This document shows positions 1-64,000 of a stretch of DNA of 64,000 nt, piece by piece. The position numbers and the translations under genes were made by a program. The DNA is from Lutibacter sp. (GTDB lineage: Bacteria; Bacteroidota; Bacteroidia; Flavobacteriales; Flavobacteriaceae). Below the pieces are notes generated by a model. That model worked only from the letters and a program-made list of their open reading frames with translations, ran no database searches and was not told the origin of the DNA. Each line of letters opens with the position of its first letter. Within the stretch, counting starts at the first letter, position 1. The stretch is taken from the NCBI RefSeq assembly GCF_041562875.1, contig NZ_JBFFOE010000005.1, positions 454-64,453 on the forward strand. Direction: 5' to 3'.

Positions 1-1755
1 AATGATGTTGAAGGTAAAAAAACCTTTTGGCATTCTTCAGCTCATGTATTAGCTCAGGCAATTACTTCATTTTATCCAAATGTAAAATTAACCATAGGAC
101 CCGCAATTGAAAACGGTTTTTATTATGATGTTGATTTAGGTGATGAAGCAATTTCAGACAAAGATTTTAAAGCAATTGAAGATAAAGTACTTGAATTGGC
201 TCGTGGAAAGCATGAGTTTAAAATGAGAGAGGTTTCAAAAGAAGATGCTTTAAATTATTATAAAAGTCAAAACAATCAATATAAAGTTGAATTGATAGAA
301 AACTTGACAGATGGTGAAATCACTTTTTGTGACCATTCAGATTTCACTGATTTATGCCGAGGCGGACACATTCCAAATACAGGTATTATAAAAGCTGTAA
401 AAGTTATGAGTGTTGCTGGAGCTTATTGGCGAGGAGATGAAAAGAACAACCAATTAACTCGTGTATATGGTATTTCTTTTCCAAAGCAAAAATTGCTTAC
501 TGAATATTTAGAGTTATTAGAAGAAGCTAAAAAAAGAGACCATAGAAAATTAGGGAAAGAGTTAGAATTATTTGCTTTTTCAGCTAAAGTTGGTCAGGGA
601 TTACCTCTTTGGTTACCAAAGGGTGCTGCATTGAGAGAAAGATTAGAGAATTTCTTAAAAAAAGCGCAGAAAAAGGCAGGATATGAAATGGTGATAACAC
701 CTCATATTGGGCAAAAAGAATTGTATGTTACATCTGGACATTATGAAAAATATGGTGCAGATAGTTTTCAACCAATACATACCCCAAAAGAAGGCGAAGA
801 GTTCTTTTTAAAACCAATGAACTGTCCACACCACTGTGAAATTTATAATAACAAACCTTATTCATATAAAGAATTACCAAAGCGTTTTGCTGAATTTGGT
901 ACCGTATATAGATATGAACAAAGTGGCGAATTACATGGATTAACACGTGTAAGAGGATTTACGCAAGATGATGCACATATTTTTTGTACTCCCGACCAGT
1001 TAGATAAAGAATTTAAAGATGTTATTGATTTAGTATTATATGTATTCAAATCGTTAAGTTTTGAAAATTTCACTGCACAAGTTTCATTAAGATCTAAAGA
1101 AAAAAGTGAAAAATATATTGGTAGTGATGAAAATTGGGAAAAAGCTGAGACTGCCATTATAAACGCAGCAAAAGAAAAGGGATTAGATTATGTTGTTGAA
1201 TATGGAGAAGCAGCATTTTACGGTCCTAAATTAGACTTTATGGTGAAAGATGCTTTAGGTAGAAGTTGGCAATTAGGAACTATACAAGTTGACTACAATT
1301 TACCTGAACGTTTTGACTTAAATTATAAAGGAGCAGATAATCAATTACACAGACCTGTGATGATTCACCGAGCACCTTTTGGTTCAATGGAACGTTTTAT
1401 TGCCGTATTATTAGAGCATACTGCAGGGAAATTTCCTCTTTGGCTAACTCCAGAGCAGGTTATAATACTACCTATTAGTGATAAATATCAAAAATATGCA
1501 GAAAATGTTTTATGTTTGCTAGAAAATTCCGAAATTCGCGCCCTTGTAGATTCACGAAATGAAAAAACAGGCAGAAAGATAAGAGATGCTGAGTTAAATA
1601 AAATACCGTTTATGCTTATTGTAGGTGAGCAAGAAGAAAAAGATGGTACAGTTTCAGTAAGAAAACAAGGAGAAGGTGATATGGGTACATTATCAATTAA
1701 TGAATTTACATCATTTATAAATAAAGAAATTAATAGTACATTAGAGCAATTTTAA
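1..1755 (+). CDS. thrS: Threonyl-tRNA synthetase (5' end lies before the window)
   Basis: Frame is open from base 1 ([15 protein letters not shown]...). Class II ThrRS motifs are present: [38 protein letters not shown]. Confidence 0.98.
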
Positions 1756-1777
1756 GTTTAATTTAAATTCCAACGTC

Positions 1778-2338
1778 ATAGCAATTCGAAGTAAATCAGG
1801 GGGAAGAAAACCTTGGAGAGTAGTCAAAGAAGATCAACATAGGATTAATGAAAAAATCACATTTGTTGACGAAGTACGTTTAGTAGGTGATAATGTAGAA
1901 GTTGGTGTATATTCAATTTCAAAAGCAAAATCACTCGCTAGAGAACAAGAACTAGATTTGGTAGAGATATCTCCCAAAGCAGATCCACCTGTTTGTAAAA
2001 TTATAGATTATAAGAAATTTCTTTACGAACAAAAAAAACGTGAAAAAGTTATAAAATCTAAAGCAACCAAGGTTATTGTTAAAGAAATTAGGTTTGGACC
2101 TAATACTGATGAGCACGATTTTGAATTTAAGAAAAAACATGCAATCAAATTTTTACAAGATGGTGCTAAATTAAAAGCATTTGTATTTTTTAAAGGAAGG
2201 TCTATTATTTATAAAGATCAAGGGCATATCTTACTTTTAAGATTGGCAACAGAAATTGAAGAATACGGCAAAGTAGAGCAAATGCCTAGATTAGAAGGTA
2301 AGCGTATGATTATGTACATTGCTCCTAAAAAGAAATAA
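1778..2338 (+). CDS. infC: Translation initiation factor IF-3, non-AUG (ATA) start
   Basis: The frame of ORF 1958-2338 is open back to ATA at 1778 (MAIRSKSGG...HRINEKI...VRLVG...[19 protein letters not shown]). The C-domain has KEIRFGP and FFKGR. It follows thrS. Confidence 0.93.
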
Positions 2339-2426
2339 TACTTTAACTACAATCAGTGAGCTATAAGGTTAACTATCGTAGTTGAAGAACAAGGAAAATA
2401 AGCAAGATAAAAAAAGTAGAAGAAAG

Positions 2427-2624
2427 ATGCCTAAAATGAAAACAAAATCTAGTGCTAAGAAGCGTTTTAAGCTTACAGGTTCTGGAAAAATTAAAAGAAA
2501 GCATGCTTTTAAGAGTCACATTTTGACTAAAAAAAGCAAAAAACGTAAATTAAAGTTAACTCATGATGGTTTAGTACATAAAGCAGATAGAGCTAACATT
2601 TTACAACAGTTAACTTTAAAATAA
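2427..2624 (+). CDS. rpmI: 50S ribosomal protein L35
   Basis: [39 protein letters not shown] 2427 is preferred over the track's upstream start. Confidence 0.97.
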
Positions 2625-2719
2625 TAAAGTTACAGGGAATTTAATTATTAACCTTGGAGTAGAGCTATACAAGTTCAAATTTAAAGTTTGACGCCTACTA
2701 CAAAAAAACAAATGAAATT

Positions 2720-3064
2720 ATGCCAAGATCAGTAAATTCAGTTGCTTCAAGAGCTAAGAGAAAAAAGATATTGAAGCTAGCAAAAGGTTACTTTGGACGT
2801 AGAAAAAACGTTTATACGGTAGCTAAAAATGCGGTTGAAAAAGGAATGGTTTATTCTTATAGAGACCGTAAAAACAAAAAAAGAACTTTCCGTGGTTTAT
2901 GGATTCAACGTATAAACGCTGGAGCCCGCCAATATGGATTGTCTTATTCACAGTTTATGGGTAAAGTAAAAGCTAATAACATTGAATTGAATCGTAAGGT
3001 TCTTGCAGATTTAGCGATGAACAACCCAGAGGCTTTTAAGGCTGTTGTAGATCAAGTAAAATAG
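2720..3064 (+). CDS. rplT: 50S ribosomal protein L20
   Basis: MPRSVN...AKGYFG...YRDRK...WIQRINA...[10 protein letters not shown]. Confidence 0.98.
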
Positions 3065-3086
3065 ATTTTTAATTTCTTGCTTATAT

Positions 3087-3118
3087 AAAAAAACCCAATC
3101 TTTTAGATTGGGTTTTTT
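3087..3118 (+). terminator. Intrinsic terminator after rplT
   Basis: AAAAAACCCAATC-tttta-GATTGGGTTTTTT inverted repeat with a T-tract. Confidence 0.85.
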
Positions 3119-3194
3119 ATTTTATATACATACCTTTTAATCTTCTTGAATTCTATTTATTCTTATATTTACATAAATTTTAACAATTTATAGT

Positions 3195-4145
3195 ATGCTT
3201 GTTTGGGGAATTTTTATTGCTTTTATACTTCTGTTTTTAGCTTTAGATTTAGGTGTTTTTAACAAAACGCCACACATTATAAGCACGAAAGAAGCCTCTG
3301 TTTGGACAGGAATTTGGGTACTAATATCATTATTGTTTTCAGGTATTATTTATTGGTTATATTCAACTAATGTTATAAACAATGTTGACAACCTCTCACC
3401 TACCAATGCTACTTTAAAATACATTACAGGTTACTTAATAGAATTATCCTTAAGTATTGATAATATTTTTGTTATCGCTGTTATATTTACCTCTTTTAAA
3501 ATTCCATTAAAATATCAACACCGAGTTTTATTTTGGGGGATTTTAGGTGCAATTGTATTTAGAGCTTTCATGATTTTCTTTGGAGTTATACTTATTAAAA
3601 AATTTAGCTTTACAACCTATGTGTTTGGGGCATTTTTAATTTTTACCGCTTATAGAATGTTAAGTTCAAAAGATAATGAGTTTCATCCAAAAAAATCATT
3701 TATTTATAGACAAATAAGAAGATTTTTACCCATTACAAGCCATATGAATGGAGAACATTTTTTTGTAAAAATGCGACACATTACAGCCGCCACTCCACTT
3801 TTTATTGCTTTAATTATTATTGAATTTACGGATGTATTGTTTGCCATGGATAGTATTCCGGCAATTTTAGCAATAACATCCGATCCATTTTTAGTATTTA
3901 CTTCTAATATTTTTGCAATATTAGGGTTACGATCCATGTATTTTTTCTTGTCGAATATGTTGGCTAAATTCCATTTTTTAAAATACAGTTTAATAGTAAT
4001 TTTAACTTTTGTAGGAATTAAATTAATACTCGCACATCATTTTAATTTTCCTGAATGGTTATCATTATCAGTTATAGCCGTTTCATTATTAACAGGTGTT
4101 ATTGTATCAATTAAGTCAATAAATAAAGGTGAAGAAGCTAAATAG
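3195..4145 (+). CDS. TerC/Alx family membrane protein
   Basis: Multi-TM protein with LSIDNIFV, RVLFWGILGA and DVLFAMDSIPA motifs. Confidence 0.92.
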   Translation: MLVWGIFIAFILLFLALDLGVFNKTPHIISTKEASVWTGIWVLISLLFSGIIYWLYSTNVINNVDNLSPTNATLKYITGYLIELSLSIDNIFVIAVIFTSFKIPLKYQHRVLFWGILGAIVFRAFMIFFGVILIKKFSFTTYVFGAFLIFTAYRMLSSKDNEFHPKKSFIYRQIRRFLPITSHMNGEHFFVKMRHITAATPLFIALIIIEFTDVLFAMDSIPAILAITSDPFLVFTSNIFAILGLRSMYFFLSNMLAKFHFLKYSLIVILTFVGIKLILAHHFNFPEWLSLSVIAVSLLTGVIVSIKSINKGEEAK

Positions 4146-4161
4146 GAAAAGCTAAACTCTA

Positions 4162-5799
4162 TTAGTTTTTCTTTTCTATCTCTTTTAAATTTTCCATTTT
4201 TTTATAAGCAAGGAAACCTGCAACATTATCAAAATGTTCTTTTACTCGTTTGTTACCAAACTCAAAAACTTTTTCTGCTAAACCATCTAAGAAATCTCTA
4301 TCATGAGAAACCAAAATTAACGTTCCATCAAAATCTTTAAGAGCATCTTTAATAATATCTTTTGTTTTCATATCTAAATGGTTAGTTGGCTCATCTAAAA
4401 TTAAAACGTTTACTGGTTCTAACAATAATTTTATCATTGCTAAACGTGTTTTCTCACCTCCTGACAATACTTTTACTTTTTTTGTTGTATCATCTCCGCT
4501 AAACATAAAAGCTCCTAACAAACCTTTAATTTTAGTTCTAATATCGCCAACAGCAATTTGATCAATTGTTTCAAAAACAGTTAATTCTTCATCTAATAAT
4601 GATGCTTGATTTTGAGCGAAATAACCAATTTTAACATTATGACCAACTTCCATAGTTCCGTCAAAATCAATTTCAGACATAATAGCTTTTATCATAGTAG
4701 ATTTTCCTTCACCATTTTTACCAACAAAAGCAACTTTTTCACCACGTTCAATTACCAAACTTGCTTTTTCAAAAACAACATGTTCATTGTACTTTTTAGA
4801 TAAATCATTCACAACAACAGGATATTGACCACTTCTTGGTGATTGAGGAAATTTTAATCGCAATGCGGAAGTATCTACTTCATCAATTTCAACTAGTTGC
4901 ATTTTCTCCAACATTTTAACGCGCGACTGCACTTGATTTGTTTTTGAATAAGTCCCTTTAAAACGATCTATAAACTCCGTAGTTTCTAAAATTATTTTTT
5001 GCTGTTCGTCAAAAGCTTTTTGCTGATGCACACGACGATCTTTTCGCAACTCTAAATAATGAGAATAGGTTGCTTTATAATCGTAAATTTTACCCATAGT
5101 TACTTCAATAGTTCTATTGGTTATATTATCTACAAAAGCTCTGTCATGCGATATAACAATTACAGCTTTAGCTGAATTAATTAAAAAATCTTCCAACCAT
5201 TGAACACTCTCAATATCAATATGATTTGTAGGTTCATCTAATAAAATTAAATCGGGTTTTTGAAGTAAAATTTTTGCCAACTCAATTCTCATACGCCATC
5301 CTCCAGAAAACTCAGATGTTGGTCTGTTAAAATCTTTACGTTCAAAACCAAGTCCTTTTAAAACAATTTCAACCTCAGCTTCATAATTTACTTCTTCTAT
5401 TGAATAAAATTTTTCACTTAATTCAGAAACACGTTCAATCAACTTCATATATTCATCGCTTTCATAATCTGTACGAACAGTAAGCGCTTCATTAATTTCA
5501 TCAATTTCAGTTTTCATTTTAAGAACTTCAGCAAAAGCTTTTGAAGTTTCTTCAAAAACAGTTGCATTATCTTTAGCAAGTAAATGCTGAGGAAGGTATG
5601 CAATAACAGCATCTTTAGGTGCCGAAATATTCCCCGATGATGGTTTACTAGCTCCAGCAATAATTTTTAATAATGTAGATTTTCCCGCACCATTTTTACC
5701 CATTAAAGCAATTTTATCATTATCATTAATTGCAAATGAAATATTACTAAATAGCGTTGTATTACCAAATTGCACTGAAATATCATTAACTGTAACCAT
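4162..5799 (-). CDS. ABC-F family ATP-binding protein (tandem NBDs, no TM domain)
   Basis: Two Walker A (GKNGAGKS, GKNGEGKS), FSGGW/LSGGE signatures, LLDEPTNH twice, and an interdomain linker. Confidence 0.95.
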   Translation of the reverse strand: MVTVNDISVQFGNTTLFSNISFAINDNDKIALMGKNGAGKSTLLKIIAGASKPSSGNISAPKDAVIAYLPQHLLAKDNATVFEETSKAFAEVLKMKTEIDEINEALTVRTDYESDEYMKLIERVSELSEKFYSIEEVNYEAEVEIVLKGLGFERKDFNRPTSEFSGGWRMRIELAKILLQKPDLILLDEPTNHIDIESVQWLEDFLINSAKAVIVISHDRAFVDNITNRTIEVTMGKIYDYKATYSHYLELRKDRRVHQQKAFDEQQKIILETTEFIDRFKGTYSKTNQVQSRVKMLEKMQLVEIDEVDTSALRLKFPQSPRSGQYPVVVNDLSKKYNEHVVFEKASLVIERGEKVAFVGKNGEGKSTMIKAIMSEIDFDGTMEVGHNVKIGYFAQNQASLLDEELTVFETIDQIAVGDIRTKIKGLLGAFMFSGDDTTKKVKVLSGGEKTRLAMIKLLLEPVNVLILDEPTNHLDMKTKDIIKDALKDFDGTLILVSHDRDFLDGLAEKVFEFGNKRVKEHFDNVAGFLAYKKMENLKEIEKKN

Positions 5800-5875
5800 T
5801 ATTTTAATTTATATGTAACATTGATTTTTTTGAAAGGCGCAAATATACGTTTTTGTTATATATCATATAAAACAA

Positions 5876-5906
5876 AAAAAGCAAGAACGTGACATTCTTG
5901 CTTTTT
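5876..5906 (-). terminator. Intrinsic terminator after prfA
   Basis: AAAAAGCAAGAA-cgtgaca-TTCTTGCTTTTT. Confidence 0.8.
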
Positions 5907-5929
5907 AAATAAAGTATTAAACTTTATTA

Positions 5930-7006
5930 TTATAGTACTTCGCCTAATTCTTTTAACTTTTCAGTATTTTCAGCTAATTTTAATCCTTCAATAATTCTAT
6001 GAATATCTCCGTTAATTACATTTGATAAATCATACAAAGTCATTCCTATTCTGTGTTCAGTAACACGGCCTTGTGGGTAATTATAGGTTCTAATTTTTGC
6101 AGAACGATCACCACTAGAAACCAATGAATTTCTTTTTAATGAATCTGCTGCTAATTTTTTCTCCAATTCTTGTTCATATAAACGAGAACGCAATACTTTC
6201 ATTGCTTTTTCCTTATTTTTATGTTGAGATTTTTGATCTTGACATTGTGCAACCAAACCAGAAGGAATGTGAGTTAAACGAACCGCAGAATACGTTGTGT
6301 TAACCGATTGTCCACCAGGTCCTGAAGAACAGAAAAAATCTACACGAATATCACTAGGCAATAATTCAACATCAAACTCTTCAGCTTCTGGTAAAACCAT
6401 AACTGTTGCAGCAGATGTATGAACTCTCCCTTGAGTTTCTGTTTGAGGAACACGTTGCACACGGTGAACACCAGATTCAAACTTCATATCTCCATACACA
6501 TCAGCTCCAGTAACACTAAATATTATTTCTTTAAAACCTCCTGAAGTACCTTCACTAATGTCTTCAACTTCTGTTTTCCATCCTTTATCTGAGCAATATT
6601 TTGTGTACATTCTATACAAATCTCCTGCAAAAATACTTGCTTCATCTCCACCTGTTCCTGCTCTAATTTCTACAATCACATTTTTGGCATCTTCCGGATC
6701 TTTAGGAATTAGCATAAACTTAATATCTTCCTCTAATTTAGGAATTCTAAGAGTTGCCTCTTCCATTTCTATCTTAGCCATTTCTGTCATTTCTTCATCA
6801 GAACCATCAGCTATTATTTCTTTAGCTTCTTCAATATTGGCTAACAATGCCTTATATTCTTCAGCAACTTTCATTACTGCATTTAAATCTTTATATTCTT
6901 TACTTAATTTTATATAACGTTTTTGGTCTAAAATAATATCAGGTTGAATGATTAAATCAGACACCTCATCAAATTTTTGTTTTATTATTCTTAATTTATC
7001 TAACAT
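5930..7006 (-). CDS. prfA: Peptide chain release factor 1
   Basis: GPGGQSVN (GGQ motif), RVQRVPQTE (PxT motif), [12 protein letters not shown]. Confidence 0.98.
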
Positions 7007-7206
7007 CTTCTTTTTTAATTGGATTGCAAATTTACAATATTTTCTTGAGAATACATTTTAAGAACATTAAATTACTTTTAACATACTAACTATCAGTGAT
7101 AAAAATTGTTTTATTTATTTATTTTTAAAAATTTAGATTTTTAAGGTAGGGTTTTTAAGTATTTAATTGTTTAGTATAAATACTAAACAACTTTTAAAAT
7201 AAAATC

Positions 7207-7935
7207 ATGAGAAAACCCCTACAATCAAAAATTAAAAAAACTTTAATTGCTTTATTAATTTCGTGCAGCTTTGCTGCTAATTCACAAGACCTTACTAACA
7301 ATTTAAAATTATGGTCCGGTATCAGTGCTTCTTATAAAATAAATCATAATCTAAGCGCAAAAATAAGTCAACTTTTGGCTTATAATACTTCCCCAAGTAG
7401 CTACAGTTTTTCACAAACAAAACTATCTTTATCCTATAAATTAAAACGAAGAACATATATAGAAGGTGGATATGTTAAGGGCCTTTTTAACGATTCAAAT
7501 TCGTTAAGAGATCAAGGAGCTTCTTCTAGTTGGTTTAATAAAGTGGCCGTTGATCGAATTTATGGTAGTTTTTCTTATAAACATAGCATTGCTAAACGGT
7601 TATCTTTAAAACATAAAATTGAGTTTCAGTATTTCTTTGCAGATTTAGATAAATATAAAACAAGGAGTATCTATTCAGCTAGATTAGGTTATAATGTAAG
7701 AAATTCTAGTTTAACTCCATTTATTGAGGGTCAATTTTACAATTATAGTGGAGGAATTATTTCAAGTGGAATTAAAAGGTTCCGATTTAAATCTGGATTA
7801 AGTTTTAAACTTGTTAAAGACTCCTCAATGGGTGTTTCAATTTACCATATTCTCCAAAATGAATTTAAAACTGAAAACCTTTCTGAAAACGATTATTCAG
7901 TTTTTGGATTAAGCCTTTCATTTAAAATAAAATAA
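7207..7935 (+). CDS. Outer-membrane beta-barrel protein (DUF2490-like)
   Basis: Signal peptide (..SFAANS/Q), then alternating aromatic/hydrophobic amphipathic strands, ending LSLSFKIK. Confidence 0.65.
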   Translation: MRKPLQSKIKKTLIALLISCSFAANSQDLTNNLKLWSGISASYKINHNLSAKISQLLAYNTSPSSYSFSQTKLSLSYKLKRRTYIEGGYVKGLFNDSNSLRDQGASSSWFNKVAVDRIYGSFSYKHSIAKRLSLKHKIEFQYFFADLDKYKTRSIYSARLGYNVRNSSLTPFIEGQFYNYSGGIISSGIKRFRFKSGLSFKLVKDSSMGVSIYHILQNEFKTENLSENDYSVFGLSLSFKIK

Positions 7936-7946
7936 CCCCAAATATT

Positions 7947-9035
7947 ATGAAACTAAGTAAGATAAATTCAAAAAACATAAAAAAAGCTATTATTTGTAAA
8001 AACGTAACTAGCACACTTATAAATAAGCAAATTAAAAAAACCTACATGCCAAAAGCTGGAGATGTGGCTATTTTTAAAGTAAAAGACATAGGGAAACATA
8101 ACCGAATTCAATCTACAAATGGTAATAACAAGTATATTTTACCAGGTGATCTAATTATGGGAGCATTTGGAAATAGGTATGCAACAGAGCAAATGGAAGG
8201 TTATGTACCAGATACTTACCACAACTCCTATCATATATTAGGTCAAGGAGGTGCTATAGGAATTTTAAAAAGTATACATACCAAATTTGAATTAGTTGGC
8301 CCTACCACTTTAAGTTTGATAGGTTATCTGGTTCATGAAAATGGTGAAGTCATTAATACTAAATACCTGAATGATGAAATCACAACTTATAAATCTATTC
8401 CATTAAATACGGATCCAAAAGTTATATTATCTTTAGGGACTAGTATGGATAGTGGTAAAACTACTTCAGCAGCATTTCTTGCAAGGGGTCTAAAATTAGC
8501 AAAAAAAAAACCTGCCTATATCAAATTAACAGGAACTGTTTACACTAAAGATAAAAATATGGTTAGTGATTATGGCGCTACTATTTCTTTAGATTTTTCT
8601 CATTTTGGATTTCCTTCTACTTACATGTGCTCTACACATGAACTTTTAGATTTATATCAAAATTTAATTGATTATGTGAAACCCTATAATCCAGATTATA
8701 TTATAGTTGAAATAGCAGATGGCCTTTTACAAAGAGAAACATATGCCTTAATTCATCATAAAAATTTCATGAATAAAGTCTCAGGAGCCTTATTTTCGTC
8801 ACTAGATAGCATGAGCGCCATCGCCGGAGCAGACATGCTCACAGAATTAGGATGTAATGTAATTGGTGTAACAGGACTTTTCACTATTAGCCCATTATTA
8901 GTAGATGAAGTGAAACAAAAATCTAATTATCATGTTTTAACAGAAGAAAATTTGACATCGAAAGAAATAATTGATACTTTAAATAAAAAAATAAACTACT
9001 TGGAATTTGAAAACAAAATGGCAGTTAATAGCTGA
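7947..9035 (+). CDS. DUF1611-like P-loop NTPase (GNRYA subfamily)
   Basis: GAFGNRYATEQMEG, deviant Walker A GTSMDSGKTT, IKLTGT, DFSHFGFPSTY, IVEIADGLLQRET. Confidence 0.7.
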   Translation: MKLSKINSKNIKKAIICKNVTSTLINKQIKKTYMPKAGDVAIFKVKDIGKHNRIQSTNGNNKYILPGDLIMGAFGNRYATEQMEGYVPDTYHNSYHILGQGGAIGILKSIHTKFELVGPTTLSLIGYLVHENGEVINTKYLNDEITTYKSIPLNTDPKVILSLGTSMDSGKTTSAAFLARGLKLAKKKPAYIKLTGTVYTKDKNMVSDYGATISLDFSHFGFPSTYMCSTHELLDLYQNLIDYVKPYNPDYIIVEIADGLLQRETYALIHHKNFMNKVSGALFSSLDSMSAIAGADMLTELGCNVIGVTGLFTISPLLVDEVKQKSNYHVLTEENLTSKEIIDTLNKKINYLEFENKMAVNS

Positions 9036-10704
9036 TTTTATAAAAGGAAACAAATTACTTGCTATTGTAGCATTTATAAGTGGTTTATTCTATAACGTTA
9101 TTATATTATTAATTCCTGTTAGCCTTGGGCATTTTTATGAGTTCAACTTTGGGTTCTCATCACATCGTTTAAGGTTATTAGAATCAATCATATTTATCAA
9201 TACTGAAAGTTTTAATGAATTTTTAGCCTTCTTTATTGGTCTTATTTTAATTCGTTTTGTTTTTGAATTTATTAACAGGTATATAATTTCAATTATTGGA
9301 GAACGTTTTGCTAAAAATCTTAGAGAGCAGCTTTTTGAACATCAACTTCATATAAGCACACATATCTATGACCAAAAAGGAATTGGAAAATATTTGCTTC
9401 GGTACAGTGGGGACCTGAAAAGTATTCAAAATTATGTTACTAATGGGTTATTTAAGTTTACGCAAGACCTCATGTTAATTGTAATTTTAATCATTACAAT
9501 TTCTTATATAGATTTCATTTTTGGTTTTATTGTGGCAATTTCTATAGGTGTTTTAATACTCCTATTATTTTTTATGAATCACCTTCTTTATAAAATATCT
9601 GTAAGTCGCAGAAATCAACGGGCGGCAATGTTAACATTTGTTAACACTCGATTAAGGGCAATACTTTCAATAAAAGCTTTTAATAAATACACCCCTGAAA
9701 AAAATAAATATATTAAGCGTTCAGAAAATCTTTATACCGTTGGTAAAAAATACCAGCAAACAGTAAGTGTTATTCAATCTATTATTCCTGCTGTAACCTA
9801 CTTAATGCTAGCTTTACTGATGTGGTATGTGTATTATTTAAAGAGCCATAAAGAAAATGTATTTAATCAATCTGCACTGTTAATTTTAATTCTATTAATC
9901 ATATCCTTTCTTCCTATTCTAAGGCGTACACTAAGAGTAAGCATTATTTGGAGACTCGGAAATATTTCATTTGAAAAACTGCTTAACATCTTTTCTTTGA
10001 AAGCTGAAAATAAGGTTTCCTTTAAAAAAATTAATTTGTCTGAAAAGGAAATAAATTTAAAAAATATTTATTTCCATTATTTCAATTCAAAAAACATAAT
10101 TTTTAACAAGCTAACGATTACATTACTTCCAAAAAAACTAACGGTGATAGTCGGTGGTTCAGGAACAGGTAAAAGCACATTCATCAATTTATTACTAAAA
10201 ATTCATCAACCAACTAAAGGAACTATACATTTTGGGAAATATAGTTACAATAAGTTAGCTGAAAAATCCATTAGAAAAAATATAACAGTCATTTCAAGTG
10301 ATTTTCCGCTATATGGAAGAACCGTGTATGAAGCTATTGCATATAGCAGATCAAAAGAAGCAGCAATTAAAGTTGCTAAAATTTTAAAAGAACTACAACA
10401 ATTTGAAGATATAAAAATTAGACTTGAATTGAAAGATACTATTGGCGATTTAGGAAACAAACTTACCAGTGGTCAAAAAAAGATTTTAATGTATTGTAGA
10501 GCCCTTCTAACTAATAAGCCATGGATTATTATTAACCAACCTTTTAATGATTTAGATCCCAACACTATAAATCATTTAAAGAATACTCTAAACTCGTTAA
10601 AGCCTACTAAAACCATTATAATAATGGATACTACTATTCCTGAAGGATTGAAAGTTGATCATATTTATACTCTTAAAAATAGTGTTTTAACGAAACAGAA
10701 ATAG
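9007..10704 (+). CDS. ABC exporter (TM domain + NBD) with degenerate catalytic motifs; TTG start overlapping the upstream gene
   Basis: N-terminal multi-TM ABC_membrane region. Walker A is GGSGTGKS and the signature is LTSGQ. Walker B reads IIINQP and the H-loop reads IMDT. Confidence 0.8.
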   Translation: MKTKWQLIADFIKGNKLLAIVAFISGLFYNVIILLIPVSLGHFYEFNFGFSSHRLRLLESIIFINTESFNEFLAFFIGLILIRFVFEFINRYIISIIGERFAKNLREQLFEHQLHISTHIYDQKGIGKYLLRYSGDLKSIQNYVTNGLFKFTQDLMLIVILIITISYIDFIFGFIVAISIGVLILLLFFMNHLLYKISVSRRNQRAAMLTFVNTRLRAILSIKAFNKYTPEKNKYIKRSENLYTVGKKYQQTVSVIQSIIPAVTYLMLALLMWYVYYLKSHKENVFNQSALLILILLIISFLPILRRTLRVSIIWRLGNISFEKLLNIFSLKAENKVSFKKINLSEKEINLKNIYFHYFNSKNIIFNKLTITLLPKKLTVIVGGSGTGKSTFINLLLKIHQPTKGTIHFGKYSYNKLAEKSIRKNITVISSDFPLYGRTVYEAIAYSRSKEAAIKVAKILKELQQFEDIKIRLELKDTIGDLGNKLTSGQKKILMYCRALLTNKPWIIINQPFNDLDPNTINHLKNTLNSLKPTKTIIIMDTTIPEGLKVDHIYTLKNSVLTKQK

Positions 10705-10706
10705 TA

Positions 10707-11885
10707 TTAATATTTAAATGTACCAAACTCGCTTTTAATCGTTAACTTTTTAGTTTTTGAAGCTTCTACCCTACCTATAATTTGCGCATCCACATTAAAA
10801 CTTTTTGAAATTTCAATTATATCACCCGCTATTTCTGGAGAAACATATAATTCCATTCTGTGGCCGCAGTTAAAAACCTGATACATTTCTTTCCAGTCGG
10901 TTTTAGACTGCTCTTGAATCAACTTAAATAGTGGTGGAATTGTAAACATATTATCTTTCACTATATGCAAATTATCTATAAAGTGAAGAATTTTGGTTTG
11001 TGCACCTCCGCTACAATGCACCATTCCATGAATTTCTTTTGAAGTAAATTTTTTAAGAATTTCTTTAATAATAGGTGCATATGTTCTTGTTGGAGAAAGC
11101 ACCAATTTACCTGCGTTTATAGGCGAATTTTTAACAGAATCCGTTAATTTAACATTTCCAGAATACACTAACTCTTGTGGAACTGCTGCATCAAAACTTT
11201 CTGGATATTTAGCAGCTAAATAGTTATGAAACACATCATGACGAGCAGATGTTAAGCCATTAGACCCCATTCCTCCATTATAATCCTTTTCATAGGTTGC
11301 TTGTCCAAAAGAAGCTAAACCAACAATTACATCGCCTGGCTTTATGTTTGCGTTATTAATAACATCTTTTCTTCTCATTCTAGCTGTAACTGTAGAATCA
11401 ACAATTATGGTTCTAACCAAATCGCCAACATCGGCAGTTTCTCCACCCGTTGAATGAATTTCTACGCCAAACTTTTTTAAATCTTGTAATAATTCTTCAG
11501 TACCATTTATAATTTCAGAAAGTACTTCTCCAGTAATTAAATTTTTATTTCTCCCAATTGTAGATGACAATAAAATGTTTTCTGTTGCCCCCACACAAAT
11601 TAAATCGTCAATATTCATAATTAATGCGTCTTGAGCTATTCCTTTCCAAACAGAAACATCACCTGTTTCTTTCCAATACATATACGCCAACGAAGATTTT
11701 GTACCTGCACCATCTGCATGCATGATTAAACAATAATCTTCATCATTTGTTAAATAATCAGGAACAATTTTACAAAATGCTTTAGGAAATAATCCTTTAT
11801 CTACATTCTTAATAGCATTATGTACATCTTCTTTTGAAGCTGAAACACCTCTTTGGCTATATCTTTTACTAATTTCTGAGCTCAT
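10707..11885 (-). CDS. purM: Phosphoribosylformylglycinamidine cyclo-ligase (AIR synthase), Bacteroidota type
   Basis: YSQRGVSASKEDVH, HADGAGTKS, GGETADVG, MGSNGLTSARH, VHCSGGAQ, FNCGHRME. Confidence 0.93.
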   Translation of the reverse strand: MSSEISKRYSQRGVSASKEDVHNAIKNVDKGLFPKAFCKIVPDYLTNDEDYCLIMHADGAGTKSSLAYMYWKETGDVSVWKGIAQDALIMNIDDLICVGATENILLSSTIGRNKNLITGEVLSEIINGTEELLQDLKKFGVEIHSTGGETADVGDLVRTIIVDSTVTARMRRKDVINNANIKPGDVIVGLASFGQATYEKDYNGGMGSNGLTSARHDVFHNYLAAKYPESFDAAVPQELVYSGNVKLTDSVKNSPINAGKLVLSPTRTYAPIIKEILKKFTSKEIHGMVHCSGGAQTKILHFIDNLHIVKDNMFTIPPLFKLIQEQSKTDWKEMYQVFNCGHRMELYVSPEIAGDIIEISKSFNVDAQIIGRVEASKTKKLTIKSEFGTFKY

Positions 11886-11940
11886 TTATGCTAAATTATA
11901 TTATTATGCAAAAGTAATTTTTCTTTTCTAATTAATGAAG

Positions 11941-11980
11941 TATAAAAAAACCGAATGAAATCTCATTCGGTTTTTTTATA
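11941..11980. terminator. Intrinsic terminator ending the curli operon
   Basis: Perfect 18-bp inverted repeat TATAAAAAAACCGAATGA-aatc-TCATTCGGTTTTTTTATA. Confidence 0.9.
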
Positions 11981-11993
11981 CTTCATTAACAAA

Positions 11994-13499
11994 TTATTCC
12001 CAATCAGGCATTATTGAATCTCTAAATAATTCTAATCTATCATTATTACCCGCTATACTCATTTTATAAATTGATTTAGTAGAAATACCATCATTTGAAG
12101 TATTTACAAAAATTACTTCTGCTTCATTTGGTGAAAATCTAGGATCTAAATCATTAGTTCCTGCCGTTTTATTTAACGAAATATCTGTTGCTTCATCAGC
12201 AACAAAATCATATACAAAAATATGAGTGTCCAATTGTCTGTTATCCGCATTTTCATATTCTGAAATATCATACGTGTACATTAACAATTTATTATCAACA
12301 GAAATATTAAGCCCTCCAGCTGCTCCATTAACTCCTGATAAAATAGTTGTTAATGTAGTTCCTTCCATATTAATAGTATAAATAGAAACATTAAAACCTG
12401 TTACATCATTTGTTTTTAGTGCTATTATACTTTCATCATTACTCCAGTCACATTCAGTTATAAAACTTCCATCAGTTGTTTGATAAATTTGTTGAAGACC
12501 GCTTCCATCTTTATTAATAATATATAATTTATCATAGTGCGAATACAACAATCTATCACCATTAGATGACCAAGAGAAATCTATTTCATTAAAATTAAAT
12601 CCAGTAACAGATACACCTGAAGTTACTTGAGAAACATTTGAACCATCTTGTTTCATGGTAAATAAATGGGTTTCATTATTATATATACGTAAGAAAGCAA
12701 TTAAATCAGATGCTTGATTTTTTCTTGGTCTCCAACTATTTTGATCATCCGTTGTTAATTGAACCTCATTTTCAGTTAAATTTGTTGTTTCATTATAATT
12801 TGCAGAATAAATTACATTGTTATTATTTGCGCTTTTTTGAACATAAAAATATCTATTCCCAGAGTTTATTTTAGTTTTAAAAGAGTTTACTAAACTTAAA
12901 ACTTCTGGATTTATATTATCTGTAGCAGCAACTTGCCAAAAGTATTTAACACCATATTTTAAATCTGATACAACATAAGTTGTGTCTATAAGATCTTCAA
13001 CCTTAATAATATCGTTATTAATATCATTTTTAAGCTCCAATCTATATGTTATTTCGTCAGATTCAGGATCTTTTGATGACCATATTAATTCTACAGAAAT
13101 CTCTTGATCTTCAATACCATCAATTGGAGTCAACAAAATTGGAGTTGATGGCGGTCTATTTAGAGCTGTTTCATCCTCCATTTCAAAAATCACATTAACC
13201 TCTAAATTCATTGTAACAGTTGCAGGCTCAAACGAAGTTAAGTAATTTTCTTTGGTAGCACTCACAGAATAATCGCCAGCTTCAACATCATGTATACTAA
13301 AATAACCCTCAATATCAGAAAATACAGTGTTATTAGATGGAGACAGTGTTATTTTAGCATTTTCAATAGGGTTAAAACTATTTGCTTCCACTACCCTACC
13401 TGTAATAGTTCCTAATCCTACTAAATCTACAGTATCTTCATTACAGCTTAAAAATAAACTTAATACAAATACCAATACTATATTAAATGTTCTTTTCAT
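11994..13499 (-). CDS. Curli-locus lipoprotein: carboxypeptidase-regulatory-like domain, FN3-like domain and TolB/PD40-like beta-propeller
   Basis: Lipobox LFLSC. GTITGRVVEA..SDIEGYF is a CarboxypepD_reg-like domain. YGVKYFWQVAATD is FN3-like. Repeated PRKN/FSWSSNG/CDWSND/PRFSPNE blades follow. Confidence 0.8.
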   Translation of the reverse strand: MKRTFNIVLVFVLSLFLSCNEDTVDLVGLGTITGRVVEANSFNPIENAKITLSPSNNTVFSDIEGYFSIHDVEAGDYSVSATKENYLTSFEPATVTMNLEVNVIFEMEDETALNRPPSTPILLTPIDGIEDQEISVELIWSSKDPESDEITYRLELKNDINNDIIKVEDLIDTTYVVSDLKYGVKYFWQVAATDNINPEVLSLVNSFKTKINSGNRYFYVQKSANNNNVIYSANYNETTNLTENEVQLTTDDQNSWRPRKNQASDLIAFLRIYNNETHLFTMKQDGSNVSQVTSGVSVTGFNFNEIDFSWSSNGDRLLYSHYDKLYIINKDGSGLQQIYQTTDGSFITECDWSNDESIIALKTNDVTGFNVSIYTINMEGTTLTTILSGVNGAAGGLNISVDNKLLMYTYDISEYENADNRQLDTHIFVYDFVADEATDISLNKTAGTNDLDPRFSPNEAEVIFVNTSNDGISTKSIYKMSIAGNNDRLELFRDSIMPDWE

Positions 13500-13513
13500 T
13501 TTGATTTTTTTAA

Positions 13514-14908
13514 CTATTCAAAAAATTTCGCTTTTACACTTTTATATGGCTTTCCAATATAAATATTCAACCCAACTCCAAATCTCCAGAAATAATCATT
13601 TCTTTTCCCATTAACCAACAAATCTAATTTATCATTAAACATTAAATTTTGTTCGCCAAAAATTTTAATTCCAATATTATTAACGGGTAAATATTCTAAA
13701 CCTAAACCATATTGAAATTTTGTATACAACTTAATATCGCGTGGATTTGGAATAGCAACACCTAAACCTGCATATATAAATGGGGAGAAACTATCATAAG
13801 GCAGTAAATTATATTCAAAATTTGTGTCTAAAGACACAAATCCTTCTTTAAATACTTGTTCATTTTCCAATCTGAAATATCCCATTCCTAAATTTAAACT
13901 AAGATTTGGGTTTTTTAAAAAAATCTTTATCGACGAATTTATTGCTATTCCTTCTTTAGGATTTGAATAATCACCATCAATAAGTGCGGTACCCCCAGAA
14001 ATACTTAATCCAAACTTACCTCTTCTATCTTCTAATTTTCTATCTAATAGCGCTGTTGATTCTAACTCTTCTTTTTCAATTAAATATTTTTCTTTTACTA
14101 ATTTAATTGTTTCTTCGCCTCCTTTTGGAACCCATAGGCCATCAATAATACCTTCAACAATTAAAACTTCAACTGCTTTATCAATTGCTTCTTTAACTGC
14201 CAATTGAGCTGGCTCATTTTTAGTAACACCTGTTTCTACTTCTAATAACCTTTTTATGTCTACATATCTAAACAAATTAGCTGAAATACCTTGCGATAAA
14301 ATAGTTTTTGAAACATATACATTTTTTAATATTCTACCACTTGAAGTTGAAACAGCTCTCAAATAAATTGTTATTCTATCTTGTCTATATTCTGTAGAAC
14401 CACCAACTCCAAAGTACCTAGCCCCAGAACCTCCAGTAATTATATTTGAATCATACGAAACAACTCCACCCTCTAATATTATTCCTGCAAACAATAATGG
14501 AGGTATTGAAGTAGTTTGATCTTCATTTGCATCTTTAGCATATTCTTGGCGAGTTGACCTTATTATTTGCCTTTCATTTAATAAGTTTCCAATATTTTCT
14601 CTCTCAATGGGTTTAAACCATTTAGATTCTTCTAAAGATTTTAATAATATTGAAGTCCCTCCTTGAGTAACTGCAGTACTGAATGTTGAACCATTTTCAA
14701 CTAATTTATATTGCCCCGTTTGATCTCTAAACTTATAAACACCAACAATTGTTTCATTTAATGGCAGTATGGTATCTAATATACTTTTTCTTGATGTGTT
14801 TTCTCCTATTCTGGCTTTACTCGCATTAAAAGGCTGATTAAAATAAGCCCCACAGCTTGTTAATACTAATAAAATAGAACAAATAATAAATTTGAAAAAC
14901 TTTCTCAT
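13514..14908 (-). CDS. csgG: Curli secretion channel CsgG with an additional C-terminal outer-membrane beta-barrel domain
   Basis: Lipobox LVLTSC and CsgG motifs GVYKFRDQTGQYK, STAVTQGG, IERENIGNLLNERQII, EGGVVSYDSN, YRQDRITIYLRAVS. About 160 extra aa carry OmpA-type strands (SPFIYAGLG, FQYGLGLEY, RFGVGLNIYIG). Confidence 0.93.
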   Translation of the reverse strand: MRKFFKFIICSILLVLTSCGAYFNQPFNASKARIGENTSRKSILDTILPLNETIVGVYKFRDQTGQYKLVENGSTFSTAVTQGGTSILLKSLEESKWFKPIERENIGNLLNERQIIRSTRQEYAKDANEDQTTSIPPLLFAGIILEGGVVSYDSNIITGGSGARYFGVGGSTEYRQDRITIYLRAVSTSSGRILKNVYVSKTILSQGISANLFRYVDIKRLLEVETGVTKNEPAQLAVKEAIDKAVEVLIVEGIIDGLWVPKGGEETIKLVKEKYLIEKEELESTALLDRKLEDRRGKFGLSISGGTALIDGDYSNPKEGIAINSSIKIFLKNPNLSLNLGMGYFRLENEQVFKEGFVSLDTNFEYNLLPYDSFSPFIYAGLGVAIPNPRDIKLYTKFQYGLGLEYLPVNNIGIKIFGEQNLMFNDKLDLLVNGKRNDYFWRFGVGLNIYIGKPYKSVKAKFFE

Positions 14909-14928
14909 AGATTATAGATTTGTTATAT

Positions 14929-15339
14929 TTAATTTGGTATTATTATTTGAGTCTGTTCGCCCGTTGTAGTATCTAAAATATTAACAGATAAGCCATTACT
15001 TGAAGGGGTGATTTCTACAACCAAAGAGCCAAAAACAAAAGTACCAACAGACAACCCTTCGTCTCCAAATTGTTGTTGAAACAAATCTTGTGATAATGAA
15101 TTTAACAACTGTCTATTTAAACTTTCTGTAAAATTCTCTAAATCTGTTGCTTGAGTGAAATCAAATCCTGAATCTTCTTCAAAACTATTTTGGGCATTAG
15201 CCGAAGCCAACAACTGCTGATAATTAAAAGTGTCTCCACCAAAAAAAGGGTTAATTGGCTTATAAACAATATTTTGAGAAAAAACAAAACTAGAAAAACA
15301 AACAAATAGTACGGTAATTATTAATTTTAACTTTTTCAT
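14929..15339 (-). CDS. csgF: Curli assembly protein CsgF
   Basis: Signal peptide followed by the hallmark VYKPINPFFGGDTFNYQQLLASANAQN. Confidence 0.93.
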   Translation of the reverse strand: MKKLKLIITVLFVCFSSFVFSQNIVYKPINPFFGGDTFNYQQLLASANAQNSFEEDSGFDFTQATDLENFTESLNRQLLNSLSQDLFQQQFGDEGLSVGTFVFGSLVVEITPSSNGLSVNILDTTTGEQTQIIIPN

Positions 15340-15360
15340 ACTTAAATTTACTAAAATATT

Positions 15361-16089
15361 TTATATTCTACTATTTTTAAATAACATTTTTCGTTGCTTA
15401 GAATATTGGCTTAAATTCTGTAAAGAAATTTTAACATTCGATTTTAAAAACTCTTCATCAGGTTTTGATATAAATTCAAATAACACTCTATCATCAACCT
15501 TAACTGATATAATACTACTAGTCCCAAAATATGGTTTTTCTGCAATGGTAATAATAAAAGGATATTGTGTTCCTGAAGTTAAATATTCCTGATAAAAATA
15601 GTCGTGAAAATCTTTACCAATTTTTGTAAGTACTTCATCTATAACAATACCTTTTAACACAAAATCGGCTTCTTTTACTATTTTTTTTTGTGCTTGCTGT
15701 TGTTTTTGAGGGAGTATGTATATTGAATCTTTTGAAACTAATATATTTTCATGTTTTACAAATAAATAAATACGCAAATCTTCATCTTCATTTAAATTTA
15801 AACGAATTTCAGAAACAGTTTTACTTTCTTCAGGATTTAAAGAGAATTCGCCTTCTTGTTTATTACTAGAATAATTTCCTGAAGCATTTTTTTTTAAGGC
15901 TACTAAATTGTAGTATAAATTATTTTTAAAAAGTGGTTCTTCATTTTCAATCTGAGCTCTTATTAAAATTAAATTATCAGATTCCTGAATATTAATTTTA
16001 CCTTTAACAGCTTCATTTAATTGTGAATACACTTGGTTAAAACTCAACAACAAACAACATAAAACAATATGTATTTTCAGTTGGCTCAT
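15361..16089 (-). CDS. csgE: Curli assembly protein CsgE with an N-terminal CsgH-like domain
   Basis: C-terminal GIVIDEVLTKIGKDFHDYFY..ITIAEKP is CsgE-like. The N-terminal beta-rich domain has KKNASGNYSSNKQEGEFSLNPEE. It sits between csgB and csgF. Confidence 0.8.
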   Translation of the reverse strand: MSQLKIHIVLCCLLLSFNQVYSQLNEAVKGKINIQESDNLILIRAQIENEEPLFKNNLYYNLVALKKNASGNYSSNKQEGEFSLNPEESKTVSEIRLNLNEDEDLRIYLFVKHENILVSKDSIYILPQKQQQAQKKIVKEADFVLKGIVIDEVLTKIGKDFHDYFYQEYLTSGTQYPFIITIAEKPYFGTSSIISVKVDDRVLFEFISKPDEEFLKSNVKISLQNLSQYSKQRKMLFKNSRI

Positions 16090-16092
16090 AGC

Positions 16093-16545
16093 CTAATAAT
16101 TCTTTATAATTAAGGTTTTAAAATCTGATTTTTGAACAATACTAATATTATTAATGATTGAATTCTCTCCATAAATTAGAAGATTATTTGAATTACCTTG
16201 TTGAACTATATTAAAATTGGAAGATGTATTATTGTAATAGTTGATAAAATTGTAATAATTGCTATTTCCTAATTGATTAACCGTTTGAGAATCTGCAACA
16301 TTTTGTTTAATATCAATTTGATTGTTATTCCCTATTTGGTTTAAAGTAACAGAATTACTTTGGGCTTGTTTATTATTTATTGGAAGTGCAACATTGCTTT
16401 CAAGCCAAGAAGACTCTTTATTTAATTGAAAGTATTGATTTATAATGTGCGTATTTTCATCTGTAATTTCCTGAGCATTTCCAGTAAAGAAAGTTAAATT
16501 GAACAGTATAGAAAGTATAACTAATAGTATATGAGGATTTTTCAT
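16093..16545 (-). CDS. csgB: Minor curlin / nucleator (CsgB-like) 1
   Basis: Signal peptide, short curlin repeats (LNQIGNNN, VNQLGNSN, IVQQGNSN) and a basic final repeat QKSDFKTLIIKNY. Confidence 0.75.
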   Translation of the reverse strand: MKNPHILLVILSILFNLTFFTGNAQEITDENTHIINQYFQLNKESSWLESNVALPINNKQAQSNSVTLNQIGNNNQIDIKQNVADSQTVNQLGNSNYYNFINYYNNTSSNFNIVQQGNSNNLLIYGENSIINNISIVQKSDFKTLIIKNY

Positions 16546-16571
16546 AGTTTTAATGATTTTTCATATGATAT

Positions 16572-16579
16572 CAAATTTA
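16572..16579 (-). promoter_or_regulatory. Bacteroidota -7 promoter box for csgB1-csgE-csgF-csgG-lipoprotein
   Basis: TAAATTTG on the minus strand matches TAnnTTTG, 27 nt upstream of the csgB1 ATG. Confidence 0.5.
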
Positions 16580-16581
16580 AG

Positions 16582-16610
16582 AAAAAAGAGGGAATTATCC
16601 CCTCTTTTTT
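16582..16610 (-). terminator. Intrinsic terminator after curlin 1
   Basis: AAAAAAGAGGG-aattatc-CCCTCTTTTTT. Confidence 0.85.
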
Positions 16611-16695
16611 TGTAATAAATTGTTGCTTAAATGTTTAACTAATTTTAAACAGCCAAATTTTAAATTAATACTCTAAATAATATTTGTTAAAAATA

Positions 16696-17637
16696 CTATT
16701 GAATACCCAAACTATTTTGTTGCACACAAGCTGTATTATAATTACCCATTTGATTAACTGTACTATAATTCCCTGCAGAACCAACACTATTAGCAGTTTG
16801 CTCAGTATAAGAAGCGTTACCCATACCATTTTGATAAACATCACTCACATTCCAACCTGTTGTCCCTTCGGTTTGAGTTAAACAATTCTTGTTATTTGTT
16901 CCATCTTGGTAAACAGTAGAAATATTTGTTGAACCGAATAATCCAATAGCATATGATCCAGCATTTTGCGTTTCAGAAGATGTATTTCCAGATCCATATT
17001 GAGTAGTAGTTGCTCTATTTAAACTTCCATTTTGTGTTTGGTTAACTGCATTATTATCTCCGTCTTGGTATATATATGCGGTACTTCCAGAGGCTCCATC
17101 ATTAGGCCCTGACGATTGATACTGAATAGCATCATTATTATCACCAACTTGAATTGTATGCGCCGAATTATTATCATAAAACTGAGTTTGTGAAGATCCG
17201 TTACCTAAACCTACTTGAGTAACTCTAGCCCAGTTGCTTTCGGCATAACCAGCACCAACTAATTGTTTTGCATAGTTTGAACTTCCAGATTGCCAAACAA
17301 TACTTATGTTAGAATCTCCAAATTGTTCAACATCAGAAACGTTATTATTACCATCTTGGTGAATCCAAGATTGATTATAAGACCCTCCATAACCAAATTG
17401 ATCGTCAGCACCATCTTGATTTACATTACTTAAATTTCCTGTACCGTATTGTAAAACACTTGCGAAATTCCCTTCACCATCTTGGCCGATGCCACTTACA
17501 TTATCACTTCCTTCATGATATTGCATGTCTACTTGTTGTACTTCACAATCATTGCAAGGAGCCCAACCACCTTGTGCAAATAAAGAACTTGAAGCAAATA
17601 AAAATGCTACACCTAAAAATAAATTTAATTTTTTCAT
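16696..17637 (-). CDS. csgA: Major curlin (CsgA-like) paralogue 1, 313 aa, acidic
   Basis: Signal peptide, then about 11 curlin repeats (Q-x-G-x-x-N-x-S/A-x-V-x-Q). No T9SS C-terminal domain. Confidence 0.88.
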   Translation of the reverse strand: MKKLNLFLGVAFLFASSSLFAQGGWAPCNDCEVQQVDMQYHEGSDNVSGIGQDGEGNFASVLQYGTGNLSNVNQDGADDQFGYGGSYNQSWIHQDGNNNVSDVEQFGDSNISIVWQSGSSNYAKQLVGAGYAESNWARVTQVGLGNGSSQTQFYDNNSAHTIQVGDNNDAIQYQSSGPNDGASGSTAYIYQDGDNNAVNQTQNGSLNRATTTQYGSGNTSSETQNAGSYAIGLFGSTNISTVYQDGTNNKNCLTQTEGTTGWNVSDVYQNGMGNASYTEQTANSVGSAGNYSTVNQMGNYNTACVQQNSLGIQ

Positions 17638-17861
17638 AATAATAAAATTTTAAACGTTAGTAAATTTGTAAATAATAATTAAATTTCATAAAAATTTATA
17701 GGGGACTATAACTACTTTAAAAATATGTACAAATACATATGAATGAATGTCTCTATAAACTTCTTACTTGGGGTGTAAAATTTTGTGGGGTGTAAAAATT
17801 AATTTTAATTTATTTTAGAACAAATAAAATATATAGTACTCTACACTTATTTAGTATGGGT

Positions 17862-17916
17862 CTAAATTAAATATAAAAACCTTAATTTCAATATATTAAT
17901 TATTGAAATTTGCAAA
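17862..17916 (-). promoter_or_regulatory. Curlin 1 promoter: TAATTTAG -7-like box plus upstream TTTGCAAA palindrome
   Basis: The same two elements at identical spacing precede all three curlins. Confidence 0.6.
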
Positions 17917-18056
17917 ACGTAATATTTATTTAATGAACAGTATGTAATATCACTTTAGTTACATAAAACACATTTTAAGTTAAATAAAAGACTAATTCAC
18001 CTTAAATTACTTTCTTTTTAGCTGTAATTTATTAACTTATTTTTAGAAATTGAAAA

Positions 18057-18078
18057 GCTATAACAATGAAGTTATAGC
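18057..18078 (-). terminator. Terminator after CsgB-like 2
   Basis: GCTATAAC-aatgaa-GTTATAGC, followed on the minus strand by TTTT. Confidence 0.6.
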
Positions 18079-18130
18079 AGCAGAAAGAGATATACAAGAA
18101 TGTATTGATTTATTAATACTGATTTTATAA

Positions 18131-18580
18131 TTAGTAATTTTTAATAATTAAGGTTTTAAAATCAGATTTTTGAATAATGCTAATATTATTAATTATTGAG
18201 TTTTCTCCATAAATTTGTAGATTATTAGCATTTCCCTGTTGAATGATATTAAAATTGGAAGGTGTATTATTGTAATAATTAATAAAATTGTAATAATTGT
18301 TATTCCCTAATTGACTAACTGTTTGAGAGTCTGCCACATTTTGTTTAATATCAATTTCATTGTTATTACCTATTTGGTTTAAAGTAATAAAATTACTTTG
18401 CTCTTGTTTATTATTATTTGTAGTTGGAGTTCTTTTATTTTCAAGTAAAGCAGATTCATTATTCAATTGAAAATATTGATTTATAATATAGGTATTTTCA
18501 TCTGTTTGTTGAGCATTACTATTAAAAGAAGTTAAATTAAATAGAAGTAATAAAATAAACATAAAGTAAGAAGTTTTCAT
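18131..18580 (-). CDS. csgB: Minor curlin / nucleator (CsgB-like) 2
   Basis: Close paralogue of 16093-16545. The two share QYFQLN, IDIKQNVADSQTV, NYYNFINYYNNT and QKSDFKTLIIKNY. Confidence 0.75.
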   Translation of the reverse strand: MKTSYFMFILLLLFNLTSFNSNAQQTDENTYIINQYFQLNNESALLENKRTPTTNNNKQEQSNFITLNQIGNNNEIDIKQNVADSQTVSQLGNNNYYNFINYYNNTPSNFNIIQQGNANNLQIYGENSIINNISIIQKSDFKTLIIKNY

Positions 18581-18613
18581 GATATTTAGAATTTTTATTT
18601 TATTTTTAAAAAT

Positions 18614-18647
18614 AAAAAAGGGAAGAGAAGAATTCTCTCCCCTTTTT
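18614..18647 (-). terminator. Intrinsic terminator after curlin 2
   Basis: AAAAAAGGGAAGAGA-agaat-TCTCTCCCCTTTTT imperfect hairpin with a T-tract on the minus strand. Confidence 0.75.
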
Positions 18648-18667
18648 ATTAAATAATTTACAAATAC

Positions 18668-19648
18668 CTAGAAAGGCATAAAAGCAGTAGATTGAGTTAC
18701 CAAAGCATGGTTACCCATACCAACTTGATCAACAAAACTTGTGTTCATACCACCCCAAAAAGCATCTTGAGTTACACAGGCACTATTAAAAACACCTAAT
18801 TGACTAATAGTTGAAGCGTTCATTCCCATAAAACCTGCATCTTGATTTACATCTGCGAAATTATAACTTCCAACTTGAGATATGTTACTAATGTTTGTTC
18901 CTCCAAAGGCATCTTGAGTTACACAAGCCAAATTATATCCACCAAAAAATCCTCCAATTTGATTAATAAATGAAGTATTCATACCCCATCCATAAGTAGC
19001 TTGATCACTAACTGCAGTATTTCCCCAACCAGTTTGATAAGAAGTTGCAAAATTTGCACCTCCTACTTGATCTTGTTTTGACTCGTTGTCAATTCCCATT
19101 TGAACTATAGAAGCATAATTAGGAATTGGCATAAACCAATAAGAAGGATTAAACTGATTTTGTTCTGCATAGTTACCATTACCAACTTGCATCACAGTTG
19201 CATTGTTTAAATAACCGTTTTGAGTTTGGAAAGATAAATTTCCAATTCCAGATTGAGTTGCAAGTGCAGAGTTATACCCTGTTCCCCAAGGAATAAGATT
19301 TCCACTTACTTGTTTTGCAAAATTAAAAGAACCTGTTTGGTTAATTACGCCAAAATCCATAAATCCATGTTGTTCAGTAATGGCAGTATTTCCATTACCT
19401 ATTTGATTTACATAAGCATTTTCAAATCCAAATTGAGTCACCCTTGAATAGTTTCCTAAACCAACTTGATGAACCTCAGCATCATTATATCCATAAATCT
19501 GATCAACAATACTTAAATTTCCAAATGGCATTCCATATTCTGGACTCAATTGCTGAATTGAACAACCATCACATGTTTGTTGTTGTATTTGTGAAAACAA
19601 CATACTTGTAGCGAATAATAGCGCTACAGCTAATAATAATTTTTTCAT
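18668..19648 (-). CDS. csgA: Major curlin (CsgA-like) paralogue 2, rich in aromatic residues, Gly and Met
   Basis: ATG 19648 (MKKLLL..) has the same start context as the other two curlins. About 12 curlin repeats. Confidence 0.88.
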   Translation of the reverse strand: MKKLLLAVALLFATSMLFSQIQQQTCDGCSIQQLSPEYGMPFGNLSIVDQIYGYNDAEVHQVGLGNYSRVTQFGFENAYVNQIGNGNTAITEQHGFMDFGVINQTGSFNFAKQVSGNLIPWGTGYNSALATQSGIGNLSFQTQNGYLNNATVMQVGNGNYAEQNQFNPSYWFMPIPNYASIVQMGIDNESKQDQVGGANFATSYQTGWGNTAVSDQATYGWGMNTSFINQIGGFFGGYNLACVTQDAFGGTNISNISQVGSYNFADVNQDAGFMGMNASTISQLGVFNSACVTQDAFWGGMNTSFVDQVGMGNHALVTQSTAFMPF

Positions 19649-19883
19649 AATAATAAATTTTAAAATGTTAATACTCATTAAAATAATATTTCATATAAAT
19701 TTACAAGGGAAGGAACTACATTTTAAGAAATCCATTATTTAAAATAATGAGCGACTTAAAAAAAAGCTCTATAAATTTATAAAATGGGATGAAAAAACAA
19801 TTTTTTGAGGTTTAAACTGTGGAGTGAATTTAATTTTAAAGGATCCTAAAACTATAATAAGAATACACCTATAATTTCTAATA

Positions 19884-19938
19884 CTAATATACATATTAAT
19901 TTATCTTTTTAAAAGTATTCTTTTATTTTTTTTGCATA
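19884..19938 (-). promoter_or_regulatory. Curlin 2 promoter: TATATTAG plus TTTGCATA
   Basis: Homologous to the curlin 1 and 3 promoters, with the same spacing. Confidence 0.6.
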
Positions 19939-20033
19939 AAGCACACTTTTATAAACAATTGGAAACAAATGCATTCTTTTTAACACATTATGAAATGCCA
20001 CCTTATTGCAACATAATTGTTTAATCTTAAATA

Positions 20034-20063
20034 AAAAAAAGGGGGAATTACCCCCCTTTTTTT
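20034..20063 (-). terminator. Intrinsic terminator after curlin 3
   Basis: A-tract-GGGGG-aatta-CCCCC-T-tract. Confidence 0.85.
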
Positions 20064-20105
20064 GTTAAATTTTATATAATTTAATTCGGATTTCAATTAA
20101 TTATC

Positions 20106-21434
20106 TTAATGTCCACCTTCACCTCCACAGTTTCCACTTCCATCTCCTCCACCTCCGTGTTGACTTACATTAGAAGTTATTCCTGATCCATTATGAAAAA
20201 CATTACTTGTGTTTCCCATTCCTCGTTGAGTAACTTCAGAAGTATTATAGGAACCTAACTGCATTGTGTAACTTACGTTAAATTTACCGTGTTGTTCAGT
20301 TGTAGCTGTATTATTATTTCCAAACTGATTTGTTATGCTCAATCCACCATGACCATGTTGTTCTGTATTAGCAATATTATCATTACCAAATTGGTATTCC
20401 CAAGAATCATTTGAATTACCCGTTTGGAAAGTTGTTTGATCATTATCATTACCTATTTGAAGAACAAAACTTTCATTTGTTTTACTATCTTGTGTAGTTG
20501 AAGAGCTGTTGCCTTCACCAAATTGAGTTGTTGTACTAAAACTACCATTACCAGCTTGTTTTGTAAATGCCGTATTTCCATCTCCAACTTGCAACGTATA
20601 ACTTAAAACATTATGCCCTTCTTGTTCTGTAGTAGAAGTATTTCTTTCTCCAAATTGAGCTGTATAAGCATCATTTCCATTTCCTTTTTGGTCTGTAGTT
20701 TGTGTATTTCTGTATCCATCTTGGTAAACATAACTTTCATGAGCTTCAGTTACCTCACCTTCCTCAGCTGTCATTAGCTCTGGCTCATCGCTTCCACCTT
20801 CTTCTCCACCGCCTTTTTGAGATGTTGTAGATTTATTCACATACCCATTTTGATATTCATAAGCTTCATGATTTGTTCCTCTTTGGTCTACATCAGACAT
20901 GTTTCCACTTCCAAATTGATGTTGTAATGTATAATTTGATTTTCCGTGTTGTTCAGCAATAGCACTATTTTTAGTTATTCCCCAATTAGAAGCTTTTTGA
21001 ACTTGAACTGTTCTGTTTTCAGATCCTTTTTGAATTATACTTGCACTATTACCTCCCCAAGAATACCAATTTGCACCTGATTGATTTTGGATTGCTTCAT
21101 TTGCATGTCCATCTTGATCTATGCTACCAATATTATAAAAATCACGTTGTGTTTGACGTGCATAATTTCCATTAGCAACTTGCTTAATTTCCGCTGTACT
21201 CCAATGAGACCCAACCTGATCAACATTTGCTTCATTTAAATGCCCCTTTTGATCTACATTAGCAGTATTGAACCATCCAAATTGATCAATGTCAGAATCA
21301 TTTGTGTTTCCACGTTGTTCTACTGTTGAAGCATTATTTTTCCCTTGTGAATTTACATCACTGGTATTTGATTGTGCATAAATTAATGATGTTGCCATCA
21401 TTGTTATTACTAAAATAGATAATAATTTTTTCAT
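20106..21434 (-). CDS. csgA: Major curlin (CsgA-like) paralogue 3, 442 aa, charged and His-rich
   Basis: Signal peptide, about 17 curlin repeats (e.g. QxGxxNxSxxxQ), an acidic insertion and a Gly-rich tail. Confidence 0.88.
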   Translation of the reverse strand: MKKLLSILVITMMATSLIYAQSNTSDVNSQGKNNASTVEQRGNTNDSDIDQFGWFNTANVDQKGHLNEANVDQVGSHWSTAEIKQVANGNYARQTQRDFYNIGSIDQDGHANEAIQNQSGANWYSWGGNSASIIQKGSENRTVQVQKASNWGITKNSAIAEQHGKSNYTLQHQFGSGNMSDVDQRGTNHEAYEYQNGYVNKSTTSQKGGGEEGGSDEPELMTAEEGEVTEAHESYVYQDGYRNTQTTDQKGNGNDAYTAQFGERNTSTTEQEGHNVLSYTLQVGDGNTAFTKQAGNGSFSTTTQFGEGNSSSTTQDSKTNESFVLQIGNDNDQTTFQTGNSNDSWEYQFGNDNIANTEQHGHGGLSITNQFGNNNTATTEQHGKFNVSYTMQLGSYNTSEVTQRGMGNTSNVFHNGSGITSNVSQHGGGGDGSGNCGGEGGH

Positions 21435-21676
21435 AATAATAAAATTTAAATGTTAATACTAATTAAAATAATATTCCATATAAATTTATAGGGAAAATAA
21501 CTACATTTTAAGAAAGCTATTAGTTAACACATAACAATATGATAACTTTAAGCAACTTTAAAAAAGCGCTATAAACTTATAAAATGGGGATAAACAATTT
21601 TGTGAGGTTTAAACTGTGGAGTTATTTTAATCAAGAGATTAGAAATTATAAACGTATACATTTATAATTTCTAGTA

Positions 21677-21731
21677 CTAAGATAAATACTAATTTGTCAT
21701 CTTAAAAGTATTTTTTCTCATAATTTGCAAA
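21677..21731 (-). promoter_or_regulatory. Curlin 3 promoter: TATCTTAG plus TTTGCAAA
   Basis: Homologous to the curlin 1 and 2 promoters, with the same spacing. Confidence 0.6.
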
Positions 21732-21865
21732 AAGCAAGTTTTAATAAATAATTGGAAATAAAGTTATTGTTTATACGTTACTTTAATTACATAACTAATC
21801 ATTTATCAGAATAATTCAACATAAATTATTAAATATTGGATACTTAATTTTATAATTATTTAAAC

Positions 21866-21896
21866 AAAAAAATCCCGCAATATGCGGGATTTTTTT
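21866..21896 (-). terminator. Intrinsic terminator after GSIII
   Basis: AAAAAAATCCCGCA-ata-TGCGGGATTTTTTT. Confidence 0.9.
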
Positions 21897-21918
21897 GTTT
21901 AAATAAAATTTTCTTAGT

Positions 21919-24105
21919 TTATCTTGTAAATAATAACTCTCTATATTTAGTTAATGGCCACAACTCATCATCAATCATCAATTCTAATTTATCACAATGT
22001 AATCTAATCTCATCAAAAAATGGTTTTACTTTAAAGCAATATGCATCAGCCATTGCTTCAATATTTTCTAATTTATTTGCTTTTTTACGCGCATCAATCA
22101 TTTTATCAATTTTGGAATGTATTCCTTCAATATGCTCAGAAATTCTTTTAATTAACAAAATTTGTTCTGCAGCATGTTTTTCAAAATCTGTTCCAAAAAT
22201 TTCTTTTAAGCCCGTAACATTTTTAATTAACAAGTTTTGGTAACGAACCGCTGTTGGAACCACATGATTACCAGCAATATCACCTAAAACACGAGATTCT
22301 ATTTGAATACGCTTTGTATACTCTTCCATTTCAACTTCATAGCGTACCACAGTTTCAACCTTACTCATCACATTCATTTCTTCAAATAAATCAATTGTTT
22401 TTTTAGAAATTTTAGCTTTTAATGCCTCGGGTGTTGTTTTATTATTACTTAAACCTCTTTTCTTTGCTTCTTTTTCCCATTCAATTCCGTAACCATTTCC
22501 TTCAAATAAAATTCTTTTAGATGCTTTTATGTATTCTCTTAGTACATTAAAAACGGCTTCATCTTTCTTTAAATCTTTCGTATCTATTAATTTATCAACT
22601 TCTATTTTAAAATCTTTTAACTGTTTCGCAACTATTGTGTTTAAAACTTTCATTGGTTTTGCACAGTTAGCTGTTGAGCCAACAGCTCTAAATTCAAATT
22701 TATTACCTGTAAACGCAAATGGAGATGTTCTGTTTCTATCTGTATTGTCTAATAACACATCAGGAATTTTACCCACAACGTTTAGTTTAAGGTCTGTTTT
22801 TTCTTCAGGAGAAAGTTTTCCATTTGTTACATTCTCTAGTTCATCTAAAACTTTGGTTAATTGAGCTCCAATAAAAACTGAAATAATTGCTGGTGGTGCT
22901 TCATTAGCTCCTAATCTATGATCATTACTTGCTGATGCTATAACAGCTCTCAACAATTCTTCATTTTCATTAACAGCTTTAATTGTGTTAATAAAGAATG
23001 TCAGAAATTGAAGATTGCTCATTGGAGTTTTTCCTGGTGATAACAAATTAATACCTGTGTCTGTTGATAATGACCAGTTATTATGTTTTCCTGAACCATT
23101 TACACTAGAAAAGGGTTTTTCATGCAGTAGCACTTTAAAATGATGACGTGCAGCAACTTTTCCCATTAAATCCATTAATAATGAATTATGATCTACTGCT
23201 AAATTTGCTTCTTCATAAATAGGTGCCAATTCAAACTGGTTTGGGGCTACCTCATTATGACGTGTTTTTACAGGAATTCCCAACAACATACACTCGGTTT
23301 CCAAATCGCGCATAAAATTCAATGCTCTACCAGGAATTGAACCAAAATAATGATCATCTAACTGTTGCCCTTTTGCAGGCGAATGCCCCAATAATGTTCT
23401 ACCTGTTAACATAATGTCAGGCCTACTTTCGGCTAAAGCTTTATCTATTAAAAAATATTCTTGTTCCCAACCAAGTGACGAAGTTACTTTTTTTACATTT
23501 TTATCGAAATATTTACAAACAGCAGTTGCTGAAGAATCCAAAGCTTGTAAAGCTCTTAACAAAGGTGTTTTATTATCTAAAGCTTCCCCTGTATATGCCA
23601 CAAATATGGTTGGTATACTTAAAGTAGTACCATACACAAATGCCGGTGATGTTGGATCCCAAGCAGTGTAGCCTCTTGCTTCAAACGTATTTCTTATTCC
23701 TCCATTTGGAAAACTTGAAGCATCTGGTTCTTGTTGCACCAATTCATTTCCTCCAAATCTTTCAATAGCCATACCTCCTCCAATAGTTTCAAAAAAAGCA
23801 TCATGTTTTTCTGCAGTTGCTCCAGTTAACGGTTGAAACCAATGTGTATAATGTGTCACTCCTTTAGACATAGCCCATTCTTTCATTGCTGAAGCTACTT
23901 GATTCGCAATTTTTCGATCAATTTTAGTACCATCATCAATAGCGCTCATTACACCTTTAAAGGCATCTTTAGTTAAATATTGGCGCATTGTATTTTCATT
24001 AAACACGTTTTGACCAAATAATTCTGATCTTTTTATACTTTCAATAACTTCAACAGGTTTTCTGTTAGAAGCATCGGTTAAAGCTTGAAATCTTAATCTT
24101 GCCAT
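21919..24105 (-). CDS. glnA: Glutamine synthetase type III
   Basis: 728 aa. Motifs THYTHWFQPLTG, EPDASSFPNGG, RGYTAWD, HNEVAPNQFE, NGSGKHNNWS, RLGANEAPP, DRNRTSPFAFTGNKFEFRA. Confidence 0.96.
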   Translation of the reverse strand: MARLRFQALTDASNRKPVEVIESIKRSELFGQNVFNENTMRQYLTKDAFKGVMSAIDDGTKIDRKIANQVASAMKEWAMSKGVTHYTHWFQPLTGATAEKHDAFFETIGGGMAIERFGGNELVQQEPDASSFPNGGIRNTFEARGYTAWDPTSPAFVYGTTLSIPTIFVAYTGEALDNKTPLLRALQALDSSATAVCKYFDKNVKKVTSSLGWEQEYFLIDKALAESRPDIMLTGRTLLGHSPAKGQQLDDHYFGSIPGRALNFMRDLETECMLLGIPVKTRHNEVAPNQFELAPIYEEANLAVDHNSLLMDLMGKVAARHHFKVLLHEKPFSSVNGSGKHNNWSLSTDTGINLLSPGKTPMSNLQFLTFFINTIKAVNENEELLRAVIASASNDHRLGANEAPPAIISVFIGAQLTKVLDELENVTNGKLSPEEKTDLKLNVVGKIPDVLLDNTDRNRTSPFAFTGNKFEFRAVGSTANCAKPMKVLNTIVAKQLKDFKIEVDKLIDTKDLKKDEAVFNVLREYIKASKRILFEGNGYGIEWEKEAKKRGLSNNKTTPEALKAKISKKTIDLFEEMNVMSKVETVVRYEVEMEEYTKRIQIESRVLGDIAGNHVVPTAVRYQNLLIKNVTGLKEIFGTDFEKHAAEQILLIKRISEHIEGIHSKIDKMIDARKKANKLENIEAMADAYCFKVKPFFDEIRLHCDKLELMIDDELWPLTKYRELLFTR

Positions 24106-24205
24106 ATTCTAAATTTTAAATTGTTCAACAAATATAAACTTTTTAGTAGAATAATTATTATCATTTTTCATTAAATAATTCATTTAAGTTGAATTATTCT
24201 ATATT

Positions 24206-24263
24206 AACCCCAAAAAAAATAGGGTATCCATAAAAATATTGATCTCAATAACATTTACACCCC
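24206..24263. promoter_or_regulatory. CCC-N11-GGG palindrome plus a half-site 52-53 bp away, between the divergent GS genes
   Basis: AACCC-CAAAAAAAATA-GGGTA at 24206-24226 and TTTACACCCC at 24254-24263. Same motif as the array upstream of glnK. Confidence 0.6.
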
Positions 24264-24335
24264 TTATATTTTTATTATATGATGAAAATATTTATTTTTG
24301 TCAAACATTTTGTATTTAATAAAACAAGAATTTAT

Positions 24336-25346
24336 ATGAGCAAATCAAAATTAGAATACATTTGGTTAGATGGGCATCAACCAACTCAAGAATTAAGAAG
24401 TAAAACAAAAGTTGAAAATGACTTTAGTGGAAAATTGGAAGATTGTAGCATTTGGTCTTTTGACGGTTCTTCTACTGAACAAGCTGAAGGTGGTTCTTCT
24501 GACTGTTTACTTAAACCTGTAGCTATTTATCCTGATCCGTCAAGACGCAATGGTTATTTAGTTATGTGTGAAGTATTAAATGCTGATAAAACCCCTCACG
24601 TATCAAATCATCGTGCAACAATTGATGATGATGATAACGATTTTTGGTTTGGTTTTGAGCAAGAATATTTCTTAATGGATTCTAAAACTGATTTACCTTT
24701 AGGTTTCCCACGTGGGGGATTCCCTGGGCCACAAGGGAAATACTATTGTTCAGTTGGAGGTAGATATACTTGGGGTAGAGATTTTGTTGAAGAACATGCA
24801 GACCTATGTATTGATGCTGGACTTAACTTTGAAGGAATTAACCAAGAGGTTGCTCCTGGACAATGGGAATTTCAATGTTTTGCACAAAGCGCTAAAACTG
24901 CCGGTGATGAAATTTGGGTAGCAAGATATTTATTAAATAGATTGTCAGAAAAATACAATTACTATATTGAATTACATCCAAAACCTGTAAAAGGAGACTG
25001 GAACGGTTCTGGTATGCATGCAAACTTTTCAAATACTACTTTAAGAACTTGTGGATCTAAAGAAATTTATAGTAAAATTTGCGAAGCATTTAGACCTTTA
25101 ACAGACGAGCATATTGGCGTTTATGGTGCATATAATGATGAAAGATTAACAGGATTGCATGAAACAGCTCACGTTTCAGATTTCTCTTATGGAGTATCTG
25201 ACAGAGGTGCCTCAATCCGTATTCCTATTATTACTGTTGAAAAAGGATGGAAAGGTTGGTTAGAAGACCGTCGTCCTGCTTCAAATGCTGACCCATATAA
25301 AGTTGCATCAAGAATTATTAGAACTGTTAATTCAGCTAAATTATAA
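24336..25346 (+). CDS. glnII: Glutamine synthetase type II
   Basis: KLEYIWLDG, WSFDGSST, FGFEQEY, GINQEVAPGQWEFQ, DWNGSGMHANFS, RLTGLHET, RGASIRIP, LEDRRPASNADPY. ATG 24336 follows a TATTTTTG box at 24293. Confidence 0.95.
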   Translation: MSKSKLEYIWLDGHQPTQELRSKTKVENDFSGKLEDCSIWSFDGSSTEQAEGGSSDCLLKPVAIYPDPSRRNGYLVMCEVLNADKTPHVSNHRATIDDDDNDFWFGFEQEYFLMDSKTDLPLGFPRGGFPGPQGKYYCSVGGRYTWGRDFVEEHADLCIDAGLNFEGINQEVAPGQWEFQCFAQSAKTAGDEIWVARYLLNRLSEKYNYYIELHPKPVKGDWNGSGMHANFSNTTLRTCGSKEIYSKICEAFRPLTDEHIGVYGAYNDERLTGLHETAHVSDFSYGVSDRGASIRIPIITVEKGWKGWLEDRRPASNADPYKVASRIIRTVNSAKL

Positions 25347-25363
25347 TTTTTACAACTTTTATT

Positions 25364-25401
25364 AAACTAAAAAACACTGCAATTGCAGTGTTTTTTAGTT
25401 T
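25364..25401. terminator. Bidirectional terminator between convergent genes
   Basis: AAACTAAAAAACACTGC-aatt-GCAGTGTTTTTTAGTTT. Confidence 0.9.
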
Positions 25402-25418
25402 AATAAATAAACCTGATT

Positions 25419-26354
25419 TTATTTAAACATTCTTACAATAAAGAACAAATATAAAGCTAACAAAATGAGTCCTTCTTTCCAAGTCAATTTCATTTTAACT
25501 GGTGCAAAAACCAATGGAAATATCAAAAATGAAATTCCTAACATCCAAAAAATATCATTTGATAACAATCCTTGATCTACAACCGTAACATCAGTTATCA
25601 TTGAAGTTACACCTAATACCCCTAAAATATTAAACACATTAGAACCAATTAAATTACCCAAGGAAATTGCCTTTTCTTTTTTAAGTACCGCAATAACAGA
25701 AGCTGCCAATTCCGGAATACTTGTACCTACAGAAACAATTGTAATTCCTATTATTCTTTCACTTACATTAAAGTTTTTTGCCATACCTACAGCTCCATCA
25801 ATTAATAATTCTGACCCTCCCCAAAGTGCAACACCACCAATAACTAAAAACAACACTACTTTATTTAAGGGTAATTCTACATCATCATCAGGCATTTCAT
25901 CTACAACAGCTGTTTTTTGAAATTTCAATAAATAAATTAAAAATATTAGCAGGAAAGAAAACAAAATAATTCCTTCATAACGTTCTAATACACCATCAAA
26001 AGCAATAAAAAAATAAAATAACACTGATGAAATCATCATTACAGGCCAATCTGTTTTATAAAAACTTTTCTCTACACTTATGGTTGAAATTAAAATAGTA
26101 ATTCCTAAAACCAATCCTAAATTGGCAATATTTGAACCTATCACATTTCCAAAAGCAATATCCGCATGACCATCTAATGCCGATTTTATACTTACAATAA
26201 GCTCAGGCGCAGAAGTTGCAAAAGAAACTACTGTCATTCCTATTACTATTTTAGGGATTTTTAAACGAAGTGACAATCCAACTGCTGCTTTCAACAACCA
26301 GTTACCTCCTAATATCAACAACACCAAGCCAATTCCAATAAATAGAATATTCAT
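25419..26354 (-). CDS. Calcium/sodium antiporter (YrbG family)
   Basis: Two alpha repeats (VSFATSAPEL..GNVIGSN; VSVGTSIPEL..GNLIGSN). ATG 26354 is preferred. Confidence 0.92.
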   Translation of the reverse strand: MNILFIGIGLVLLILGGNWLLKAAVGLSLRLKIPKIVIGMTVVSFATSAPELIVSIKSALDGHADIAFGNVIGSNIANLGLVLGITILISTISVEKSFYKTDWPVMMISSVLFYFFIAFDGVLERYEGIILFSFLLIFLIYLLKFQKTAVVDEMPDDDVELPLNKVVLFLVIGGVALWGGSELLIDGAVGMAKNFNVSERIIGITIVSVGTSIPELAASVIAVLKKEKAISLGNLIGSNVFNILGVLGVTSMITDVTVVDQGLLSNDIFWMLGISFLIFPLVFAPVKMKLTWKEGLILLALYLFFIVRMFK

Positions 26355-26440
26355 AAAATATATTTTTGGCAAATATAAAAGAAATAATATTCTATTTACA
26401 ATTCACTTATAATTTAGACAAACTTAAAAATTTGTTAAAT

Positions 26441-26476
26441 AACTACCTTTATAGTTGTGTAACTATAAAAATAGTT
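26441..26476. promoter_or_regulatory. Two tandem BlaI-type operators (AACTA-N6-TAGTT) beside the blaI promoter (-7 box TACGTTTG at 26477-26484)
   Basis: AACTAcctttaTAGTT at 26441-26456 and AACTAtaaaaaTAGTT at 26461-26476. These match the ACTA-N6-TAGT core of BlaI/MecI operators. Confidence 0.65.
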
Positions 26477-26486
26477 TACGTTTGTA

Positions 26487-26580
26487 ATGCGTTAAGGATT
26501 GAAGTGGCATCCTTTTTATTTTTTATTAATAAAAAGATATAACGAAAAGCCTGACGCGAGTGAAACGAAGCGGAACGCAC
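26487..26580 (+). ncRNA. Flavo-1-like structured RNA / repeated element
   Basis: GCGTTAAGGATTGAAGTGGCATCCTTTTT...AAAAAGATATAACGAAAAGCCTGAC resembles my recollection of the Flavo-1 motif and is more GC-rich than its flanks. Not confirmed with a covariance model. Confidence 0.55.
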
Positions 26581-26593
26581 AAATATTTAATAG

Positions 26594-26959
26594 ATGGAAA
26601 AACTAACCAATAAAGAAGAAGAAATAATGCACGTTTTATGGACGCTTACTAAAGCTTTTGTAAAAGAAGTTGTTGCTGAATTACCAATGCCAAAACCACA
26701 TTACAACACAGTTTCAACAGTAATTAGAAAAATGGAGGATAAAGGGTATGTAAAACATGAAGCCTTTGGAAACACACACAGATATTATCCTGCTATATCA
26801 AAAGAAGAATATCGGAAAAATTATTTTTCAAGTGCTACACAAAATTATTTTGAAAATTCCTACAAAAATGTAGTCTCCTTTTTTGCGAAAGAAGAAAAAA
26901 TAAGCGCTGATGAATTACGTGAAATTATTAAACTTATTGAAAGTAAAAACAACCAATAA
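26594..26959 (+). CDS. BlaI/MecI/CopY family repressor
   Basis: LTNKEEEIMHVLW, HYNTVSTVIRKMEDKGYV, YYPAISKEEY, VVSFF. Confidence 0.93.
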   Translation: MEKLTNKEEEIMHVLWTLTKAFVKEVVAELPMPKPHYNTVSTVIRKMEDKGYVKHEAFGNTHRYYPAISKEEYRKNYFSSATQNYFENSYKNVVSFFAKEEKISADELREIIKLIESKNNQ

Positions 26960-26961
26960 TT

Positions 26962-28677
26962 ATGGACTATTTATTAAAGGCTAGCGGAATAGTTTTAATA
27001 CTTTTCTTATTTTATTATGTATTCTTAAAAAATGAGACTTTTTTTAAGTCAATTAGAAGTTATTTTATCATTGGATTATTAATAGTATTAACAATTCCCT
27101 TGATTGATATACCTATTTATGTTGAAACTATTAAATCTCAACTAAACTTGCTTAATTATGAAGAAATTGCTTCCACAAACATTACTGAACAAACTATTAA
27201 TTGGACTCAAATCTTTATTTTCATATATTTAATTGGTGTAGTTTTTTTTACTTTAAAATTTTTAATGCAATTAATTTCATTAGGGAATTTAATTTCAAAA
27301 CATCAATTAACAAAGCAAGGCAACTATTATTTTGTTGAAACTTCAAAAAACATTTCACCATTTTCATTTTTTAACATTATAATTTATAACAAATCACAAT
27401 TCAATATTGATGAACTTGAGCAAATTATAAATCATGAAAAAGCACACGTGCAACAGTGGCATTCTATTGACACACTTTTAGCTCACTTATTAGTAATTAC
27501 GCTATGGTTTAATCCGTTTGTTTGGTTATATAAAAAGGCAGTTCAACAAAATCTTGAATTTTTAGCTGATGCATATGCATTAGAACTAGCAGATAATCAC
27601 AAATTATATCAATTTACTTTATTAAAAACCTGTGGAGCAAATTACTGCACAGAAATAACAAACAATTTTTACAATTCATTAATTAAAAAACGCATTATTA
27701 TGTTACAAAAAAATCGTTCTACATCAAAAAATCAATGGAAATATGCTTTATTGCTACCTTTACTAACAGCATTTGTATTTACCTTCAACACTAAAGTAAT
27801 TGCTCAAGAAAAAAAAGTAATAGAAATTGAAGAAATCAACAATGAACTGATTGAATTAATTATTGACAAAAATACTTCTGATGAAACATTAAACGAAGAA
27901 AAAATAACTTTCAAACAAGAATTCGATATTACCATATCATTTAAAGGAATCAAACGAAATGCTAATAATGAAATAACTGCAATTAAAATTGATGCAAAAG
28001 GGAAAAATTTAAAATCAAAATTTGAAAACGCAAGTTCTGAACCAATAAAGGCAATTAAAATTTCATATAATTCTGATTACAACTCACTAAATATAAGTAA
28101 CCTGAGTAAGGTTTACAAAAATAGTTATACTTATACAATACATGAAGATAACGATAGTGCTAAAAAAGTAAAATTCAAACCAAATAAAGATGACAATTAT
28201 GCTTTTGTAACTTCAGATGGTAAAACAAAACTATGGAAAACAAAAGGAGATAGTAAAAATGTATGGGTTCAAGAACAAGGCAAAGAAAGCAACATTAAAG
28301 TTGAAGTAATTGAACTTAAAGAAGGAGAACGTGAAGTAAAAGTAATCCATGAAATAAATAAGGATGAAATAAATGAGGACATAGAAATAGAAATTAATGA
28401 AGACAGTGCATCTGAAAATGTTTTTGTGATTAAAACTGATCGTGACAAAAAAAATAAACAAAAAATTACCAAAAAAGAAAATTTAATTTTTGTAAGCTCC
28501 GGAAGTGAAGAGCCGATAACTTTTGTTGATGGTAAAGAAGTTTCAACTGAAGAAATGAAAAACATTGAACCAGATACAATAGAAAAAATAGAAGTATTAA
28601 AAGGGAACTCTGCAACAGATAAATATGGTGAAAAAGGAAAAAATGGGGTTATTTTAATTACTATCAAAAAGCAATAA
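26962..28677 (+). CDS. BlaR1-type M56 metallopeptidase with a C-terminal TonB-dependent-receptor plug-like domain
   Basis: SPFSFFN, HEKAH zinc motif, WFNPFVW, EFLAD, SLIKKRIIML. The C-terminus reads PITFVDGKE..IEKIEVLKG..YGEKGKNGVILIT. Confidence 0.9.
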   Translation: MDYLLKASGIVLILFLFYYVFLKNETFFKSIRSYFIIGLLIVLTIPLIDIPIYVETIKSQLNLLNYEEIASTNITEQTINWTQIFIFIYLIGVVFFTLKFLMQLISLGNLISKHQLTKQGNYYFVETSKNISPFSFFNIIIYNKSQFNIDELEQIINHEKAHVQQWHSIDTLLAHLLVITLWFNPFVWLYKKAVQQNLEFLADAYALELADNHKLYQFTLLKTCGANYCTEITNNFYNSLIKKRIIMLQKNRSTSKNQWKYALLLPLLTAFVFTFNTKVIAQEKKVIEIEEINNELIELIIDKNTSDETLNEEKITFKQEFDITISFKGIKRNANNEITAIKIDAKGKNLKSKFENASSEPIKAIKISYNSDYNSLNISNLSKVYKNSYTYTIHEDNDSAKKVKFKPNKDDNYAFVTSDGKTKLWKTKGDSKNVWVQEQGKESNIKVEVIELKEGEREVKVIHEINKDEINEDIEIEINEDSASENVFVIKTDRDKKNKQKITKKENLIFVSSGSEEPITFVDGKEVSTEEMKNIEPDTIEKIEVLKGNSATDKYGEKGKNGVILITIKKQ

Positions 28678-28698
28678 AACTATCGTAATTTAATTGTA

Positions 28699-28737
28699 AA
28701 CTATCCATTTCTAAATTTAGAAAAGGATAGTTTTTTT
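28699..28737 (+). terminator. Terminator after the M56 gene
   Basis: AACTATCC-ATTTCTAAATTTAGAAAA-GGATAGTT followed by a T-tract. Confidence 0.8.
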
Positions 28738-29201
28738 ATACTAAAAAGATAGAAACCCTTATTTTAATCAATCTAAGAGACAAAACCTCCTTTACTTTTA
28801 AAAAACAATCTAAAACCGCTCATTATTTACTTACAATTTTAAACAATAAAATAATATATAATTACAGTTTAAAACATTATTATAGTAATTTACAAAAACT
28901 CACAAATCAATTCTGTCTTTTAATTTAAAATTAGAAGTTAATTTAATTAATACCCTACAAAATTATTGGAGACAAGCAAAAAGTAGTCATATCTTGAATA
29001 AAGAATTAATTCAAAAATCAATTTACTAACCTAAAACCTACTTACATGATTACAATCTTCATCCTAATAACAGAGTTAATTTTAACATTTATTAACTTAT
29101 TATATTAACTTAAAAATTGAATCTGCAATCTTTTTTTGATTTGCGTTCATTAAAATTTCCACAAAATGTGGAAATTTTTTTTTAATCAGTATATTTACAT
29201 C

Positions 29202-29351
29202 ATGAATAAACAACTCTTCAGAATTTTAGCGAAAATTAATAAAATTGTACTACCAAGCTTCACTAAAAACAAGCTTGATATGGCAAAAGCAAAAAAATGG
29301 CAAATGGCTATTATTGGATGGCGATATTTTGTTACAAAAAATAGTTTGTGA
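29202..29351 (+). CDS. Small basic protein (49 aa) of unknown function
   Basis: MNKQLFRILAKINKIVLPSFTKNKLDMAKAKKWQMAIIGWRYFVTKNSL. I recall this family lying upstream of tRNA-Arg in Flavobacteria. Confidence 0.7.
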   Translation: MNKQLFRILAKINKIVLPSFTKNKLDMAKAKKWQMAIIGWRYFVTKNSL

Positions 29352-29387
29352 AATAATTAAAAAATAGTATATTTGCAGCCTCAAAAT

Positions 29388-29461
29388 GGCCTCGTGGCGC
29401 AACTGAATAGCGCACTTGATTACGGCTCAAGAGGTTACTGGTTTGAATCCAGTCGAGGTCA
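29388..29461 (+). tRNA. tRNA-Arg (anticodon ACG)
   Basis: Acceptor GGCCTCG/CGAGGTC, D-stem GCGC/GCGC, anticodon arm CTTGA-TTACGGC-TCAAG, T-arm ACTGG-TTTGAAT-CCAGT. CCA is not encoded. TATATTTG promoter upstream. Confidence 0.96.
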
Positions 29462-29465
29462 CTAC

Positions 29466-29502
29466 AAAAAAAAAGAGTTACAAAAATGTAACTCTTTTTT
29501 TT
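29466..29502. terminator. Bidirectional terminator after tRNA-Arg
   Basis: A-tract-GAGTTACA-aaaa-TGTAACTC-T-tract. Confidence 0.85.
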
Positions 29503-29655
29503 ATGGAATATGTTTACATCTAAATGAGCAAATCCAAATATACAAAAACTAAAAAAATGAATAATTAAAAGTATAAATTCACTTTCAATTATTCATTTAA
29601 ATCTTTTATATAGCTAAATATAATATAAATCAAATTTAACTCAACATTAATGGTA

Positions 29656-29967
29656 TTATATTGCTAAAACAGAATTTTCTTCTGCGTCAAGACCATTATT
29701 TACATATTTATCAGCACTATCATCATTTACCCACTTTTCACCATCTAATAAATACTTAAATTGATACTCTTTTTCAGAAGGCAAATCAATAACAACTTTA
29801 AAAGAACCATCTTTCAATTTTTTCATATTTATAGGCTCAGCTGTATTCCAGTTATTAAACTCACCTAATAAATCAACTTTACTTGCACCAGCAGCAGCTC
29901 CTTTTTCCATTAAAAATGTAACTTTACAAACTGGTTTACTTTTTAAATATTGCTTTTTTAAACTCAT
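29656..29967 (-). CDS. Isoamylase early-set / CBM48 glycogen-binding domain protein
   Basis: KVTFL, VDLLGEFNNW, YQFKYLLDGEKWVND. Confidence 0.85.
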   Translation of the reverse strand: MSLKKQYLKSKPVCKVTFLMEKGAAAGASKVDLLGEFNNWNTAEPINMKKLKDGSFKVVIDLPSEKEYQFKYLLDGEKWVNDDSADKYVNNGLDAEENSVLAI

Positions 29968-30290
29968 AACATTAATTTTAATTTATCTTACAAATTTAAC
30001 TTTGAATAGCGTTATATTATACAACTCCTTTTTCTTATTTATATTCTATATTAACACTTAGTTCGCAAATTATACATATCTAGTTAAATTTAAACATTAA
30101 TTCTTCTATTTAGAATAAAATTTGTTATTCCAATCAATTACTTTGCAATATTATTAATTATCCACATATTTTAACACTCTAAAATGATTATCTTCAAAAA
30201 ATCACCTGATATCGTTATTTTATCTTAAAAAAATCAAATATATTTATATCTTTAAAAATTATCAATTTAATATCAATAACTTCAAATTCT

Positions 30291-30776
30291 ATGGAACAAA
30301 ATTTTAAAATAAAGGTAAATGACTCATTTTATAACAATTTTAAAAGTTCTGATATCAATGAATTAGATGTAATAAAACTATCAAAGTCAAAATTTCACGT
30401 AATAAATAACCATAAATCTTTCGATATTAAAATAGAAAAATCTGATTTTCTAAAAAAAGAATACATTATACAAGTTAATTCTAACAACTATACCATTAAA
30501 ATATCCAATCAACTAGACATACTCATTAAAGAAATGGGCTTATCAATAGGTTCAGCCAAAAAAATAAATGATATTAAAGCTCCAATGCCAGGTCTTATAT
30601 TAAGTGTAAATGTGAAAGAAAAACAAAAAATAAAGGAAGGAGAAACCTTATTAATTCTTGAAGCTATGAAAATGGAGAATGCTATTGCATCACCAAAAGA
30701 TGGTGTTATTAAAACCATACATATAAAAAGTGGAGGAACTGTTGAAAAAGGAGAACTTATGATTGAATTTGAATAA
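30291..30776 (+). CDS. Biotin carboxyl carrier protein of an acyl-CoA carboxylase
   Basis: KAPMPG and the EAMKME biotinylation motif. Confidence 0.93.
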   Translation: MEQNFKIKVNDSFYNNFKSSDINELDVIKLSKSKFHVINNHKSFDIKIEKSDFLKKEYIIQVNSNNYTIKISNQLDILIKEMGLSIGSAKKINDIKAPMPGLILSVNVKEKQKIKEGETLLILEAMKMENAIASPKDGVIKTIHIKSGGTVEKGELMIEFE

Positions 30777-30833
30777 AATTACTTTACTACTCTATTTAAT
30801 TTCAAAATTTCTAAAATTTTAAACAGCATTCAA

Positions 30834-32276
30834 ATGAAAAAAATATTAATTGCAAACAGAGGTGAGATAGCGATTAGAGTTATGAAAACTGCTCAAAAAA
30901 TGGGTATTAAAACAGTTGCTGTATATTCAGAAGCAGATAGAAATGCGCCTCACGTTAGATTTGCTGATGAAGCTGTTTGTATAGGCGAAGCACCTTCAAA
31001 TAAATCATACCTTTTAGGAGATAAAATTATCGAAGAAGCCAAAAAATTAAATGTAGATGGAATTCATCCTGGTTATGGTTTTCTAAGTGAAAATGCGAAG
31101 TTTGCTGAATTATGCGAACAAAATAATATTATTTTTATTGGTCCTAAATCAAAATCTATTAGAATGATGGGCGATAAATTAGCGGCAAAAGATGCTGTTA
31201 AAGATTATAATATTCCTATGGTTCCTGGTGTTGATAGAGCTGTAACCGACCCAAAAGAGGCTTCTGAAATAGCAAGAACAATTGGGTTTCCAATTTTAAT
31301 AAAAGCGTCTGCAGGTGGTGGAGGTAAAGGAATGCGTATTGTTGAAAAAGAACAAGATGTTGAAGAACAAATGGCTAGAGCAATTAGTGAAGCAACTTCA
31401 GCCTTTGGTGATGGTTCCGTTTTTGTTGAAAAATATATTACTTCACCTCGTCATATAGAAATTCAAGTTTTGGCTGATAGTCATGGGAATGTGTTACATT
31501 TTTTTGAAAGAGAATGTAGTATTCAACGTCGTCATCAAAAAGTTATTGAAGAAGCTCCATCTTCAATTTTAACACCTGAATTAAGAGAGAAAATGGGACA
31601 AGCAGCCATTAAAGTGGCAAAATCATGTGATTATTTAGGTGCTGGTACCGTTGAATTTTTAGTTGATAGTGACTTAAATTTCTATTTTCTAGAAATGAAT
31701 ACTCGCTTACAAGTTGAACATCCAGTTACAGAATTAATCTCAGGAGTAGATTTAGTTGAACTTCAAATTAAAATTGCACGAGGCGAAGCAATAACATTAA
31801 AACAAGAAGATTTAAAAATAAATGGACACGCACTTGAGTTACGTGTGTATGCTGAAGACCCTATGAATAATTTTTTTCCAAGCATTGGAAATTTAAGTAC
31901 CTATAAAATTCCTATTGGTGAAGGTATAAGAGTTGATGATGGTTTTGAAGAAGGAATGGATATTCCAATTTATTACGACCCAATGTTATCAAAATTAATT
32001 ACTTATGGTAAAACTAGAGATGAAGCAATTCAATTAATGATAAAAGCAATTGATAACTATAAAATTGAGGGTGTTAAAACAACCTTGCCATTTGGTAAAT
32101 TTGTATGCCTACATGAAGCATTTCGGTCCGGAAACTTTGATACTCATTTTGTAAAAAACTACTACACACCTGAAAAACTTCAAGCCGAATTAAATGCAGA
32201 AGAAAAAATAGCAGCTTTAATAGCGCTAAAAATATATTTAGAAGATCAAAAAATTGTAAGAATTCCTCTTAACTAA
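30834..32276 (+). CDS. accC: Biotin carboxylase subunit (acetyl/propionyl-CoA carboxylase)
   Basis: KILIANRGEIA, HPGYGFLSEN, GGGGKGMR, RECSIQRRHQK, EMNTRLQVEH. Confidence 0.93.
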   Translation: MKKILIANRGEIAIRVMKTAQKMGIKTVAVYSEADRNAPHVRFADEAVCIGEAPSNKSYLLGDKIIEEAKKLNVDGIHPGYGFLSENAKFAELCEQNNIIFIGPKSKSIRMMGDKLAAKDAVKDYNIPMVPGVDRAVTDPKEASEIARTIGFPILIKASAGGGGKGMRIVEKEQDVEEQMARAISEATSAFGDGSVFVEKYITSPRHIEIQVLADSHGNVLHFFERECSIQRRHQKVIEEAPSSILTPELREKMGQAAIKVAKSCDYLGAGTVEFLVDSDLNFYFLEMNTRLQVEHPVTELISGVDLVELQIKIARGEAITLKQEDLKINGHALELRVYAEDPMNNFFPSIGNLSTYKIPIGEGIRVDDGFEEGMDIPIYYDPMLSKLITYGKTRDEAIQLMIKAIDNYKIEGVKTTLPFGKFVCLHEAFRSGNFDTHFVKNYYTPEKLQAELNAEEKIAALIALKIYLEDQKIVRIPLN

Positions 32277-32297
32277 CTAATTATAAAATTCAATAGT

Positions 32298-33839
32298 ATG
32301 GATTCTAAAATTGAAAAATTAAATAAAAGAGTTGCATTATCTCATTTAGGTGGCGGAGATGAACGAATTAAAAAACAGCACACAAAGAAAAAATTAACAG
32401 CAAGAGAACGCATAGATTATTTATTAGATGAAAGTTCATTTGAAGAAATGGGCGCTTTAGTAACTCATAGAACTACCGATTTTGGAATGGATAATGAAAT
32501 CTATTTTGGAGATGGTGTTGTAACTGGTTATGGAACTATTGACAGAAGGTTAGTATATGTTTTCGCACAAGATTTCACTGTTTTTGGCGGCTCTTTATCT
32601 GAAACAAACGCCGAAAAAATTTGCAAAATAATGGATCAAGCTATAAAAGTTGGTGCTCCATTAATTGGTTTAAATGATTCTGGAGGTGCACGAATTCAGG
32701 AAGGTGTAAGATCACTTGGTGGATATGCTGATATTTTTTACAGAAATGTACAAGCTTCAGGTGTAATACCGCAACTTTCAGCAATTATGGGTCCTTGCGC
32801 AGGTGGTGCAGTTTATTCTCCTGCTATGACCGATTTTACCTTTATGGTTGAAGATACTAGTTATATGTTTGTAACTGGGCCAAATGTAGTAAAAACAGTT
32901 ACCAATGAAGAGGTTACCGCTGAAGAATTAGGTGGTGCAAGTACACATTCAACAAAATCAGGCGTTACACATATTACATCTGCAAATGACATTCAATGTT
33001 TGTCAGCAATAAAAACGTTGTTAAGTTATATTCCTCAAAATAATAAAGAAACTACTAAAAAATTACGGTTTGATTTGGGTGATGAATTAAGATTAAATCT
33101 TGAAACCATTATCCCAGAAAACCCTAATAAACCTTATGATATGCACGAGGTTATAAAAGGTATTATTGATGAAAATTCATTCTTTGAAATTCATAAAGAT
33201 TTTGCAGGAAATATTCTAGTAGGTTTTGCCCGTTTAGCTGGTAGAAGTATTGGAATAGTAGCCAACCAACCAATGAATTTAGCTGGCTGTTTAGATGTGA
33301 ATAGCTCTGTAAAAGGAGCTCGTTTTACACGCTTTTGCGATTCTTTTAATATCCCGTTATTAGTATTGGTTGATGTACCAGGGTTTTTACCTGGGACTGA
33401 TCAAGAATGGAATGCAATTATAACTAACGGCGCCAAATTATTGTATGCATTTAGCGAAGCTACAGTTCCACGTATTACAGTTATTACTCGTAAAGCCTAT
33501 GGAGGTGCTTATGATGTAATGAATTCTAAACATATTGGAGCTGACATGAATTTTGCTTGGCCAACTGCCGAGATTGCTGTGATGGGTGCAAAAGGTGCAG
33601 CTGAAATTATTTTTAAAAACGAAATTAATTCAGCTCAAAACCCAGAAGAAAAGCTAATAGAAAAAGAAACCGAATATGCTTACAAATTTGCAGACCCTTA
33701 TGATGCTGCCAGTCGTGGTTTTATTGATGAAATAATTTACCCTAAATACACAAGAAGAAAATTAATTAAAGCATTTCAAATGTTGGAAGGAAAAGAACTA
33801 AACTTACCCAAAAAGAAGCATGGGAATATTCCTTTGTAA
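32298..33839 (+). CDS. pccB: Acyl-CoA carboxylase carboxyltransferase (beta) subunit, PccB-like
   Basis: [51 protein letters not shown]. Confidence 0.88.
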
Positions 33840-33856
33840 ATTATCTATTCAACAAT

Positions 33857-33894
33857 AAAAAGGCTAAAATTTATATATAAATTTTAGCCTTTTT
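33857..33894. terminator. Bidirectional terminator
   Basis: AAAAAGGCTAAAATTT-atatat-AAATTTTAGCCTTTTT. Confidence 0.85.
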
Positions 33895-33941
33895 ATAATT
33901 TTACTTTTACAAATTACCAATTCACCACTACTATAGAACCT

Positions 33942-34829
33942 TTAGCCATTATGTATTAGCCCACAACATTTCTTGAATTTTATACCACTTTTACAAGGAC
34001 AAGGGTCATTTCTACCAATTCTAAAATTATTTTTTTTCATATTTTTAGACAACATATCCTGATTGAAAATTTGTTCTAGTAAATCATATAAATCTGGATG
34101 TTTTCTGGCAAGTAATTTCGGGCGTTCAAAAAAATACTCACTAGCTACTGAAAAAAATTCTGCTTTATTCGTTCCTCCGTATGGGTTAATATCTGATTGC
34201 TTTTCATAAATTTCATCAATCTTATTATTGATAAGGTCTAACCAAGGAATTACATATTGCTTTTCTAATAAAAGTGTAGGAATTCCATCAATATATCCAT
34301 CACTTTTATCAATTAAATGGATAAATTCATGAATGGCTGTATTTTTTTTATCTAATTCATTTTCAAATCCATGTCTTAATGCCTGTTTTGAAAGCACCAT
34401 TATACCTTCCATATAACCACTTCCTACCATTCCTAAGATATTTCTACCAGAACCTTTAGTTTCAAATTCTGTATTAAACATTGTAGGGTATAATAAAACT
34501 TCTTGAATGTTCCTATATTTCCAATTATCAAATTCAAAAATTGGGATTATTGCACTGGATGCTACAAGCAGTTTATCTGTTATATCAATACTTACTTCTA
34601 TTCCTGTAATTCTACAATTCAAAAGAAATTCTTGAACTTTATATTCAAATCTTCTTTTATCGTCTTCAACTAATGAATTATAAAATGCAATATTTTTTAT
34701 AAGAATTAATCTCCATTCCTCATTGAATAAGGTTTTCGGTTCTATCCATTCTAACTTTTTTTTATTATTTCTTCTAAACACAAAAAAAACAATTAACACT
34801 ACAGAAGCTACACTAAAAACAAAAACCAT
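33942..34829 (-). CDS. Zinc-dependent peptidase (M90/MtfA-like) with a C-terminal SEC-C motif
   Basis: N-terminal TM segment, IHEFIHLID, YGGTNKAEFFSVASEYFFERP, and C-terminal GRNDPCPCKSGIKFKKCC. Confidence 0.88.
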   Translation of the reverse strand: MVFVFSVASVVLIVFFVFRRNNKKKLEWIEPKTLFNEEWRLILIKNIAFYNSLVEDDKRRFEYKVQEFLLNCRITGIEVSIDITDKLLVASSAIIPIFEFDNWKYRNIQEVLLYPTMFNTEFETKGSGRNILGMVGSGYMEGIMVLSKQALRHGFENELDKKNTAIHEFIHLIDKSDGYIDGIPTLLLEKQYVIPWLDLINNKIDEIYEKQSDINPYGGTNKAEFFSVASEYFFERPKLLARKHPDLYDLLEQIFNQDMLSKNMKKNNFRIGRNDPCPCKSGIKFKKCCGLIHNG

Positions 34830-34911
34830 ATACTAATTATAAAACTTATGGCAAGATAAAAAATAAATAAACGAATGAGTACATTTTATCCCAAGCCTAA
34901 CAGTTTAACAT

Positions 34912-34946
34912 AAAAAAACTCTTGAAAAATTTCAAGAGTTTTTTTT
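34912..34946 (-). terminator. Terminator after prmA-clpS
   Basis: AAAAAAACTCTTGAAA-aa-TTTCAAGAGTTTTTTT. Confidence 0.85.
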
Positions 34947-34998
34947 AATTAGTTATTTTTTAACGTCAAACCAATAAAGAATTTTTAATATTGGTTTT

Positions 34999-35274
34999 TT
35001 ATATTATTTCAGCAGACAGTCCTTTGGATAATAACATGGTACATCGAGGTTTTAAATCGTTATACTCCCCTGTTTTAACAGTACATTTACCTTTATAATG
35101 CACTAAAATTGCACATTGCTCAGCTTGCTCTAATGTATGGTCACAAATATCTATCAATGAATCAATTACATGGTCAAAAGTATTTACATCATCATTAAAT
35201 AACACAATCTCATTTAGATTGGTTTCTTCTTCCAATACATCAACGTCTTCTTGTATTTTTCTTTTTGTACTCAT
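34999..35274 (-). CDS. clpS: ATP-dependent Clp protease adaptor ClpS
   Basis: IVLFNDDVNTFDHV, ILVHYKGKC. Confidence 0.92.
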   Translation of the reverse strand: MSTKRKIQEDVDVLEEETNLNEIVLFNDDVNTFDHVIDSLIDICDHTLEQAEQCAILVHYKGKCTVKTGEYNDLKPRCTMLLSKGLSAEII

Positions 35275-35290
35275 GCAGCAAAAATAGTAA

Positions 35291-36121
35291 TTATTTTAGA
35301 TACTTCAAAGATACCCAGTTATTTCGCTCAATTATTTTATCTAAAGTCAAACCATATTTTGAAACTTCTTTATCAATTATTGGAATATCTTCTTGATAAA
35401 ATCCGCTAAATAAAATGACACCTTCATCATTTAAACAATTTATATAAGACGCCATATCATTCAATAAAATATTTCTGTTAATGTTTGCAATAATAACATC
35501 ATACTTTTTATTCATCAAAAGTGAAGCATCACCTTCAAAAACTGAAATATGCTTACAATTATTTCGCTCTACATTCTCTATAGAATTCTCATAACACCAA
35601 GCATCAATATCAATAGCATCAATTGGCTGAGCTCCTTTCATTTCAGCAAAAATGGCTAAAATTCCAGTTCCACAACCCATATCCAATGTTTTTTTATTTG
35701 TCAAATCTAATTGTAATAAATGCTGAACCATCATATGTGTAGTTTCATGATGACCTGTACCAAAACTCATTTTTGGCTCAATAACAATATCATATTTTAA
35801 ATTTGGATTTTCATGAAAAGGAGCTCTTATACTCACTATATCATCAACCTGAATTTGATTGAAATTTTTCTCCCACTCACTATTCCAATTAATTTGTTCA
35901 ATAACTTCTTCTTCAAAAGTAATTTTAAACTCCTCAGAATTTAAAATTTGAATATCATTTAAAATTTCAGCATTCCAATCCTTTTCTTGAATGTAAGCAT
36001 TTACTCCATCTTCATTTTCTACAAAACTTTCAAAACCTTCTTCCCCCAATTGAGCTATTAAGATTTCAGTTCCTGGTTCTTTTGGTGATACTTTAAAAAT
36101 GTATCCAATATAATTTATCAT
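35291..36121 (-). CDS. prmA: Ribosomal protein L11 methyltransferase
   Basis: IEPKMSFGTGHHETT, LDMGCGTGILAI, IIANINRNIL. Confidence 0.95.
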   Translation of the reverse strand: MINYIGYIFKVSPKEPGTEILIAQLGEEGFESFVENEDGVNAYIQEKDWNAEILNDIQILNSEEFKITFEEEVIEQINWNSEWEKNFNQIQVDDIVSIRAPFHENPNLKYDIVIEPKMSFGTGHHETTHMMVQHLLQLDLTNKKTLDMGCGTGILAIFAEMKGAQPIDAIDIDAWCYENSIENVERNNCKHISVFEGDASLLMNKKYDVIIANINRNILLNDMASYINCLNDEGVILFSGFYQEDIPIIDKEVSKYGLTLDKIIERNNWVSLKYLK

Positions 36122-36148
36122 ACATGTAATTTATTACAAAATGCAAAA

Positions 36149-36183
36149 ATACGGTTTCCTTTCATAATGAAAGAAAACCGTAT
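36149..36183 (-). terminator. Terminator-like hairpin after tpiA
   Basis: ATACGGTTTCCTTTCAT/ATGAAAGAAAACCGTAT near-perfect inverted repeat. Confidence 0.65.
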
Positions 36184-36213
36184 CTATATTTTAAATTATT
36201 TTTTAAAATCTAC

Positions 36214-36972
36214 TTAAAATGATTTTGCCAATGTAATAAAGTTCTCAGCATTTAAAGCCGCACCACCAATTAATCCACCATCAACATCTTCTTTTGAGAA
36301 AATTTCTTTAGCATTACCTGGGTTTACACTTCCTCCATATAAAATAGAAACGTTCTCAGCTATATCATCATTAAATTCATCAGCAACAATTTTTCTAATA
36401 AAAGCGTGCATTTCCTGAGCTTGTTCTGGAGATGCAGTTTCTCCTGTTCCAATTGCCCAAACTGGTTCATATGCCAAAATAATAGAATCCCAAGCTGATG
36501 CTTCTAAATGAAATAAGCCATTTCTAATTTGGCTTTCAACAACATCAAAATGTTTATTGGCTTTTCTTTCTTCTAAAACTTCTCCAAAACAAAAAATGAT
36601 TTCCATATTATTTGCCAAAGCTGCATCAACTTTTTTCGCTAACATAGCATCGGTTTCACCAAAATATTCACGTCTTTCAGAATGCCCTAAAATAACAATT
36701 TTAACACCTACAGATTTTAACATTTCTGCAGAAACTTCACCTGTAAAAGCTCCACTTTTTTCAAAATGCATATTTTGAGCCGCTACTTCAACTTTGGTTC
36801 CTTTAGCTTTATTGGCAACTTTTGCTAAACTTACAAATGTAGGAGCAACAATAACTCTTGTGTTTTTAAGTTTTTCTTTTTTAAGACCTTTGACAATCTT
36901 TTTAACCAATGATTTAGAGGCCTCCAAATCGTTATTCATTTTCCAGTTTCCTGCTACTATTTGTTTTCTCAT
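36214..36972 (-). CDS. tpiA: Triosephosphate isomerase
   Basis: VAGNWKM, GHSERR, AYEPVWAIGTG, LYGGSV, GLIGGA. Confidence 0.98.
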   Translation of the reverse strand: MRKQIVAGNWKMNNDLEASKSLVKKIVKGLKKEKLKNTRVIVAPTFVSLAKVANKAKGTKVEVAAQNMHFEKSGAFTGEVSAEMLKSVGVKIVILGHSERREYFGETDAMLAKKVDAALANNMEIIFCFGEVLEERKANKHFDVVESQIRNGLFHLEASAWDSIILAYEPVWAIGTGETASPEQAQEMHAFIRKIVADEFNDDIAENVSILYGGSVNPGNAKEIFSKEDVDGGLIGGAALNAENFITLAKSF

Positions 36973-37179
36973 GGTATTATATTTTACTTTTATCGTTCAA
37001 ATTAATATTACAAATTTACAATTTAATGCTTACAAATAATCCTAATAATAGTATGATTGCGCAATCGTTTTCGATTTATAAAAAAACGAATTCAAAAAAT
37101 ATTGATTGCATTATTTAGTAAACAAATATAACTTAAAGTATTAAAATTACTACTTTTGCTTCATCCTTTACTTAAGCCT

Positions 37180-38001
37180 ATGAACATACAAGAGCTAATT
37201 ACCCAGATTCAAGAAAAAAAATCATTTTTATGCATTGGGTTAGATGTAGATTTAACCAAAATTCCAACACATTTATTAGCTGAACAAGATCCTATTTTCG
37301 AGTTTAATAAGCAAATAATTGACGCAACGCACCATTTAGCTGTTGCCTATAAACCGAATACTGCTTTTTATGAAGCATATGGTATTAAAGGCTGGCAAGC
37401 TTTAGAAAAAACTATTAATTATTTAAACGTTAATTATCCTGAAATTTTCACAATTGCTGATGCAAAACGTGGAGATATCGGAAATACTTCAACAATGTAT
37501 GCAAAAGCATTTTTTGAAGATTTAAATTTTGATTCCGTTACGGTTGCACCCTATATGGGAAGCGATTCCGTTGAACCATTTTTGGCTTTTAAAAATAAAA
37601 TAACCATTCTTTTAGCTTTAACTTCTAATAAAGGCGGATTGGATTTCCAAGGATTAAAAACTGAAAAACAAGAAATTTATAAAGAAGTTTTAAAAACTGC
37701 TTTGACTTGGAAGAATTCAGAAAACTTAATGTTTGTAATTGGTGCAACAAAAGCTGAATATTTTTCAGAAGTTAGAAAAATAGTTCCAAATCATTTTTTA
37801 TTGGTTCCTGGTGTTGGTGCTCAAGGAGGAAATTTACAAGAAGTGTGTAAATACGGATTGAATAAAGATTGCGGCTTATTAATAAATTCTTCAAGAGGTA
37901 TTATTTATGCTGGAAATGATGAAAATTTTGCAAAAGAAGCACAAAAAGAAGCATTGAAGTTACAACAAGAAATGGAACAAATATTAAATGAAAATAATTA
38001 A
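37180..38001 (+). CDS. pyrF: Orotidine-5'-phosphate decarboxylase
   Basis: [45 protein letters not shown] 37180 is preferred. Confidence 0.96.
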
Positions 38002-38794
38002 AGATCAATTAGGAAGAGAAATTACGCTGAAAAATACGCCAAAAAGGATTGTTTCATTAGTACCATCACAAACTGAATTATTGTGTGATTTTGCTTTAGA
38101 AAACGAATTAGTTGGAATCACTAAATTTTGTATTCATCCTTATCATTTAAAATCTACAAAAACCATTGTTGGAGGCACAAAAAAAGTAGATTTTGAAAAA
38201 ATTAAAGCATTAGAACCCGATTTTATTTTATGCAATAAGGAAGAAAATACATACGATATGCTTCCTGAACTTGAAAAAATAGCACCTACTTATTTTTCAG
38301 ATGTTAACAATTTAAATGATTCCATAGATCTTATTTTACACTTAGGCTCCATCTTTAATAGAAGAACCGAAAGTGATAATTTAGCACACAAAATAGAGTT
38401 CAAACTAGCTGATTTTAAACAATTTATTAAAAACAAACCAACCAGAAAGGTTGCTTATTTTATTTGGGCAAAACCTTGGATGGTTGTTGGAAATGACACC
38501 TATATTAATGAAATGCTCAAATTAAATAAGTTTGAAAACATTTATGACACTATGAGTCGTTATCCAAAAGTTGAAATTAACAAAATCAGACATGAAGGAG
38601 ATCCTGATGTTGTAATACTATCATCAGAACCTTTTCCTTTTAAAGATGAACACGCAATGGAAATAGCTTCTTTCACAAACCGTTCTATTACAGTTTTTGG
38701 CGATGGCGAAATGTTTAGTTGGCCAGGATCTAGAATGCTTTTAGCATTTGATTATTTTAAAGAATTACACAAAAAATTAGAAAGTCATTTTTAA
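37988..38794 (+). CDS. Helical-backbone metal receptor / BtuF-like substrate-binding protein
   Basis: [52 protein letters not shown]. Confidence 0.85.
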
Positions 38795-40014
38795 TTTAAA
38801 ACTTCATTCTGCTCAGTTAAAGTCCGCCGTAGCCATAACATTAGAACAACAGCCAACAAACCTAAACCTGTCATTAAATACCAATTAGCCTCAAAACCAA
38901 ACCTATCAATAACTTCCATTCCTGTTTTTGCACTAAAAATATGCGCTGTTGAAAAAGCCATAGAATATAAAGCTAAATAGCGTCCTTCTTTACCAGAAGG
39001 AGCTCTACTCATAGCAAAATTGTTTGTAAACGGAAAAGCCAACATTTCACCAAAAGTTATAAATAACATACTTATTATTAAAATCCCTATCCAACTAGAA
39101 GTATTTAATATTAAAAAACTTAATGCAAATAAAAGCAAGCTCCAAGTTATAATCTTTAGTTTGTTAAATAATTTTTTTTCTATATAATGAATTATAGGCA
39201 TTTCAAACAGAAAAATTATAAATCCGTTTAATGCCATTAGCAATCCAATTTCTACTTCGGTTAATTTATGAACCGCTTTATAATACAGCGGCATTGTTGT
39301 AAATAATTGCAAAAATACAAAGCCCATTAAAAAAACCACTCCTAAAAAGATCCAATATGCTTTATCTTTATAAATGGATTTTACAATGCTTTCTATTGAG
39401 TCTTCTATCTTTTTAGTATGAAATTTCTTTTCCTTCAATACAATTTTCATTAATATAATAGCTGTAATACAAGTAATTCCGTCAACCCAAAAAAGACCTG
39501 AATAACTTATACTTGTAATAATTATTCCACCTAAAAAAGGGCCAAACGAAAAACCTAAGTTTATTGCCAAACGAATTAACGTTAAAGATCTTGTTTGGTT
39601 TTCAGGCTTACTGTAGGCTTTTAAAGAAACAAACATTGCTGGTCTAAAAGTATCTGCAACCGTCATAGTTAAAAATATACCAATTGCAAAGCCATAAAAT
39701 GTAGATACATACTGCAAACCTATAAATAGAAACCCTGTAATTAACAAACTCCAAAACATTACTTGATAAAAACCAATTTTATCAGTCAGCTTTCCTCCTA
39801 GCCATGAACCTAACAATGACCCTACACCAAAACTTGTCATAATCCAACCTACTTGACTTAATGTTAAATTTAAATCTTCGGTTAAATACAATGACAAGAA
39901 AGGCAATACCATGGTACCAGCTCTATTTATAAATGTAATTAAAGCCAACCACCAAACTTCTTTTGATAGACCTCTAAATGAATCTTGGTAACTATTTACC
40001 ACCTTTTTCACCAT
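38791..40014 (-). CDS. MFS transporter (12 TM, probable exporter)
   Basis: FINRAGTMV, motif A GGKLTDKIG, RLAINLGFSFGP, GRYLALYSMAF. Confidence 0.92.
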   Translation of the reverse strand: MVKKVVNSYQDSFRGLSKEVWWLALITFINRAGTMVLPFLSLYLTEDLNLTLSQVGWIMTSFGVGSLLGSWLGGKLTDKIGFYQVMFWSLLITGFLFIGLQYVSTFYGFAIGIFLTMTVADTFRPAMFVSLKAYSKPENQTRSLTLIRLAINLGFSFGPFLGGIIITSISYSGLFWVDGITCITAIILMKIVLKEKKFHTKKIEDSIESIVKSIYKDKAYWIFLGVVFLMGFVFLQLFTTMPLYYKAVHKLTEVEIGLLMALNGFIIFLFEMPIIHYIEKKLFNKLKIITWSLLLFALSFLILNTSSWIGILIISMLFITFGEMLAFPFTNNFAMSRAPSGKEGRYLALYSMAFSTAHIFSAKTGMEVIDRFGFEANWYLMTGLGLLAVVLMLWLRRTLTEQNEVLN

Positions 40015-40025
40015 ACTATAAAATT

Positions 40026-40050
40026 AAAAAACCCGGCTTTTAGCCGGGTT
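40026..40050 (-). terminator. Intrinsic terminator inside the MFS 5' leader (attenuator)
   Basis: The minus strand reads AACCCGGC-taaaa-GCCGGGTTTTTT and ends 12 nt before the MFS ATG. The -7 box TAGATTTG lies at 40180-40187. Confidence 0.75.
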
Positions 40051-40083
40051 AAATATGAATTTAAACTATTTATTATTAAATAA

Positions 40084-40158
40084 TTATAACATATATACAT
40101 CCCGGTAGTTTTTTAAAAACCACTTTATTACGGTATTATATCGTTTACAATTATTCAT
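40084..40158 (-). CDS. Putative 24-aa leader peptide MNNCKRYNTVIKWFLKNYRDVYML
   Basis: ATG..TAA ORF just downstream of the promoter. It overlaps a CCGGG complementary to the terminator 5' arm. Confidence 0.55.
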   Translation of the reverse strand: MNNCKRYNTVIKWFLKNYRDVYML

Positions 40159-40264
40159 AGAATTATCTACTTTATTTGTCAAATCTACAAAATTTATTCA
40201 ATTAACAATGTTTTTTTATCAAACGAATAATATTTAGTATTTTTAACCTTCAAAATATACCCTA

Positions 40265-40882
40265 ATGAAAAATTTGTTTTTTGCTTTTCTAATAGTTACA
40301 ATTTCAATTTCTTGTACAACTAATAAAACTTCTTACGAAGATGAAATTAAATTAGTTCAATATGAATTAAACTTACAATATGCTGATGCTGAAGAATCAC
40401 CTTTAACTGCTGAAGATTTAAAAACTTTTAAAGCTTTAGAGTTTTTTAAAATTGATAAAAATTATAAAGTTGAAGCTACTTTTGAATTAACTCCAAATAC
40501 GCCTGTTTTTGAAATGCCTACTACTACAGAAAGACTTCCTTTATATAGAAAATATGGAATTGCACGTTTTTCTCTTCATGGAAAAGAAATTGAATTAAGC
40601 CTTTATCAAAGTCAAGATTTAATGATGAATGCAGAATATGAAGATTATCTTTTTTTACCATTTAACGATAAAACAAATGGCACAACAAGTTATGGAGGCG
40701 GTAGATTTATAGATTTAAAACTTCCTTCAAAAGATAGCAAAACAATAGTTATAGATTTTAACAAAGCTTACAACCCATATTGTGCTTATAATGGTAGATT
40801 TTCTTGTCCTATTCCACCTTCAGAAAATACAATTCCTATTGAAATTTTAGCAGGTGTAAAAGCTTACGGTAAGCATCATTAA
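40265..40882 (+). CDS. DUF1684 family lipoprotein
   Basis: Lipobox ISISC, FLPFNDKTNG..SYGGGRFID, IDFNKAYNPYCAY..CPIPP. Confidence 0.9.
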   Translation: MKNLFFAFLIVTISISCTTNKTSYEDEIKLVQYELNLQYADAEESPLTAEDLKTFKALEFFKIDKNYKVEATFELTPNTPVFEMPTTTERLPLYRKYGIARFSLHGKEIELSLYQSQDLMMNAEYEDYLFLPFNDKTNGTTSYGGGRFIDLKLPSKDSKTIVIDFNKAYNPYCAYNGRFSCPIPPSENTIPIEILAGVKAYGKHH

Positions 40883-40885
40883 AAA

Positions 40886-40916
40886 AAGTCCATTCAGAAA
40901 TTTTCTGAATGGACTT
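40886..40916. terminator. Terminator between convergent genes
   Basis: AAGTCCATTCAGAA-att-TTCTGAATGGACTT. Confidence 0.85.
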
Positions 40917-40955
40917 AAACTCAAACTTAATTAATCAATACTTATTTTAAGTTTT

Positions 40956-41636
40956 CTATAATGATATTAGAAATACTAAATATGCATCTTCAGTATCTGG
41001 ATTGAATATTGCCGATGCAGAAACACCTAAACTAAATGAATCTGTCATTTTAATATCTTTTGATGCGGAAACACCAAAATTAGTAACTGCAAAATCACCA
41101 TCAAGTGAATAAATTTCATTACCTGCCCCAACAAAAGCGCTTAATTCTGTTTCTCCTACTTTAAAAGGATATCTTATTTCTGTATAAATAGAATTTTGAT
41201 CATCATTGTAAATGTTAACACCAATCATAGCTGTTAAAGGAAATTTTTCAACCCCATCAAAAGTTAAAGTTGTTTCACCAATATGGTTTTTCATTTGAAA
41301 ATAACCGTCTGATACACCATCTACTGGAAATGCATAATCCGTAAATCCTAATGAAACTGGACCGAAAGAATAACTTGCATACAAATCGAATTCTTGCCCA
41401 ACCACTTGTCCGCCAGTTTCATAAGAAGCCCAAGCTCCTAATGTGAAATTTCCTGAGGTAAGCTCAACATAAGGTTGAACAGCAGGCGAATCAGAAAATT
41501 CTAAACCTCTCCATACATACCTACTTGCGAAATCTACTCCAATATCTAATGAAGCTTTCGTTTCTTCTTGTGCATTTATTGTACTTACTAATAAAATTGT
41601 TATCAATACCAATATTGCTTTTTTAATTGTTTTCAT
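40956..41636 (-). CDS. Putative porin (TorF / Gcw_chp-like beta-barrel) downstream of amtB
   Basis: Signal peptide, DFASRYVWRG, PAVQP, LGAWAS, EFDLYASY, amphipathic strands. Confidence 0.75.
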   Translation of the reverse strand: MKTIKKAILVLITILLVSTINAQEETKASLDIGVDFASRYVWRGLEFSDSPAVQPYVELTSGNFTLGAWASYETGGQVVGQEFDLYASYSFGPVSLGFTDYAFPVDGVSDGYFQMKNHIGETTLTFDGVEKFPLTAMIGVNIYNDDQNSIYTEIRYPFKVGETELSAFVGAGNEIYSLDGDFAVTNFGVSASKDIKMTDSFSLGVSASAIFNPDTEDAYLVFLISL

Positions 41637-41741
41637 ACTCTTTGCTTTAATATTTTTATTTTATTTTTTAGGCATTATGTACCCTATTAAGTGATGTTTC
41701 ACTTAATTATATTCTTAATAATAAATTTAAATTATTGCTTA

Positions 41742-42983
41742 TTAATGCTCGTTTAAAGCAAAATCTGGATAAGCATCCATTCCGTGTTCATGAATGTCTA
41801 AGCCTTCTTGTTCTTCCTCTACAGAAACTCTAATACCCACTGTAACTTTTAAAGTTTTAATAATTACATAAGAAGTAGTTAAACAGAAAGCTCCTATTGA
41901 AACAACCCCAATTGCTTGGTAACCTAATTGTGTCCAACCTGCCAATTCGCCAAAAATTCCAACAGCTAAAGTTCCCCAAATACCACAAATTAAATGTACA
42001 GCAATTGCACCAACTGGGTCATCTAACTTTAATTTATCCACTAACGCTACACCCGTAACAATTAATGCACCTGCAATAAATCCAATTAAAATAGAATCTG
42101 TTACGCTCATTATATCAGCACCGGCAGTAATCCCAACTAAACCACCAAGAATTCCATTTAAAAACATAGACAAATCATATTGTTTGTATTTAAATAAAGA
42201 CACTAAAAAAGCAGACAATCCTCCAGAAGCAGCAGCTAAACAAGTGGTAACTAAAACCAATGATGTTTTTGCCGGATCAGCAGAAAGTACAGATCCGCCA
42301 TTAAAACCAAACCAACCTAACCACAAAATAAATACACCCGCTGTGGCAAATGGCATATTATGACCAGGTATTACACCTATTGAACCATCTTTTTTGAATT
42401 TTCCAATTCTTGCTCCCAATAACCAAACTGCAATCAATGCTGCCCATCCACCAACTGAATGCACTAAAGTTGATCCTGCAAAATCATAAAAACCAAGTTC
42501 ATCTAACCAACCTGTTCCCCATTTCCATGAACCTGTAATTGGATAAACTATACCAACATAAATAATTGTAAAAATCATAAATGACCCTAGTTTTATTCTT
42601 TCAGCAACAGCTCCAGAAACTATCGTTGCTGCCGTAGCGGCAAACATTCCTTGAAATAAAAAGTCTGTCCAGTAGGTATAACCTCCATTAGCGTATGCAG
42701 CTGTCAATCCATTTTCAGGAACTGTAAGTCCAAATAAATCAATAAAATAATCAGGTATAATTCCTGCAATAAACGTCCCCGGATACATTAGATTAAATCC
42801 TACCAATGCATATAATACCATTCCAATTGAAATAATAAATACGTTTTTAAATAAAATATTTATTGTATTTTTTTGTCTTGTTAATCCTATTTCTAACAAT
42901 GAGAATCCTAAATGCATTAAAAAAACTAATGCCGTACAAATCATCATCCATACATTGTTTACTGTAAATAATGTGCTTTCCAT
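41742..42983 (-). CDS. amtB: Ammonium transporter
   Basis: FQGMFAATAATIVSGAVAER, DFAGSTLVH, GWFGFNGGS, NGILGGLVGITAG, DDPVGAIAVH. The twin His residues are present. Confidence 0.97.
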   Translation of the reverse strand: MESTLFTVNNVWMMICTALVFLMHLGFSLLEIGLTRQKNTINILFKNVFIISIGMVLYALVGFNLMYPGTFIAGIIPDYFIDLFGLTVPENGLTAAYANGGYTYWTDFLFQGMFAATAATIVSGAVAERIKLGSFMIFTIIYVGIVYPITGSWKWGTGWLDELGFYDFAGSTLVHSVGGWAALIAVWLLGARIGKFKKDGSIGVIPGHNMPFATAGVFILWLGWFGFNGGSVLSADPAKTSLVLVTTCLAAASGGLSAFLVSLFKYKQYDLSMFLNGILGGLVGITAGADIMSVTDSILIGFIAGALIVTGVALVDKLKLDDPVGAIAVHLICGIWGTLAVGIFGELAGWTQLGYQAIGVVSIGAFCLTTSYVIIKTLKVTVGIRVSVEEEQEGLDIHEHGMDAYPDFALNEH

Positions 42984-43010
42984 AATATAATAATTAGTAG
43001 TTGTATCTTT

Positions 43011-43349
43011 TTATTTTAATGAATCAATCCCTTTTTCTCCTGTTCTAATTCTATAAGATTCTGTGATATCAGAAACAAATATTTTTCCATCTCCTACAAT
43101 TCCTGTGTAGGCTGTTTTTATGATAGCATCAACAGTTATATCTAAAAATGGATCAGAAACTATGATTGACAAAAATCTGCGCTGAATGTCTGAAGTACTA
43201 TAGCTAACACCCCTATAAACATGTCCTTGTTTTTCATTTCCAACTCCAGTTACATCCCAGTAACTAAAAAAATTGACTTCAATTTGATGTAAAGCTTCTT
43301 TTACTTCATCAAATTTTGATTTTCGAATAATCGCTTCGATTTTCTTCAT
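43011..43349 (-). CDS. glnK: PII nitrogen regulatory protein (GlnK-like)
   Basis: 112 aa from ATG 43349: MKKIEAIIR..YRG..TGIVGDGKIFVS..RIRTGEKG. It lies directly upstream of amtB. Confidence 0.92.
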   Translation of the reverse strand: MKKIEAIIRKSKFDEVKEALHQIEVNFFSYWDVTGVGNEKQGHVYRGVSYSTSDIQRRFLSIIVSDPFLDITVDAIIKTAYTGIVGDGKIFVSDITESYRIRTGEKGIDSLK

Positions 43350-43379
43350 AATAAAATGATTTTTTAATTGATTTCGGGT

Positions 43380-43387
43380 CAAAAATA
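43380..43387 (-). promoter_or_regulatory. -7 box of the glnK-amtB operon
   Basis: TATTTTTG on the minus strand. A TTTG -33 candidate at 43408-43411 lies inside the first palindrome. Confidence 0.6.
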
Positions 43388-43401
43388 TAATTATATTTTA
43401 T

Positions 43402-43581
43402 TACCCCCAAATTTTTTATGGGTAGTGTGGTTATTTTTATTATTTTATTTACTTATACCCTATTTTTTTATGGGTAATTTAAATATTATTATTATTTATT
43501 AAGAATTATACCCTAATTTTTTATGGGCATATAATTTGAAAATAAGAATATATGATTATACACCCCAAATTTTAGAGGGTA
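43402..43581. repeat. Array of four CCC-N11-GGG palindromes with a 52-53-bp period
   Basis: GGG half-sites start at 43420, 43472, 43525 and 43577. Spacers are aaattttttat, tatttttttat, taattttttat and caaattttaga. Confidence 0.9.
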
Positions 43582-43653
43582 CATTCATAAATAAAATTAT
43601 TATTAATTGAAAAGGATGTAAATATTAACTTATTGAATTGTAGAAATTACTAA

Positions 43654-44025
43654 TTAAAGAAGTTTTGAAATATATAAGCCTAAGAAAACGGCAGAGAAAC
43701 CTAAAATTAAAGACAATAAAGTATAAGGTAAAAAACTAAAATAATCACCATTTTTAATCAATAAATGGTTTTCATAAGCAAACGCTGAAAAAGTAGTAAA
43801 ACCACCACAAAAACCAGTGGCTAATAATAAGGACTGACTTTGAGACATGTTTCCTGTCTTACCCAAATAACCTAAAATTATACCAATTAATAAACTTCCA
43901 AGCACATTAGATAACATAGTTCCGTAAGGAATGGCATTTTCAATATTATTAAACCATTTTCCAAGAAAATACCTTGCAACACTCCCAAAACCACCACCAA
44001 CAAATACTAATAAAGCATGTTTCAT
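43654..44025 (-). CDS. crcB: Fluoride channel CrcB/FluC
   Basis: GGGFGSVARY, PYGT..NVLGS, GFCGGFTTFS. Confidence 0.95.
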   Translation of the reverse strand: MKHALLVFVGGGFGSVARYFLGKWFNNIENAIPYGTMLSNVLGSLLIGIILGYLGKTGNMSQSQSLLLATGFCGGFTTFSAFAYENHLLIKNGDYFSFLPYTLLSLILGFSAVFLGLYISKLL

Positions 44026-44043
44026 TTTTAAAGTTTATAATTT

Positions 44044-45006
44044 TTAAAGTTTAATAGCCTCAGCATCTACCCAACTCCACTTACCAGTTACAGTTCCGTT
44101 TTGAAGTGTCAATATTCCTGGATTTGCTCTGATAATTGTTTTTAACGTAGTTCCATCACAAAACAACAAATCAAAATTAAGTTTAAAATCTTCTTTTATA
44201 CTTTCAAATTCTTCATTCAACGAAGATGTTAGTATATAAACGGCATATCCCTTCTTTAAAGCTTCATCAGTAGTGATTTTAATTTTTGAAAACCCTTGAA
44301 TATCGCTTTTACTTAAATCATAAGCTACAACTAACAATACATGATCAGTTGTAAGTATTTGATTTGTTAAATCCTCTCCCTCAACAGATTCTAAAAAAAA
44401 ATCGTGTATTGCAGGTTCTTTCTCACCAATATATTTCATCCCTTCAGCTATATTTTTACCAATTGCATAAGGTCTAAAATCAATAATAGGCAAATGGATT
44501 AAAACATAATAAGTAATGTATAGAAAAGCAAAAAGTGATAAAAAGGTTACCCATTTTACACTATTTAAACTAAATAATGGTTTTATTAATTTCTGTTTTA
44601 AAACCAATAAAAGAATAAAAAGTACGAGTACAATATTTTTATAAAACGTTCCCCAGCTTGATAGTTTAACCGCATCTCCAAAACACCCACAATCGGTTAC
44701 TTTGTTGTAATATGCTGAATACCACGTTAAAAAAAGAAAAACTATAATAATTATTAATAAACTCCATGACGTTATTTTTGGTAAATAACCAACTAAAAGC
44801 ATCACTCCAAGCATAATTTCAGCTAAAATTAGAAGAATTGAGAATGGCAATGCATAGGGAATTAAAAATTCTAAATTTAACACATCAGCACCAAAATATT
44901 CTTCAAATTTATATGCAGAACCTAAAGGGTCTATTAATTTCACAAATCCCGAAAAAAGAAATGTTATTGCTACAAAAAATCTTGAAATATGTACTAATAG
45001 TTTCAT
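44044..45006 (-). CDS. DoxX/MauE-family membrane protein (BT_3928-like)
   Basis: FSGFVKLIDPLG, VTDCGCFGDA, HLPIIDFRPY, IRANPG. Confidence 0.82.
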   Translation of the reverse strand: MKLLVHISRFFVAITFLFSGFVKLIDPLGSAYKFEEYFGADVLNLEFLIPYALPFSILLILAEIMLGVMLLVGYLPKITSWSLLIIIIVFLFLTWYSAYYNKVTDCGCFGDAVKLSSWGTFYKNIVLVLFILLLVLKQKLIKPLFSLNSVKWVTFLSLFAFLYITYYVLIHLPIIDFRPYAIGKNIAEGMKYIGEKEPAIHDFFLESVEGEDLTNQILTTDHVLLVVAYDLSKSDIQGFSKIKITTDEALKKGYAVYILTSSLNEEFESIKEDFKLNFDLLFCDGTTLKTIIRANPGILTLQNGTVTGKWSWVDAEAIKL

Positions 45007-45007
45007 C

Positions 45008-45550
45008 TTATTCAGTTTCGTTAATATGAATTAGAGCAAAAACCGCATAATTAATCATATCCTGATAATTTGCATCAATCCCTTCAGAGACAATTGTTTT
45101 TCCTTTGTTATCTTCTATTTGTTTTACACGTAATAATTTTTGCAAAATTAAATCGGTTAAAGAACTCACTCGCATATCCCGCCAAGCTTCACCATAATCA
45201 TGATTTTTATCTTCCATTAACCGTTTGGTAATCGCTACATGTTTATCATACAATTCAACAGCTTCATCAGTACTTATATCTGGTTGTTCTACAACCCCTT
45301 TTTCAAGCTGAATTAAAGCCATCACAGAATAATTGATAATCCCAATAAATTCTGAAACTTCACCTTCATCTACTTTTCTAGTATCATTTTGTTGTAACTG
45401 ACGAATACGTTGCGCCTTGATAAAAATTTGATCTGTTAATGAGGGCAATCTTAATATTCGCCAAGCACATCCGTAATCTTTTAACTTGTTAATATATAAT
45501 GAGCGACATTTTTCAATAATGTCGTTATATTGTTTTGAAGTTTGTTGCAT
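45008..45550 (-). CDS. DUF1599 protein
   Basis: Duplicated KxxDYGxAWR unit (KLKDYGCAWR, KNHDYGEAWR). Confidence 0.88.
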   Translation of the reverse strand: MQQTSKQYNDIIEKCRSLYINKLKDYGCAWRILRLPSLTDQIFIKAQRIRQLQQNDTRKVDEGEVSEFIGIINYSVMALIQLEKGVVEQPDISTDEAVELYDKHVAITKRLMEDKNHDYGEAWRDMRVSSLTDLILQKLLRVKQIEDNKGKTIVSEGIDANYQDMINYAVFALIHINETE

Positions 45551-45614
45551 GTAACTTTAATTATTTCCGTAAATTTCCAACAAATTTAAGGAATTAAAAA
45601 ATCAAATTTATAAA

Positions 45615-46196
45615 ATGAAGAAGATTGCTGTTTTTTGTGGCTCAAGCCTAGGTTTTAATGAAATATATAAAAATGACGCTATAAAATTGGGAAACCATTT
45701 TATTGAAAATAACATAGGAATGGTTTATGGTGGTGGAAAAATTGGAATGATGGGCGTTTTAGCAGATACAATGCTTGAAAAAAAAGGAGAAGTAATAGGT
45801 GTAATTCCGGGATTGTTGAGACATGAAGAAGTTGCACATACAGAAATTACTAAAATGATTGTTACCAAAACAATGAGTAAACGTAAAGTAAAAATAAGTA
45901 AATTAGTTGATGGTTACATTGCATTACCTGGAGGTTTTGGGACTTTAGATGAAATTTTTGAAGCCTTAACTTTAGGTCAACTTGGAATTGAACGTAAACC
46001 TGTTGGAATTTTAAATACCAACGGTTTTTTCAATCATTTAATTAAACAATTAGATGTGATGGTTACTGAAGGTTATTTAAAACAATCTAACAAAGAAATG
46101 CTGATAGTTAGTGATTCGGTTGATGAGCTATGCACATTAATGCTAAATTACAAAGCTCCAATAATGACCAAGGTAATTAATAAAGTAGTGAGCTAA
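45615..46196 (+). CDS. LOG family protein (TIGR00730-like)
   Basis: IAVFCGSS, VYGGGKIGMMG, ALPGGFGTLDE. Confidence 0.92.
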   Translation: MKKIAVFCGSSLGFNEIYKNDAIKLGNHFIENNIGMVYGGGKIGMMGVLADTMLEKKGEVIGVIPGLLRHEEVAHTEITKMIVTKTMSKRKVKISKLVDGYIALPGGFGTLDEIFEALTLGQLGIERKPVGILNTNGFFNHLIKQLDVMVTEGYLKQSNKEMLIVSDSVDELCTLMLNYKAPIMTKVINKVVS

Positions 46197-46236
46197 TTAA
46201 TCACTAATATCATATCTTACTGATAAAAAACAACAT

Positions 46237-47061
46237 ATGAAAAGTATAAATTGCAATGGAAAACTAATAGATTTATCATCGCCAAAAGTAATGGGGATTT
46301 TAAATATTACTCCTGATTCTTTTTTTGATGGAGGAAAATATAACAATCCAACTGCAATAGTAAATCATGTAGAAAAAATGCTAAGTGAAGGAGCTACTTT
46401 TATAGATGTTGGCGCTTATTCATCACGTCCAGGAGCAAAGCATATAAGTGAAGAAGAAGAATTAGAACGCATTTCACCTATTATAAAACTTTTGATTACT
46501 GAATTTCCAAATCTTTTAATTTCTGTTGACACTTTTAGAAGTGAAATTGCCAAACATTGCATACAAAATGGCGCTTGTATGGTGAACGATATTTCAGCAG
46601 GAAATTTAGATGCAAAAATGTTCTCTACAATTTCCAAACTGCAAGTACCTTATATAATAATGCATATGCAAGGAACACCACAAAATATGCAAGCCAAACC
46701 AATTTATGAAGACGTTGTAAAAGAAGTACTTTATTACTTTTCTAAAAAGATTAATGAATTACGAGATTTGGGGGTAAACGATATTATAACCGATGTAGGT
46801 TTTGGTTTCGGAAAAACCATAGCTCAAAATTATCAACTTTTAAAGAATCTCGATTTATTTAAAAACCTTGAAGTTCCAATACTTGCTGGTTTATCCAGAA
46901 AGTCGATGTTATTTAAACCTTTAGGAATCTCACAAAACGAAGCGATAAATGCAACCACATCAGCAAATACAATTGCATTGCTTAATGGGGCTAACATATT
47001 ACGTGTCCATGATGTGAAAGAGGCTGTTGAAGCAATAAAAATTGTTAATTTATTAAATTAA
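46237..47061 (+). CDS. folP: Dihydropteroate synthase
   Basis: MGILNITPDSFFDGG, IDVGAYSSRPGA, ISVDTF, MHMQGTP, GLSRKS, LRVHDV. Confidence 0.97.
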   Translation: MKSINCNGKLIDLSSPKVMGILNITPDSFFDGGKYNNPTAIVNHVEKMLSEGATFIDVGAYSSRPGAKHISEEEELERISPIIKLLITEFPNLLISVDTFRSEIAKHCIQNGACMVNDISAGNLDAKMFSTISKLQVPYIIMHMQGTPQNMQAKPIYEDVVKEVLYYFSKKINELRDLGVNDIITDVGFGFGKTIAQNYQLLKNLDLFKNLEVPILAGLSRKSMLFKPLGISQNEAINATTSANTIALLNGANILRVHDVKEAVEAIKIVNLLN

Positions 47062-47067
47062 GCATTC

Positions 47068-47781
47068 ATGAAAAAAATATTTATACTACTATTCTTTCCC
47101 TTAATTCTTTTAAGTTGTTCTAAAAAGGAAGTTAAAATTCCTTTGCTGGCAGAAAAAGGAATTCAGGAAATACACAATCATTCTGAAGTTTGGATATTTT
47201 TTGAAGTTAAAGATAATGACACTATTGCCAATGTAAATAGAAAAAATACGATAAGTACAACGCACTGGATTTTTAATATTGATAAAAAATTACCTTTAAA
47301 AACTTTCATTTCTTCAATTATCACTTTACAAGATAAGCACGCAAACGGAATTCACTCAAAAGAAGGAATGCATAATTATTTTAGCTATTCTGATACCATC
47401 TCAAAAAAATTGTCATTTCTAGAATTTGACGGAATTGTTTATAAAACAGATAGTATTTTATCAAAATATTATATAAAGGAAAATAGCACCCATTATTTTA
47501 AAAACAACCATATTAATTTAACATTTAATTCAAATAACGTTTGGCTTAACGACACTAAACTTGAAAAATCAGAATTTAAAACTACACTTTTAGAATTTAT
47601 AGATTTTTCTTCCGAAGGAAAAAAAACAATGCTTCATTTAAATTTCAATGATAAATTAACCTATCAAGATTATTTATTTTATAAAACAATGATTCATAAT
47701 TTTGACGACAAAAATATCTTAACCAATAAAATAGAATTTATTTTCGACCAAAATAAAGTTCCTGATTGCGGTTGCGAATAA
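47068..47781 (+). CDS. Hypothetical lipoprotein
   Basis: Lipobox LLSC. In the folP-cdaA operon; no recognisable catalytic motif. Confidence 0.7.
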   Translation: MKKIFILLFFPLILLSCSKKEVKIPLLAEKGIQEIHNHSEVWIFFEVKDNDTIANVNRKNTISTTHWIFNIDKKLPLKTFISSIITLQDKHANGIHSKEGMHNYFSYSDTISKKLSFLEFDGIVYKTDSILSKYYIKENSTHYFKNNHINLTFNSNNVWLNDTKLEKSEFKTTLLEFIDFSSEGKKTMLHLNFNDKLTYQDYLFYKTMIHNFDDKNILTNKIEFIFDQNKVPDCGCE

Positions 47782-47827
47782 CCAACGTTTTTACAATCTT
47801 TTTCTTATTTTTACAAAAACAAATTGA

Positions 47828-48601
47828 ATGCTCGACTTTTTAGACTTCTCCTTTCTTGATATATTAGATATTGTATTGGTAGCGGTATTACTTTACTATG
47901 TTTATAAATTATTAAAAGGAACGGTTGCAATTAATATTTTTATTGGAATTGCTTTAGTTGTACTTATTTGGAAAATAACCCAAGCATTACAAATGGAAAT
48001 GTTAAGTGGTTTATTAGGTACTTTAATTAGCTTAGGAGCCATTGCAATTCTCATTGTTTTTCAGCCAGAAGTAAGGAAATTTTTATTAATGTTAGGTTCT
48101 ACAAATTTTACTAATAAACGCAGCTTCTTAAAGCAACTTAGCTTTTTAAAAACCGAAATTTATACCAATATGGATGTGGAATCTATAGTTTTTGCTTGTG
48201 AAGAAATGGCAGTCACAAAAACAGGTGTTCTTATCGTTTTAGAACGAAATAATAACCTCGATTTTATATTGTCTACTGGTGACAAAATGAACATAGAAAT
48301 TAACAAACCTATTTTAACTAGTATTTTTTATAAAAATAGCCCTCTACATGATGGCGCTATAATTGTTAAAGACAATTTTATTATTGCCACTAGAGTTATA
48401 TTACCATTATCTAATAAAAGTCTACCATCTCGTTTCGGATTACGTCATAGAGCAGCAATTGGAATTACTGAAAAAACAGATGCTCTTTGTTTAATTGTAT
48501 CAGAAGAAACCGGGAAAATATCCTATATAAAAGATGGTGAATTTGTTTTGTTTAAAAACAATAACGAATTAATTGAAATGATTCGCTACGATTTAAATTA
48601 G
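47828..48601 (+). CDS. cdaA: Diadenylate cyclase (CdaA/DisA_N type)
   Basis: Three N-terminal TM segments, IVFQPEVR, SPLHDGA, GLRHRAA, VSEETG. Confidence 0.93.
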   Translation: MLDFLDFSFLDILDIVLVAVLLYYVYKLLKGTVAINIFIGIALVVLIWKITQALQMEMLSGLLGTLISLGAIAILIVFQPEVRKFLLMLGSTNFTNKRSFLKQLSFLKTEIYTNMDVESIVFACEEMAVTKTGVLIVLERNNNLDFILSTGDKMNIEINKPILTSIFYKNSPLHDGAIIVKDNFIIATRVILPLSNKSLPSRFGLRHRAAIGITEKTDALCLIVSEETGKISYIKDGEFVLFKNNNELIEMIRYDLN

Positions 48602-48699
48602 TTGTTTAAAACTGGTTGAAAATCGAAAAAATGCAAAATCTACAATTGCGAAGCTTAAATTTTAAATTAAACATAGTTCAAAAAACGCATTTTCTAAAA

Positions 48700-50463
48700 C
48701 TAAACTACTTCATTAACAAATTGCATATTGTACAACGTTTTGTAGTAACCATTTTTAGCTATTAATTCAAGATGTGACCCTTGCTCAACAATTTCACCTT
48801 TATCCATAACAATAATTCTATCAGCTTTTTTAACGGTAGTTAATCTGTGTGCTATAATTATAGAAGTTTGATGTCGCGTTATTTTATCTGTAGCTTTTTG
48901 AATTAATTTTTCTGAGTAGGAATCTATAGATGAAGTTGCTTCATCTAAAATTAAGACACTTGGTTTACTCACATAGGCGCGTAAAAAAGCAATTAATTGT
49001 CGTTGACCTGAAGATAACATTGCTCCACGTTCTTTAACATTATAATGATAATTATCTGGCAAGCTCATAATAAATTTATGAATTCCAATTTCTTTAGCTG
49101 CTTTTTTTACTTCTTCCAAAGTAATAGAATCGTTGCTTAAAATAATATTATTAAAAATTGAATCTGAAAATAAAAATACATCTTGTAAAACTACTGCTAT
49201 TTGCTTTCTTAAAGAGAGTAAAGTGTACTGATCAATGTTATGATTATCTATACATATTTCCCCTTTATCAATTTCATAAAACCTATTTACCAAATTAATA
49301 ATAGTAGATTTCCCAGCTCCAGTTGCTCCAACAATTGCAACAGTTTCACCTGCATTTACATTAAATGAAATTCCTTTTAAAACTTCTTCTCCTTCAATAT
49401 AACTAAAACGCACATTTTTAAAAGCAATATCTCCCTTAAAAGAAGTGGCTATTATATCACCCTTTTCTGTAATTTGACTATCCGTGTCTAATACTTCAAA
49501 TACCCGATCACCCGCAACCATTCCCATTTGTAAGGTGTTAAATTTATCTGCTATTTGCCATAATGGTCTAAATAACATTTGAGCCATCATAATAAAAGCA
49601 ATAATTTCACCAACATTTGTTTCTCCTGAATTTACAATATCTAAACCTCCATACCATACTAATAAACCAACAGTAATAGACGATAAAATTTCAGCAATTG
49701 GAAAAAATATTGAATAATACCACACCGCTTTTACATGTGCTTTTTTATGATCTTCATTTATTTTTACAAAATTATTATATTCAATTTTTTCACGATTAAA
49801 AAGCTGAACAATATTCATTCCTGTAACACGCTCTTGTACAAACCCGTTCAAGTTGGCAACTTGTAATCTAACCTCTTGAAAAGCAGATTTTATAGCTATT
49901 TGAAATAATTTAGTAGCGTAAATTAATATTGGAAGCACAACAAATGCAATTAAGGATAATTTCCAATTCATCCAAACCATTACAACTGCAACTACCACCA
50001 TTTTTAATATATCGCTAATAATCATGAACAATCCTTGTCCAAAAAAATCAGCTATTGTTTCTGTATCTGAAACCAATCTAGTAACTAATTTTCCTACAGA
50101 AGACTTATCAAAGTAGGCCATTTTAAATTGCAACATATGCTGTTGTAATTTCACTCTAATATCTTTAATAATATGCTGACCAAGCCAATTCACTTTATAA
50201 ATAAAAATGATCTGCATTGCAACTTCGGCTAATAAAAATACACACATCAGTAACGCGTAATTTAAAAGTCCAACTTGGTCCTTATTTTTATAGTAGGTAT
50301 TTACAATTTCTTGCAACAAAATAGGTTTAGCTACTGAAACCAGAGACAATAAAATGGCAGACATTGTTCCTACAAAAAATTGCACCTTATATTTTGAAGC
50401 GAAACTCATTAAACGCTTAAATATTTTTGCGTCAAAGGCTTTTCCTGAATCTTTTTTACTCAT
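48700..50463 (-). CDS. ABC exporter ATP-binding/permease protein
   Basis: TM domain, GATGAGKS, VLQD Q-loop, LSSGQRQ, ILDEATS, IAHRL. All catalytic motifs are intact. Confidence 0.95.
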   Translation of the reverse strand: MSKKDSGKAFDAKIFKRLMSFASKYKVQFFVGTMSAILLSLVSVAKPILLQEIVNTYYKNKDQVGLLNYALLMCVFLLAEVAMQIIFIYKVNWLGQHIIKDIRVKLQQHMLQFKMAYFDKSSVGKLVTRLVSDTETIADFFGQGLFMIISDILKMVVVAVVMVWMNWKLSLIAFVVLPILIYATKLFQIAIKSAFQEVRLQVANLNGFVQERVTGMNIVQLFNREKIEYNNFVKINEDHKKAHVKAVWYYSIFFPIAEILSSITVGLLVWYGGLDIVNSGETNVGEIIAFIMMAQMLFRPLWQIADKFNTLQMGMVAGDRVFEVLDTDSQITEKGDIIATSFKGDIAFKNVRFSYIEGEEVLKGISFNVNAGETVAIVGATGAGKSTIINLVNRFYEIDKGEICIDNHNIDQYTLLSLRKQIAVVLQDVFLFSDSIFNNIILSNDSITLEEVKKAAKEIGIHKFIMSLPDNYHYNVKERGAMLSSGQRQLIAFLRAYVSKPSVLILDEATSSIDSYSEKLIQKATDKITRHQTSIIIAHRLTTVKKADRIIVMDKGEIVEQGSHLELIAKNGYYKTLYNMQFVNEVV

Positions 50464-51208
50464 GTATAAATATTGTTTTTGGGTAGGTAACTTGGGTTAA
50501 AAATAACCCTTGAGCTGGTGCAGAAGTTCCTGCATTACACCTATCTTCACTTTCTATTATTTGTTTAAAACCTTCTAAGGTTAATTTATCTTTACCAACG
50601 TCAATTAATGTACCAACAATTGCTCTTACCATATTTCTTAAAAACCGATCTGCTGTAATGTGAAATATTAGTATTTCATTAGTTTTAATCCATTCTGCTC
50701 TTTTAACATCGCAATTATAAGTTTTAACATTAGAATTGGTACGAGAAAAACACTTAAAGTTAGTATAATTTTTCAATATTTCAGAAGCCTCATTCATTTT
50801 AACAATATTTAATTTTGCATTGTTAAGCTGCCAAGTAGTATCTATTAAAAAAGGGTTTCTCCCCATAAAAATACGATATTCATAACTTCTGCTCTTTGCA
50901 TCAAAACGTGCATGTGCAGTTTCTGTTGTTTTCATTATATTTTCAACAACAATATCATTTGGCAATAATGAATTTAATTTATAAATAGCATCTTCAATTT
51001 TAATTTCATTTTCTAAATCTACATGTGCAAATAACTGTTCTGCATGCACACCTGTATCCGTTCTTCCTGCGCCAACTACATTAATTGCTGTTCTAAAAAT
51101 AGTTGTAAGTGCTTTATTTAATAATTCTTGTATACTAATAGCGTTTGGTTGCACCTGCCAACCATGATAGTTTGTTCCTTTATATGATAATTCAATAAAA
51201 TATCTCAA
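50456..51208 (-). CDS. truA: tRNA pseudouridine(38-40) synthase
   Basis: TTG start (MRYFIELSY), GAGRTDTGVHA, HARFDA, FLRNMVRAIVG. Confidence 0.96.
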   Translation of the reverse strand: MRYFIELSYKGTNYHGWQVQPNAISIQELLNKALTTIFRTAINVVGAGRTDTGVHAEQLFAHVDLENEIKIEDAIYKLNSLLPNDIVVENIMKTTETAHARFDAKSRSYEYRIFMGRNPFLIDTTWQLNNAKLNIVKMNEASEILKNYTNFKCFSRTNSNVKTYNCDVKRAEWIKTNEILIFHITADRFLRNMVRAIVGTLIDVGKDKLTLEGFKQIIESEDRCNAGTSAPAQGLFLTQVTYPKTIFIHE

Positions 51209-51275
51209 TTGAAATGCTATTTTTGTGCAATTGCAAATATACACACATTTTACGATTTAAGAATTTTACCAACTA

Positions 51276-51773
51276 ATGAAAAAAATTTTATTGCTTTCTG
51301 ACACGCATAGTTATATTGACAACCAAATATTGAAGTTTGTAAAACAAGCTGATGAAGTTTGGCACGTAGGTGATATAGGCTCATTTGAAGTGATTGATAC
51401 ACTAAAAAAATTGAAGCCTTTAAGAGCTGTTTATGGTAATATTGACGATGCTTTAATTAGAACTGAGTATCCTTTAGATTATAAGTTCACTATTGAAAAA
51501 ACAACCGTTTGGATGACTCATATTGGAGGTTACCCTAATAGATACGACCCAAGAATTAAAGAAGAAATATCAAAAAATCCACCTCAATTATTTATTAGTG
51601 GCCATTCACATATTTTAAAAGTAATTTTTGATAAAAAACTAAATTTATTACATATGAACCCAGGAGCAGCCGGCAAACATGGATTTCATACTGTAAGAAC
51701 AATGCTTCGTTTTGAAATTAATGAAGATAAAATTACAAACTTAGAAGTTATTGAACTAGAACAGCGAAAATAA
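51276..51773 (+). CDS. Metallophosphoesterase (YfcE/MJ0936 family)
   Basis: LSDTH, HVGDIG, VYGNID, GHSH, NPGAAG. Confidence 0.92.
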   Translation: MKKILLLSDTHSYIDNQILKFVKQADEVWHVGDIGSFEVIDTLKKLKPLRAVYGNIDDALIRTEYPLDYKFTIEKTTVWMTHIGGYPNRYDPRIKEEISKNPPQLFISGHSHILKVIFDKKLNLLHMNPGAAGKHGFHTVRTMLRFEINEDKITNLEVIELEQRK

Positions 51774-51806
51774 AAAACCATTTCAATAAAAATTGAAATG
51801 GTTTTT
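51772..51806. terminator. Bidirectional terminator
   Basis: AAAAAACCATTTCAAT-aaaa-ATTGAAATGGTTTTT. Confidence 0.85.
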
Positions 51807-51833
51807 CTGCACTTAATATACTAAGATAAAAGG

Positions 51834-52268
51834 TTATCGCAATCTATCCACAGATTTTACAAGCTCCTCATCCTTTTTTATAGCCCTATTTGCAATCACA
51901 ACAAATACAACGGTTAAAATTGGAATAAGTAACCCAATACCCTTCTCAGAAACGTTAATTTCTCCAGATAAGTTTTGTGAAAAATATATGACGATACCTA
52001 ATATAATAAAATTGGTCAAAATTGATAATCGGCCTAACACAAATTGTAATTGCCTTTTTTTAAATTGAAAAATAGCAATTAATGTTAAAACCGAAGATAC
52101 AAAAAATAATACAGCCATTACTTTTAATAATATGTTTCCTGAATTAAAGGAATCCATCACAAAAAATTCTATTCCTTGCTCATTCACCCATAGATTTAAT
52201 ATGAAAATTAAACCTCCTGAAAGCAATGTTGCAATTAACAAATAAACAGATTGTATTCTTTGAATCAT
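51834..52268 (-). CDS. DUF4293 family membrane protein
   Basis: MIQRIQSVYL, AIFQFKKRQLQ, AIKKDEELVKSVDRLR. Confidence 0.9.
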   Translation of the reverse strand: MIQRIQSVYLLIATLLSGGLIFILNLWVNEQGIEFFVMDSFNSGNILLKVMAVLFFVSSVLTLIAIFQFKKRQLQFVLGRLSILTNFIILGIVIYFSQNLSGEINVSEKGIGLLIPILTVVFVVIANRAIKKDEELVKSVDRLR

Positions 52269-52486
52269 AGTTTATACTAACTTAAGGCAAAAATACGTTT
52301 TCTTTTTAAAGAATAAAAGATTAGTTATATAAAATAATTTTATATATTTGCAATAACCTTATGCTTAATCATATAAGGAAACTACAACTGAGACAACTAA
52401 TCACCACAACGTTTAATTTACAATAGAATTCTTTACAGAATAAAAAAATAGTCTTTATACATAAACAATAATTACAAAATAACATA

Positions 52487-54253
52487 ATGTTTGAAATTTC
52501 CCAATTAAAGGAGAAAACACTTGTAGACTTACAAGAGATAGCAAAAACTATTGGAGCAAAAAAATTCAGTCAATTAAATAAACTAGATTTAGTTTATTTA
52601 ATATTAGACATTCAAGCTACAACTCCTTCAACAATTACAAAAATTTCATCTAATGATGAAAAAACTAAACGCAGAAGAATTGTAAAAAAAGTAAATCCTG
52701 CTAAAGACACAAAAATAATTCCAACTGAAAACATTCAGAAAGAATTTGCTTTAGAAACGAAAGTTGATGTTGATATTCAACCTGAACAAAAGAGAGCTTT
52801 AAAACCTAATAAAAGAGCTGAAATTAAAAAGCCAATTGCAATTAACGAAACAGTTGTAAAGGAAGAAGTTGAAAGCACTAATAGTGCTAACACAACAAAT
52901 GATGCTATAGCTGAACCTGAAAAAGTTCAAACAAATAAGCCAAAACCAGTTCATCCACCTAAACAGGTGAACAAGCCTAATCCTCCAAAACAGCAAAATC
53001 AAGTTAATCAACCAAAACCAGTTCATCCACCTAAACAGGTGAATAAACCTAATCCACCTAAACCAAGACCTCAACCAAGAGACAACAAAGGTCAACATAT
53101 TAATAACGCTAACCGTTATAGAGATCCCGATTACGAATTTGATGGTATTATTGAAAGTGAAGGTGTATTAGAAATGATGCCTGATGGATATGGATTTTTA
53201 CGCTCATCAGATTATAACTATTTATCATCTCCTGATGATATTTATTTATCACAATCTCAAGTAAAATTATTTGGTTTAAAAACTGGAGATACTGTAAAAG
53301 GTGTTGTAAGACCTCCAAAAGAAGGCGAAAAATATTTTCCATTAATACGTGTATCAAAAATAAATGGATTAAATCCTAATATTGTAAGAGACCGTGTTTC
53401 ATTTGAACATTTAACTCCATTATTCCCAGAAGAAAAATTTAATTTAGCAGGAAAAGGGAGTACACTTTCTACAAGAATTATGGATTTGTTTTCACCAATT
53501 GGAAAAGGGCAAAGAGGAATGATTGTTTCTCAGCCAAAAACTGGTAAAACAATGTTACTAAAGGATATTGCAAATTCAATTGCATCTAACCATCCTGAAG
53601 TTTATCAAATTATTTTATTAATTGATGAAAGACCTGAAGAGGTAACAGATATGCAACGTAGTGTAAAAGGTGAGGTTGTTGCTTCAACTTTTGACGAACC
53701 TGCAGAAAAACACGTAAGAGTTGCTAATATTGTTTTAGAAAAAGCAAAAAGATTGGTTGAATGTGGCCATGATGTTGTTATTTTATTAGATTCAATTACT
53801 CGTTTAGCCAGAGCTTATAATACTGTTGCGCCAGCCTCAGGTAAAATTTTATCGGGTGGTATTGATGCAAATGCATTACACAAACCTAAACGTTTCTTTG
53901 GAGCTGCACGTAATATTGAAAATGGTGGTTCATTAACAATTATTGCAACTGCTTTAACTGAAACTGGTTCAAAAATGGATGAAGTAATTTTTGAAGAATT
54001 TAAGGGAACAGGTAATATGGAACTTCAATTAGAAAGAAATATTTCTAACCGTAGAATATATCCAGCCATTGATCTTGTTAAATCTAGCACGCGTAGAGAT
54101 GACTTACTATTAGACCCTAAAACTGTTAAACGTATGTGGGTACTTAGAAAATATTTAGCAGATATGAATCCTGTTGAAGCAATGGAATTTATTAAAGATA
54201 AAATCCAATACACAACATCAAATGATGAGTTTTTAATTTCTATGAACGGATAG
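52487..54253 (+). CDS. rho: Transcription termination factor Rho with a long N-terminal insertion
   Basis: [68 protein letters not shown]. Confidence 0.98.
52940..53062 (+). repeat. 72-nt-period direct repeat in the rho insertion ([17 protein letters not shown] x2)
   Basis: CCAAAACCAGTTCATCCACCTAAACAGGTGAA at 52940 and 53012. Confidence 0.9.
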
Positions 54254-54281
54254 ATTAGTTCTTAGTTTAAATTATAATAAT

Positions 54282-54309
54282 AAAAAGCGAGCTATTTAGC
54301 TCGCTTTTT
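54282..54309 (+). terminator. Intrinsic terminator after rho
   Basis: AAAAAGCGAGCT-attt-AGCTCGCTTTTT. Confidence 0.88.
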
Positions 54310-54431
54310 ATTTGCTTATTTGTCTCTTCTAAAATAAGTTAACAAATGAGTGAAGCCCTACATATTGCAGTTCTTAAAATACTATCTAAAATTAATTTAT
54401 AATTTTATGAGAGAAATATTAAAATTGAAGA

Positions 54432-54470
54432 AAAAAAAACCTGCTCAATTAAATTGAGCAGGTTTTTTTT
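54432..54470 (-). terminator. Intrinsic terminator after the PPIase gene
   Basis: A-tract-CCTGCTCAAT-taa-ATTGAGCAGG-T-tract. Confidence 0.88.
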
Positions 54471-54490
54471 CAATTACAATATGTTATTTA

Positions 54491-56641
54491 TTAATAGAAT
54501 TTACTTCTGTTATCTATTACATCTGAAGCATCTTGCAATACCTGATATAATTGATAGCTTCTACCTTTTAATTTGGTTGCTATTTTATTACGGAAAGTTT
54601 CGTAGTTTTCTAATTCTACTGAAGCTTCTCGCTTAGTTACCATCACAACAAATACACCTTTTTCTCCTTCTATTTTATCAGAAATTTTATCTAATTCTAA
54701 AGTAGAGATTGCTCCAACAATTACTGGTTCATTTCCAACTCCTGAAAGTAATGGACTTGCTAAAGTAACAGAAGATGTTGTACGAACAGTACTATTAGTA
54801 TTGTTTGCAATTTCTTCTAAAGTACCTCCATTCATTTTAGCCTTAATCAGTGCTGCTTTTTTCTTATTTATTAATTCAGGGCGAACACTTAATAAAATAT
54901 CTGAACTTAAAACAATCCCATCTTTTTCAGTTTTACCATTTAGTAAAACTACAGCATAACCTCTTTTTCCATTTACATCTATGTCAAAACGTTTAGAATC
55001 GTTTAATTCTCTTTCTTGATTAAAAGCCCATTGTACTATTTGACGTTGATTGCTTAAACCTGGTATGCTTTCTGCTAATGCTTTTAAATTAACTGCTGAT
55101 TGAATAGTATAATTTGATTCTTTAGCTAAATCTTCTAGATTTTTTTGTCCTGCTAAATTTGATGCCAATGTTTCAGCTTGTTCAAAAATTATATTTTCAG
55201 TTTCTTCTGAAGCTTCAATTAAACGTGCAAAAGTTACTAATTTAACTGCTTTTTCAGGTGCTGTTTGTTCATCTATTCTAATAATATGAAAACCAAATGC
55301 TGTTTCAACAATATTTACACTTCCTGCATTATTTTTATAGATGAAATCCGCAAAATCCTTATCAAAACCAGGTGAGAAAGCTTGATCCTTTCTTATCCAT
55401 CCAATATCTCCACCTTTTCCTTTTGTTCCATCAGAATTCACTGCGTCTGCAATTTCAGTAAATTTGGTTTTATCATTTTTTACTAAAGCGTAAATACTAT
55501 CAATTATTTTTTTAGCTTCTTCTTTAGTTTTGGTAGATGTAGATCTTGTTGTACCTATGTAAGGAACAATAATATGACTAGATTTTACAGAATCTGGCAA
55601 TTGTAATGTTTCTACAATTTTAGAAATTTTGTAATAACCGTTATCTTTATAAGCACCTACTACATCACCTACTGAAGCTTCAAAAATAGCATCTGAAACG
55701 GTCGCAGGTAATTGATTTTTAAATTTATAGCCATTATCAATAGCTAAATCAGATTTATGTTCAGTAAAAAATTCATCATAATCAGTTGCATTTTTTAACC
55801 CAATAATTTTAAGTGAAAACTTTGATTCTTCAACATCATTAATAAGATTCTCTATTTCCTTTTTTGCTTCAGCATCATCAGTTGCTGATGGTAAAATATC
55901 AAATTTTACATATTGCAAAGAACGAGTTGCTTCAGGTTTAAATCTTTTTGGATTTTCTTCAACAAATTTCTGAATTTCTTCTTTTGAAACAAGGGCAATA
56001 CTGTCAGGAATTGAGCTATAAGGCACAAAAACATATTTTGCATCCATTTTAGTATTATCAAACATATAATCTCTTTTTCCCTCTTCTAAAGAAGCACCTA
56101 AGCCAATTGAAACTAATGATGAATATGCTTGACGCTCTATGTTTTGCTTAATACTTTTTTCAGTAGCCAACCAATTAGTCCAAGCTTGTTTATTGCCTGT
56201 TTCAGCATCATCTTTCATATTGGCGATATATTCTTTCAGCTTTTCTTCATCAAAAAGATTAATTTCATTTTTGAATAATGGTGAGTTTTGAATTTCTGGC
56301 AATGCAACCATTGCATCCCAAATATCTTTTTCTCCAACTACAATACCCGCTTTTTCTAATTGATTTTGAAAAACTTTTTCACTAACCATACTGTTCCATA
56401 CAGCATTTACAGCTTGCATTTGAGTTGCTCTTCCTCCACTTTGTGTTTTATAAGCTTCTACTTGTTTTGCAAATTCATCTCGGTCAATATCCTCTCCGTT
56501 AATTTGCCCTACTGAATTTACTTTACTTGAACTAAAAAATTGTTGAATTGAGCTTGGATCAAGAACAAATGCAAATAGTGCTAAACCTACAATTAGGATT
56601 AGGAACATTGAACGATCTCTAATTTTTGATAATATTGCCAT
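54491..56641 (-). CDS. Peptidyl-prolyl isomerase / periplasmic chaperone (PpiD/SurA_N-parvulin)
   Basis: MAILSKIRDR plus an N-terminal TM anchor; parvulin motifs SSHIIV, GGDIGW, VETAFGFHII. Confidence 0.9.
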   Translation of the reverse strand: MAILSKIRDRSMFLILIVGLALFAFVLDPSSIQQFFSSSKVNSVGQINGEDIDRDEFAKQVEAYKTQSGGRATQMQAVNAVWNSMVSEKVFQNQLEKAGIVVGEKDIWDAMVALPEIQNSPLFKNEINLFDEEKLKEYIANMKDDAETGNKQAWTNWLATEKSIKQNIERQAYSSLVSIGLGASLEEGKRDYMFDNTKMDAKYVFVPYSSIPDSIALVSKEEIQKFVEENPKRFKPEATRSLQYVKFDILPSATDDAEAKKEIENLINDVEESKFSLKIIGLKNATDYDEFFTEHKSDLAIDNGYKFKNQLPATVSDAIFEASVGDVVGAYKDNGYYKISKIVETLQLPDSVKSSHIIVPYIGTTRSTSTKTKEEAKKIIDSIYALVKNDKTKFTEIADAVNSDGTKGKGGDIGWIRKDQAFSPGFDKDFADFIYKNNAGSVNIVETAFGFHIIRIDEQTAPEKAVKLVTFARLIEASEETENIIFEQAETLASNLAGQKNLEDLAKESNYTIQSAVNLKALAESIPGLSNQRQIVQWAFNQERELNDSKRFDIDVNGKRGYAVVLLNGKTEKDGIVLSSDILLSVRPELINKKKAALIKAKMNGGTLEEIANNTNSTVRTTSSVTLASPLLSGVGNEPVIVGAISTLELDKISDKIEGEKGVFVVMVTKREASVELENYETFRNKIATKLKGRSYQLYQVLQDASDVIDNRSKFY

Positions 56642-56752
56642 TTTTATTTTTCTTTTATTACAGTGTGCGAAAATACAATTTAGTATTTAATTATGAAAGT
56701 TAAAACATCACAATTAATAGGAAAAGAAAGCAATTTTTAGTAAGAACAGAAA

Positions 56753-58018
56753 TTAATCTACTTTATCTAAAACTTTTACATAAACTTCCATAATTTTTGA
56801 TGTATCTACTTTCAACATTTTAAAATGTAAATTGTTAATTTCAATAATTTCATCTTGCTTTGGGATATCTTCATTATGATACACAATAAAACCGCCTAAA
56901 GTTTCATATGCTTCATTATCTTCTATATTTAAATCATACGCTTCATTTAAATAATCAACTTCTAAACGTGCAGAAAATTCAAATTCTCTCTCATTAATCT
57001 TATTTTCTAACAGTTCAACAGTATCATGTTCATCTACTATTTCACCAAATAATTCTTCTACAATATCTTCAACCGTTATAATACCTGATGTTCCTCCAAA
57101 TTCATCTAAAACAACAGAAATGCTTTTCTTTTTTTTAATTAAAACATTCAATACATTGTTAATCATCATACTTTCTGGAACAAATTCAACTGATAATAAT
57201 ATAGATTGAATTGTGGTTGGATTTTTAAACAATTCAAAAGCATGTGCATAACCTAAAACATCATCTAAAGAATCCTTATAAACTAAGATCTTAGAATAAC
57301 CCGTTTTAATAAACAATGCTTTCAAATTTGTAATACTTTCATTAATATCAACTGCTACAATTTCAGTACGTGGAATCATAATTTCACGTGCTTTTACATT
57401 GTCAAATTCTAATGCATTTTGAAAAATTTGGATCTCAGAATCCACTTCCTCACTATTTTTTGAGTTTTCAAGTTGCTTAATAATATAATTACCCAGTTCT
57501 TCTTTGCTAAATTCGGTCTGATTAACAACTTTTGAAGAGTTAAAAAATAGTTTTAAAAAGAAATCGGTAATTAATGTAATAAAATCAGCTATAAAGTGAA
57601 AAATAATGTAAAAGAAGTATGCTAGTGGTGCAAAAATTAAAAGTGCTTCATTGGCGTAAATTCTAAATATAGCTTTTGGTAAAAATTCAGCAGTTACTAA
57701 AATTATTAAAGTTGAAATTAATGTTTGTATAATTAAAACGTAAAATTCATTCAACTTACCAATTGGTAATAAACTTGTTATGAAAGCTCCCATAAAGAAA
57801 CTATAAACCACCAATGCAATATTATTACCAACTAACATTGTTGTAATAAATTTAGAGGGTTTAGAAGTTAATCTTGTTAAGATTTTTGGAATAATTCCAT
57901 CTTTCTTTTTTTCGAGCTCTATTTGAAATTTATTTGCTGAAACATAAGCTATTTCCATTCCTGAAAAAAAAGCAGAGAGTAATATTGAAGTTAATATAAA
58001 TGCAATTTGTATTTCCAT
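56753..58018 (-). CDS. Hemolysin/CNNM family protein (DUF21, CBS pair, CorC_HlyC)
   Basis: SAFFSGMEIA, TTMLVGNN, AEFLPK, VLDEFGGTSGIITVEDIVEELFGEI, YETLGG. Confidence 0.93.
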   Translation of the reverse strand: MEIQIAFILTSILLSAFFSGMEIAYVSANKFQIELEKKKDGIIPKILTRLTSKPSKFITTMLVGNNIALVVYSFFMGAFITSLLPIGKLNEFYVLIIQTLISTLIILVTAEFLPKAIFRIYANEALLIFAPLAYFFYIIFHFIADFITLITDFFLKLFFNSSKVVNQTEFSKEELGNYIIKQLENSKNSEEVDSEIQIFQNALEFDNVKAREIMIPRTEIVAVDINESITNLKALFIKTGYSKILVYKDSLDDVLGYAHAFELFKNPTTIQSILLSVEFVPESMMINNVLNVLIKKKKSISVVLDEFGGTSGIITVEDIVEELFGEIVDEHDTVELLENKINEREFEFSARLEVDYLNEAYDLNIEDNEAYETLGGFIVYHNEDIPKQDEIIEINNLHFKMLKVDTSKIMEVYVKVLDKVD

Positions 58019-58213
58019 TTATTTTTTATTTCTGTTTTCTAATCGTTTTCTAAATTGTTTTTTAAAGAAATACATAAAGACTGCTAATACTGAAAACAGT
58101 AAAAAAAGATAAGCACGTTCCTTATTTTCATTCCAATTTATGACCGTTTCTACAATAAATACAATTGCAATTATTAAATAACCATATTCAAATATTCTCC
58201 AAATTTTTTGCAT
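58019..58213 (-). CDS. Small two-TM hypothetical protein
   Basis: Two hydrophobic segments and a basic tail; tightly packed between lptC and the CNNM gene. Confidence 0.75.
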   Translation of the reverse strand: MQKIWRIFEYGYLIIAIVFIVETVINWNENKERAYLFLLFSVLAVFMYFFKKQFRKRLENRNKK

Positions 58214-58216
58214 TGT

Positions 58217-58777
58217 TTATTCTTTAATATTAATAATTCCACTCTGGTTTTTCACCCACCAATTTTTTAAATCTTCAGAAGCTTCAAAACCAGTTCCTTT
58301 TATAGTATCCGTTAAAGTATAAAACGTAAATTTCTTTTCTGTAAAATAATAATGGGATTTCTGATCCCAGTATATTTGTTCCGTTTTTAATTTACTTTTA
58401 TCGGCGTAATTAATAATTATAACATTGTTTTTAATTTCAGATATCTCAGTTTTAGTGTAAGCCATAGCGTAATCTCCTTCAACTGTTATAGAATCCCCAT
58501 TTTTATCAATTGAAGTAATTTTAATTCCTTTTGGAAACTCTGAATATGGGTGTGAACTTCTATTCCCAAAATCTAACATAATTGGCGCTTTCATTTTAAT
58601 ATTTACCCTGCCAGAATCTGTATGAATGTGGTTAATATTATAGGCTTCTCCAATTGGCAGGTTTTTATCTGCTAAAAAATCTCGTACTTCTTTTACGTCA
58701 TTTGTACAAGAAAAAAGCATTGCTACTAGTAATACTGTAGCAATGCTTTTAATTTTATTCACAACTGATTTTGTCAT
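58217..58777 (-). CDS. lptC: LPS export periplasmic protein LptC
   Basis: Lipobox LFSC, HTDSGRV, EFPKGI, LKTEQIYWDQ, GTGFEASEDL. This is the Bacteroidota LptC pattern. Confidence 0.85.
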   Translation of the reverse strand: MTKSVVNKIKSIATVLLVAMLFSCTNDVKEVRDFLADKNLPIGEAYNINHIHTDSGRVNIKMKAPIMLDFGNRSSHPYSEFPKGIKITSIDKNGDSITVEGDYAMAYTKTEISEIKNNVIIINYADKSKLKTEQIYWDQKSHYYFTEKKFTFYTLTDTIKGTGFEASEDLKNWWVKNQSGIINIKE

Positions 58778-58809
58778 TCAACAAATATATCAATTATACT
58801 GTTTTAAAT

Positions 58810-60171
58810 CTAATCTTTTGATTGAACTCTAACAGTCTCATTAATCCAACATCCAATTTTATGAGTTGTACCTTCATCTATTGCTGCCGCAAATAAATCT
58901 TTTTTAGATGGTAAATTTTCAGAATATGAATTTATATATTTATTTGCCATACCACTAATACTTGGATCTACAGATTTTGCTTTTAATGCTTTATTTAATG
59001 CTGCTACATAAACCATTCTTTTAGAAACCACATCAGTACCACAAGAGTTTGCACTAGATGCATACATCCCCGCGATTAACAAATATGCTCTACCCATTGT
59101 TGGAGCATATTCTAAAGCTTTATAAGCATAGATTCTTGCTTCTCCCTTTCTTCCTTGTTTACTTAAAATTTGACCTATTGTCAATAAATATTTAGCTTTC
59201 TTATAAGAATCCGTTTCTTGATCAACAGCCTTCTTAAAATACTCCATAGCTTTATTTGTTTCGCCGTTTTTCATTAAAATACCTGCATAAAAAACAGATG
59301 CTTGTGGTGAAGGATCAGCCTTAACGTAAGCTTCTACTAATGTGTCGTAAAAAGAATCATCTGTACATTCTTTGTTGTACATCCTTGAAACTGCTCTTTT
59401 TAACCATACTGCATCATTCTTCTTTTCTTCAAAATATTTTTTATTTAAAGGAATTAAATTCTCACAAGTAGAAATTTCAGAAATCTTTGAATCTAAACCA
59501 CCTTCAACAATTGATAAATTTGTTAAAATTTGTTGATAATCACCTCTTCTTTTTTTATCTTTAGCACTCAATGTTGTTGAATCCTTTGCATTAATTTCTT
59601 CAATTTTTTTTGAGTATGCCTCACGTTTCAATTCAATACCTTCTCCAACTTGGTCATATGTATCAAAAACAATTTGAGCATTTGTATCTTTATTTTTCTT
59701 CAAAATAATATCAAAATACGTATAAATATTTTTAGATCCCATCTCAGTTGCATCCTCTTTAAAAGCTTTTTCTAACCAGACATACACCTCTTCTTCTGAC
59801 GCACCCTGCTCAGCTTTAAATGTTGCAATCTTATCATATATATCGGCAAAATCTTTTGGAAAATGTTCTAACCTTTGGTTATAAACTCTCATTACCAAAT
59901 TAGCTGCTGCTGCCTTTTCACTTACAGATGCATTCTCTAATTTATGCTCAGCTATTTTAATACCAAATTTATAGATATTTACTGATAGTGTTGGACAATT
60001 ATCCATACACCACATCCAATTTTCATAAGCGGCATCATATTTTTTGGCTTGATAATCGCCTTTAAATAGATTGTATTTAATATTACAATCAGCGTCAGCT
60101 TGTGAAAAAGCGACTGGAGCTGATAGTATAAAAAATAATAAAGCTAAAATTTGTATTGCTTTTTTCATCAT
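58810..60171 (-). CDS. Secreted tetratricopeptide-repeat protein
   Basis: Signal peptide, helical TPR-like repeats (AMEYFKKAV, ARIYAYKAL), several Cys. Confidence 0.82.
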   Translation of the reverse strand: MMKKAIQILALLFFILSAPVAFSQADADCNIKYNLFKGDYQAKKYDAAYENWMWCMDNCPTLSVNIYKFGIKIAEHKLENASVSEKAAAANLVMRVYNQRLEHFPKDFADIYDKIATFKAEQGASEEEVYVWLEKAFKEDATEMGSKNIYTYFDIILKKNKDTNAQIVFDTYDQVGEGIELKREAYSKKIEEINAKDSTTLSAKDKKRRGDYQQILTNLSIVEGGLDSKISEISTCENLIPLNKKYFEEKKNDAVWLKRAVSRMYNKECTDDSFYDTLVEAYVKADPSPQASVFYAGILMKNGETNKAMEYFKKAVDQETDSYKKAKYLLTIGQILSKQGRKGEARIYAYKALEYAPTMGRAYLLIAGMYASSANSCGTDVVSKRMVYVAALNKALKAKSVDPSISGMANKYINSYSENLPSKKDLFAAAIDEGTTHKIGCWINETVRVQSKD

Positions 60172-60186
60172 CGTATCCTTTTTAAT

Positions 60187-61473
60187 TTAAAATATTTCTA
60201 ATTTTTTGAACCATTTATCGTTTAATGAAAGGCTTAATCTAAAGTTAAAATAATTTTCTTTTACTAAACCATTATTTGTGTTTCCCCTTTTACCAAGTTC
60301 AAATCCAAGATTTATATTTGATAATTGTTGACTCAATGGTAATCCTACTCCAAAAGATATGCCAAAATCGTCTATTGCAGTAAAATCATTTCCAGTTCCA
60401 GCAGGATCTACTAACAATCCTGTTTTTTCAAATTTCAAACCAGCTCTATAAGTAACTCTATCCCAGTAACTTGAAATAGAATTAAATTTAGGAGTATAAA
60501 ATCCACCCAATGCTATTTTACTATAATTATCATAAGCAATTTTAGAATAACTATTAAAAACACTACCTTCTAATTTTAATGCATCTTGAAAACTATAATC
60601 TACACCAGCACCCCATTTATTTTTTTGTCCAATACCAGCACCTAAAGTTGTTTTTATAGGAGATTTCAATTCTCCAATACTATTAATACTTAAAATAGTA
60701 TCTCTTGGTGATTCATAAGATCCTAAAGAAACAGAATACAAATATTCATTTCCTTTAGTTTTTGTTGTGTTATTCAAATCAAAACTAGCCCCAAAACTCA
60801 AATCTATTTTATCACTTAAATCTTTTTCATACTGAAAACCAATACTTAAAGAATACCCCTTCACATTTGAAACTGTTTCGTATTTTGTTGCTAATAAAGC
60901 ATCAGCTGTTTGATTAATTATACTATTTTCAATTTTACCAAAAATATAATTCCCTTGTAAACCTACACTAACGCCTTTAAATGGTTTGTAACCAAAATTC
61001 AAAAAAACTTTATTTGTTCCTCCTTCTCCACTGTAAAGTGTAGCTTCCGTTAAAACATCTTCAGTATCTAAAACATTTGACACCAATGAATAACCTACGG
61101 AAGAATTAGGCAACAAACCAAAAGACAAACCACCTTTCTCTCCTAATGGAACTCCTAAAGCTAAATATGAAAGATATGTTGCAGCAGCACTTTGCTTGCT
61201 ATTACTATCTTGCGCTTTTATATTCTTATTTTCAATTGCCAAAGTGTATGTTGTAAATGACAAAGAAGCTACTGAAGCAGGGTTCGAAAAATTTAAATGG
61301 TATACATCATTTAAAGCAACTCCTACTCCACCCATACTTAACTGTTCAACAGTATTTAGATTGTTTTTATCTCCAATACCAAAAAAAGAATAAGCTGATG
61401 TGTTGTTTTTTTGAGCAAAAGTAGCAGATGATATAAATAGTGTTATGACTACTGCTAATATTTTTTTTATCAT
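60187..61473 (-). CDS. Outer-membrane beta-barrel protein (FadL-like fold)
   Basis: Signal peptide, TSAYSFFGIGD, MGGVG, NPAS hatch-like motif, amphipathic strands, C-terminal Phe. Confidence 0.8.
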   Translation of the reverse strand: MIKKILAVVITLFISSATFAQKNNTSAYSFFGIGDKNNLNTVEQLSMGGVGVALNDVYHLNFSNPASVASLSFTTYTLAIENKNIKAQDSNSKQSAAATYLSYLALGVPLGEKGGLSFGLLPNSSVGYSLVSNVLDTEDVLTEATLYSGEGGTNKVFLNFGYKPFKGVSVGLQGNYIFGKIENSIINQTADALLATKYETVSNVKGYSLSIGFQYEKDLSDKIDLSFGASFDLNNTTKTKGNEYLYSVSLGSYESPRDTILSINSIGELKSPIKTTLGAGIGQKNKWGAGVDYSFQDALKLEGSVFNSYSKIAYDNYSKIALGGFYTPKFNSISSYWDRVTYRAGLKFEKTGLLVDPAGTGNDFTAIDDFGISFGVGLPLSQQLSNINLGFELGKRGNTNNGLVKENYFNFRLSLSLNDKWFKKLEIF

Positions 61474-61476
61474 TTA

Positions 61477-62199
61477 TTATAAATTATATTTCAAAATTCT
61501 GTTTAAGCCTTCTAACAAAAAAAAAGGATTGGCAAATATGCTATTTTTTAATCTATTTGCCAAGAAATTTGTGTCTCCTCCTGTTAAAACTACTGTTAAA
61601 TCTTTATTTTTTTCTCTATATTGATTTATAAAACTATCAATTTCACTTATAACGCCATTGATTACACCTGAATGAATGCATTTTTCTGTTGAATCGCCAA
61701 TTAATTGATTTATATATTCTGGCTCTAATAATGGTAACTTATTAGTAAATGCATTTAATGCTTTATATCGCATATTAATTCCTGGAGAAATTGCTCCTCC
61801 AAAATAACTTCCTTTCAAATCTACAAAATCATAAGTAATGCATGTTCCTGCATCTATAATTAACACATTTTTGTTTGGAAATTTTAAAATTGCTGAAGAT
61901 ACTAAAGCAATTCTATCAACTCCTAACGTTTTTGGTGTTGAATATTCGTTTTTAAACGGAACTTTTGTAAAAAAACTGAGCTCTATGAGGTTAATTTGGG
62001 TTCGTAATTTATTAATTTGAGATTTTTTCACTGAAGCAACAGAAGAAATTATAGCGTTTGTACACTCATACTTTTTTATGAGCTCCATCGCAATAGTCAT
62101 AAAATTTTCTATGGTAATGCTTTCATTATGAATTAATTTACTATTATTAAAAACAGCAAGTTTAATTTTTGTGTTACCAACATCTATTACTAAGTTCAT
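61477..62199 (-). CDS. coaX: Type III pantothenate kinase
   Basis: IDVGNT, LGVDR, IIDAGTCITYD, GGAISPG, LTGGD. Confidence 0.96.
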   Translation of the reverse strand: MNLVIDVGNTKIKLAVFNNSKLIHNESITIENFMTIAMELIKKYECTNAIISSVASVKKSQINKLRTQINLIELSFFTKVPFKNEYSTPKTLGVDRIALVSSAILKFPNKNVLIIDAGTCITYDFVDLKGSYFGGAISPGINMRYKALNAFTNKLPLLEPEYINQLIGDSTEKCIHSGVINGVISEIDSFINQYREKNKDLTVVLTGGDTNFLANRLKNSIFANPFFLLEGLNRILKYNL

Positions 62200-62296
62200 C
62201 TATATTTATTATGGAGTTCAAAAATACAACAGATTTTTTTAAAATTGTTTTGATTAGTATAAAAAATACTTATATATTTGCATCCGCTAAGGCAAT

Positions 62297-62369
62297 GGTA
62301 CCTTAGCTCAGTTGGTAGAGCAAAGGACTGAAAATCCTTGTGTCCCTGGTTCGATTCCTGGAGGTACCA
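62297..62369 (+). tRNA. tRNA-Phe (anticodon GAA)
   Basis: Acceptor GGTACCT/AGGTACC, D-arm GCTC/GAGC, anticodon arm AAGGA-CTGAAAA-TCCTT, TTCGATT T-loop. TATATTTG promoter upstream. Confidence 0.97.
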
Positions 62370-62370
62370 C

Positions 62371-62401
62371 AAAAAACCCGAACAATTTGTTCGGGTTTTT
62401 T
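62371..62401. terminator. Bidirectional terminator after tRNA-Phe
   Basis: AAAAAACCCGAACAA-t-TTGTTCGGGTTTTTT. Confidence 0.85.
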
Positions 62402-62461
62402 ATTAAAAAAGGTTTTAAAAGTAAATTTTTATTATCGATTTTAATTTTATCTATAATTTAT

Positions 62462-62764
62462 TTATTCATCTTCATCATCTAAATCTACATCTTCTAAATC
62501 CAAATCTAAATCATCACTAATTTCAGAACCTAGCATATCATCTTCATCTTCATCATGATTTTCCATACTATCAACCAATTCATCACTTATTTTAACTAAG
62601 TAAATAGTATCACTTGTTGAAACTTGAACAGCTTCAACATAGTGTCCATTTTGATTCGTGAACTTTATTATATCTCTAATTCCATAACCATCAGGAAATT
62701 TTTCCACCAATAAATTTAGGATTTCTGTGGTTAATTTTTTATAATCTACAATGATTCTTTTCAT
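62462..62764 (-). CDS. Small protein of unknown function with a highly acidic tail
   Basis: MKRIIVDYKKLT..EKFPDGY..IYLVK followed by a D/E-rich C-terminus. Confidence 0.8.
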   Translation of the reverse strand: MKRIIVDYKKLTTEILNLLVEKFPDGYGIRDIIKFTNQNGHYVEAVQVSTSDTIYLVKISDELVDSMENHDEDEDDMLGSEISDDLDLDLEDVDLDDEDE

Positions 62765-62956
62765 AACAAATCAGTTAAAATTTAACTAAAAAAATAAATT
62801 ATTATTTGATTAACTTTTTCTGTAAGTTCAAATATAGAAAATATTTCAATCCAAAATAAAAATGGCATTACATTTTTATTTCAACAAATATTAATTATAA
62901 GACATAAAAAAACCAAGATATCTCTTGGTTTCTACTAAAATATTTTGAAAATAAAA

Positions 62957-63856
62957 TTAAAGCATCATTAAGTTACTAACTTCTAGTTCAGTTAAATGAC
63001 GATAATGCCCACGTGGTAGATCTTTCTTTGTTAAACCTGCAAAAATTACACGATCTAATTTAACCACACTATAGTTAAAGTGTTCAAAAATTCTACGTAC
63101 AATTCGGTTTCTTCCTGAGTGAATTTTAACTCCTATCTCACTCTTTGGCTGATTTATAATATATGAAATTTCATCAACTAGCACTCTTTTTTCATCTAAA
63201 ATAAAACCGTCAGCTATTTTCTGCATATCACTCATAGCCAACTTTTTATCTAAAGAAGCATGATACAATTTTTGAATATTGTGTTTCGGATGCGTTAGTT
63301 TTTTTGCCAATTCACCATCATTCGTAAAAAGCAACAAACCTGTCGTATTCCTATCTAATCTTCCAACTGGGTAAATACGTTCTTTTGAAGCATTTGCAAT
63401 TAACTCCATTACCGTTTTACGTCCTCTATCATCATCCATTGTGGTAATAAAGTTTTTTGGTTTATTTAATAAAACATATCGTTTTTTTTCAGGACTAATT
63501 AACGAACCATCAAACTTAACAACATCATTTGGCATTACTTGATAACCCATTTCGTTAACCAACTTACCATTTACCGATGCACTTCCCGCTTTAATATAAA
63601 CATCAGCTTCTCTACGTGAACAAATACCAGAATTTGAGATGTACTTATTTAAACGAATACCTTCGTTCTCTGTTGTATTTTTTTCTGGTTTTGGAGTTGT
63701 AGTTTCTTTTGAAATTGGTCTCTCTTTTTTAAAAGCAGGCTTATCTTTAAAGCTTTTAGTAAATTTTTTTTTACTATCAAATTTTGGCTTAGAAGTATTT
63801 GAAGTTGTCTTATTTCCTTGTTGTCGTCCTCTCGACGAGTTTTTACTTGAATTCAT
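62957..63856 (-). CDS. rRNA pseudouridine synthase (RluB/RsuA family)
   Basis: S4 domain IRLNKYISNSGICSRREAD, LNKPK, YPVGRLDRNTTGLLLFTNDG, GRNRIVRR. Confidence 0.95.
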   Translation of the reverse strand: MNSSKNSSRGRQQGNKTTSNTSKPKFDSKKKFTKSFKDKPAFKKERPISKETTTPKPEKNTTENEGIRLNKYISNSGICSRREADVYIKAGSASVNGKLVNEMGYQVMPNDVVKFDGSLISPEKKRYVLLNKPKNFITTMDDDRGRKTVMELIANASKERIYPVGRLDRNTTGLLLFTNDGELAKKLTHPKHNIQKLYHASLDKKLAMSDMQKIADGFILDEKRVLVDEISYIINQPKSEIGVKIHSGRNRIVRRIFEHFNYSVVKLDRVIFAGLTKKDLPRGHYRHLTELEVSNLMML

Positions 63857-64000
63857 TTTTTATATTTTTTGCAAAAGTAATATATTCTTCTGATAATTAA
63901 CTAAATAATTATTTTATTTAAGCAGTATTTTATTTATAATCACAGAGTAATCAATTAAGGCTAAACTAAATACACCCGTTATAATTAATAATTTTAAAAT

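Follow-up and report, generated by a model that had tools for sequence, protein, structure and literature searches.

Among the Bacteroidia are the bacteria that dominate polysaccharide degradation in the ocean (Flavobacteriaceae) and in the gut and rumen (Bacteroides and Prevotella). How nitrogen status is perceived in these bacteria, and how amtB, glnK, GSIII, and GOGAT are induced, appears, to our knowledge, unexplained. A 64,000-nucleotide stretch of a Lutibacter sp. genome (hereafter the window) raises this question at a single locus. The spacer upstream of glnK-amtB holds four similar palindromes at a nearly constant distance, which the original prediction had read as a candidate for a previously undescribed nitrogen operator of Bacteroidota. 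We asked what these palindromes are, where else they occur, and what kind of regulator would read them. The operator reading is supported by conservation of the motif, by its enrichment at nitrogen genes, and by its conserved period.

The palindrome array and the glnK promoter

The array is located in the intergenic spacer 43351-43653, with crcB (43654-44025, minus strand) on its far flank and glnK on the other side. Four CCC-N11-GGG units lie at 43406-43422, 43458-43474, 43511-43527, and 43563-43579, each with an 11-nt A/T core. The promoter-proximal palindrome, site 1, spans 43403-43424 (ACCCCCAAATTTTTTATGGGTA, center 43414) and scores 20.7 with the position weight matrix (PWM) described below. 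It is followed by site 2 at 43456-43476 (TACCCTATTTTTTTATGGGTA, center 43466, PWM 18.9), site 3 at 43509-43529 (TACCCTAATTTTTTATGGGCA, center 43519, PWM 17.6), and site 4 at 43561-43581 (CACCCCAAATTTTAGAGGGTA, center 43571), whose score of 24.0 is the best in the genome. Direct reading and counts therefore bear out the claim of four A/T-core palindromes spaced 52, 53, and 52 bp apart. The stricter form first given for them, (T/C)ACCC-N11-GGG(T/C)A, stands in part. CCC-N11-GGG is present in all four, but site 1 reads ACCCCC...GGGTA and site 3 ends in GGGCA.

The 64-kb window contains 6 CCC-N11-GGG strings, against 1.28 expected from dinucleotide shuffles, and 4 of the 6 fall in one 180-bp stretch. 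The whole genome (2.99 Mb, 29.7% GC) contains 44 such strings, half of which (22/44) have an A/T-rich core. Four strings per 180 bp, set against six per window and 44 per genome, is far beyond chance. In a search of sequencing runs, the array sequence was present in metagenomic DNA runs only.

The first gene of the putatively regulated operon is glnK, encoding PII (43011-43349, minus strand; PF00543, 3.9e-21). Its start ATG at 43349 gives MKKIE, matching the orthologues. The ammonium transporter gene amtB (41742-42983, minus strand; PF00909, 1.7e-112) comes next. A gene for a small porin-like outer-membrane protein (40956-41636, minus strand; no Pfam match) lies 3' of amtB, a position kept in six loci.

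TAnnTTTG is the -7 consensus of Bacteroidetes sigma-A promoters. A -7 box of this type was read directly at 43380-43387 on the minus strand (TATTTTTG), and ten orthologous promoters have one at an equal offset. Sites 1 to 4 lie 27, 79, 132, and 184 nt from this box. A -33-like TTTG (43408-43411, minus strand) is found 20 nt upstream of it, inside the right arm of site 1, so the first palindrome does overlap the -33 element of the glnK promoter as originally claimed. With the start of the -7 box placed near -11 or -12, the center of site 1 falls at about -38 and the site covers the -33 element. The -33 TTTG is poorly conserved, and orthologues often have TTTA or ATAG in its place.

Distribution of the motif in the genome and across Bacteroidia

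The motif was also expected to recur, with its period, between the two glutamine synthetase genes of the window, and it does. A full site at 24206-24226 (AACCCCAAAAAAAATAGGGTA, center 24216, PWM 22.0), with its CCC-N11-GGG at 24208-24224, lies between the divergent GSIII gene (21919-24105, minus strand) and GSII gene (24338-25346, plus strand). This site is 80 nt from the GSIII -7 box (24129-24136, minus strand, TATATTTG) and 77 nt from the GSII -7 box (24293-24300, plus strand, TATTTTTG). The proximal position of the GSII promoter carries a half-site, ACACCCC (24257-24263), which keeps its A/T core (24257-24281 in all, plus strand) and has lost the right arm. The half-site lies 24 nt from the -7 box and 52-53 bp from the full site. 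It scores -4.4, where the 99th percentile of background is -6.6. The GSIII promoter of the window has no site at the proximal position and carries the distal site at 80 nt only.

A symmetric PWM of 25 columns was built from 59 sites. It has CCC at -8 to -6 and GGG at +6 to +8, with half-site centers 14 bp apart; these six columns are fixed by construction, since the sites were gathered by matching CCC-N11-GGG. Position -9 is A or C, and the seven central positions are more than 95% A/T, with A-tracts favored. A scan of the 2.99-Mb genome gave 26 distinct matches with a score of at least 12, and the top intergenic ones were the four glnK sites and the GS site. Apart from these, one intergenic match exceeded 17, C83:6978 (PWM 19.8), upstream of gltX (glutamyl-tRNA synthetase). 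It was not counted because it abuts a GGGG...CCCC hairpin (GGGGATATTTCCCC, C83:6950-7000) and lies 410 bp from gltX. The regulon predicted for this genome is small, comprising glnK-amtB-porin and the two GS genes.

A degenerate form of the pattern matched 254 places in 41 genomes of Flavobacteriaceae, compared with 117 for the reversed control. From these, 60 matched places in 15 genomes were fetched. Nitrogen-assimilation genes adjoin 16 of the 31 intergenic sites in this sample, the enrichment that the original prediction had called for. The neighbors are porin-glnK-amtB (often divergent from gltB), amtB alone, GSIII, GSII, and alanine dehydrogenase (ald). The rest of the intergenic matches are mostly A-run/T-run hairpins resembling terminators. 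A second genus has distant Amt paralogues only (31-33% identity), and a single site lies upstream of those genes too. The expectation of a match at gltBD was realized in other genomes of the family, where sites adjoin gltB, but not at gltB of the window genome, which has no site.

Palindromes in such a spacer could also be leader RNA hairpins, remnants of the crcB terminator, or copies of a dispersed repeat. The region does fold better than its shuffles (z = -2.87), a trivial score given the palindromes themselves, and some look-alike strings elsewhere are terminator-like (AAAACCCC...GGGGTTTT). A protein operator is favored over an RNA or repeat element because the arms are invariant without compensatory change, the cores are not self-complementary and leave stems of 3-4 bp only, half-sites are retained in register, the position of the sites is upstream of the promoter with its -7 box, and no Rfam 15 covariance model matched 43250-43750 on either strand at E <= 1. 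Moreover, the genome holds only about six good sites, all at nitrogen genes. A dispersed or REP-like element was rejected on the 26 distinct matches of at least 12 in 2.99 Mb, the best of which are at glnK and GS. The RNA or repeat explanation is thus largely refuted, and we give it very little credence.

Conservation was followed through relatives of AmtB, with a single genome sampled for each species. In many genera the motif is present at the orthologous promoter, as the operator reading had anticipated. The closest relative, a Lutibacter locus with 86% AmtB identity (L001), has an identical four-site layout. One or, mostly, two palindromes of the form ACCCC-(A/T)9-11-GGGGT are found upstream of glnK in Salegentibacter, Robiginitalea, Sediminicola, Psychroflexus, Christiangramia, Formosa, a Schleiferiaceae genome, and several other Flavobacteriaceae. 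In Winogradskyella, Dokdonia, Seonamhaeicola, and Polaribacter, a larger porin gene heads the operon and the sites lie upstream of the porin. The ancestral layout is two sites, and the four-site array is an expansion of the Lutibacter lineage, common to the window genome and L001. The sites are absent from the amtB loci of other phyla recovered in the AmtB-relative search.

Gene order around the transporter varies by genus. Here, the porin-like gene 3' of amtB encodes 226 aa. In many other genera, a porin gene of 340-355 aa before glnK carries the candidate operator (e.g., L086 1851-2891).

Beyond Flavobacteriaceae, the motif precedes GSIII in at least eight families of Bacteroidia, and in three of the families outside Flavobacteriaceae the sites upstream of GSIII are tandem or near-tandem. 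A sample of 30 further families, each represented by one genome, was then considered. Six of these have a site scoring at least 14 within 400 bp upstream of GSIII, and those six are the sole matches at this score in the 153 kb fetched from the 30 families. GSIII promoters in the other 24 of the 30 families are without a full site, and the system therefore does not extend to the whole class. When the tandem pattern was searched class-wide without an A/T core, the result was swamped by GC-rich chance matches, and the search was rerun with the core. The strict two-site pattern with A/T cores occurs in 4 of 401 genomes of the class, always at nitrogen genes, and in none of the reversed control. 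The putative system is general in Flavobacteriaceae and, elsewhere in the class, present yet non-universal.

Many GSIII promoters outside Flavobacteriaceae keep the inner arms only, and their distances from the -7 box are about 51-55 nt for the G-run and 12-16 nt for the C-run. The gap from inner G-run to C-run is 32-36 nt, which corresponds to the same 52-53 bp period. The functional unit might be a larger nucleoprotein complex, formed by an oligomer or by two different proteins. It would recognize CCC and GGG arms in alternation, at distances of 14 and 39 bp, and would bend or wrap 50-200 bp of A/T-rich promoter DNA. Such a unit would fit the arms most often kept outside Flavobacteriaceae, GGGGG(T)-32-36 nt-(A)CCCCC, and the extent of the four-site array, which covers 180 bp on one helix face. 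It would also fit the linkers, which often carry an A-tract/T-tract palindrome of their own (AAAAAGTATACTTTTT in L228 is an example) and which in Flavobacteriaceae commonly share CATAAAAAT near the center. However, isolated 17-21-bp palindromes occur at several nitrogen promoters, so the inverted repeat can stand alone, and no oligomeric candidate protein is known. We consider a larger unit of this kind rather improbable.

The linkers have further features. A central (C/G)ATAAAAAT is found in glnK or porin promoters of nine loci (L005, L007, L011, L017, L023, L072, L013, L020, and L025) and is absent from the window's own linkers. The A-tract/T-tract palindrome of the 32-36-nt linker was seen in GSIII promoters of the other families (L228, L233, L240, and L230), where it lies about 25-45 nt upstream of the -7 box. 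It could be the site of a second protein or part of one large footprint.

Spacing, helical register, and direction of regulation

Over all loci, the distance between neighboring sites is 52 bp in 5 cases, 53 bp in 10, 54 bp in 6, and 106 bp in 1, and the usual layout in Flavobacteriaceae is two sites 52-54 bp apart. The period of about five helical turns claimed for the array is therefore conserved across loci. The sites also keep a fixed relation to the promoter. At glnK, porin, and amtB promoters, the offsets from site center to -7 box are 25-28, 78-82, 132, and 184 nt, and in ten orthologous glnK promoters the offset of the site corresponding to site 1 is 25-28 nt. Offsets at GSIII promoters are more varied, at 18, 24, 29, 37, 58-62, 69, 70, 78, 80, 108, 111, and 153 nt. 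Together, the offsets are phased at 10.5 bp with a Rayleigh R of 0.70 (n = 54), or 0.57 for the 31 distinct values of gene type and offset. The p-values are optimistic because orthologous promoters share offsets and are non-independent. Taken alone, the GSIII offsets have the same phase. No phasing was found at 7, 8, 9.5, or 12 bp.

Promoters whose only full site is distal mostly keep a proximal half-site, usually the upstream arm ACCCC with the A/T core. The score of this half-site exceeds the 95th percentile of background in 6 of 8 promoters and the 99th percentile in 4 of 8. The GSIII promoter of the window is the exception.

We consider it fairly probable that the array is an operator array for one nitrogen-responsive dimeric factor of Bacteroidia, probably an activator of the class II/III CRP/NtcA-like type. 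Each dimer would read the CCC and GGG triplets across the A/T-tract core, as expected of a two-fold symmetric protein that touches major grooves 14 bp apart over a narrow A-tract minor groove. With sites five helical turns apart (52-54 bp), the dimers would share one helix face relative to the -7 box. The proximal dimer, at about -38, would replace or overlap the weak -33 element, and the upstream dimers would sit at about -90, -143, and -195. Under nitrogen limitation, the factor is predicted to activate transcription of glnK-amtB-porin, GSII, and GSIII by contacting RNA polymerase from phased positions, as in class II/III CRP or NtcA promoters. Strong distal sites may help to load weak proximal sites or half-sites, and such cooperative loading is indirectly supported by the half-sites kept in register. 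Control of the factor by PII or GS, as first suggested, and wrapping of the DNA by an oligomer are conjecture. That a protein binds here, that it does so cooperatively, and which way and by what signal it regulates are all things that we infer from these patterns.

The same sites and the same factor could instead serve repression in nitrogen excess, in parallel with GlnR of Bacillus, AmtR of Corynebacterium, and NrpR of methanogens. The proximal dimer would then block the -33 element, and the upstream dimers would raise its occupancy by cooperativity or looping. This explanation stays a serious rival because proximal positions overlap the core promoter. Site 1 overlaps the -33-like TTTG, the C-run of other families lies within the core promoter at 12-16 nt from the -7 box, and weak proximal half-sites combined with strong distal sites suit cooperative repression. 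The GSIII promoter of the window is harder to reconcile with a repressor. Its single site lies 80 nt upstream of the -7 box with none at the proximal position, and occlusion cannot explain this distal-only layout. Likewise, GSIII sites between about 18 and 153 nt keep the 10.5-bp promoter register, which a simple occluder does not need, and the -33 element is weak in orthologues. Activation is preferred for three reasons: sites as far as about 150-180 nt away keep in register with the promoter, the -33 elements are weak, and one promoter has a distal site only. Repression is accordingly judged unlikely.

Activation by a phased factor can be put in a more general form, which we hold more tentatively and regard as plausible. 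Bacteroidia may control ammonium uptake and GS/GOGAT via a new factor that reads ACCCC-N9-11-GGGGT. A helically phased chain of two to four of its dimers, 52-53 bp apart, would stand in place of the -33 element and activate the sigma-A polymerase. In Prevotella ruminicola 23, amtB, glnK, glnN, gltBD, and asnB co-vary up to 69-fold with ammonium supply, and according to that paper the regulation of those genes had yet to be characterized (PMC5552732). This co-variation fits a dedicated nitrogen regulon in the class.

A sharply defined, conserved candidate operator at known positions makes nitrogen control in Bacteroidia directly testable at the bench. A motif-based search for the nitrogen regulator is now possible, and the motif allows nitrogen regulons to be predicted in metagenome-assembled genomes. 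The array also offers a natural multi-site promoter architecture for Bacteroidetes, for whose -33/-7 promoters we know of few characterized activators.

Candidate regulators and comparison with known operators

The gene for the regulator itself was expected to carry a match, and this expectation failed among the genomes examined. No transcription-factor gene recurred beside a site in the 15 genomes of the family and 5 further genomes. Clustering of 338 neighbor proteins from 54 loci gave no recurrent regulator except one BlaI/BlaR pair, found close to GS in three genera, and no regulator was found among the other genes of the window. The pair consists of a BlaI-type repressor (121 aa, PF03965) and a BlaR/M56 sensor-protease with a TonB-plug-like end, encoded a few kilobases from the GS genes. 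It lies behind a Na/Ca exchanger gene in each case (26594-28677 in the window, 3252-5559 in L111, and 4134-6018 in L132). We take its presence near the GS genes as conserved synteny.

Seven Crp/Fnr paralogues are encoded in the window genome (G000). None of the seven is in a nitrogen-gene context, and none could be linked to the motif. A 110-aa MerR-like protein (C126:3862-4194), encoded beside alaS and an M23 peptidase gene, is single-copy in 16 of 16 genomes tested from four families, with a nearly invariant helix-turn-helix. It is a generic MerR protein with a coiled-coil tail and the only small MerR-type protein of the window genome. It scores 22.8 bits against the TnrA model, for which the cutoff is 140; GlnR/TnrA match it at an E of about 1e-4, and CueR/MerR are equally close. 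Nothing was found that ties this protein to nitrogen specifically, and we think it improbable as the factor. The factor may come from a protein family so far without a known role in nitrogen control, such as that of this MerR-like protein or one that lacks a recognized DNA-binding domain.

An Rrf2/IscR-like regulator was suggested by the CC-N13-GG geometry of the motif. The type-2 box of IscR is AxxxCCxxAxxxxxxxTAxGGxxxT (PMC4169559). Its geometry is identical to that found here, since CC-N13-GG equals CCC-N11-GGG, and its center is likewise A/T-rich. However, an Rrf2 protein is not present wherever the motif is, and this candidate was rejected on co-occurrence. Five motif-bearing genomes lack the Rrf2 orthologue of the window genome, and two of these have no member of the family at all, which excludes Rrf2. 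In these two (G002 and G242, 99% complete), a PF02082 search returned no Rrf2 protein, though the motif lies upstream of GSIII in both.

Two observations touch on this family. In one genome (G036, locus L084, near position 3010), an iscA/sufA-sufB operon has a palindrome resembling the motif, ATACCCTAAAAAATACGGGGTGT, 119 bp upstream. This may be a true IscR-type box of equal geometry, which would yield false positives in searches for the nitrogen motif. Outside the window, at C3:55469-57769, a Cys-rich Rrf2 regulator (138 aa) is encoded 3' of two amidinotransferase-fold genes, with which it is apparently co-transcribed. These genes resemble citrulline/dimethylarginine hydrolases, and citrate synthase adjoins. 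The locus probably forms a local regulon for the catabolism of arginine or citrulline, and its regulator is excluded as the motif binder.

Searches of the literature outside subscription journals returned no description of the motif or of a nitrogen regulator of Bacteroidia, in line with the earlier remark that no characterized global nitrogen regulator is known in Flavobacteria. The motif had further been held to be unlike the sites of NtrC, GlnR/TnrA, NtcA, and NrpR, and its consensus does differ from each. For NtrC and sigma-54, direct reading of the 300-bp region found neither TGCACC-N5-GGTGCA sites nor a -24/-12 element (GG-N10-GC), and in place of the latter stands the conserved TAnnTTTG -7 box. 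The NrpR sequence GGAA-N6-TTCC is absent from the array region.

Another resemblance is in the arms. CsoR and RicR operators, of the form TACCC-N5-GGGTA, belong to copper regulons and are read by an all-helical tetramer. The TACCC/GGGTA arms are identical, but the spacer is 5 nt there and 11 nt here. GlnR/TnrA of Firmicutes (TGTNA-N7-TNACA) resemble the present case in outline, with TGT-N11-ACA against CCC-N11-GGG and an A/T-rich core. Their boxes are bound by a small MerR-type protein whose tail interacts with GS. Their targets include amtB-glnK and GS, and some of their promoters have two neighboring sites. The bases read differ, however, which places the motif outside the GlnR/TnrA class.

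The closest likeness in promoter layout is to NtcA and class II/III CRP/FNR systems. CRP and NtcA sites are positioned at -41.5 and -93.5. Here too, by analogy, a proposed dimer would sit on a palindrome overlapping the upstream promoter element or standing in for it. Additional sites lie on the same face of the helix about 52 bp upstream, and the targets (amt, glnB/K, and GS genes) are those of NtcA. The sequences read are different, being GTA-N8-TAC for NtcA and TGTGA-N6-TCACA for CRP as opposed to CCC-N11-GGG, with triplets at +/-6 to 8. Their half-site centers are about 9-11 bp apart rather than 14 bp, which sets the motif outside the NtcA and CRP consensus, and the promoter here is of the Bacteroidetes -33/-7 type. 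The sequence definitions of NtcA, CRP, GlnR/TnrA, NtrC, and NrpR and the co-occurrence of Rrf2 all failed, and the motif is thereby set apart from known sites. What appears to be new is the operator of a putative global nitrogen regulon, a class of thing already known elsewhere.
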